A model generated the notes under the pieces. It saw only the letters and a program-made list of their open reading frames with translations. It was not told where the DNA came from and did not search any database. A DNA stretch of 50,976 nucleotides, from positions 59,145 through 110,120 of the forward strand of contig MQRK01212308.1 of NCBI GenBank assembly GCA_001938485.1, written 5' to 3'. Origin of the DNA: Girardia tigrina (lineage: Eukaryota). Both the position numbers and the translations under genes were made by a program. Shown here piece by piece: positions 1 to 50,976 of the stretch (position 1 is its first letter; each line of letters opens with the position of its first letter).

Positions 1-42
<42 letters not shown>
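1..42. repeat. (AT)n microsatellite at the window start
   Basis: Pure AT dinucleotide run. Confidence 0.95.
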
Positions 43-45
<3 letters not shown>

Positions 46-1005
46 AATATATATATTAAAAAAATTGGAATTTAGAAACTCAATCAATTTTCTTCAAACT
101 TTGCACACTTTCTCATTTTCGTTGACAATAAATGATTATGTAAAAAATCTGATCAAAAAAATTTTTTAATATCTAAATGGGAAAAACGGCTAAATCGGAG
201 TTCCTGAACAATATTAGTAAAAAAGATCTACTTATAAATTATAAGAAGGGTGACCATAAGTCAATAAAGTCAAAGTTATTTTATTATTATACACAAATCA
301 GTTATTTTTTTAAGCGCAAGCACATTGTGAAGGAAGTTATTAGGTCAAAATAAGGTCTAAATTTGACGTTCGGTCAAAATATTGAAAAATGCTTATTGTT
401 GATTATTTACCGTAATAAATACACGATAAAAATTAAAAAAGCGAGAAATTTTTTTAATAAGTTCTATTTCATTGAAATAAAATTCTCTCTTTTTTTAATT
501 TTTATTGTATATTTATTTATAACCATTTATATTTTTTGTTCTACAATTTTTAATAGAACCTGTTTTCGAATTGCAAAATTAAAGATACATCTAAATTGCG
601 TAAACTAAAAGTCAAATTTCCCTTGGAATTTACTGACACTCCGAATAAGCAATTATAATGTAAATGTAATGTTAAATTTGATAAACGTTTTCATGTTGAG
701 AGTCATAGAATTTCTGCTCGGCATTAGGATTATGGTCAACGCAAACGTTTATAACCACAAGTACTTTCGTAACAGACGTAACAATGGTGTTTACAGCTAT
801 TGATATACCGTTAAAAAACTTCGTCATCCATCAAGTCATTGTTTTTCAAAATGGGAAAAGAATGTCCCAGCGAATCTGCATGCAGAGCCAAGGTGGAGAG
901 CATTAGTTTGGACGAAAAACATGCTGTGAAAAACTAATTAAAAAGCAAATATTCGTGATCGTGGATGAAATTGAGATTCATAATAAGATTCATTTGTACC
1001 GATTA

Positions 1006-1848
1006 GTTTAATTTAATTTAATCGCACCGCTTAGGTGGAGTTAAATCAAATGCAGGGCATCGACATTTTCATGTAGATGTCTTGATAACCGACTAATGGC
1101 TTGCGCCTCTGCCTTCTCTTCGTCACGGCGAAGAGTTACAGTCTCTTACAGGGTGCAACTAGGGGTTTTTGACTGCATGTTTGTTAAGCAGTGCCGTCTC
1201 TGATTATTTCTGGATATTTGGATATATAAAGGTATCGGCTATAATGCTTGGCGCATATTTCAATGTTTCACTTTGCTACTCTTGTGGGGTATGTTTTGAC
1301 TTCATCGTCATTCCATCCAATACCGTGAAGTAGGGAGGTGTTGTCCGGGTACCATCTTCCGATGACAAAGGGAAAAAATCTTTAAAAATCTTAACTTCAT
1401 TTTTGTGGAAACGTTCTATGAGGTCAATTTGAACATCGAGGTAATGGTCGCAGGCTCTTGTGTAGGCGTCTTTGAATTGTCTGTCTGCGTCACAAGGGCT
1501 TTTTACTTAGATTATCCATGCATTGGGTCCAAGGTCGACATAAATGTCCATAATCTTCCATGTTTTGTCTCGGAAAGTGTGTGATTTTTCGGTGCCTTTA
1601 CCGAGTTTTTGCGAAGGAATTTAGCCAGTTCATCCTTGATCTTGTCGTGTTTGGACCTGGCGAAATCCAAGGAGTAGTTGCAATGTTTGATGGTGTGGCT
1701 GGGAGTTTCTAGTTCTAGTCCACATTTTCTACATAGGTTTGTCATTTCAGGTCGGAAAATGTGATTGCGGTAGTTATATGAGAGGAGGCCTAGTCGGGCT
1801 TTGTGGATGAAGTACCAGCCTTCGAAGGTGATCCATCCTCTCATGATT
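1006..1848 (-). mobile_element. 3' fragment of an RLE-type non-LTR retrotransposon (R2/NeSL-like), inside PWP2 intron 9
   Basis: ORF 1512-1844 has FIHKARL, a CCHC knuckle (CRKC..ETPSHTIKHC) and KHDKI (RHD-like). After a frameshift it reads D-IYVDLG..WII*VKSP (PD..D/ExK endonuclease). The 3' end has short TAAAT repeats near 1006-1021. Confidence 0.8.
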
Positions 1849-2163
1849 GACTTTTTTCTTTTTTTCTCTTTTTTTCTATCTTAAAGGTGTTAAGATAAGG
1901 TAATTTGTATTAACTCTGTTTAATATTAAATATATATTTTAGATCAATTTTAAGGTCACCCTGATTATAAGTAGTTTATATTATGCAAAAAAGTAAAGAT
2001 AAAAAAACTTAAATGTAATAGTAATTTTACCTTGTACAAAAGATAACAAAAAATTCTTTTGTTCAAAAAAATTCTCTTGTTATTTTTGTACCAGTCTTAA
2101 AAAAAGATCGAAAAACTTTCTAGGAATTTCTTGCGGTATTTTTGATTGCAATGTAAAATTTAC

Positions 2164-5100
2164 TTCTCTTCTGAGGCTCTTTTCGTGCTTACCAGTTCTC
2201 CTTCGTGTTTCGACAACCCTAAATCATGCTTTCCTTCAATCTCTTTCAACTGGTCTCCTGAAACGGTGTCAAATACCACAATTGATCCATTCAACATCGA
2301 TGCTGCTATTTCTACTCCGTCAGGTCGAAATGCTACTGCCAAAACTAAATCAAACGGCAACGAGATTGTATTTCAGTCACATGGATAAATAATCACAAAC
2401 CATCTGATGCCGTGTGAATCAGTTCCGAACTGTCACCACCGGACAATTGCCACACGCGTATCGTCTTATCCCAACTACCCGAAACCAAGTGAGTACCGCC
2501 TGCAACAGATGAAAATTGAACAGAACAAACCGGTTGTTCGTGACCAGACAAAGTGTAACAAAGTCGTCTGGTTTTCAATTCCCAAACGAGTACCGAAAAA
2601 CAATCCGAACCACCACCGGCTGCGACTAACTGACCAATATAATCACAACTAACACATGTGAATTGATGCGACCGCGTCTCGGCTGAGAGAGCGCAGAAAT
2701 TCTTCAATTTCGATATATCATATCCTCTGACAGTTCCATCGAGAGAACTCGAGAAAAATATTTGGCATTTTTTAGCGGGGAAAGCAATACCGGTGACGGG
2801 ACCACTGTGACTGTTGAATGTAGCACAACAACGACCGTTCGACAATTGCCACAATTTGACACTATTGTCATGACCCCCGGTCACTAATTGAGTTCCGTTT
2901 GGACTGTATTCCAAGCAATTGATAGTCGATCTCATGTGGCCTTTCGACTGGAAAATGTAACTTTGAGATTTCCAACAGAAAATGTTCAGTTCATTGTGAT
3001 CTCTACTACCGATTGCGATCCAAGAAGCGGTGTTATTAAAAGAGACGGTATTGATTTCTCCGGAGCTCACACATAGATAATACAATGGATTAAAATCTGG
3101 CATATCATGCACCAAAATTCTTCCATCGACAAAACCAGTGACGAGTAAATTTGCTTGACGATGAAAATCGGCGGCACTAACATCGACTTCAATGTTTTTA
3201 TAAGCCGAAACGTCGTTGTAGCGAAAGCTGGAAGAAGAAATATCGATTTGGTAAATGATTTTAAAAATAGTAAAATTAAATTCACAATTTCGGTTTTAGA
3301 TATGTAACGACATTTTTTTCTTTTCGGGTTTTTGAGGCTTAGAAAAATATCATTTTAAATAAGTCGTTAGTATGAATGAAATAAATAATTACCTTCGAAT
3401 TCTTCTTGTATTTCATCAGGACTTAGAAAATCGAGTGATTTATTACAGACCCAATAGCATAATTTTGCACTTTTACCAACACTTAACACATTTAAACTAT
3501 CTTTCATAAAAGAGGTTTTTATAACGGCCCCAATATCAAAAGATAGAGTGTATACAACTAGTTTGCTTGTTTTAAAAGCCGAATAAACCATTGTGTTCCC
3601 ATCATCACAGCCGATAACAAATGCTCTGATTTAACGACAGTATATTAAAATATACTTAGAAAACGGAATACAAACTTGGATGAGCTCGACCAATCAATTG
3701 ATGTTATGTTACCTTTAGCACCGTAATAAGTGCGTTGTTGACGCAATTGCCTATAAGGCTTATCTAGTTCTGGTGTGTAAAAAACAGTCACTAAGTTACT
3801 TCTTCCAACTGCAAACATTCTGCGAATTTAGTTAGTTATTTTAGTACCTTAAAAGTTTTGACAAATTATAATTATAGACCAAGGTGAGTGTTGTCATGTT
3901 TAGGAATTAAGACATTATCTTAGAATAAATTTAGATCGATTTAAAAATTTAAAATAAATTTTAGCGAATTAATTATGAAAAGAAAATGTAAAAAAATTTT
4001 GAATATGAATAAAATTGACAAAGAACTTTTAAATTGAATAACTTATGTTTCATAATTAAGGTATTTGATTTGAAAAATATTTGATTTAATTACATTGAAT
4101 TAACCTAAATAAAAGTTCGTTTTTTTGTTAGACTGACGTTCTTTTTACATTACCTTCATTTAAGTTTTTAAGTATACGTATTATCTTAGGTTTTATTTGG
4201 AAGATGTGTCTGTTTTTCTTTATTTTGAAATGCAATGTATTTTTCTAATTTCTCAAAATCGAAAAATTAATAAATTTTAATTTCTTGGATTTTATTCATT
4301 TAAATAATATTTCTATTTATAAATTATCCATCAAGGTTTATTATTAAACTAAGTAATTTTTATGGATGTGATTCATCATTTACCCTTTGTTGACCGCTGA
4401 TACTTACCAGTATCACAAATAATTTGACTATATTAACCGCTTAATTATTTGATTCTAATTTTATTATTATTTTTTTATTATTTATTATTTTTTTGAATAT
4501 GAACTTTTGAAAAAAACGTATAGAAAATTCAAATTTAATTTTTGAGTTAAATAAGAATTAAAATTTTTTATATATTTATCGTAATATTCTCTTTATAAGG
4601 GGGTAGTTTAAATTTAAGTTTCGTCAAAATATTTTATTATTTTTTAATTTGAAAATTTAAAAGAAATAAATTAAAAAACTAAAATGTAGAGTAAAAATAT
4701 GAAAAAAATAAATACTTATTTAAAATATGCTTACAGTAATAACAATTGATATATTTTAATAAAATTTATGAAATAAGTTTTAAAATAAATAATAACGGAT
4801 TAATATTTTAAGAAATAATTTTTTAATAAAAGGGTTTATTGTAAATTTAAATTAATTAGTTTTTATGATATAGTGTCGTAAAATGTTTGAATTAATTTAA
4901 AGTTTAAATTTCGTAAATTTTCAAAATTTAATCGAAAAATTTAATGAATTAATTTTGTGCGAAATAATTGAATTATTAAGAAATTTGTTTAAATATGTGA
5001 ATTGTTTATATTAATAAATTTTGTGGTGTTAAATTATGACTTCGGAATTTGATAATAATGAAAGTGGCATAAACGCTACTTACACTCTTGTCAATAAATT

Positions 5101-7115
5101 CTAAACCAATAAATCGTCACTATACATGGTTATCAATGTGTATGCAATTTTCATGTATGTGATGCTCAACTAACTCTTAGTTGACCGTCGATAGTTTCCT
5201 GTACGACAAATAATTTTCGCTTAATTATTTGATTCGAATTTTCCATATTATACTTTCTTTCTTTAAATATGAACCTTTGAAAATAAATGTATAGAAAATT
5301 TTAATTTAATAGTTTGATTAGTGAGGCGAATTAAATATTTATCCAATATGGTGTTGCTCTCAGAAAGATGGGTTGTGCATTGATGTGTGATACTTTAAAT
5401 GTGATGCTACTGGCAGTGACGGAGTGTGCTTAATGTAGTTCCCTTTATAATAGTGACTGTGTGATGTCGGTGAGCTGTACATGTGGTGTGTACATTGAGA
5501 CAACACACAATCCAATGTTTAAATCGATTGTCATGTTCTATATGATCAATTACAAGGTTGATATTAATATAAAGCTTGAAATTATTATACTCCCTCTGCT
5601 CAGAAATAATGTATACATTTGGGATAAATCTTTCCGATTATCAGGATAGATAATGATCTAGCACGTCAGAACCAACAACAATTTTCATGGTTACAGGTCG
5701 CATTTTTTAACAACATTTATATCATGCTTTCCTTTCCTCGTTTTAGCACTTCATAAAAGAATCTAGTTGTGATTCTTATTTTTGAATGGTGTTATTGTGT
5801 GTTGTTTGGTATGTTGTTTTAGGATTGTGTTTCTCCCACCTAGATGGAAGATTGATATTTTAAATATTTTAAAACGTCGGGTTGTTTAATCAATTATTAA
5901 AATTTAAATAATCACTTTAAAAATAAACTAATATTTCATTAATAATATTTAATAACATTTTCTTAAAATAAATAAAAATTATTTTAAAATTAAAGTATAA
6001 ATTATTTTTGTAATAATTAAATTGTAATTTAAATTTGTTTGAATAATAAGACGTTAAAGAATATTATTAAAGATTATCAATAAAGAAGGATGACGAGTTA
6101 CACAGGTTTTACGGAGAATTGTTCTAGTGGAAATTCAAATTGTGATATTAATAAATGTAAAGGAAACCCAAATTAATGTTCTTATTATTAGTAAAGAAAA
6201 TTGCAGCACTTAACACAAATTAGAAATGTAAACATTATTTAGGAACAGAGAAAGTATTTTTTATTAATAGGCCCGTTTAAATTAGTGATAAAAGATTGAT
6301 GAATGATAAAAGCCGTGACAGAGTTATATCCGGAAAGAAATATTCTTTTTAAATTTCTTTGTTTTGAAACTGTTTACAAGTGAATCAGTGAACTCAAAGC
6401 AAAGCAAAATTTTCTATTCTAGAATGAACCAATTAATGTTTCTTAAACCTCAAAATTCTCTATATTTTATCGTTAAATTCTCTAACTTGCCTCTAAATTC
6501 CAAACAAATAAATTGTCCTTATTCTACCAAATCGACGACAACACTCAAAAACACTCGGGTCATAAATATAATTTATCCAATCGATTTGTTGTCCGTCAAA
6601 AAACGTATTTACTTTCCATTGGGACTAAAAGAAACGCTGTGAACCTTCTGATTGAAATTGTGAGTATTGATTTCATTGCCGGTGATCGTCGATATAATGT
6701 GCATAAAACCCTCTGTCCCAGGAGAACGAAAGAGAAAAAAACAAAAAAATTATCAAAATAGATGGAATAAAAAAACCTTCGTTAATGCACAACATAATCG
6801 GATCGATCGGCGATAAAGCGACAAAATCGATATTATAAGAGCTGTCTACATCGATTGTTTCAATTTCATCCCTGCAATTCGTAATAATCAATAATAAATC
6901 GGCATGATCGATTAGAATCTTTTACCGATTGATATGTAAAACGGAAATATTATTTCCAATCGGGCTGAAAAGAGTTTTTCCGTCGGGTGTGAAACAAATT
7001 TGGCCGTTTTGATAACTGGCGCCGATTGTTGCAGAAAACTATCGGTCAAAAATCTCTTTCAACAACAAAAAAATACAAAAAACAACAAACAATTTACCTG
7101 ATAATTATACTTCAT
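2164..7115 (-). CDS. PWP2: Periodic tryptophan protein 2 (WD40, SSU processome UTP-B), exons 1-9; gene continues past the window's left edge
   Basis: Hand-spliced with GT-AG introns and consistent phases. Exons: 7115-7098, 7038-6926, 6871-6777, 6712-6613, 3819-3676, 3625-3393, 3337-3286, 3227-2401, 2344-2164 (587 codons, no stop). Translation MKYNYQFSATIGASYQNGQICFTPDGKTLFSPIGN..HSVSFSPNGK..LLVTGF..YSPNGTQLVTGG..SSLDGTVR..SGSWDKTIR..AFRPDG..IEGKHDL follows PWP2 colinearly. Introns are 50-64 nt except intron 4 (2793 nt). Confidence 0.93.
4386..5343. repeat. Two diverged direct copies (~170-180 bp) of a dispersed repeat in PWP2 intron 4 (about 4386-4570 and 5177-5343)
   Basis: Shared gttgaccg..gata..cacaaataattt..cgcttaattatttgattc..aatatgaac.tttgaaaa..gtatagaaaatt..aatttaat. 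Confidence 0.7.
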
Positions 7116-7514
7116 TCTTTTTGCTTTAAATTAGTATTATTTAAACAAACTTGTTTTTTATTCAAATTCTTCTTTCAATTTTAATAATGATTTAAATAGT
7201 GATGATAAAAAATGCATATATTTATCTATTTTTTCTCTATCTTATTTTTTGGAAGGTTACGAATTTTTTTATCAACATAATATTTTTTAGTAAAATATTT
7301 GTAACATTTCTTTTGAGAAAAAAATTTTTTCTAATTGAAAATTAATTATTTTTTCTAAAGTATATATTTTTTGGAAATCCGAAAAAAACGAAAAATGCTT
7401 TTTATTTGATTAAATATTTAAATTTTAAAAATCAATAGAAGAAAAAAATTATTAATTACTGTGTCACAATTGATTTTATCAGCACTACACAACTATACTT
7501 AGAAACTTATCAAT
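7116..7514. promoter_or_regulatory. Putative bidirectional promoter between PWP2 and the otopetrin-like gene
   Basis: The divergent ATGs are 400 bp apart. The region is TE-free and rich in poly(T)/poly(A) tracts. No TSS evidence. Confidence 0.5.
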
Positions 7515-8939
7515 ATGAGTGAAATTGAAATTGATGTAAGAAGAACAGAAAATGAAAGAGAAAAAATCTTTAGAGATGATTTGAAAAATACGAGCCTTAA
7601 ATTCATATGTGTTTTATATTTTATTGTTGGTGTAACAGCATCTTTTACCACCATCAGTAGAAAATTAGATCACACAGAAAAAGGTTTCTGTTTTTTTGCG
7701 TTTTTCATGTCGATAGTAATTATTGGTCAAATGCTTAGCATTATATGGATAATTTGTAACAGATATTCTCAAATCAATTTTTCCGGACGAATTGTAAGCA
7801 TTAAAAAACATATATTACTTTATTTCGTTATAGTACCCCTTATGGTAATCGTTCTAATTTATTTAATCTTACAAATAATTCAAGAATATCAAAAATCAAA
7901 TACATTAATGATTGCTTTTACGATTTCTCAAATTATTTTCCTTTTATCAGTAATCATATTAATGATTGATCATGGAACGGAACAAGAAACAAGTAGCCGA
8001 ATGCAGACTGATTTCGTTCATAAAACTTCGCTATTAATTACTGTGATTGGTGTTTTCATTTCCTTTTTATTTTACATAACACGCCAGGAGCTAAATGTAT
8101 ATTTTATGGTTCATCAAAATAGTACAACTCCAATGAATGGAACAATTGAAAAAGTAGAAAATTTTCTATTTCCAGTTCATATAGCTTTTTTAATCATTAC
8201 TTTCGGTTATTTATTAGGCTTTCTTCAAAAATTTATAAACCCAAATACTGCTGATTTTAATAGATCTATTGAAGAATCTAGCGAACTTCCTTTTAGAATT
8301 TCTTTTTTCTCAATAATTATCGGTGTGATTTTGATTGTTCTACCTTTAGTTAGTCTATCTGTAATACACATAAAAGGACAATTATGTTTTTTATATCATA
8401 CTTTTACTTGTATCGTCTACTGTTTTGGAATGTTACTTTCTGTTATACAAATTTTGGAAATCAAAAAATGGAAAGAAAAACGTGTCAATGAAACTTTTAT
8501 TGTTGATAAATTTTTGATGGGAATCGGTTGTTTCGGGCAAATTGTGTTTGCCATTGTAAATATTTCTAGAGTGTGTCAATTTTTTACAAATGACCCTAGT
8601 GTTTATGCAATGCTTGCAGTTAGTTCTGTATTTCTTTTAATTCAAATTGCTTTACAAAATATTGTTATGCATTTAACATTTACTTGGAGACTTAAAAAAC
8701 CCGTATCAAGATCCGTGGCAGATATATGTTGTCCATCAGTCGGATTACTATGTCTTAATCTTGGCTGTTTTTTCCTATCGTTCGATCAACCCTGTGTACC
8801 AATAAACGAATTCGCTGAACCTTTGGCAGTTAACCTATTCCATAAAGGATTATCTATCATTTCTATGTGTTTTGCTCTTATACATCGACTTCATGGAATA
8901 GTTTTTTTTGTTTTACTGTTAGTTAAGCTTCACAATTAA
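7515..8939 (+). CDS. Divergent otopetrin-family (proton-channel-like) 12-TM protein, intronless, 474 aa
   Basis: About 12 hydrophobic segments in two 6-TM halves. Motifs FLFP (TM6, cf. YLYP/FLFP), VDKFLMGIGCFG (cf. LDxxLLxxxxxG), IQIALQNIV (cf. QxxLQxxFI), LLCLNLG (cf. LLxxNxxxW) and IHRLHG (cf. FYRxHS). N-glycosylation sequons lie in the TM5-6 loop. AATAAA at 8992. Confidence 0.8.
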   Translation: MSEIEIDVRRTENEREKIFRDDLKNTSLKFICVLYFIVGVTASFTTISRKLDHTEKGFCFFAFFMSIVIIGQMLSIIWIICNRYSQINFSGRIVSIKKHILLYFVIVPLMVIVLIYLILQIIQEYQKSNTLMIAFTISQIIFLLSVIILMIDHGTEQETSSRMQTDFVHKTSLLITVIGVFISFLFYITRQELNVYFMVHQNSTTPMNGTIEKVENFLFPVHIAFLIITFGYLLGFLQKFINPNTADFNRSIEESSELPFRISFFSIIIGVILIVLPLVSLSVIHIKGQLCFLYHTFTCIVYCFGMLLSVIQILEIKKWKEKRVNETFIVDKFLMGIGCFGQIVFAIVNISRVCQFFTNDPSVYAMLAVSSVFLLIQIALQNIVMHLTFTWRLKKPVSRSVADICCPSVGLLCLNLGCFFLSFDQPCVPINEFAEPLAVNLFHKGLSIISMCFALIHRLHGIVFFVLLLVKLHN

Positions 8940-10007
8940 TTTTTAAGAAATGTTTTGTTTTATTTTATTGATTTTTGTTTGTTTTAATTTAAATAAAAAT
9001 TCAAAAACATTTGTATTAATAGAAACCGAAATTAGTCAAACTTAAATAAACAAATCGGGAAAGCTAAACGAATATTGCATTTTTTCGTAAATCAATGTTG
9101 TGCGAATATAAACAATATTCATGACATTGAACATGATTACTTGTCACTTTTATTATATTTATTTAAATCGATTAATAATTTCAATAAAATCAGACAGACT
9201 TTTCTGTTGAAATTGTATTAAGTTAAAATATTCACACACAAATAAGACAGTTTAATTAAATTCTCTTAAAAAATTTTGAAATAAACAATTATCTTCTATT
9301 GTATTTTGAAAATATAATAAACATAACATAAAACCGTATTAATATTGAAAATTATTTTTGTTTGTATTTAAAAATTCAATATTTTAAAAGAAAAACTATA
9401 AATTTTTTCAATTGTAAAATAGTTTAATGAAGAAGAATCTACCAAAATCAATGAGTCAGTTTATGTTCATATCTGAATAAACTTGCTTATTTTCAGTTGT
9501 AAATCAAGGCCGATTGTTATTTATTACTTTTCAAAAGTATTTTTTAAAGAAATATTTTTTAAATGAAAATTGTTCATTTTTTAATTTGAAAAAAATAGTG
9601 AAAATGTTAAGTAAATTTTATCATGCATTTAACGACAGTATTTGCCATCACTTTTGTTGATGAGATAAATTATTCTTTTCAAAGATTATTTGGAGAGATT
9701 ATCAATGATCTCTAAATAATTGTTGAGATGATAGTTGGTGCTTCAGTTTCTCTAACTTTTTCTTTTCATACAACATCGCTTATTAAATATTTTAACCTAA
9801 AATCGAATCTTGATTTAATATTGGAAAAATACATTTGTGCACTAAAGCGTTTAAAATTAAAGTTATCTGAGTTTTGTGAGAATATGTTCATGGCGTATAA
9901 TCGGATAATGTTTTTGACAACAAGGAAAAATATTTTGAAATTTTTCAATAATTCGTATTAATTCTTTTAGCAAATTCTCTATATCAGCAATAAAAAGTGT
10001 TACATGT

Positions 10008-10316
10008 TGTGAGAAGTGGTTGCAACCTCAATATCATGATTCATTTTTTTAACACCAAAAATTTATTTTTAAATAGATATTTTATTTTTATGATTTTCTT
10101 TTATTATATAATTTTTAATTTTTTTAAAATATTTAAAAACACTTTAAAAAATATTTTATTTTTAAAAAACGTTTTTGATTTTTAATAGTTGTTTTATTAT
10201 ATCATTTTTAATTTTAAAATATTGAATTAGCATATTAACAGAAAAATATTTTACCCTTTAAATTAAAAAATAATAAATTATTCAGGCGAGATAAAAATTT
10301 AAATTAAGTCCTCATA
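10008..10316 (-). repeat. 3' LTR of the Gypsy element (TATGAGG...TCTCACA), internally shortened
   Basis: Adjacent to the PPT. Both ends are homologous to the solo LTR at 28671-29235. Confidence 0.85.
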
Positions 10317-11475
10317 TTCCCCTTCTTTAAGAATTTACTCAATTTTTCCACGTTTCGATCTAAAATTCTTCCATCTTCATTTATAAGTTTATACCTTCTA
10401 TCGTGTGTTTTCTCTAACACTTTATACGGTCCTTCATATTTATCTTTACTCTTTATCCCCGTTTCCACCTTGACTAGTACTTCATCTCCAATTTCGAAAT
10501 TTCTTCTGGTTGCTGTGTCTTCTTTTTCTTGCTGTACCTTTATGTCTTGACTATGCCATCTTTCTCTGTATATTTTCTTACTGAATATAATTTCTACTGG
10601 CCTCTTCCCTATTGTTTTCTGAAAAGTTGCGTTTAATGTGAATTCTATTTCCGGTAGTAGTTCCTCCCAGTCTGATCCTTTCTTTGTATGTAACGATGCG
10701 TTTAAATATTCTCTAATCATCCGAAATTGTCTTTCTACTATTCCATTCATGTTATTATGGTACGGACTCGAGTAACACATTTTTATATTCATTGATTCTG
10801 CCATGTCTTTGATTACCTTCGATTCGAATGTCTTCCCACAATCTGTATGTATTTCCTTCGGCGCTCCAAATCTCAAGATCCATTTGGTCATTATGATGTC
10901 TTTTATGGTTATTTCATCCTGCTTGCTAATGGCTGTCAAAGATATGTAACTACTAAACTGATCTATGATTGCAACAATAAACTTTTTTCTTCTCCAAGTT
11001 TCCTTTAGTGGCCCGCATATGTCTATGTACACTTTCTCAAATGGTTCATTTGCAACCAATGTCACCCGTTTTTTCTTCATAGCGGTCGTTAATGTTTTAC
11101 TTTTTTGGCATGCTTCACATTGTCCAATTACTTCTTTTATTATTTCATTCCGATTGATCATGTCATAATTTTCAGAGATGTATTTCGTTACTTTCTCTGC
11201 ACCCGCNNNNNNNNNNNNNNNNNNNNNNNNNNNNNNNNNNNNNNNNNNTTTTTGACTTTGGTATCCAAATCTTCCCCATGTTTGTTCTTATTATGCTGTC
11301 TTCAATCGTAAGCTTTCTGTCTTTACCTGAACTTGGGTCTCTTTTAATTTCTTCTATTTCTTCTTGTTGATATTTGAATATCTGCGATGTGTCCAGCACG
11401 ATGATTCTTCGAGTCTTTATCTTCATCATTTTAGCATCTTCATGAGCCATCAAGCATTGTGTACATGTATCACAT

Positions 11476-12167
11476 GGTACGCCGACTTTACCGCGGCGAC
11501 TTTACCGCGGGCGACTTTACCGCAGGTGACTTTACAGCGGGCGACTTTACCGCGGAAAATTTACAACAAAATTGTCAATAAGTGAACAATATCATCTAAA
11601 ATATGAATAAAAATTTTTAATTATGTTATGATAAAACAATGAATTATACACGGGTTTAATTTGAAAACATAAATGGATAGAAAATTTCAGATCGACATTT
11701 AATTATTTTTTTTAATATAAAAAATAAACAAAGAACATACGAAAAATTAGTAAATTCCTAATTTAAAAAAAATTCAAATTACATTCTAGAACAAATGAAT
11801 AACACACAAAAAACTGTGATGTGTAAATAGAAGAAAGATACAAAAATATTAAACTGATATATTAAAATAATGGAATAATAAATATATACTCGTACTTTAA
11901 TCCAAAAAGTCTAAATTATGAGCAACGCCTCTAAGATAATCCAATATTGGTAAATTAATGTATTGCTCAACGCCACGTTCAATCCTCTCACTTACTTTGG
12001 CATAATTTTGCGATGAGAATTGTGGGAATTCTTCAATTCTAAAGAGAATTCCAATGCGCCGCAAAATTAGTTCCACAAAATCTTGATCAGTACGAAATCG
12101 ATTTATCACAAAATCGATTTATACGAAATCGCCGCGGTAAAGTCGCCCGCGGTAAAGTCGCCTCACC
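11476..12167 (-). mobile_element. Non-autonomous MULE deletion derivative nested in Gypsy pol
   Basis: 9-bp TSD GTATCACAT on both sides. Inverted arrays of 15-bp GCGACTTTACCGCGG subterminal repeats. Retains the transposase C-terminus (LDYLRGVAHN). Removing it restores Gypsy QNTCDTCTQC. Confidence 0.88.
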
Positions 12168-12296
12168 GTATCACATGTATTCTGAGACAACATATCCGCG
12201 ATGGAATGATCTGTTCCTTTTCTGTATTCTAAGTGTATGCCAAGACTTGATAAATAATTAATCCATGTCTGAAATTGCGCCGTTATCGGTTTTTTT

Positions 12297-13074
12297 ACCA
12301 CGTTTTTATTAGCTTGCTTTCTTGTCTGTCTGTTTGACTGTCTGGAACAAATCTTGCGATTGATTTTTCGACCACGTTTAGTCATCCAATTCAGCTGAAA
12401 TTTTTTATACAGACTTGCTTCCGATGACAATACAATTTGATTAAAAAAATTTTGAAAAAAAAAATTTTTTTCTAATTTTTTTGCAAAAAACCACTTACGA
12501 TTATCTACAAATTTATACACTGTATTAAATAGCAATCTTTTCGTTTATTTTCATGAATGAAGTTTTATACAGGCTTGCTTCCAATGACAATACAATTTGA
12601 TAAAAAAAATTTTTAAAAAATTCCTAAATGATTACTAAAAATAGTTAAATAATATTATTAATAAAAAAATTTTTTTATAAAAACAACCACGTTTTTCAAG
12701 CATTACCAATGCACTAAAAAGAGGAAAATAATTNNNNNNNNNNNNNNNNNNNNNNNNNNNNNNNNNNNNNNNNNNNNNNNNNNAGCATTACCAATGCACT
12801 AAAAAGAGGAAAATAATTTTTTCTAGATATGTGAGAAATTTTATACCTAACCAAAAACGTGGGGCATAGAAATAATCGATTGTTACTAAAAAGCAGTAAA
12901 GAAGAAATAGCAGTTACTAATAGCAGTAATTCAGAAATCCGCCCCAAGTTTTTGGTTAGGTATAAAATTTTTCACATATCTAGAAAAAAATTATTTTCCT
13001 CTTTTTAGTGCATTGGTAATGCTTGAAAAACGTGGTTGTTTTTATAAAAATTTTTTTTATTAATAATATTATTT
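12297..13074. mobile_element. Non-coding insertion in Gypsy RNase H; Helentron/DINE-1-like, with a long inverted repeat
   Basis: Splits AITFMVKT|KKPITAQ at a T-run with no clear TSD. Contains ACCACGTTTTT/AAAAACGTGG inverted motifs, GTCT repeats and a CAGCTGAAATTTT motif. Inverted arms about 12647-12866 and 12941-13074. Confidence 0.6.
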
Positions 13075-15125
13075 GTTTTAACCATAAACGTAATTGCCTT
13101 ATGATGCGTTCTCAAAGTGAATCGCTTCCCGTATAAATAATGATTAAAATGTTGACAGAAGTAATACATTGCCAACAGCTCCTTCCTAGTAATGCAGTAT
13201 CCTTTTTCATGATTATTCATAGAGTGTGAACCATATGCAATAACTCTCTGACGTCCATCCTTGTCTCTTTGGGATAATACTGCTCCAATCGTATCGAAAC
13301 AGGCATCAGTGTCCAGTATAAATTCTTTCTTGAAGTCTGGGAATCCTAGAATCAGTGGTGTTGTTAAAGCCTCTTTCATCTCTGCAAATGCTACATCACA
13401 TGCGTTTATCCATAACAATTTCTTCTTGTTCAATCCACACAGTTGTTCCAATGTCTTGGCCTTTGTTGCGTAGTCCTTAATAAATCGTCTGTAATAATTG
13501 CAAATTCCAAGGAAACTTCTTAGATTCTTNNNNNNNNNNNNNNNNNCAAATGTCTTTATGGCTTCTAATTTAGATGGGTCCGTCTGTATACCTTTATCAT
13601 TAATTACATGTCCCAAAAATTTAACTTCCGTTTTTAAGATATGGCACTTTTCCGGATTAATTCTTAAGCCTACTTTCCCGATTTGGTCCAATACTTTATT
13701 CAAAGTTTCGTAATGTTGTTCCAACGATTTTGAAAATATAAGAATGCCATCTAAATATACCACTGTCTGTTCTGTCTCCAAGCACCTTTGCCATGAGTTC
13801 CTGAAACGTTCCCGGTGCCGCTGCTATACCAGAAGGCATTCTATTGAAACAAAATTGTCCTAGCTTTGTGAAAAGTGCTGTTTTCAGCTTTGAATCTTCC
13901 TCTAGTTCGATCTGGTAGTATGCATTGCGTAAATCAATTGATGTGAAATATCGGGTTCCATACAATCTGTCCATCATTTCTATCATATTTGGCATAGGAA
14001 ATGTCTGTCTCCCGTGACTAGTTTTAGCTGTCTAAAATCCAAGCAAATTCTAACATCATTCTTCTCTTTCTTCCATACACAAATCATCGGTGTATTCCCT
14101 GGTGAATTAAATTTCTTAATAATGTTGTTTTCCCACAAATTCTTAATAGTCTCATCGATCTTTTCTTCCAGATTAACTGGTTGCCTATGTGGTCTAAGGT
14201 TAATTAGAGGTCCTTTCGTGTCTATTCTATGTTTAATCATCGTCGTACATCCGATANNNNNNNNNNNNGCCATAAAAACTCCTTGGTGTTTTTTAACAAT
14301 ATCCACAATCTTTGGTTTATCTGCAATTTTCATAATTTCCATGGCTCTTTTGAATCTTTCCTCGTTTGTAACCTTACGTTCAAATTTGGCTTCTAAGTTG
14401 TTCGTTCACACCATTTTCTTTCTTTTTCCAATGTAACTCGATTCCAAATGCCATCTGCAGTTCTATTCCTTCTATTATGTCTGGTTTTACGTCATTTACT
14501 ACAATGAACGTTATATTTCTCCGTTTTTCTTTAATTTCTACGTCCACTGAAATTTTACCCATACAATCTAGTTGACTACTGTTCGCACAGTTTAATTTAA
14601 TATCTGCCTTTTCTAATTTTACGTTCGTTAGTTTCTCAAAAATCTTTCTGTAGATTACATTTACTCTTGCACCTGTGTCTAATAAACAATCCTCCACGTT
14701 ACCTTGTATCATCAACTTTATACTCGGCCGGCCTTGCATTCTCACACGATATATTTTCTGCTTTCCATTCATCTATTGACAAAATCCTGGCATTTTCTTC
14801 TGTGTTCTCTTCTTCAATTGTTCCCACTAAACATCGTCCAAGCTAGTCCTCAAAAGTTTCTTTCTTTATAAATTTCCGTACTTTATCATTTACTCTTGCT
14901 TTCCTTATCTCAACATTCCTTTCATCGTCTATCACTACGTCTATAATATTTGATATATTACTTCTTCTCCGGTAAATCTTAGAAATAAAATTGATAAAAG
15001 TCAATTTCATTGCTAAAACCATTTAAAGTTATTTTAGATTCATTAGACTTTTGTAAATTTTCTAAGGTTCATCAATTTTAAATTTCAAATTTTTGTTAAG
15101 ATTGATTTTCCACTTTTTAATTTAA

Positions 15126-15540
15126 CTACATGTAAACTATTAGTGTATGTAATTTCTGCCAAGGGAAAAATATTGATGCTGTGATCGTTTCCTTTCCATC
15201 ACCATCGTTGCCAATTTCTACTGGTGACTCCTTGATGTTCTCTGAAAAATGTCCACCAAGGTACACTTCACACTCCCCTTCACCTATTTTTGGAATTGTT
15301 TTCCTAAATATCTCTATAGTGTCATTTACGGTGTGAGGTAGAACAATATATGCACACTTGCTGGGTCTGAATTTGATTCTTAACACTTTGCTTAGTTCAA
15401 CAGCATTAAAAAACAAGTGTCTGCATATTGTTTATGTTATTCGCCAACAATATCAAGTCATCAGCATACGCCACACAACTAACTCTGTGATTGGCAATCA
15501 TAAATTCTCCTTGACTTGCTTTGTCAAGTCCAATCAAATG
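15126..15540 (-). mobile_element. Reverse transcriptase fragment of an RLE-type (R2/NeSL-like) non-LTR retrotransposon
   Basis: CVAYADDLILL, KFRPSKC, YLG and PWQKL motifs. Confidence 0.75.
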
Positions 15541-16060
15541 AGCAACTTGATGATGAGGTTAAGTAGCCATCCTCTGATGAAAAAACATCAGAAGATGAGG
15601 AAGGCTATAAGGTATATAGGGAGGTGGAAACGATCAGCAAAGCTAGTGGTGTAGGCGGAGGCTGCACGAAAAGCACTCCGGTAAAAACCATGGCACCGAT
15701 CACCAGCCATGCGAATTTATAAAGGACTGAACGGGTACTTTTGTCCACTGATATAAATAAAAAAAGATATATTCAATTTGTTTTTTATTTATTCCTTTTT
15801 TTGATTTAAAATTTCTAAACTAATTTTTACACATAAATGCTTTTGGTGTTGTACATGAAAAAAATAAAACAAAACCAAATTTGTTTTAACGATTTTCAAA
15901 CTAAATCTATCATTAAAAGACATGCTTGAAAAACGTCCGGACTCTTACAAACTTGCAATTTTCAAAGCAAACAAAGAATATTTATTGATATATTCTTTAA
16001 ATAACAGAAAGTATAACATTATTTAAAGTTAAAATTTTATGAAAAATAATTCATATAAAT

Positions 16061-16273
16061 CAGTGGTGGCCAACCTTTTTTGCGCCGCGACACCTTTTTG
16101 TAAACGGAAAAATTTCGCGACACCCATATGCCTTTGCATTAAATTTTTGGTGAATTGTTACATTTGGTGAATTGTAACAAGGCGTTAGTAGTATGATAAA
16201 ACAATTACTTACGCGTAAAAATCTTTTTAAAAATCACCCTAGGGTGTTGTGATACCCAGTTTGGCCACCACTG
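16061..16273. mobile_element. hAT (Charlie/Buster-like) MITE
   Basis: TIR CAGTGGTGGCCAA..TTGGCCACCACTG; perfect 8-bp TSD ATATAAAT. Confidence 0.92.
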
Positions 16274-16961
16274 ATATAAATGATTTAAATAATCTTTGAG
16301 ATAATAAAAGTTTTTAATTTTCTTTCTTTAGAAATTAATAGTGTAATTCAACAAAGAATGAAGTCAATGCTTAAAAGATTGGTAAAATTAAAATTGCACC
16401 CACTGTGAGTTTATTTACACTGCTTAAATAAATTACTGTAACTCTCGAAATCATCAAAACTCGAATCTAAATTAACAATATAATCATCTAAATATATCGG
16501 TTGGTGTCTATTCCTCTGAGATTGTCATTGGACGATTGTTACTGCTGAATTCAATCACCCTTCAATATCCCAATACATCTAGTCTCGAATTCTCAACTGG
16601 ATCCGGCTGTTATGGTCCGAGATCTACAACACATCAAGGGCTACTGAAACCGTCACAACTTATCCTTTTAGACACTATCATTTTTACCTGGAACGCGTAT
16701 TCGTCAATCGTCTAGCCGTCCAGAAGACGCATACCAAACAACTGGCAGTACGCTGAGCACCTAATTAATCCAAACTAATTGTTCAACACTCTGAAAACCT
16801 CTCTACATGAACTTTGCTTCTTCTCATCCAGCTCCATGAGATCCTATATGCCACTTCTGCTGACAAAAATGGGAGATACGGAGCCAGCTCACCAATCCAT
16901 TGAATTTTCATTATCATCGCAAACTTCTTGTAATAGACCTCAAAACTCAAGTATATTGGAA

Positions 16962-17070
16962 CCCGTATTTTAACGTGACCCGCGCTCCACTAACAATCTA
17001 TCAAAAACGTATAAATACGTGATCCGCTCTCTAGCATTAATTTGCTAAAAACGTATTAATACGTGATCCG
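16962..17070. repeat. Three diverged tandem ~43-bp units
   Basis: Recurring cgtat..a.acgtga.ccg core. Confidence 0.6.
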
Positions 17071-17459
17071 ATTACAATGTGTTAATAATCAAACTTTAAA
17101 TTAATAATATGACTGTTGATTTTTTTTTCTAAATGGTTAACCTCTTGAATCACTGTACTGGTAAAGATGAGTAAAAATGTTTGAAAATACTTTTTTCAAA
17201 GGACTTCAATCTATTAGATTGATTTCAGTAAAACTAAATGCGCTTACTTCATCTAATTTTGAAGGTGATGCTGCAAAGATTCGTTCTTTTAAATATAACT
17301 GTTAAGATTTTGGAGTTCACAAATATTTGACTATTGTAATTAAAACTTGTAAAATGAAAATGTATTTTTTTAAAAAGTTAAGATATTCAAATCGATTGAA
17401 TTAACGAGTCGGCTAATAATTAAAATTTATTATTTATAAAACATTCAGATTCTTTAAAC

Positions 17460-17796
17460 CAGAGGTGTCAAAGTGGCGGCCCGCAGGCCACTTGCGGCCC
17501 TAAGAGGTAAATCGTGCGGCCCGCGTCAGAAGTCTCACAAATCTAAATAGAACCACAGAGTAATTTTACATAACAGTGACTTAATTTTCACTAAAAGCAT
17601 AAACAGCTAGTGTTATTATAGTACTGTAGCATGGTTTCTTTTAGAATAAATGTTTTTTTTGAATAAATGTTTTTTTTATACTTAGTTAAACAGTTTTTTC
17701 TGTGTTTGATAATGTACTTGACATTTACATTGTGGCCCGCCGTTGCATTTCTGTTGTATCAAGTTGCCCGCACAGCAAAAAGGTTTGACACCACTG
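17460..17796. mobile_element. hAT (Charlie-like) MITE
   Basis: TIR CAGAGGTGTCAAA..TTTGACACCACTG, GGCCCGC subterminal motifs, perfect 8-bp TSD CTTTAAAC. Confidence 0.92.
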
Positions 17797-18696
17797 CTTT
17801 AAACAATACATTTTTAATAATACTCATATAATTAATATTTTCATAACTTCCCCTCTGACCCTAGAAGTTCGTGTATTCTTAATCCTTTCAAAAGTCTTTG
17901 TATCATTCTGCCTACTGCTACATTCTTTTATTGTAGTTGATGAGGGATATATATTTTGTAATTTCAAATTTGACCTTCTTCAAACTTTTTATTTGTTTTC
18001 TTCTCTCTCTCCTATTGTTCCATACGGTTTGCAGCTTTTGAGAATTTTCTTTAACGTCCTTTTATTATCTTCTCCATTTTCTCTGAGTGTCACTTCTCTT
18101 GCTTCATGCAAATTTATTTTCCCCTTAAAAATAATTTTAAAAAGAGAAAATCCTGTTGTATTTTACACATTTGCATTAAGCAAAAACTCAATTTTTGGAA
18201 TTAATTTCCACCATGTCTGACTAATTTTCCCTCCATCGGTTGTCGCCAACATATCTCGCCCCGTCCCAACGCATCGTTATTTTAGGCCAATAACTTGATG
18301 ATGGAACAGGCTACTGCATCGATGTTCAATCCCATATTTTTGACAGAATTCCTTGAACTTTGCACCAATTAAATGAGTACCGTTATAGATTAAAATTCTT
18401 TTCGGATTGCTAAATCTACAAATCCATTAAACAAGGAAACATAAAATTTCCGTATCTTTGAATTGTGTTCTTATTTCAATTAAACTCACTAGTTTTGAGA
18501 ATTGATCAACTACTACTTATAAATACAATGATTTGAATTTCTATATTCAATATAAGCAATATTCATTACCAGTTGTTATAAAAATCATCACATTTAATTG
18601 GGATGAGTTTTTCTTTTGTTTTCTCTGTTAATTACTTCCTACAAAGGCATTTGTCAAACTCTCCAATAACTGCTTTTCATTCATTAGTCAATTCTA

Positions 18697-19162
18697 TAGA
18701 CAAGGCCAGGTGATCCTCCTCCATGACAATGCTCGACCACACACCGCAAAAACTGTCAAGATGGCACACCAAGAGCTCGGTTGGGAGGTCTTTCAACATC
18801 CTCCCTATTCCCCAGACCTCGCCTCGACGGATTACCATCTCTTCCGCTGCCTTTCAAATGAAATGAGGGGTCTTAGCTTCGAAAATCAGGATCATCTTGA
18901 GAATTGGCTCAACAACTTCTTCGAGACTCGACCTAAGGATTTCTGGCGAAATGGAATCAACAANNNNNNNNNNNNNNNNNNNNNNNNNNNNNNNNNNNNN
19001 NNNNNNNNNNNNNNNNATTGAAGTGTTATTATTTTTGCTGTTAAAATTTTATGATTTCATTAAATATATAATTAACTGAGTCATTATTTTGGTTGTTAAA
19101 ATTCTTTGATTTCTTTGAAAATAAATGTTTTAAAAACGTCGGGAACTTATACAACAACCCAA
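18697..19162 (+). mobile_element. Mariner (DD34D) transposon 3' fragment with right TIR
   Basis: ILLHDNARPH..HPPYSPDLASTDYHLF; terminus GGGAACTTATACAACAACCCAA followed by TA. Confidence 0.92.
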
Positions 19163-20450
19163 TAATAAAAAAATGAGGCTATATATAGCATTTAGTTTAT
19201 TCATACTCAAACTACACAAATCAACATGGATTCTTTTCACAAACTTTTTTTTGATACTTTTTGACGCTAATGGTAAAAAATCATTGCCCTCTAATCACGT
19301 AAATAATCCTTCTTTTAATATCAAACCATCCTCCAACTATCCGAGATTCCCCGTTTCTGGTTATTTATCCTCTTGTCTAGCATTCTTTTTAATTTCCAAA
19401 TTTCCTCGCATTTTTCTTGTTCATCTTTGATCCATGTCAAAGTAGATTGAATTATCGCAACTGAATTAATATTTTTCTCTTTGGCTTTCTTTCTTTTAGG
19501 TCTTCATGTTCAGTTTCATCCTGCTCTCATTCATCCTGATATAATTGCGACAATCCATAAGCATTCCCATGATTTTCATCTTTCCGGTATTCCAGCGTAA
19601 AATTGCAATCTACTATGTTATCCAGCCAAGTTTGAAATTGAGAAGTTATTGGTTTTGATGAAACTTTCAAATACATCAAAGCCTTTTGATCCGTTCCTAC
19701 TGTGAACTACTTACCATACTGATATTGTTTAAAATACAACATAAATTCTTGTAGCGCCATAAATTCATATCTGGTCACAGACTATCCTTTCCTGAATGCC
19801 TATAATGTTCTTGAAGCATAAACTATCACTTTTTCATCTTTACATGCCTTTTGACTTAACACTACTCCAATTTCTCCAAATAAAGCATTTGTATCTAGAA
19901 TAAAATCTTTAGATGAATCCACAAATGCTAATACCAACAAAGCACAGAGTTTATTCTTTAGCTGAATAAAACTGCCTTAACATTCCTAGGACAAAAATAT
20001 CTCCTTGCATTCTTCTTTACCTGCTTCATACAATTGCGCTGCTATTTGCGCATAGTTCTTAATGAATTTTCGGTAATAATTTGCCAGTCTCAGGAAAGCC
20101 CTTAAATTTTTGATGCATTTTGGAACCTGAAATTTTTGAAATTCTTTTATCTTCCGTTTATTTATCGATATTCCATTTCTGTTTATTGAATGGCTCAAAA
20201 ACATCAATTATGTTACTCCAAATTTTTACTTTTCTGAGTTTATCTTTAAACATTCTTTTTTTTATCTGTCGATTAATTCCTCCATTATCTTCACATGTTC
20301 TGTCCAGGATTCGGAATAAAATAGCATGCCATCCAGATAAATAACTACTCCTGTAAACAATAAATCCTCAAATAATAAACTCATCATTCTTTGAAATATA
20401 CCAGGGGCTGTAGATAACCAAAAGGGAACCATGTTAAAACAATATCGCTT

Positions 20451-21026
20451 TATGAGGAGGTATTTAATTTAGTTTGCTGATCAAAATTTAAATGGTTGTA
20501 AAAATTATTTTGAACTGAAATCAAATTGAAAATTTTAAAAATTAAGTAGAATGATAATTAAATACTTTAACTTTGAATTTAAAGATATTTTTTATGAATT
20601 TATTTGATTAAAATTATTATTTTAGTAAAAAAATAAATGGATTAAAAACTTATAACAGATAAAACAGTATTTTTAAAAATAATAATTTTATTTGAATTTT
20701 ATTAAAATCTGTAAAATTTATTTTTCAAATTTTGAAATCAATAATTAAAAAAATATTGAAATCTAATAAAAAATTAAATATTTAAAACAAAAATATTGAA
20801 TATTAAATATACTTAAATTAATAGTTTTCTTAAATATTTAATAAAAATTTTAAAATTAAAAATTACATATTATTTTGATTTGGTTTAAAATAAATTTGAA
20901 AGTATTGGAAAATAGAGATCGGTGGATTAATTACAGATTTACGAAAAAGTTGAATAATTTTTATTAATAAATATATAAATTGAGTTAAAATGACTTCTGA
21001 TATTGACTTTACAAATACTTCTCACA
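20451..21026 (+). mobile_element. Solo LTR (TATGAGG...TCTCACA family, diverged subfamily) inserted in a Gypsy RT
   Basis: Termini are homologous to the 10008 and 28671 LTRs. The RT reading resumes on both sides. Imperfect TSD (cgctt/gtctt). Confidence 0.75.
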
Positions 21027-21203
21027 GTCTTAGTATATAAAGCTGTTTCTTCTGCTAGACTACATCAAATGCGACACATATGATTTAAAATTAAAATTGC
21101 TTATAACTATAAACATAGGGCACATTTCAAATGTAACGATCATTTTTGGTTAATATGTATTTAAAAAGTCACGCTTTACTCTTGCTGTTGATATATTTTT
21201 GGT

Positions 21204-23109
21204 CGGTACGTGACGTTTTGGCGCCGCCGTTTTGGCGCAGGTCGTTTTGGCGCGAGGTCGTTTTGGTGCTACCATTTTGGCGCTGTATCAATTGTTGCAA
21301 TTTTAATTAAAAATAGGTAATCAAAATTTCATTATTGACAGACCATATGTATATTTAAAATCTCCAATAAAATTCAATATTTCCGTATATATTTCCGTAT
21401 ATAATTCCGTATATATTCCCTAAAATAGTTTTTTTTTAAAAAACAAATGGAAAATGTTCAGTCGAAGCGTGGAAAAGAAAAATTTACCCACGGAGGATAC
21501 CTTTATGTTTTCGATAAGTTTAGCTCAGACGCTTCCAAGAAGTTCTGGCGATGTGAACTGAAAAACGAATGCAAGGCTCGTTTACACACGACTGTCGATA
21601 ATGATCGTGTTCTGAAGCAGATGAACCAGCATAGTCACGGAAGTGATGCAGCGCAACTTCGAACTGCCATGATAATAACAGGAATCAAAAGGAGGGAAAT
21701 AGATAAGGCAATCCAATTGGAGGGCAATCCATCAGTAATCCTCAACAGTGTTCTCCAAGGAACCTCGAGTGCCGTTCAAGCGAAGATGCCAAAGAAAGAC
21801 GACATTCGCAAGGTTATTCAGCGTTTTAGAAAACACAATCAAGCAGCTCCTCCACAACCGGTCGATCGAGCTTCAATTATCATTCCGGATGCATACAGAA
21901 TTTACAAAGTCTCACCAGATCAGATGGAAGAATTTCTTTTATGGGATTCCGGAGAACAAGATGAAGATCGTATTTTTCTCTTTGCCCGACAGTCGAATGG
22001 TGATTGGAGTAACCAAATGGACAGACTGTATGTGAATGGAACATTTAGCTTAGCTCCTGCTCTTTTTGCACAGATATATGTAACCATGGCAAACGGAAGA
22101 GGATTTGTGCTACCGGTTCTATATGCTCTGCTACCGAAAAAAGAAGAAAGAACATACCGACGATTGTTTGAAGCCATTAAAGAATTGTGGCCATATCTCA
22201 ACCCATCGTCAATTTCTGTTGACTTTGAACAGACCGCAATTGTAGCTATTCGGGCTGTGTTTCCGAATTGTGCAATCCATGGATGCCTCTTTCATTTGAC
22301 GAAGAACATGCGGAAGAAGCTAGCAGAGGAAGGTCTGCTTAGCCCATATAACATCGATCCTGAATTCGCTTCGTCTGCCAGAATGATAGTCGCTCTCTCC
22401 TTTATTCCAATCGAAAACCTTGATGGTGCTTTGGAGGCACTGGAAAACGAAATTATGGAGGACCTCACACCAATAATAGATTGGTATGGGCATGTCTATA
22501 TTGGACGCCAAAGTCGTAACCAGACTCGACGTCGTGCATTATTTCCCCCTCATATGTGGTCTGTCTTTGAGAGAACTGTGAATGGAGAGGATCGAACCAA
22601 CAACTATGTGGAAGCAGCACATCGAAGATTGCAAGCCGAATTCAGGGTGGATCATCCAAACATTTGGAAATTTATAGACGGCATTCGAGGTATTCAAAAA
22701 GGACGTGACCTTATATATGAGCAATTCGTTCGTGGAGATCAACCGCCTTTAAAGCGCAGAAAATACGTCGCTGCAGATGCCAGGATCAGAACAAATGTTG
22801 GGACTTACAGTGAACGAAACATCATCGAGTACCTTAGAGGAATCGCTCATAATTTTTTGATGGACTAATAAACACGGACTTTTGATTTAATAAAAAATGT
22901 TTGAGTAAAATGTTTTTTTAAGTATCTTTTTTTTGAGTATCCATCTGTAGAAAACAGATTTTTTATAAACGTAGAGTTGACACAGCGCCAAAACGAACTT
23001 GCACCAAAACGGCTTCGCGCCAAAATGACCTTGCGCCAAAACAGCGGCGCCAAAACGGTCGCGCCAAAACGGTCGCGCCAAAACGGTCGCGCCAAAACGT
23101 CCTGCTTCG
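21204..23109 (+). mobile_element. Full-length MULE (FLYWCH-type) DNA transposon
   Basis: 9-bp TSD ATTTTTGGT/ACTTTTGGT; inverted arrays of ~15-bp CGTTTTGGCGC / GCGCCAAAACG repeats at both ends; internal transposase ORF. Confidence 0.92.
21447..22868 (+). CDS. MULE transposase, 473 aa, uninterrupted; first catalytic Asp replaced by Asn
   Basis: FLYWCH finger (FWRC..CKARL..HSH), LYVNGTF (normally DGTF), SVDFE, GCLFH, RTNNYVEAAH. Confidence 0.9.
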   Translation: MENVQSKRGKEKFTHGGYLYVFDKFSSDASKKFWRCELKNECKARLHTTVDNDRVLKQMNQHSHGSDAAQLRTAMIITGIKRREIDKAIQLEGNPSVILNSVLQGTSSAVQAKMPKKDDIRKVIQRFRKHNQAAPPQPVDRASIIIPDAYRIYKVSPDQMEEFLLWDSGEQDEDRIFLFARQSNGDWSNQMDRLYVNGTFSLAPALFAQIYVTMANGRGFVLPVLYALLPKKEERTYRRLFEAIKELWPYLNPSSISVDFEQTAIVAIRAVFPNCAIHGCLFHLTKNMRKKLAEEGLLSPYNIDPEFASSARMIVALSFIPIENLDGALEALENEIMEDLTPIIDWYGHVYIGRQSRNQTRRRALFPPHMWSVFERTVNGEDRTNNYVEAAHRRLQAEFRVDHPNIWKFIDGIRGIQKGRDLIYEQFVRGDQPPLKRRKYVAADARIRTNVGTYSERNIIEYLRGIAHNFLMD

Positions 23110-23119
23110 ACTTTTGGTA

Positions 23120-23990
23120 ACTGAAATTATGCAACATTGGCTTTAACTTGATTTTTTGATGAAGTCATTAAAATGGTATTTGTTAGGAATTAATAGTAAA
23201 CGGAAAATTTTTGAAATAGACAATCGAAATTAAGTTAAATTAGTTAATTAAATATAATTTTTTAAAATACCGGTTTAACAAAAAAATAAAACTTTAGTAA
23301 TTTAGTTCCTTTTTTTAAGAAATAATTAAATAAATTTATTAAAAATAAGTTTAATGTAAATTAAATAAAAAACAAATTGTTTTAATAATTGGCAGAATTT
23401 TTCCGGGAATTGTAAATCAGAGTGGAAATTCAGAAATCAGAAAATTATCAGAAAATCAACCAATCCATCAATTTTTCAATATCCGATAATTATTTGTAAT
23501 TATTAAATATAATTTAGTAATGGATATTTGTTCTCCGAGTGGTGTTCCCACAGATTCTAACAGTATTTATTGAAAAGTTTCTCGGGTGCGATAACCCTCA
23601 CTGAAGATAGAAATATTGAAACGTAAGTCAATAGATTGGCATATTCAGATGATCTATGTATTATTGATGCCGATATTGAAAGTACATGTATAAATCTGCA
23701 TTTGGATTGACTATAACAGTAACCAAGACGAAAGTCATATGTCTCACTGATGATTCGGGTACGAGAATATTGCAAGTTGAGTGTGGTGAGACCTTCATAG
23801 AATGGGGGAAGGATTTCTGTTATCTTAGCAGTAAAAAGATCTCCAGAGGTAGCTGAAGTATGTATAAAAATCAACTGATACGCTACGAAATGCGAAAGCT
23901 TAAACAGTTGCAACACGCAATGCATATGCCATATTCATATATGATATATTTCCTCGTATAGCGATCCTTTATCTCGAAAATGTGTCCAAA
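23120..23990 (+). mobile_element. Decayed RTE-like LINE RT fragment, interrupted by a solo LTR
   Basis: FNLIF-DEVI, LAYSDDLCII, AFGLTITVTKTKV and FCYLSS across frameshifts. Confidence 0.65.
23181..23562. mobile_element. Solo LTR with canonical TG...CA ends
   Basis: TGTTAGGAAT...ATTCTAACA; perfect 5-bp TSD GTATT. Confidence 0.85.
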
Positions 23991-24136
23991 AATAGGTTTT
24001 CATCTTAACCGTATTAAAAATTTGTTTAAATTATTAAAAACTTGATAAACTTTTATACATTTGAAACAATTAAAGATTTGACTTTATTTAAATAAGTTAT
24101 CATTTTCCAATGTTCGTTGAAGAAAAATACAATTTT

Positions 24137-27100
24137 TTATGAAACACAACTTTCTTTCATCTTCTTGGACTCAAATGTGTTTGAATCTTTCTTTGAATCG
24201 AAATCTAATGTCCAACTTTTGTTTAATACTTCCAGAACCTCACGTCGGAACCGCCGACCAGTAATGAAAAACAAATAAAAGTTTCTGAAAATTAAAGTTA
24301 TCATAATTAAATTATTATAATTAATTTTAAATAAGTAGTATAAAAAATTGATAAAAAATATATGCATTTGCTTTACTACAAGTTATTTAAATGTTTTACT
24401 TTCATTAAATGATTCTGAACAACTTGTTTCCTTTTTTAAAATACAATTCTTAAGAATATTCTTCTTTAGATTGTCTTTAATAATTACTCGAAAAACTTAT
24501 AATCTACTATAATTAATATTTTTATTTTTTCTTTTAACCATTTCATTTTCATGTTTATCATAATTTAAGCTTCTCATTAGCTTCTTGTTAGCTTTTAATC
24601 CTTATATACATGAGTTTTTGTTTTGAATTATAAAAATAAACTGAAGTATATTATTCACAACAATAAAAAATATAGGTTACCGCCAAAAGTAATGTCAAAT
24701 GTTAAAATAAATACACATTAATAAATTATTATTTTAGGTTTCGCTACCATTCATAATTTAGTGATTTCTCGCATACATTTAGTGCAAATCATTGCTTATT
24801 CTTCTATTTATCAATTTGTGTATTATTGGGAAACTTCTATAAAGAGCTTCATTGTCAGAGAATAAACTTCTAGGTAGCCAAAATTCTGAAAATGCCACAC
24901 CTGTTTTTAACTTCAATCACCACTTCACGTTTTTCTAATAAATAAAAATGTCTACCTTTGTCTCGACTTTACATTTTTAGTGAAAATTTTCTCTTAAATG
25001 TTCTTTTCCTACAAAAATGATTAAATATATTGATTAAATCCCAAATATTGAATTCAAGAAATTTACTTAAATATTCTCTCTTTAAAGAAAGTAAATTTTT
25101 TTCATGGATATCTCTTATTACAAAAAACTTTCATGCAAAGCTCTTATATATATACTGTCTTTCCTCGACTTTTTGAAAATAGTCCCATTAATTAAAAGAA
25201 TTTATATTAATTGTATCCACCTTACAAAATTATAGTCAATCACAGAAAGGAATAATCAAAATAATTTCATTTAATTAAAGAATGTCCGATGATTAAAAGA
25301 ATTTAATATAGAAGCATACATACTGCATGCAGACATAACTTCATACACTAACAAATTAACGAATCATATAGGACTTCGTTTTGCAATATTTAAAAGAAAT
25401 TTCATTTAATAGAGAGAATAATTAAATTTAATTTGATTAAAAAATAATTAAATTTCATTTAATACAAGAATAATGAGTTTTGCAAAAAAAAGCTCCAATA
25501 AAAATTATTCGAAATAACGACGAAAGACGATTTTTTTTCAAATGTAATTGAGTTTTGACACTAAATAATCGTTTCCATTTTATACGAAATAACGTGGAAA
25601 TTAAATGAGATTGAGAGTATCATCTATTTTTATAAACATTTATTAATAAACGAATTCTTGTTATTAATAAATGGACTCCTTAGTATATATATATATATAA
25701 TAGATAGATAAAAGAAGAAAACGTTAAAAAATTATATTAAACAATACATAATAAATCTTTTTATTGTTCGACTAATGAGCCATTTAAATCCTACCAATTT
25801 AGATATAAATGGGTCGTTTTACCTGAAACATATCCATTTGGATGAATAGTTAAACACAATTTGTATCCATTTAAATGTGAATATACTGAGCGTCAAATCT
25901 TTTAAAACAGTAAATCTTTTTGTCTATCTCTTTTGATTTGTATTATATATAAATAAAAATAGTGGCACTATGCAAGTAATACATACTTTCGCCGATAGTG
26001 AATATTAAAATANNNNNNNNNNNNNNNNNNNNNNNNNNNNNNNNNNNNNNNNNNNNNNNNNNNNNNNNNNNNNNNNNNNNNNNNNNNNNNNNNNATATAT
26101 TTTCTTCAACAAACATTTAATTGTACAAATTTCCTCTAACTTTCAATACCTTGCACAAACGGGGTTTTATTGACTGATATAGATTTTTCACTTTGTCTCT
26201 GCTTTTGGTATTTTAGTCATCATTTACCTCCTTTATTTTTTTGATTAATTCATCTTTCTTATTAAACTGTTTTCCATCATACACCAAATCTGATATTGTT
26301 TTCCAACAGTCTTCAACGATGTTCAAATCGGGACTTTTCGCCNNNNNNNNNNNNNNNNNNNNNNNNNNNNNNNNNNNNNNNNNNNNNNNNNNNNNNNNNN
26401 NNNNNNNNNNNNNNNNNNNNNNNNNNNNNNNNNNNNNNNNNNNNNNNNNNNNNNNNNNNNNNNNNNNNNNNNNNNNNNNNNNNNNNNNNNNNNNNNNNNN
26501 NNNNNNNNNNNNNNNNNNNNNNNNNNNNNNNNNNNNNNNNNNNNNNNNNNNNNNNNNNNNNNNNNNNNNNNNNNNNNNNNNNNNNNNNNNNNNNNNNNNN
26601 NNNNNNNNNNNNNNNNNNNNNNNNNNNNNNNNNNNNNNNNNNNNNNNNNNNNNNNNNNNNNNNNNNNNNNNNNNNNNNNNNNNNNNNNNNNNNNNNNNNN
26701 NNNNNNNNNNNNNNNNNNNNNNNNNNNNNNNNNNNNNNNNNNNNNNNNNNNNNNNNNNNNNNNNNNNNNNNNNNNNNNNNNNNNNNNNNNNNNNNNNNNN
26801 NNNNNNNNNNNNNNNNNNNNNNNNNNNNNNNNNNNNNNNNNNNNNNNNNNNNNNNNNNNNNNNNNNNNNNNNNNNNNNNNNNNNNNNNNNNNNNNNNNNN
26901 NNNNNNNNNNNNNNNNNNNNNNNNNNNNNNNNNNNNNNNNNNNNNNNNNNNNNNNNNNNNNNNNNNNNNNNNNNNNNNNNNNNNNNNNNNNNNNNNNNNN
27001 NNNNNNNNNNNNNNNNNNNNNNNNNNNNNNNNNNNNNNNNNNNNNNNNNNNNNNNNNNNNNNNNNNNNNNNNNNNNNNNNNNNNNNNNNNNNNNNNNNNN

Positions 27101-30100
27101 NNNNNNNNNNNNNNNNNNNNNNNNNNNNNNNNNNNNNNNNNNNNNNNNNNNNNNNNNNNNNNNNNNNNNNATATTTAAACAACGAATATATTAAATGTTT
27201 TCGAAATAAATATAAAATAATTAAAGACAGCAATTTATAAAATGTTACAAATGTTTTTACATTATATGTTTATCTGCATAATACTAACTATTTTAAAAGA
27301 TTTGACGCTCAGTATAGAACGGATTACTAATTAAATAAGTCTGTCTTCCTTCCTTTGCTTTTTATTAATTTATTACTGAAATTTCATTAAAAATAATCAA
27401 CAATTAAGTCATTGATTAAACGATTTCTTTTAACTAATGAGATAATTCTCTAATTAAATGAGACAGACATTATATAATATCCGACATTTATTTATTGAAT
27501 ACTGATCTACAACATTTTAATTTAAATTATTTAATGATTTAATTTAGATTGTGATGGTCAAGAAGTTAAGAACTTTTAAATTTGACAGAATCTGGTGCTT
27601 TTTTCAGAGATGAATCTGGACAAAATACAAAGTGGATTAAAGTTCAAAGCTATACCAAGGTGTGAAATCGAGTTACTGCATTAATTTCCTCAGTGAATTA
27701 ATTTATCTTAACTCTAACTCTAACCCCTACCCATAACCATATAACTATTAAAAAAATTAAATTCATTAAAAAATTAATTCACCGGGGAAACTAATTCACT
27801 AGGGAAATTGATTCGTTACTCCGTGGAATCTTGGCTTTGCTCGTATATCTAAAGTATTTTCATCTGAGCGATTCAAGGATGTCATGAGGGATAAATTGTT
27901 TATGACTGATTTTTTTTGTTAAAATAAAATTTTTTATCCTTTATTCAGAATTATACAATACTGATTTTACATCAAATAATTTGGTTCAGGGGTTTTGGAA
28001 ACGGTATTGTCTTATTTCTAAATACTATAGTATTATCTAAGTGCAGAGAACAGTATTTTTTTCAGATGCTGTAATTAACAGATCATGTCGAACATTATTT
28101 GGTTTGCGACGATTAGTTCTTAAAGCGGGCACAAAAACAAGTTTTGTATATGAAGTTAATGTTGATTTACTGAAGCCATTTCAAAACAAAGTTGAAAATA
28201 AATTGAACTAAACGATATGCCTTAGAATAACGAAAATGTATTCTCAATTTCATCTAAAAGTATCATCCAAAAATATTAATTTAAAAAATATTATAAAACT
28301 GTTTTAATACTTGAATACTTTTAAAAAATATATTTTGCCAAAACAAAACAATAAATTGCTGATGATGATCAAGGAGGATTGGAACATCTACGATAGTAGT
28401 TTTTAAAAAATGCTTTATCAAAGAAACATTCTATTAAAATAAAATAAAATTAATATTCACCAGACTATACACATATTTGTATTAATAATATCAATGAACA
28501 TTGATATGTTAATTTAATGAAGAGAGTAAAGTAAATTATGAAAGCGATAATTGTCTTATTTTACGATTGAATAACTAAAGAATAATAAGGTTATAAAGAG
28601 GTAGCTCGAGACAGGTGCTCTTAATTTCCAAAAGTATTGTTGAATGACGTCCGAGCAAAGTCAAAGAATTTGTGAGAAGTGGTTGCAACCTCGATATCAG
28701 GATTCATTTTTTAACACCAAAATTTATTTATATAACAATTCACATCTTTAAAACAAATTTTCCTGTTAATTTAATTATCTCGACCCAAATTAATCTATTA
28801 AATTAATTTCGATTTAATTTTTAAAATCCTGAAAATTTATTTCAAAAATTATTTAAACTTTATTTTCAAAATTTATTTCAAAGTTTTTCTAAAATTGCTT
28901 ATTCAAAATATTTTTATTTATAAATNNNNNNNNNNNNNNNNNNNNNNNNNNNNNNNNNNNNNNNNNNNNNNNNNNNNNNNNNNNNNNNNNNNNNNNNNNN
29001 NNNNNNNNNNNNNNNNNNNNNNNNNNNNNNNNNNNNNNNNNNNNNNNNNNNNNNNNNNNNNNNNNNNNNNNNNNNNNNNNNNNNNNNNNNNNNNNNNNNN
29101 NNNNTAGTTGTTTTATTATATCATTTTTAATTTTAAAATATTGAATAAGCATATTAACATAAAAATATTTTACCCTTTAAATTAAAAAATAATAAATTAT
29201 TCAGGCGAGATAATAATTTAAATGAACCCCTCATAGAATTATTGTTTAATTTATTTTAAATATAATTTTAGAGCTTTCTTTTTGCCTTTTAGGATTCTTT
29301 GTCGAAATTTACATTGTGATAATAATGAGTAATAGTATTATTCTTACAGAGCATGATGACTGAAGACCAAAATATTTGTTATGTCGTAGAGTATTCCTAA
29401 TTTATCATTCGAGAATTGATTGGTATTATAAGACAATATTGTCCATATTGTTATACTTGGAGTTAATAAAACCAAAAACAGAATGTTGATTGCTATTGAC
29501 ATATTTGTCAGTGACCTAAGAAGTAAAAATCACCATTAAATTAATTTATAATAAAAACGAAAATAATTTTAAAAATAATATGCTTAATATTGGTAGATGA
29601 GGTTGTTTTATATTTAAAATTTAGCTGAATACATAATTAACGAATAACTCGCACTTCGCAAAAAAGAAAAACAGTCTCTAAAAGGCCGGGGCCGCTGAGT
29701 AAGATGACAATACTCACTGAAATGTATCCTCCACAAAAATTCTAGAGACGAGTTGACATTTATTTTTGAACATAAATAACCCAAGAAATTAAAAATTTTT
29801 ACTTTGAAATCAAAATCCTATTTCTAAGAGTTTGATTGTTCCGTGCGATTTAATTTCCTACAGTTTTTAGCTTTCATTCGAGATACAGTTAAAATTACAA
29901 AAAAAAGTATTTCCAATTGTACAACGTGAGCCAAAAGTCCTTTAAACATTTTATACTTGCTTAAATAGTAAAAAATGACTATATGAACAAAAAATTATTT
30001 TTCCATAAATAAATTTATTCAAATTAATATTTTTCAACAGAGGAGCTATCCAAATCATTGAAGATTTGTAAACCAGCATTAAATGAATTAAATGATTATT

Positions 30101-33100
30101 TCAAAATCTTCATATCAATTAAGGAACATTTTTCTTTAAAGGCATCTTTGAGCTGTTGCAATGAATTTGATCTCTGTGCATATACTAGATCCTTTAAATA
30201 GCCCCATAGAAATCCCTTGAGACCGTGAAGACCACATTGTTTGACAGAATCTTCCAATCCAAGACTGTGGAAAGTATTATTTCAAGTATATTTCAATGAA
30301 TAAACAAATTCAACATACAAATATCTGCTTCTTCATTTCATTTGCTCTATCCTCTTTTCCAAAGCTATGGAGTTTGTTTTAAGATTTTTAGTAATTAAAA
30401 TCTCGTAATTATTGAAAAGTAATGAAATAAAGTTGAATTAGAAGTCGCGACTGAAACCCGGACAGATAACGTGCAACTTTTTTAAAATAATTGATTGATA
30501 CAGACGTGCAAATTTGTATATGCCAATCGGTCTGGGTTGCAAAATGATTTCAATTAAAAAAAATTTAATATTAGACTTTAAATACTAATTTAACAATTAA
30601 TTTTCCATTATCTGGCGATTTTCTGATTGATTTTTCATTTTCTTAGTGTAATAAAGCAAAACGCAAGGTGGTTGCAGCAAGATTTATTTCGAATTATAAA
30701 AACTACGGTGACGAATCACCGATTCAAATAAATGAGATAAATATCTCTACACGCTCCCCTGACATCAAGTCACACAAGCCGTGCAAGGGGGAAGAGCATT
30801 ATAATCCAATGTCGGTCATTAGACCGCATCCCGAGTTGCCGAGCTCGGCCCGTTCTCGAACTTTCGCTTGGCTCTCGCAGTAGCCATAAAATCAAATTTA
30901 TCCAGTTTCCACGTCTGTTATCCTCGCTCACAAACGCAGAAGGCCCAGACGGCTTAACAATAGCGCCTTCAGCGCTCTCTTGCACGTCCGAGTCTGCAGC
31001 CACTGACTTTAGCATCTTCTTCGCGCCTTCACCTCTCTCTCATGGGCAGAACTCTTGTTCCACCCAACGATCAGCCTCTCGTTCGGCGCGCTTATTCGCC
31101 AGATGTGTCCGTAATCGTTCGTCAGATTTAACGCCGTCGATAAATCAAGCCCTGACGTCAACTCGATCCCGTTCAAAATCCCCGCAATTCGCTTCTCAAT
31201 CGGCCGCGCCTCCCGAGATCCTATTCTCGATTTTTCGGTTGCCGCCACCGGCATCGACATCGGCCACCACACTCCCCGCCGTAAATCGATCGAATCAGCA
31301 TCCTTGCTAATCCTCACAAATCTAATGGCGTCCCTAATTGATGATCGCGCGCACAAGTATGTCGCCGTCTCCTCCCAATGGCCCTAGAACGACTCTCGCC
31401 GGATCCTGCAAAACGTGCTGCAATCGTCAACACCGAAAGAATCAACATCTCTGGAGTGATCACAGTTTTGCCGCGATAGCTTGTAATAAAGCAAAACGCA
31501 AAGCAGTTGTAGCAAGATATATTTCAAATTATAAAAACTACGGTGACGAATCACCGATTCAAACAAATGAGATAAATATCTCGACACTTATAAACTTCCA
31601 GAAATTAAAATTTTTTACATTGAAATCAAAATCCTATTTCTAAGAGTTTGATTGTTCCGTTCCAAACATATTTTTCAATCAGAAAATGATTTTCAATGAA
31701 ATAGACAATTGAGTGAAAGATTTAATATTGTGGTGATTTGCTGTGGGCAAATGTAAGCAAAAAAGTTCGACTGTGAAAAAGAATATCCATCTTTAAAAAA
31801 GGTAAATCATAGATTGACTAAAACAACTCTCGAAAGCTAGAGTCCGAATAAAATTTATAAGCACAACAGGATTTATATAATTATTTTTTGATTTTATTTC
31901 AACCAGAGAAATCTTTACAAAAATAAGGACTTCCGATATTCACTTTTTTTCGTACCGATATACTAGGTCTGCAAGACTATCGATTATACTTCAGGCAATA
32001 CAAACTGCTTAACAAACAATTGTTTAACTTTTAATAATTGTTTTTTAATAATATATTTTTTTGATAGGCATTTTTAGAAAATATCTACACTATTCAAATT
32101 TTTGATTTATTATTATTGTAAATTTTAAATAATTTTACTTTTGTAAATTTTTAAATAATTAAATCAAGTTAATGTTTTAAATAATTATAAAAAGTAATTT
32201 TTTTAGCCAAAAAATATAAATTAAATATTTTAAATAAAATAATTCTTTTCAAGTTAGTTCAGAGTTGGGATGAGAAGTATTAAACATTGAGTGATGGATT
32301 ATAGTGAAAGCAATACTATTGATTGTCATAGAGATGATCAAAATTGTGAATGTAATAAATGTTCTACCAAATGTGAGCTCTCTTAACATTCCAAACTCTT
32401 TGTATTGCTTTATCACCTTAATAATAGTACAATTGTTAGAGTCCAGTATACAAGAAAATCTACATTTAAAACTCCATTTTGATACATATTTTTAATAGCA
32501 AATTGTAACTCTTTCGTAGATTTCATTTTCCTGAAGTAAAATTTATTTTAATAAAAAGATCATAAAATATTGAATGAAAAAGATTAAGTTTCTATAATAT
32601 CTGAAAATCTTCTATTAAAATTGAATAGCGTATTTCAATTTGATATTGAGTTTAAAATAATTATTCCTAGTTAAAAATAAATATTATAAATAATGTCTGT
32701 ATAAATGACTTTTACTTAGTTATAAATAATTATATAGAATCACTATAAAAACCGTTTCAGGCTATTACAATGAAGCGTCACTTTTTAAAGACTAACATAT
32801 ATAACCGATTTGCTGCATGCAATTTCGGGTAACATGGGTCTTAATGCAAAATATCCACTGAAAATTTTTGCTTTCCTGTATTCCCTTAAGAATACAGTAG
32901 ATTTTGAATAAAAAGTACCCTTATACTAAATATTAATATGAACATGATAACTTAGGACTTCATGTTTATGTAATTTAAAAGTATAAGAATAAACCTTCCC
33001 GGCCTGAGCCTGATAATTATGTATACATAATAAACTACGATATTAATCATTTGTATAAAGTGTTTTTTTCTTTCTTCTTTTGAACCTTATCCTTTGGCCG

Positions 33101-35728
33101 TGAGTGTATCAATTATGCACACGCATTTGACACTGCTGTTTATTTACAGTCACGAAGCTCAAATCTTTCATGTTCCATCCAGTCCATTCCTTTAAGACGT
33201 CTTCCAATTGTCTCTTTGGTCTTCTTCTTGGTCTTTCCTCTTCCTCTCTTCCTTCAATAATTGCCTTTGCCAGATCTATTATCTTATCTGATTTCTATCG
33301 AATTTCAGCTTCCGTCTCTTCACGAAATTTTCTAAGGATTCCGGTCTTTCATCTTATGTTTCTGTCACTTTCTTACAGACAAAGTCGTTTGTTCTAATTT
33401 CTTTCCACTTAATCCTTAGCATTCTTCTGCAGCACTTTGTTTTAAAAAAATTACGCGCTATTCTCATTTTATGTTCAACTGTCACATTAATAGAGATGTG
33501 TTACTTAGACAGCAGACTTAGTAATCTTCATTCTGCTCTTGAGGTTGATTTCTTTGAGGTTAAAACTGGACTAAGCCTAATCATTGCGCTTGTTACAATA
33601 TTAATCGTGTTTCAGATTTCTTATGTTGTTCCTTCACTTAAAATTTAAAAACTCTTAACTTATACCAGCTCCTTCCTTCAATGTCATTCTCAAGTTTGAC
33701 CTCGTTGTACTAGTTTTCTGAGACCATTATTTTAGTTTTTTCTTTATTAATTTTTATTTCAAATTTCTTAGACACTTTGTGCAGTCTGTTTATAAGTTCC
33801 TGAATAGCTGCCTTGTTTTGTAAATTAAATCTATGTAGGTTTGTTATTCTTGTTACTTAGCAGCTTATTCCAACATCGTCTAGGTCTACTTTAGGGTCCA
33901 TAATAATGCTTTCAACGAAAAGGTTGAACAGAGTTGATGATAGAATATAACCTTGTCTTACTCCTACTGATGATTTGAACCAGTCACTAAATTGCTCGAT
34001 TATAAACACTTTGGTATTTGCGTCTTCATAAAGACTCTTGATAATTCTCGTAATATGTTTTCCAATATTGTTTTGATTCATAGTGTACCATAAAGCTTCA
34101 TATCACACTACGTTAAAAGCTTTTTTAAAGTTTATAAAATTTGAGAAATTATTCTTTTGTGTTCCCTGGTCTTCTCACAAATCCACCTTAGGTTAGTTAT
34201 CTGCTCCGTAGTGATATGGTCTTTTCTGAACCCTGTATGCATCTCAATGAGAATATTAATGAGAATATTAACATAACCTTTGATATATGACTTATCAAAT
34301 TACTTGTTTTTAAGTCGCTGTACTTTTTGCTATTCACTCTCTTCGGAATAGGAATTAGAATGGATTTAGTCCATTGCGAGAGCCAAACTCAACTGTTTAA
34401 AATTTTGTTGCACATTACATAGAAAATTGCTACTGTATTTTCGTTTCCATTCTTGATTAATTCCGTACTGAAATTGACCATCTCGGGGCCTTTGTTTATC
34501 TTCATACCTTTTATGACAGCATCTATGTCTGATTTTCAAATTTGGCATTCCTGATCTTCATGATTTCCTTTGGTTTCCACATCTTTAGAAATAACGCTCC
34601 GGCCAACATCCTCTTTGAAATTGTATAGTTCGCTGCATTATTCTTTACACCTTTGATCAATTTCTGTATTCTATGTTACCTTGTTTCAATCTTTATCCTC
34701 AATTACACTATTTTGTCCTCATCCTGGCTCTGTTATTTAAACGCCTCTCTAGAAACTCATTCCAAAGGGTAGTGAAATATAAACTGTGTATTGGATGGAA
34801 ACCTTAAAAAATAAGAACGTCTGATCTTCTCCCAATGCTTTGGATGAAAGAGTGAAAACCTTCAAGTTAACCTAACCCATTTTAATAACTTAATTCAAAC
34901 TCCTTCGTTTTCATTATTTGTAAAAAATTAACATTTTTCTGTGAGCGATGCAATTTTTTGATGCAATCAGTATAATAAGCATCAATAAACTAATAATTTA
35001 AAAACATTGACAATGTAAAAATAAAATTACTTTGAATAATGATGTCCTCTTTGTTGAACGTCAGCGAATCTATTATTGGAATGCTTCAATACTCGAAGAT
35101 TCCTTACCACAATTTTCATTTTGACAATAATCATAATCGTACAAATGGTCATCATTATTGTTGGTATTAAATAATAAAATATCAAACTTAAGGCGGGTCT
35201 CACTTTTTTTTCGTAAAACTTAAATGAATGTTTGGCTCCACAAATTGTATAATTTGTGCCACTGATTTTTGAAACAGTGAGAGTAAAAAAAATTGGAAAA
35301 TTTTTTAAAAAAGACAAAAAGAAAATCCCAATCAAGATGTAAAGAGTATTTCTTTGAGATTTCCAAAAGGAACTCTTCATAGGAAACACTACAGCTATAA
35401 GTCGGTCTACCGTAATTACTATTAAGGTCCATATTGATATATCTCCAACGAAAAACATTATGAATCTCTGAAGAATACAGTCCAAATTAGATCGAGTTAA
35501 AAGATCCTGATTTTCATTAAACCCTCGGTATATATTGGGAATAGTTCCGACTAGGAGTAAAATACTGTCCGTAAGAGCCAAAATCCGAATGTATATAGTG
35601 ATTGTATTGGTACGAAAACTTGGACGAAGAAAAATATAAAATATAAAACTATTTCCAAACAATCCTAGAATAAGAATGATGAGCAAGGGATACGTTTTCA
35701 AATTCCAACTGATTGTTTTGATGTCCAT
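24137..35728 (-). CDS. Class A (rhodopsin-like) GPCR, FMRFamide/peptide-receptor-like orphan; 3 exons, 337 aa
   Basis: Exons 35728-35031 (TM1-5: GLFGN, LALTD, DC, VDRLIAVVFP), 29515-29348 (TM6-7: SLTNMSIAINILFLVLLTP..ITNILVFSHHA) and 24284-24137 (NFYLFFITGRRFRREV..stop). Both introns are GT-AG phase 2; 1014 nt open frame. Confidence 0.9.
25884..27314 (-). mobile_element. Tc1-like (DD34E) transposon, mostly hidden by N-gaps
   Basis: 24-bp TIR TACTGAGCGTCAAATCTTTTAAAA flanked by TA at both ends; AKSPDLNIVEDCWKTISDLVYDGKQF reads down from 26341. Confidence 0.88.
27670..27822. mobile_element. Small MITE with internal CTAAC-like repeats
   Basis: Imperfect ~30-bp TIR (GAGTTAC..AATTTCCTCAGTGAATT); flanks GTGAAATC/GTGGAATC. 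Confidence 0.65.
28671..29235 (-). mobile_element. Solo LTR of the Gypsy family at 10008-14970, in GPCR intron 2
   Basis: Near-identical ends to LTR 10008-10316; perfect 5-bp TSD GAATT; includes an N-gap. Confidence 0.92.
29921..30295 (-). mobile_element. Tc1/mariner superfamily (rosa/DD41D-like) 3' fragment
   Basis: FPQSWIGR..WSSRS and FLWGYLKDLVYAQRSNSLQQLK; TIR-like TACAACGTGAGCCAAAAGTC. Confidence 0.7.
30647..31586 (-). mobile_element. TRIM-like miniature LTR element: 940 bp, 105-bp LTRs, GC-rich non-coding interior
   Basis: Direct repeats 30647-30751 and 31482-31586 (TG..CA, 8 mismatches); TSD CTTAG/CTTAT; PPT AGGGGAGCG on the minus strand next to the left LTR. Confidence 0.85.
33063..34720 (-). 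mobile_element. Decayed RTE-clade LINE, 3' half of ORF
   Basis: FINFKKAFN, GVRQGYILSSTLFNLF, C-terminal IIEGREE..RRRPKRQ.ED..KEWTG, and a GAA/A-rich tail. Confidence 0.85.
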
Positions 35729-36659
35729 AATGTTAGCGACAAATAATCATTTAATGTGAATTTTACGAACAATCATTTATCCTTTATCGTCAATGTACAG
35801 ATTGACATAAACTATTTTGTTTACAATAAAATCTCTGTTTAGATAATTGTAGAATTATATTGATATAAATGAAGAGCAGCTATTTCGAAAACTTGTATTT
35901 ATAATTAAGTAACTATTTGTATCAGTTTTACTTACAATCTTGAAATAAATTCTTAGTATATTAACAGACCCAAAACATAACAACTACAGATCGATTGTGA
36001 TCACCAGTAGAGCCTTTTGAAGTATTCGGGTGGTCATCCAACAAGACGCCACTTACCCCAGTTGAATCAGGAATTCAGAATATCTTTTAATTTATTCTAA
36101 AATAAATACTGAATTTGTAGAAAGAAATAGAAATTTTTTCTAAATGATGGGCCTGATTAAAAGGGATAAGTATTTCAAAGTGCAACTTGATAGGATTTTC
36201 TTGAAATGGATTTTGGATTTTAGATTGATAAAGCTTGAACAAGAGGAAAGAACATAGGGTATAGAACATATCGATGCCCGGAACTTTCGATTCCAATTAT
36301 TTCTAAATTAATATGCTCTACTGAATTTGTGTAATCGCTGAATTCATGAACAGACGGCCAAATACTTGTGTTTTAAATGCTTTATTAATAATGCCTAGGA
36401 GATTATCTTTTCATGGTAAATGTTAAATTTTTCTTCAATACAGAAAATTCATATCTTCAAAGAATAACCACTAAAGTATTATTAATAATGCATATAAAAC
36501 CATGTTTAAATGTCCAAAGTGAGTTTTCCAATCACAATAAAGTTTTTTAAAAATTGATAAATTGCGTAAAAGTCAATGTTCCATTATTTTTTAGTATTAG
36601 TGGTAGAGTAACATCTGAAAATTTTAATAGAACTCAAAAAGACAAATTAACTAAAACCT

Positions 36660-37420
36660 TAAGAAGTAGTGTACCACTCATATTTGACCAAGTGGTATAA
36701 GTAGTCTAGTACTGGTATGTTCATTAGCTGTATCCAAATCTGCTTATTCCACATCATCAATATATGCATGTCTACTCAAAATTTCGCAATGATAATTTAT
36801 TCATCAAACGAGATTTTACACTGTCCCTGTTAAGTGCAGACCGGGTGTTGATATTCACATCCCTTGCCAATGTGGATGCTCTGATGATGAGACTCTCGCT
36901 CATGTATTGGTGGAATGCAATTCCTTGACTAAATTCGGGAAAGCACGACATAATGTAGTGCTTGATATCATTGCTGCTCAAATCAGAGAACATTCAGGAG
37001 GTATTCATCATGTGAATGAAACATACCGGTATTTGCCTTCCACTGAACGTGTTGATCTTCAAATATTGTTCAAATCCACAAATACATTGTTCCTAATGAA
37101 TGTAAAATGCTCATAGGACACTATGTACCATCTAGAGCACTCTAACCGCAAGAATGTGTACAAGTATTACACGCTCCTACTTAAAATCAAAGAAGCCAGT
37201 CGATATGATGTTGTCCTGGATACCCTCATTGTTGGTGCTTTTGGTGCATGGTTGACAAACAAGGAAAATATCCCAACATATTTACATTTAGGTCTTAGAA
37301 CGAAGTTGATTGCCAATGTATGTGTAGAGTCCAATATTCGCTGGTCTACTCGGCAATGTGAAGCCTTTCAGGAATTTCGCGAACATAGAAACATACACCG
37401 TTTTGAAGACGTGTTAAACG
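36660..37420 (+). mobile_element. RLE-type (NeSL/R2-like) non-LTR retrotransposon C-terminal fragment
   Basis: FIHQTR, CQCGC..ETLAHVLVEC, RHNVVLD, RVDL..NVKC and LIVGAFGAW. Confidence 0.82.
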
Positions 37421-37446
37421 CAGGGCTGCGGAGTCGGAGTCGGAGT
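37421..37446 (+). mobile_element. Isolated hAT-type terminus
   Basis: CAGGGCTGCGGAGTCGGAGTCGGAGT, a hAT end with GGAGTC repeats; no partner end found. Confidence 0.5.
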
Positions 37447-38016
37447 TTAAGGAATTTTGAAGAAGTTTTTTTTAAGAAGAATATAATTATATAGGTAGAA
37501 GAAATAGAAGAGGGGTACGAAGAATCCCACTATTCCCATAGAAATGTGGAGTGTACGAACAAGACAAGAATTTGGACTGCCTCGCACATACAACCAGCTT
37601 GAAAGCTGACATAATGCCTTCCAAGGGTCAATCGAAAGGTTGCACCCATCCATTTATAGATTTATTGAGGCAATGCAAAGAGAAGAATCTCTTCAACAAG
37701 TAACTTACATCCAAATTTTACAAGGCAGAGATGTAGTTCAAAAAATGAAAAAATATGCAGCCATGAATAAAAGAATTACTGTAGTACAACTAAATCAAAA
37801 TCAATACAATTTACTAGAGTTCTTACAAGCCATTGCATATAACTTGGAAATAAATGTTTCTTAATTGTTAAGCTTTTTTATTTATAATTGCATTTTTATA
37901 ATTATTGCTATTTTGATTGTCACTATTTTGAGTGTCGCTATTTTGAATGTGTCGCTATTTTGATGTCGCTATTTTGATTGTCGCTATTTTGACTATCGCT
38001 ATTTTGAATGCGAGCC
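37447..38016 (+). mobile_element. MULE 3' half (transposase C-terminus plus subterminal repeat array)
   Basis: YIGRR..PLFPIEMWSV..LPRTYNQLES*HN..HPSIYRFI..LEFLQAIAYN, followed by about 7 GTCGCTATTTTGA repeats. Confidence 0.85.
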
Positions 38017-38039
38017 ATTAAATTGATATATCTATAAAT

Positions 38040-39290
38040 GGATAACAACGATAATACGAAATAAATTAAGAAACGAACGGTAAACCAATGGAAATCATAT
38101 GAAGGAGTTGGTTATAATGATTAAATTCGAATATGGATTCAGAGAGATAAAAGTATAACAAGGTGACGACGACATATACTTATTGTTGCCAAAATGCTGG
38201 ATGTACGAAGAAAATGAGGAAGATTGTTAGTCTACCAGATTCCGTTTTAATACAAAATAATTTTGAAGATGGATATGAATGTATATTCGATGACTTACTA
38301 GCGGCTAAAAATCAATTTGTTGAAAATATCAAAGAAATATACGCTTTAAACATCACAAAACCAAAGGAAATACAAAAAACTCTTAAAATAAATCATAATG
38401 ATAAAGGAAATTTTCCAAAAATTATTTATGTTAAAGAAAAAATCGAATAAGGTGTAAAAAATTCAGCTAATCAATTTTATTTTAAGGATATTGAGAAACA
38501 ATGTCGTGTAACAAAAACCAAAAGTTCTAATTTTATTTATAGTCTAAATGTGGATAATAAAACAGTCATGATGACCGAAGAAAACCTAATAAACAATTTG
38601 GTAAGTGCAAATTTTTTACACGTGGATTTTACATTTAAGGTATCTTTTCCAGATTGGCCGCTTTTGGTGTTTGGATATAATGATAATGAGAGACCTTTTT
38701 ATCCAATTTTATTTACCTTAACAGAGAAAGAAACATCAGTTGTCGTCCAAAAATGCTACAACTTTATTTTAAGCTGCTGTGAAACCCAAAAAATACATTT
38801 AAGCCCGAATCCATTACATCTGATCCATTGAAACGATTTGAAATTTTGATCTCATTTGATTTGATAGAGCTGGACTGTTTTTTTCATGTAGTAAACTGTT
38901 AAAGACAGAAATTTCAAAATTGGGGACTATACAAACGCAATTTTTGATGACATATTTTTTACAGGCAATTTCTTCACCCTATCTATTTGAAGTTAGTACC
39001 AGCATATTTAATCAAAAATACTCAAATATACCTTCATGCATAGAAATTATTAAAAATTTCAACGATAAAAGAATAAAGAAAAATAAAAATTGATATGAGG
39101 GTGCATATAATTTTGCTCCGTCAACAAATAATGCATTGGAATCTTTAATAACGTAATAAAAATGGTGTATTTAAGAGGAAGAACAATACAAATGCTTAAG
39201 TTTATTGACACTACTAATGATATTCTACAAAATTACCCAACTAAGAAACCAGCCTGTACTTTATTTTATGAAAAAAAATGTGAATTAACT
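38040..39290 (+). mobile_element. Degenerate MULE transposase of a different clade
   Basis: LHVDFTFK..WPLLVFG..F.P..F.L..KE, DCFFHV and *YEGAYNFAPSTNNALES across stops and frameshifts. Confidence 0.75.
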
Positions 39291-40570
39291 GACATCTATC
39301 TTGACTATTATAAAAACTAAGCCCATCAATATCAAATTTATAGTTTTTCGGCTCGTGAAAATAAATTTGTCGATAGAAAAAATAAACTATTCGACTCTTT
39401 TTGATGCTAAAAGCATAAATAAACTTAAAAATCTGTATTCCAGGTGTTTTGTGAGTTATGAAATTTTAATGAAGAGGGTGAAAAAAGCTGAGAGAGTTCG
39501 AAGTCTCCTACCCACAGAACTTCATTATTATATTCTACCCGTTGCTTCAGTATTAATTCTTGAATTCATCTGAAAAATCAAACCTCAATGAACCAATTGC
39601 GTCCAAATATCCTCAAAAGATAAAAGAAACGAAACAGGTGTAAATTCTTAGATGTTACCAACAATAGATACTCATATGAAAGATAAAGAGATCGAGGACA
39701 CGAAGCGAAAATTTTAGTCTGAGAATCATCCGTGGATGTTACAGAATGATCCTAATAAAAACTAAATGGTCTCTATCTGGCAGCATCAATGCTCAATACT
39801 CTTCAGCCACGATTCGATGACCCTTGTTCAAGATTCTAAACGCAAATTCCATTCTCAAACAGTACTTTCTTTCTTTCCAATCACATATTGAAAATAATAA
39901 ACCAACTGGGACACAATCCCCCGGACAATAAACCGTTGATAGATGATGGACAAATAAACTTTCATCAATCAGTCAATGATGACAACTCTGTTCATTTATA
40001 TAATAAATTAAACGAAAAGAAAGAATATTATGAACAATCTGAATGAATCTAACCACTAATAATGAATCAACCACCAATAACAACATTCATACAAATACAA
40101 ATAGAAATTCATCCAACAGTAAGATAAAGATTTATCCAAATATGCGACTTATTCAATGAATCCAGTTTCGTTTAAACGTCTGATCTTAACTCTATCTGTT
40201 GTCAATTTTTTGTATGGATTTATTGTGGAAATGTAACTGATACCTTTGCATCATAAATATATCATAGATTTAGTAAAAAAAGTTAAAAAAATAATAAATA
40301 AAAAAATGGTAATTTTGCCAAAATAACAAAAAAATTAAAAATAAACTATGGTTAAAAATGTTTGTGTGACTTGGCCTTTTCTGATTGACCGAGAAATTTT
40401 GTTGTATGAAATCGATTGAATTACTGTTTTGAATGTTTTGGGAATCGATTTTTTTAGCACGTGATATTGTTTGTTTAAATTAATCATTGAAAATAAAATG
40501 TTTTTGGCGCGAAACCTTTTTTTTGATTTGAGTTTTGAATTAGCCATTATTTTTTTGGTGTAATGTGAAA

Positions 40571-43500
40571 ATGAGTGGTTATCGAATGTCTGAAGATTTA
40601 AAAAATAAAGTCTACGAGGCTTTACAGTCGGGAAAAATCAGGGCCTTTTTTAACATATTGACTGCGGGGCATTTTTCTTTAAATCGATTTTTAAAACTAC
40701 CTTTCTATTTTTTGTGATCATAACCTGATGCTTTTGAAACAACAGAAGATATAAACTTTGCTGTTATAACAGCAGATTCAATCACAAATACACACATTTG
40801 CTCCTTCGCAACAGAAAAATCCACTATCAGCACTTCTCGCAATATGGTACAAACACAGAAAAGGGAATATAAAATGGTAAGTAGAAAATAGTAATGACTG
40901 CTTTGAAGCATATGTGTTAGCACATGCTGTAGGGAAGTGTAAAACACAATATGTGAAATGTAGAGCATGGGATAAGTTTGTGAATGCAGCTTACAAGATT
41001 GCTCATATTGCACTGTTTACTTGGCTTATGGCTGCCGTGTAGATACAACTGTAAAACGTTGCCATAGATCACCTTGACTCAATCTTCCATAAGGCAGCAG
41101 TGTGATATGTAGATTTAGAATTACAGTGGAAAATTAAGTCTTCTCATCACCCTTGGGTGAAATGCTAGTGAAAGTACCGTGCGGAAGTTGTGGAGTTTCT
41201 TATCCCACTGGCCGAGGACATTTATAATGACAGTCTGATAAGCACTATTTTTTCCAACAGCTTGCCCTCAAGGTATCTAACTAAAGTAAACAGGTCCAAA
41301 ATTATTAACATTCTTCGCGAGAATGAAGTTATTGCGGGACGGGTCGTTGTGTGTAACCGCATTCGCAATACTGTTGACTTGATCGAGTTCAACGCATTCG
41401 TTAGCTTCCAGATGACCAGCATCTAAATCGTACAACCAATTACACTATAACAGTTGATGTTTAATCTGACTTGTCTCAGATGTAATTTTAATCTACGTAA
41501 CAGTCGATTTATTCAATCGCCGGGTCGATCACTCTGTCTCGACAGTCTTTTCTTTGTAGTATTAAATGAGAATGATAATTTTTGATAAACGTTTATTTAT
41601 ACACGATGTAGCATCAAATTGATCCTCCATTTTTTATGAATTTTAATTTTTTTATTAATTGTTTATGTAGTTTTAGATTGTTAATAATATATTAATTTAG
41701 TTTTGGAATTTTAAATAATACTTTTAATGTTGGGGAGTTTGTGTATACGACAGAAATGAATTGAAGGAATTTCAACCTTCCTCATTGACATTACATTACA
41801 AAGACCAAAACTGCTATCGAGAAATTATACTCATAGAAGTTCAGAAGGAATGAGTTACCTGTGTAGTTTACGTAGTACAAGTTGATAGCAGCGTCAATCT
41901 GCAAATGGTGGATTACAGGTAAGTCTCTGCAAGAATAGTAACAAAAGAGCGGGAAGTAAAGAACGTCTTCAAAGTTTTCAACGAACCTCAACAGATTGGA
42001 GCCCTTGGACTGCTGTAAGTCACTCAGCATGCCACTAAGACATTGGTTGCACCAACTTTCGAGCTGATTGGTGTTACAACAAATGGCGAAAGCGCTAATA
42101 CAGGATTAACAAGGGAGCTCTGGAAGCTTATGAAGAACTGGTTACATCGTGTTCTATTGGCGCTCTGGTGTTCTGTTCACAAAAGTGACCTAGCTTTTAA
42201 AAACACTATAGAAAGAGTTTTGTAGCTGCGTATCTGGATTAAAAATGCCAAGTATTTAGCTACCTTCTTTAGGAATTCTAAAAAGACAGCTAAAATCCTG
42301 CATCAATTTCAACCAACGGTGATTCATTTCCATGCTCATTACGAAATTCGATTTGCGGAGCATATAGTCAACCTTTTAACGGCCATTCTTCATAAACTTT
42401 ACGTCTGCAAGGAAGTTTCCAAGTTTTCAGAAATGTAAGGCAAATCGAAAAGAGAGAGAGCAAGAGCAGGGGGATATTGAAGACATGGCCATTTGAATCG
42501 CATTAAATTTCGCTTAACGGTCTCATAGTTGATGTATTGAAAATATTTCCTTATTTTCAAAAGCAGCTACAGTGTGACAACATGATTTTATCAGAGATAA
42601 TAAGCAATAGAGATTCGGCACTTCGTAAATTAGACATTATATCCAGGGCCTCATATCATGGTGGAGAGGAAAAGAAACTACAGTCCCAGGAAACAGAGAC
42701 TCATTTTAGAGCTGTTAACACGAATTTGCCAACTATAAGAAATCATGATGTGGTGCGCCTCAAAATTGAATAATCAGCACAGAATTATCTTGGAGAGCCG
42801 TTTAATGTGAAATAAGAAGTTGTCCAAGGTACATTAACTCTTTTGCAAACAACAGAACTCGAAACACTTATCAATGCAGGAGTGAAAATATCATGACATT
42901 TGTTTTCATAAGAAATCCAACGCTTTGCAGATGATTGTGTTAAGCAATGGCCTTTAAATATTTTACCCTAATTGAAGTGGAAAACCTTTCTACAGCGCTG
43001 CAGTTGCGTACTTTTGAAAGTAATATCGTCTTCGGTAACACTCACTCTTAACAACATTCTTCCTGACAGGCTTATTTCTTTATGCAACTTGAGAGCTTCA
43101 GCCCATCGGACGTGCACCTCAGCAGCGACAGACAAATCTCGTATGATGATGGCAATGAATTGAAAGGGGAACTATCAATTTGATCCTCGCAGTACTGTGA
43201 TAGAATTATGTTGAGTGAAAGAAAGACGAGAAAGAAACCCAATGCTGGATATGTATTCAGAAAACGACTTTTTTGCCAATTCTATTTTTAAAAGTACCAT
43301 GTATGGAAGTGTTATGTAATATAACTCGTGTTGAACTGATCGTAAAATGTTATGGGTCAAGTGACTTGAGTATTTCCTTTTTTTTAAATCTAAGAACACT
43401 TGATAGAAAAAACTGTTTGGAAGAGGGAAATTCATTATAAAAATCAAGGTAAAATAACTATTTTCATCCAAAATAAAAAGTTACCATATTTCGGCACATG

Positions 43501-43655
43501 ACCATTCCAGATTGCTTGTGCCCCCCCCAGTGAAGATTTCTTAAAAGAAGTCCTGGGAAAAAGTCATGAAGCTATGAAATATTATTCGGATGCTATTGAA
43601 ATTGATTTCGCTCTTTCTGATGCTGAAGAATGCATTAAATTGAAATCTGATTGGG
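40571..43655 (+). pseudogene. STIP1/HOP-like TPR1 fragment (40571-40638 joined to 43564-43655), split by a hAT element
   Basis: Removing the hAT and one TSD gives MSGYRMSEDLKNKVYEALQSGKSHEAMKYYSDAIEID/FALSDAEECIKLKSDW. This resembles STIP1 ELKEKGNKAL..DALQCYSEAIKLD..LKPDW with a ~20-aa deletion. Confidence 0.65.
40639..43555 (+). mobile_element. hAT DNA transposon with a degenerate transposase
   Basis: TIR CAGGGCCTTTTTTAA/CAGGACTTCTTTTAA; 8-bp TSD GGAAAAAT/GGAAAAAG; GVTTNGESANTG..LW..LWCSVHKSDLA (DG..N.G, CxxH) at 42043-42225. Confidence 0.85.
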
Positions 43656-44325
43656 ATTTACAACTAGATGTGAGTACGTTTTAAAATTTTCTAAACGTTT
43701 AAACGGTCTTCATTTAGCAAATTAAACGTTTAAAAAACGTTTAAACAATCTCTAATTTCATTGATAGACGTGGGCACTTTTATAATTTTTTAAACTTTTA
43801 AACGGTCTTCGTTTAGCAAATTAAACGTTTCTTTATTAAAACAGTATGTATCATATACTTCTTTCCAACAATCTAATTCGCAATCTGTGATAGGGGTATC
43901 ATCCAACATTCAATCATTACACACACAATCACATACACCAACATTTTTTACTTTTTAATGAAGGACACTGATCACCTCTCCTTATGATTATGCATCCTCG
44001 TTTTCCTGGTCTTTGTCAAATGCCTGTCTATAATCTGTAAGCATTCCTTGCCTAGAGTTTCCTTCATTTGGTCTTGTTTCGAATTTTTTGATTGCTGATG
44101 AAGTCATGAATATCTTCACCATTCATCTGTTATTCAAATTCAAAGAAGACAAATGCATTGGTTGGAAAATATCGAAAGAAAGAATCACAAACCTAATATG
44201 TAGCAACATGACCGACAATAATTTGCTGTTAACTGCAAGTCACTATACATTAAATTTTTTTATTCGGTATTATTCACGTAATAATTTAATTGTTTGCTGT
44301 TGTATGAAGTGGTGATACACTAATG

Positions 44326-44532
44326 CAGTGGTTTCCAATCTGTGAAGTGCCCCCAAGGGGGCACGAGACTGTTGCGAGGGGGGCATGCAGCTGTTTCCAA
44401 AATATTATTTTTGAATACATCCAAAAAAATCGAATAGGTGTCACAAAAAATGAATCAACAATTTTTTTAAAGGGGGGCGCACCAATTTTTTTTAAAAGGG
44501 GGGCACCGGTACAAAAAGGTTGGAAACCACTG
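44326..44532. mobile_element. hAT MITE
   Basis: TIR CAGTGGTTTCCAA..TTGGAAACCACTG; TSD CACTAATG/CACTAATT. Confidence 0.9.
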
Positions 44533-46067
44533 CACTAATTTATAATACAACAAATTGAATAATAAATTTGAAATTTCATCAAATGAGGGTGGTTAAATAT
44601 AATAAAATTGATATTATATGTCGCTAACGGATTCTGTGGTTAATGATCAAAAAATTATATTTAAAATAAATATTTTTTAAAAAAATATCTACGCATGTGT
44701 ACTTGATGATATGGTAATTTAACACGAATAATCAATCAATTTTTTAAAGATTTTGTTTATTGTGATTATATTCCTCAATAATCTGGAGCTTATATAATTT
44801 TTTATTTTGAATTGGTAAATGTATTGATAAATTAGTATTTAAATACATTTTTAAATGAATAAGTTTGCAAAATTTCATGTCACATGCTATAAAAATTGCG
44901 GCAAATAATTACTGTATAACAGACCAAATGAGCTAAGGTACATAAAGCGCGGTAAATAAATATTCGTTATTTGAAAATTTAAGATAAATAATTTACTGAA
45001 ATTGATATTTTGTCTAAATATGTCGCTAATCTAAATGTCTATAATTAATGCTCGAAGAATCTATATTTAGAGTTAAATTATAAAATCCAAACTTGTATTT
45101 GATGAGATTTTAGTTCATCTCGAAAAATTATTATTTGACATTCTATTACTTGGAATACTATTTTCTTGACTACCATTTACTATGAATATCGATTTTATAC
45201 CTTTTATATTGTTCTAATTTTAGATTAATAAATAGTCAAATCAGTTTTAAGATTTTTTTGTATAACATATAAATACGCTAATTTATATTTAAGAGGTGAA
45301 AATAAACACTTACTAGTAAATATTTTACTAGTCATAGAAACACTCAATTAGAAATGTGATACTTTCATCACTATCGACACAAAATTATTACTATCTGTAC
45401 TAAAGGTGAGATTTGCTAAAAACAATATTTCGAGGAACATCCAAGGATATAACATTGCTTCAAATTGAAATTTGATTCAAGCATAAATATTCATAAAAGG
45501 GTTAGTGTCAGTGTGGTTGGTCATTATTGTTTGTCACTGTTTTGTCGTCTATGACGATGGTCCAACATTAATCTGCCAGATATCGAAACATTTGTTAAAT
45601 GTTATCCCATCGCGTTTAGCAGAAAGAGATAATGTGCTGCACTGACAATATTATGCATCACTATGAATAACTCACTACCATGTACGCCAATGTTGGTACT
45701 GTAGTCACTGTGATAGTCAATTATCCGTCCAGTTGGGGAGACTTCGAAACTATCATATACTTCAATAAAATAGTTCATAATTATTTATAAATTTTATCAT
45801 TATTTAATTTATATCATAATTAATTAGGGTAAACTATATTTATATAAAATTTTAAGATATCGAACAAGTCTTAGATGCTATTAAATTTATTTTTGGTATA
45901 GATTAAGATAATGTAGTTATTTATAGCCTGTTAGACATCTACTTGAAATTTAGAATTTGAAATTCAGTCTTAGAAAAAGGTAGGCGGGATTATCCACGAT
46001 TAGTTAATTTTTTTAATAAATGTTACCACTGTTAGGAATTAAAAAATGTTAGGAAAAATTTTGAAAG

Positions 46068-46203
46068 AAAGTTATATTAAATATGTATAAATTAAAATTT
46101 TTATATAATTAAATATGTAACATTCGATAAAATAAAGTTATATTAAATATGTACAAATTAAAATTTTTTATATAATTAAATATGTAACATTCGAAAAAAA
46201 TAA
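46068..46203. repeat. Tandem duplication of a ~67-bp unit
   Basis: aaagttatattaaatatgta.aaattaaaattttt..tatataattaaatatgtaacattcga occurs twice. Confidence 0.85.
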
Positions 46204-47714
46204 AATTACTAAAATTAAGATCAATTAAATTGCTAATAAAAATTTTTGAGAGTTTTAATATAATATAAAAAGTAAAAAAGTGTATAATTTTTATGTGAAA
46301 CGATTTTAAAAAAAAGTAATAAAATTAAATGAAAGGATTAAATATTTTAAAGTATTATCGTAATTATAGAAATAATAAAAAAAGCAAATATGAATAGTTA
46401 TATGTTTTTTTATCTATATCGGTTTAAGATTTATGAAATAAATAGTTTCTCAAAAAAAAATAAATTTGTTTAAATATTAGATTTAAACATTTTTTGTGGT
46501 ATAATAAAAGTTTTAATGTCTGATATTAATAATTCTGACGAGTTTCCAAGAACTACTAATAACCACAATCAAGAAAAATCAATATCTCCTATTTATACAC
46601 AATTGTCATCTCGAATTATAACAAAAAGCACTAAAAGACGCCCTTCAGTTACATTGAGATTTTTATTTTAGGCAGTCCTCATGAAAGGATAAACGTATTC
46701 TCCTTTTGATAGTAATAATAATAACAATAATAAATAGTTGACACACACACAGTTTGACGACCGCCATACCAAATTTTAAGTGTCTCTCAAACTGCCATTC
46801 AAATCACTAAAATGATAAAAATAAAGCATGTAAACAAATGATAAATATTTGTATTAAACAAATTGTATAAAAATAAACAATTTTCGATATGAAAATTATA
46901 ATATATTATAAATAATTGATGATATATTTATAAAAATGTTATTTAAATTTATCAATCGATTATTTAATCGAAATATATTTATTTTAAATAATTATCATTT
47001 ATTTTTTTAGTTGGTAAAACTTTTTCGTTTATTATTGAAAAAAAATTATATTTTTTTGTCATTTTCTCAAAATTTATAATATTTACGATTAATTAATTCA
47101 TAACTTATTGTATAGAAATAGATGTAAATTTATTTTCATATATCATTTAATAAATTCAGATAAATGCATTTTAATCATTCTGTTTTAGACATTGGTTCTT
47201 GTTTTTTTGAATCGTAATGCTATTTTTTGATGACATGGTTTCTGACGGAATCGTATGACCTTGATGTAACAAGCCTTCGCCGACTGAATGGATAACTGAG
47301 TATCGTAAGGACTACTGTTACAGCATAGGCATACCGAGTGTTAGAGTAAATCTGTTGACTTTTAATTCTAATTATTGAAAATTCGAAATACGAACTTAAG
47401 AAATATATGCCCGTTTATAAATTGCTAGACGTTTAAAAGTCTTAAAAATCGAAAACGTTTAAACGCGAAATATGCCCACCTCTAGTCCCACGAAAAAGCT
47501 AAATAGATTGGGACAATGTGTTCTTTACCAATGAATGGGCCTAAGGCAGCCTGATTAAAGTTTCAAAAAAAGTATAACTCATGTTGTGAGTTTTGAAATA
47601 CAAACTTAATAATTATACGCTCGTTTAGAAATCGCTAAACATTTAAACGTCCTAAAAAACGAAAACATTTAAACGGTCGTTTAAACGCTAAACGTGCTCC
47701 CCTCTATTTACAAC

Positions 47715-48400
47715 GAAAATGAATCTTGAAACAGAAAAAAACGAACTAAATACACAGACTCATATATTACTGTGATATCTATAGGCGGAAAAAGGGTATC
47801 ACTATATGTAGAATAAAGTTGACATGGAAGAAGAATATAAAACTGTAAACGAAGTAATTTGGGAGTGCCTAGAATACCAATACATGAAAACTGATACGGT
47901 TGAAAACTTAAAAAGAACTAATCAATCTAATAACATCAGGACCCTTCGAGAAAATGTATATCCGTATCTGTGACCCATGGCAAGGTAAAACGATAAAACG
48001 GCGATAAAACGACAGGATAAGTCGACAATAGTGTTTGCAATTCAGAGTTTAGTGCACTTACGAAAATACATGTGAACTGCGTGAAGAGTTTCGAATCACT
48101 AAGAATACAAGAACTGATTAAAAAACAGGGTATCCAGCTGGTATTCTCAAGTACAAATTGTATGATTGAGAGAAAGTTCCGCACAATATGTGAGTACATT
48201 CAGGCTAGTCTAAAAGAAAGAGGTGACACGTGTCTGGCGAAGATACTTCCAGAAGTGAAATTCGTAATAAACGCAACAAGACAGGAAACAATTGTCAGGA
48301 GGCCTGCTGAAGTGTGATATCTGGAAAAAATTGAAATGCAAAAGTGCTATAATTTCAGAATAAAACCAACAGAAGATAAAAGGAAGTATGCCTATGAACA
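47715..48400 (+). mobile_element. Decayed Gypsy integrase fragment
   Basis: KIHVNCVKSFES..IERKFRTICEYI..LPEVKFVINAT.Q.TI, homologous to integrase 10304-11161. Confidence 0.8.
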
Positions 48401-48409
48401 ACATTATTA

Positions 48410-49870
48410 TGATTTTTCGAAATTTTGTTACTATTACAAGTAACTTGTCATTACAACTATTCTTCAAATTACTTTCACTATTCGACATTTTGATAATATT
48501 TTATCAATAATCTGTCTCCAACTTCAAAAAGTCTTCTTGTTTCTTCATTTTGTTCGACATTAACTTGGTTTCCGTTATCTTTTTTATTGTTCTTCAACCA
48601 ATATCTTTATTTCCTTGAAAATATTATTTCAGCCAGTGAAACAGCAGTTGTAGCTTGCCCTCTACTATTTAACATAAATTCTATATCCGACAAACGTCTG
48701 TCCAATCTCGGTGGTCTCCGTCCTTCATTCTAATATTTATAGCATCTCTGATTGTTCGAAATTGTCTTTCCACTATCCCATTTGTATTATGATGATATGG
48801 ACTTCAATAGATTATCTCGACTTTGAACCTTTTAGCTGTATCTTTGTACAAAGCCGATTCAAATTTCTTTCCTCAATCAACATGGATTTCATTTGGAGGT
48901 CCAAATCTGTCCAATATCACTCTACGAACTGTTTTTTCATCTTGACTAGCAACTGCATTCAGGCTAATATATCTACGGAATTGGTCTACTATTGCAAGTA
49001 CGTATTGATATCCGTTTATGTTTCTTTTGAATGGTTTACAGAAGTCCATATATATTTTCTAGAAAGGTTCTTCTGCCGACAACTTTATATGTTTTTCTTT
49101 CGTTGTTGCTGTCAATGTCTTTCTTTTGTGACAATTTAAAATACTCTGGAAAATTCCTTTGAAAAAATTCCTCATATTTTCCATGTCGAAATCGTCTCGA
49201 AGATAGTTAGAAACATTTTTACTATCTGCATGGCACATCAGTTTGTGCATCTCTTCAATAAAATCTGTTCGTTTTGTTTTTGGGATCTAATATTTATTAT
49301 CTTGAGTTTTTTAATGCCAATTTTCTCGTTTTTCCTTTTCCGATATTCTCTATTATTTGTTTTATTTCGTTATTATTCTTTTGCCATTTAAAACTATCTG
49401 ACTTTTGGTTCCAAGTAAAAATTCTCGTCTTAATCTTTCCTTTTTTTTAGCTTTTTCAAGCATCGTCTGACTCTGACTACACAATTCGCATGAATTTCTA
49501 GACATCGCGTCAGCATTCGAATGTTTCTTACCTTTTAGATATTCTATTTTCATATCAAGAACACTCAGAAAATATATCCACATTTGAAGCTGTGGTGCAA
49601 TAGGGTTTTTGTAGTTATCATAAAAGTAATAGCTCTATGATCCATTCCTAACAAAAATCTTTTTCCATACAAAAATGTTTAAATGTTGCGTGAAATAATA
49701 AATTGCAAGAAGTTCTTTTATAAAATAAGGTATGCCTAAATAGATGTCTAATTCAGTCTTTCTTTTAATTTTTGAAAAGCTTCATCACATTCTTTAGTCC
49801 AAATCAGTTTCCTATCCTTGCTCTTACCACATAAGCCTTCCAAAACTTTTGTATCAATCATTTAAGAAAC
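48410..49870 (-). mobile_element. Decayed Gypsy RNase H-integrase fragment
   Basis: DHRAITF..IEYLKGKKHSNADAMSRNSCELC, HKLMCH..AEEPF*KIYMD, and FGPPNEIHVD*GK. Confidence 0.85.
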
Positions 49871-49914
49871 TTTTTGGGTTTGACGAACTACTACAGGGAG
49901 ATCATAAAGGATTT

Positions 49915-50170
49915 TTTCTATGGAAAAAGATTTTTGTTATGAACGGGTCATAAAGCTATTACTTTTATGATAACTACATGTTGGGTTATGAAATTTTCTA
50001 ACCACATCAATCTTTGTTTTATCTATGACATAATATACCATTTTAGTTTTTGCAAAAGACAAAGAAAAAACATCCTCAATGAATACTTAACGTATTTGAG
50101 AAAATTAAAGAATCTGGATTGAGAATAAATCCAGAGAAATGTCAATTTCTAATAGAAAAGACTAAATTTT
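49915..50170 (+). mobile_element. Rearranged Gypsy RNase H and RT scraps
   Basis: 49920-49977 is an inverted copy of 49611-49668; then ILVFAK..KIKESGLRINPEKCQF. Confidence 0.65.
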
Positions 50171-50976
50171 TATGATATTTCAGACATGAGTTACACAACA
50201 ACATGTTTGCAAAAAAAAACTACTAAGACATTTTAAGTTGGTCGTACTATGTCTTTGTAGATGTTTCTCTTAATTATCCAGTAATATATTATTGTTACTG
50301 ATCTCAATGTATTCTAGTTCTTTGAAAAACTGACTGATCAGCTTGTAGACATTTGAATGGTGACAGTTTAAAGGCATCTGAAATACACAGTGCTATCTCT
50401 CCCCTGAAGTGTTTGGTAGACTGTCCTGTTCTTGATCTCGAAGGTTCTGCAGTGTAACCAGATATCTCGGACTCCCATCGTAGTTTCGTCTTAAGCGACT
50501 GTTAGGAGATTCTTTTGGTGAACATGTAAATTTTTGATATTTTTAAATTAAAAATCATATTTATATATTTGAGATAAATTAAAATAATGTTTTACTAATT
50601 AAAATGAAATAACCTTTTATAAAAATTAGGTTGCAAAAAAATCACAATTAAAATAACTGTTTCGGAGTAAAAGAATATTGTAAAGAAGATTTTGATAAAT
50701 CTTGTAACACTTTTTAAAATAAAAATCATAATGTTTATTGAATTTAATTGTCAATGGAAAAGTTTTATTAAAAAAATAATTTATTGAATGTTTTAAAATC
50801 AAGTTCTAAAATAAAAATCATAATGTTTTATTGAAATTCTTATTAAAAATTCTTATTAAATAATACAGGGTTTGTCAGCACATTTCAGAATGACATCATC
50901 ACATTTAAGATTTTTGTAAATCAATTTAAGAATTTTGTACATCCGTTTAAGAAATGGAAAATCAATTTAAGAATTT

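Follow-up and report, generated by a model that had tools for sequence, protein, structure and literature searches.

The window, by which we mean the whole 50,976-nucleotide stretch analysed, is AT-rich and comes from an animal assembly of 1.43 Gb in 255,254 contigs. On its forward strand, positions 7515..8939 hold a single-exon open reading frame that runs from ATG to TAA without a break and encodes a 474-residue, twelve-helix protein of very probable otopetrin descent (P0001). The original prediction described an intact frame of this length with twelve transmembrane helices; the translation and an AlphaFold2 model with twelve long helices agree with it, and all of the motifs that it quoted are present in the translated protein.

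Contigs spanning the frame were assembled from four public runs belonging to three studies and cover 7465-9002 (X1), 7550-8942, 7480-9009 (X3) and 7498-8889; all are colinear with the genomic DNA and free of joints. The 5' limit of X1 at 7465 is a loose end of 12 letters, which we take to be left by a template-switch primer from cDNA synthesis, and a likely polyadenylation signal, AATAAA, lies at 8992..8997 (+), with X1 and X3 ending at 9002 and 9009. The joint-free contigs, the loose end and the AATAAA together make it likely that the transcript is an intronless mRNA with short untranslated regions (7465..9009, +). The flank 9064-9255 had zero cover in the four runs compared; the contig ends hint weakly at the ends of the transcript, since that comparison had neither a DNA run nor a silent stretch as control. 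The same stretch is present in 15 runs from six studies under four organism labels, the runs being RNA by guess, and near-identical copies occur under all four labels. The runs that assemble it are small (8-12 Mb). Contig X1 also shows, at window position 8911, a one-base deletion in a run of T that is absent from X2 and X3 and is probably a sequencing or assembly error.

P0001 lies head-to-head with a multi-exon PWP2/Utp1 gene on the reverse strand (2003-7038), which extends beyond the left edge of the window (L199:5730-6329) and whose 2393-3103 stretch matches PWP2 at E 2e-61. Residues 7-42 of PWP2 are encoded at 6925-7038 and precede P0001, which rules out that P0001 is nested in a PWP2 intron. 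Between the first coding stretch of PWP2 and the 5' end of P0001 is an AT-rich gap of ~430 bp (7039..7464) that could possibly serve both genes as a promoter. This placement suggests a retrogene origin for P0001 and perhaps explains why it is detectable. A second family member was found neither in the window nor in its flanks of ~9 and 10 kb (about 70 kb in total).

Elsewhere in the window, a fragmented LTR-retrotransposon pol occupies 10304-14772 (-), 1.4 kb downstream of P0001, with an integrase (rve, E 7.5e-14) and, identified by eye, pieces that resemble a protease, an RT and an RNase H. An intact 473-residue frame at 21447-22868 (+) combines FLYWCH with a MULE transposase, and a 233-residue frame at 35027-35728 (-) encodes ~5 helices of a rhodopsin-family GPCR (7tm_1, E 9e-20; Srx/Srw-like), the remainder of which is perhaps encoded by a further exon or has disappeared. 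In the assembly at large, pieces of COX1 occur at 31 places (e.g. L136-L139, L197 and L198), most of them with stops and frameshifts; mitochondrial DNA copied into the nuclear genome is thus frequent here. One COX1 fragment reads WNNVSS under code 9 and WKKVSS under code 5, with a margin of 0.7 bits in favour of code 9 (131.8 vs 131.1 bits); as the Asn is generally conserved, the source is likely a flatworm, probably a planarian.

Otopetrin descent and the paralog family

P0001 alone gave no match to Otopetrin (PF03189) in Pfam at E<=1 and nothing among PDB sequences at E<=10. Neither P0001 nor A2 found a homologue in a word-indexed protein search, whose sensitivity was low enough that A2's own library rows were also missed, and the protein atlas has no entry for P0001 or P0003. 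A YiaAB match (E 0.0035, below the cut-off) was set aside as a hydrophobic chance match. Since single-sequence searches give nothing, the identity of the protein rests on profiles and fold.

A search of its own genome with P0001 reached 24 other places at 22-30% identity, and several of the matched contigs also bear long single ORFs that score weakly for PF03189; six of 65 family rows match that profile at E<=0.01 (best 7e-10). A 13-row family profile, run against 1.84 billion proteins, retrieved ~20 unnamed relatives first and then ordinary otopetrins; the 42 more distant matches scanned (P0019 and P0021-P0060 less P0046) are Pfam otopetrins, except P0029 and P0053, which are family rows. The same 13-row profile found no otopetrin in the PDB. 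The 65-row profile reached the mouse OTOP2 structure at E 1.5e-11, and hhalign of the 65 family rows against 31 canonical otopetrin rows gave a probability of 99.0 (E 3.5e-18) over 392 columns at ~12% identity. With otopetrins also the best fold matches in the PDB, the ancestry proposed in the original prediction is, in our judgement, almost certain; a match of P0001 alone to the Pfam profile did not materialise, and it is the family profile and the fold that match.

The closest known proteins are OTOP1-3 and C. elegans OTOP8 (PF03189; PDB 6nf4, 6nf6, 6o84, 8ug4-8uga), which give the best profile and fold matches and share with P0001 twelve helices in two halves of the same order, together with the C-half Asp, Gln, Asn, Arg and His. 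P0001 differs from them in being compact, single-exon and below Pfam detection, in lacking the TM6 Glu and the N-half Gln, Asn, Arg and His, in having IHR for FYR, and in the predicted packing of its halves. The family also differs in size: it counts at least 66 genes, where vertebrates have three, the fly three and C. elegans eight (the last two from PMC9909269).

Family loci were fetched from seven single-protein searches and two that were Pfam or window-based. With a minimum length of 430 residues, they yielded 69 different closed ORFs (452-549 residues, median 493), each a single ORF and all 69 matching the family profile, which fall into 66 clusters at 90% identity and 64 at 70%. The figure of at least 66 paralogs is a floor, because a subset of the matches was retrieved and the searches evaluated a subset of their candidates. 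Tandem arrays are present, with five copies on contig C235964 and two or three each on C203228, C251784, C214851 and C186678, and broken copies with stops or frameshifts occur. The family counts as a lineage-specific expansion. P0001 itself has no close paralog in the genome (best 25%).

Family and ordinary otopetrins are split by a branch with support of 100 in FastTree (112 rows) and of 99 for a 59-row subset under an IQ-TREE mixture model, although branches are long and long-branch attraction is therefore possible. The genome's ordinary otopetrins, of which about six distinct ones were seen, stand on the opposite side of this branch in the unrooted tree, so that the family forms one clade, much as the original prediction of a lineage-specific subfamily had it. 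These ordinary proteins (L001-L003, L004-L006, L007/L011 and L008-L010) share the genome and fold family of P0001; unlike P0001 they match Pfam at E 1e-31 to 1e-66, are intron-split where this can be seen (on C249335, profile positions 7-62 lie ~9 kb from 159-434) and, in L001-L003, have PCAIEY and FFRFH intact. Several sub-clades of the family have as their partners in the tree unnamed proteins that come from outside data sets (L031 with P0002, L051 with P0005, L017 with P0010 and L079 with P0006); the expansion is therefore old and predates those lineages. A literature search, from which supplement-only transcript identifiers and most subscription papers fell outside, returned no paper on otopetrins in planarians or Schmidtea.

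Polar residues in the two halves

In PMC11343839, the proposed proton path runs between the two halves, from a TM6 Glu to a TM12 His, and otopetrins are dimers whose activity is controlled by inter-subunit contacts. For XtOTOP3, PMC6483595 reports that Glu321Gln and His669Ala/Gln abolish the current, Glu321Gln killing all of it with both barrels intact, and that mutants of the N-half triad mostly conduct, in contrast to the C-triad Gln and Asn mutants. Three proton routes are left possible in 10.1101/542308, which places the conserved interface between the halves on TM3, 5, 6 and 12.

The register of P0001 on these proteins was taken from hhalign and from an independent MAFFT L-INS-i alignment of the 65 family and 31 canonical rows, which concur. 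The N-half (TM1-6, residues 1-250; 7515..8264, +) is hydrophobic at the canonical polar sites, as had been read by eye from TM4 LLSVII, TM5 VIGVF and TM6 PVHIAF. V146 (7950..7952, +) stands at the TM4 triad Gln site and V180 (8052..8054, +) at the TM5 triad Asn site, the Gln and Asn being present in 31/31 canonical rows. FLFPVHIAF aligns on the canonical FLFPCAIEY, and within PVHIAF (residues 220-225; 8172..8189, +) A224 replaces the relay Glu and F225 the triad Tyr in both alignments. The TM3 Arg (28/31 canonical rows) has become V105 and the TM5 His (30/31) I175.

These losses extend across the family. Glu at the TM6 column is found in none of the 65 family rows and in 26/31 canonical ones; an Asp or Glu occurs between positions -3 and +10 of the site in three family rows and within four residues on either side in eight. 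Near the TM4 Gln site, a single row has Gln, Asn, Glu or Asp. For TM5 the register of the family is soft, because 28/65 rows have Asn, Asp, Gln or Glu within three residues of the Asn site; P0001 is not among them. The cores of TM3-5 are depleted of strong polar residues relative to the canonical rows, and TM9-12 are not.

The C-half (TM7-12; 8304..8936, +) gives the best otopetrin match and keeps D331 (TM9), G341, Q377, Q381 (TM10), N415 (TM11), R458 and H460. The Gln, Asn, Arg and His that the original prediction had located in LQNIV, CLNLG and IHRLH correspond in the two alignments to Q381, N415, R458 and H460. IHRLH (residues 456-460; 8880..8894, +) is an altered FYR.H motif in which Tyr has become His (H457), a replacement also seen in 1/31 canonical rows, and the Arg and final His are kept. 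Retention across the family is uneven: Q381 is conserved in 49/65 rows, N415 in 53, R458 in 46 and H460 in 24, the TM12 His being lost in the other 41. P0001 thus belongs to a conservative grade with D331 and H460, both of which are gone from the most expanded sub-clades. Retention of the TM9 Asp together with the TM12 His appears correlated across rows (Fisher p 4e-6), a pattern to which independent pairs lend no support (five pairs, median p 1).

Loss of the Glu alone is not unique to the family, because 5/31 canonical rows also lack it: the library otopetrins P0036, P0144 and P0114 (Gln), P0026 (Met) and P0137 (Val). Unlike P0001, these five retain the two Gln/Asn pairs as well as F[YF]RFH and fall on the canonical side of the tree.

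Predicted packing and selection on the two halves

The AlphaFold2 model of P0001 comprises twelve long helices and one short one (pLDDT 88.7, pTM 0.89). Its first ten Foldseek matches are all otopetrins, as are the first twelve chains in VIA-align (Z 14.8-19.5 over 315-379 residues) and the top four in a structure search among 48,161 chains (Z 14.8-19.0, 342-379 residues, rmsd ~15 A). The two halves align with those of otopetrins in order, at an rmsd of 14.3-15.5 A and a target TM-score of 0.29-0.44, against 2.2-4.8 A, Z 31-37.5 and a TM-score of 0.68-0.85 for an ordinary otopetrin folded in the same way from 31 rows. The halves of P0001 are accordingly predicted, with high pTM in one model of one member, to pack unlike those of the solved otopetrins. 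The odd packing may be a true re-packing after loss of the Glu, a domain swap, or a dimer interface formed within the chain. In the family no helices are better conserved than TM3 and TM12, while TM6 has slipped, which favours a domain swap or an artefact.

A single half also matches ABCC/SUR1 TMD0 (up to Z 12.7), as well as TTYH and BmGr9, hits that were judged generic, as the control otopetrin reaches TMD0 too at Z 9-10.7; the N-half aligns to BmGr9 at Z 8.3-8.4 and rmsd 4.4-4.8 over 158-191 residues, within the range of common helical bundles. Matches to MFS proteins are insignificant, with TM-scores of about 0.15-0.2.

Silent and replacing differences show that P0001 is under purifying selection, its N-half included. 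Against the ORF, contig X8 has 19 silent differences and 15 replacing ones (pN/pS 0.22, p 2e-5, from site counts that ignore transition bias), divided into 13 silent and 7 replacing in the N-half (pN/pS 0.15) and 6 and 8 in the C-half; X3, with 6 silent and 8 replacing, is not significant alone (p 0.07). Among paralogs the median dN/dS is 0.36 over 39 non-independent pairs at 55-97% identity, and the N-half is usually the lower, except in one sub-clade near 1. The ratio is thus not near 1 for P0001 or for the paralogs overall, and the N-half of P0001 is maintained rather than decaying. The exceptional sub-clade, the young L106, L107 and L109, has N-half dN/dS of 0.81-1.02 and C-half dN/dS of 0.39-0.52; its N-half is under relaxed or positive selection.

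With the topology borrowed from otopetrins and columns that are not independent, the outer helix halves of the 66 own-genome members are more variable than the inner ones (2.95 vs 2.36 bits; N-half 3.02 vs 2.25). The corresponding values for the canonical rows are 2.24 vs 1.90 overall and 2.15 vs 1.96 for the N-half. Outer pockets that have diversified over a conserved inner face would be expected to give a pattern like that of the family.

Possible functions of the family

The TM6 Glu being absent, P0001 is likely not a classical proton channel, and without this Glu, the N-half triad and FYR it falls outside the functional proton-channel class despite its otopetrin descent. For the family as a whole, we consider it probable that the classical relay is missing. 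By analogy with XtOTOP3 Glu321Gln, the classical proton current is likely to have been lost from P0001. The original prediction had suggested a half-dead channel. The purifying selection on the N-half speaks against this, as does the position of the lost Glu between the halves (PMC11343839); and since loss of that residue abolishes all XtOTOP3 current (PMC6483595), it is the whole relay rather than half of a channel that has likely gone. The further proposal that P0001 is a natural experiment on which pathway conducts is confounded by the ~12% identity to the canonical rows and by the possibly different packing of its halves.

The best reading of these data, also among those first suggested, is a putative sensory receptor family derived from otopetrins and including P0001, which we hold tentatively, at a little under an even chance. 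Chemicals would bind at the variable outer face, the ligand site being perhaps a hydrophobic vestibule of the N-barrel or a pocket between the halves, for which the small molecules bound at the OTOP1 inter-half interface (PMC12549899) offer a precedent. Onward signalling would fall to the conserved C-barrel and inner face, and the output could be an ion current through the Gln/Asn/Arg network of the C-barrel. Nematode otopetrins are found in sensory neurons, according to PMC9909269.

Chemoreceptor expansions derived from channels include the insect gustatory and odorant receptors, the ionotropic receptors and the chemotactile receptors of octopus. The family resembles them in its lineage-specific birth and death, compact genes, tandem arrays and variable outer face, an analogy that does not imply homology.

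Several observations weigh against a receptor. The outer halves of canonical otopetrins are also the more variable overall. P0001 stands alone in about 70 kb, faces a housekeeping gene head-to-head and is assembled in small runs, which suits broad expression better than a rare receptor; it also keeps every C-barrel residue (Gln, Asn, His) whose mutation kills the current in PMC6483595. In its most far-reaching form, in which planarian-type flatworms turned an otopetrin into a chemoreceptor superfamily of at least 66 genes, with the Glu-His relay abandoned, a ligand site in a hydrophobic N-barrel and halves re-packed or domain-swapped, the receptor reading is possible but on balance unlikely.

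The retained C-barrel residues and the mostly conducting N-triad mutants of XtOTOP3 leave room for a proton or small-ion channel that still works through the C-barrel alone and serves pH or ammonium handling. P0001 keeps D331, Q377, Q381, N415, R458 and H460; Gln, Asn, Arg and His are all kept in 22/65 rows, 16 of which also have the Asp; the damaging XtOTOP3 mutations are those of the C-triad (PMC6483595), and 10.1101/542308 keeps three routes possible. H222, a protonatable residue two positions before the Glu site, might act as a substitute proton acceptor, but it is found in P0001 only among the 65 family rows. Against such a channel, Glu321Gln abolishes the current with both barrels intact and the relay model requires the Glu (PMC6483595 and PMC11343839), the His is also lost in most of the family, and a single pH function leaves 66 genes with diversified outer faces unexplained. 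We regard this channel as unlikely, the case being stronger for P0001 than for its family because P0001 keeps the whole C-half network.

If the halves were truly re-packed, the protein could be a carrier, or a channel for lipids or solutes between the halves, rather than a receptor. A pTM of 0.89 combined with a superposition so much poorer than that of the control would fit this, but a domain swap or a within-chain dimer interface gives the same numbers in one model of one member, the MFS matches are insignificant, and TM3 and TM12, helices of the canonical interface in 10.1101/542308, are still the most conserved of the family; we think it improbable. Slightly less probable still are subunits that do not conduct themselves but join ordinary otopetrins to tune them, the modulatory role raised in the original prediction. 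The control of otopetrin dimers by inter-subunit contacts (PMC11343839) and the presence of ordinary otopetrins in the same genome are compatible with pairing, but at least 66 genes for about six distinct partners, ~12% identity to the canonical rows and diversification on the outer face make it a poor fit. A retrocopy in decay or under neutral drift, for which the intronless gene beside a housekeeping promoter and the broken family copies could be cited, is largely refuted by the silent and replacing counts (pN/pS 0.22, N-half 0.15) and also faces the open frame, the confident fold and the near-identical copies under four organism labels, which make it very improbable.

In published descriptions otopetrins form a small group of proton channels, with three genes in the fly and eight in C. 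elegans (PMC9909269). At least 66 selected genes, mostly invisible to Pfam and without a residue thought essential for conduction, indicate that the fold is open to other use. If sensory, they would be a new candidate chemoreceptor family. Planarian-type flatworms are amenable both to RNAi and to atlases at the single-cell level. Any members that still conduct would test the Glu-His relay model directly, and the family forms a natural series from keepers of the Asp and His, such as P0001, to members with almost no polar network. The Glu-less ordinary otopetrins P0026, P0036, P0114, P0137 and P0144 would be cleaner tests of the relay than P0001.

P0036 and P0144 are sisters with the same TM6 Gln, which makes that change likely natural. 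Separately, the TM12 His is missing from two Pfam-positive otopetrins of this genome, L004/L005/L006 (FRMISI) and L008-L010 (YQIISI), the latter also lacking the Arg; this is a second, separate loss of a relay residue.
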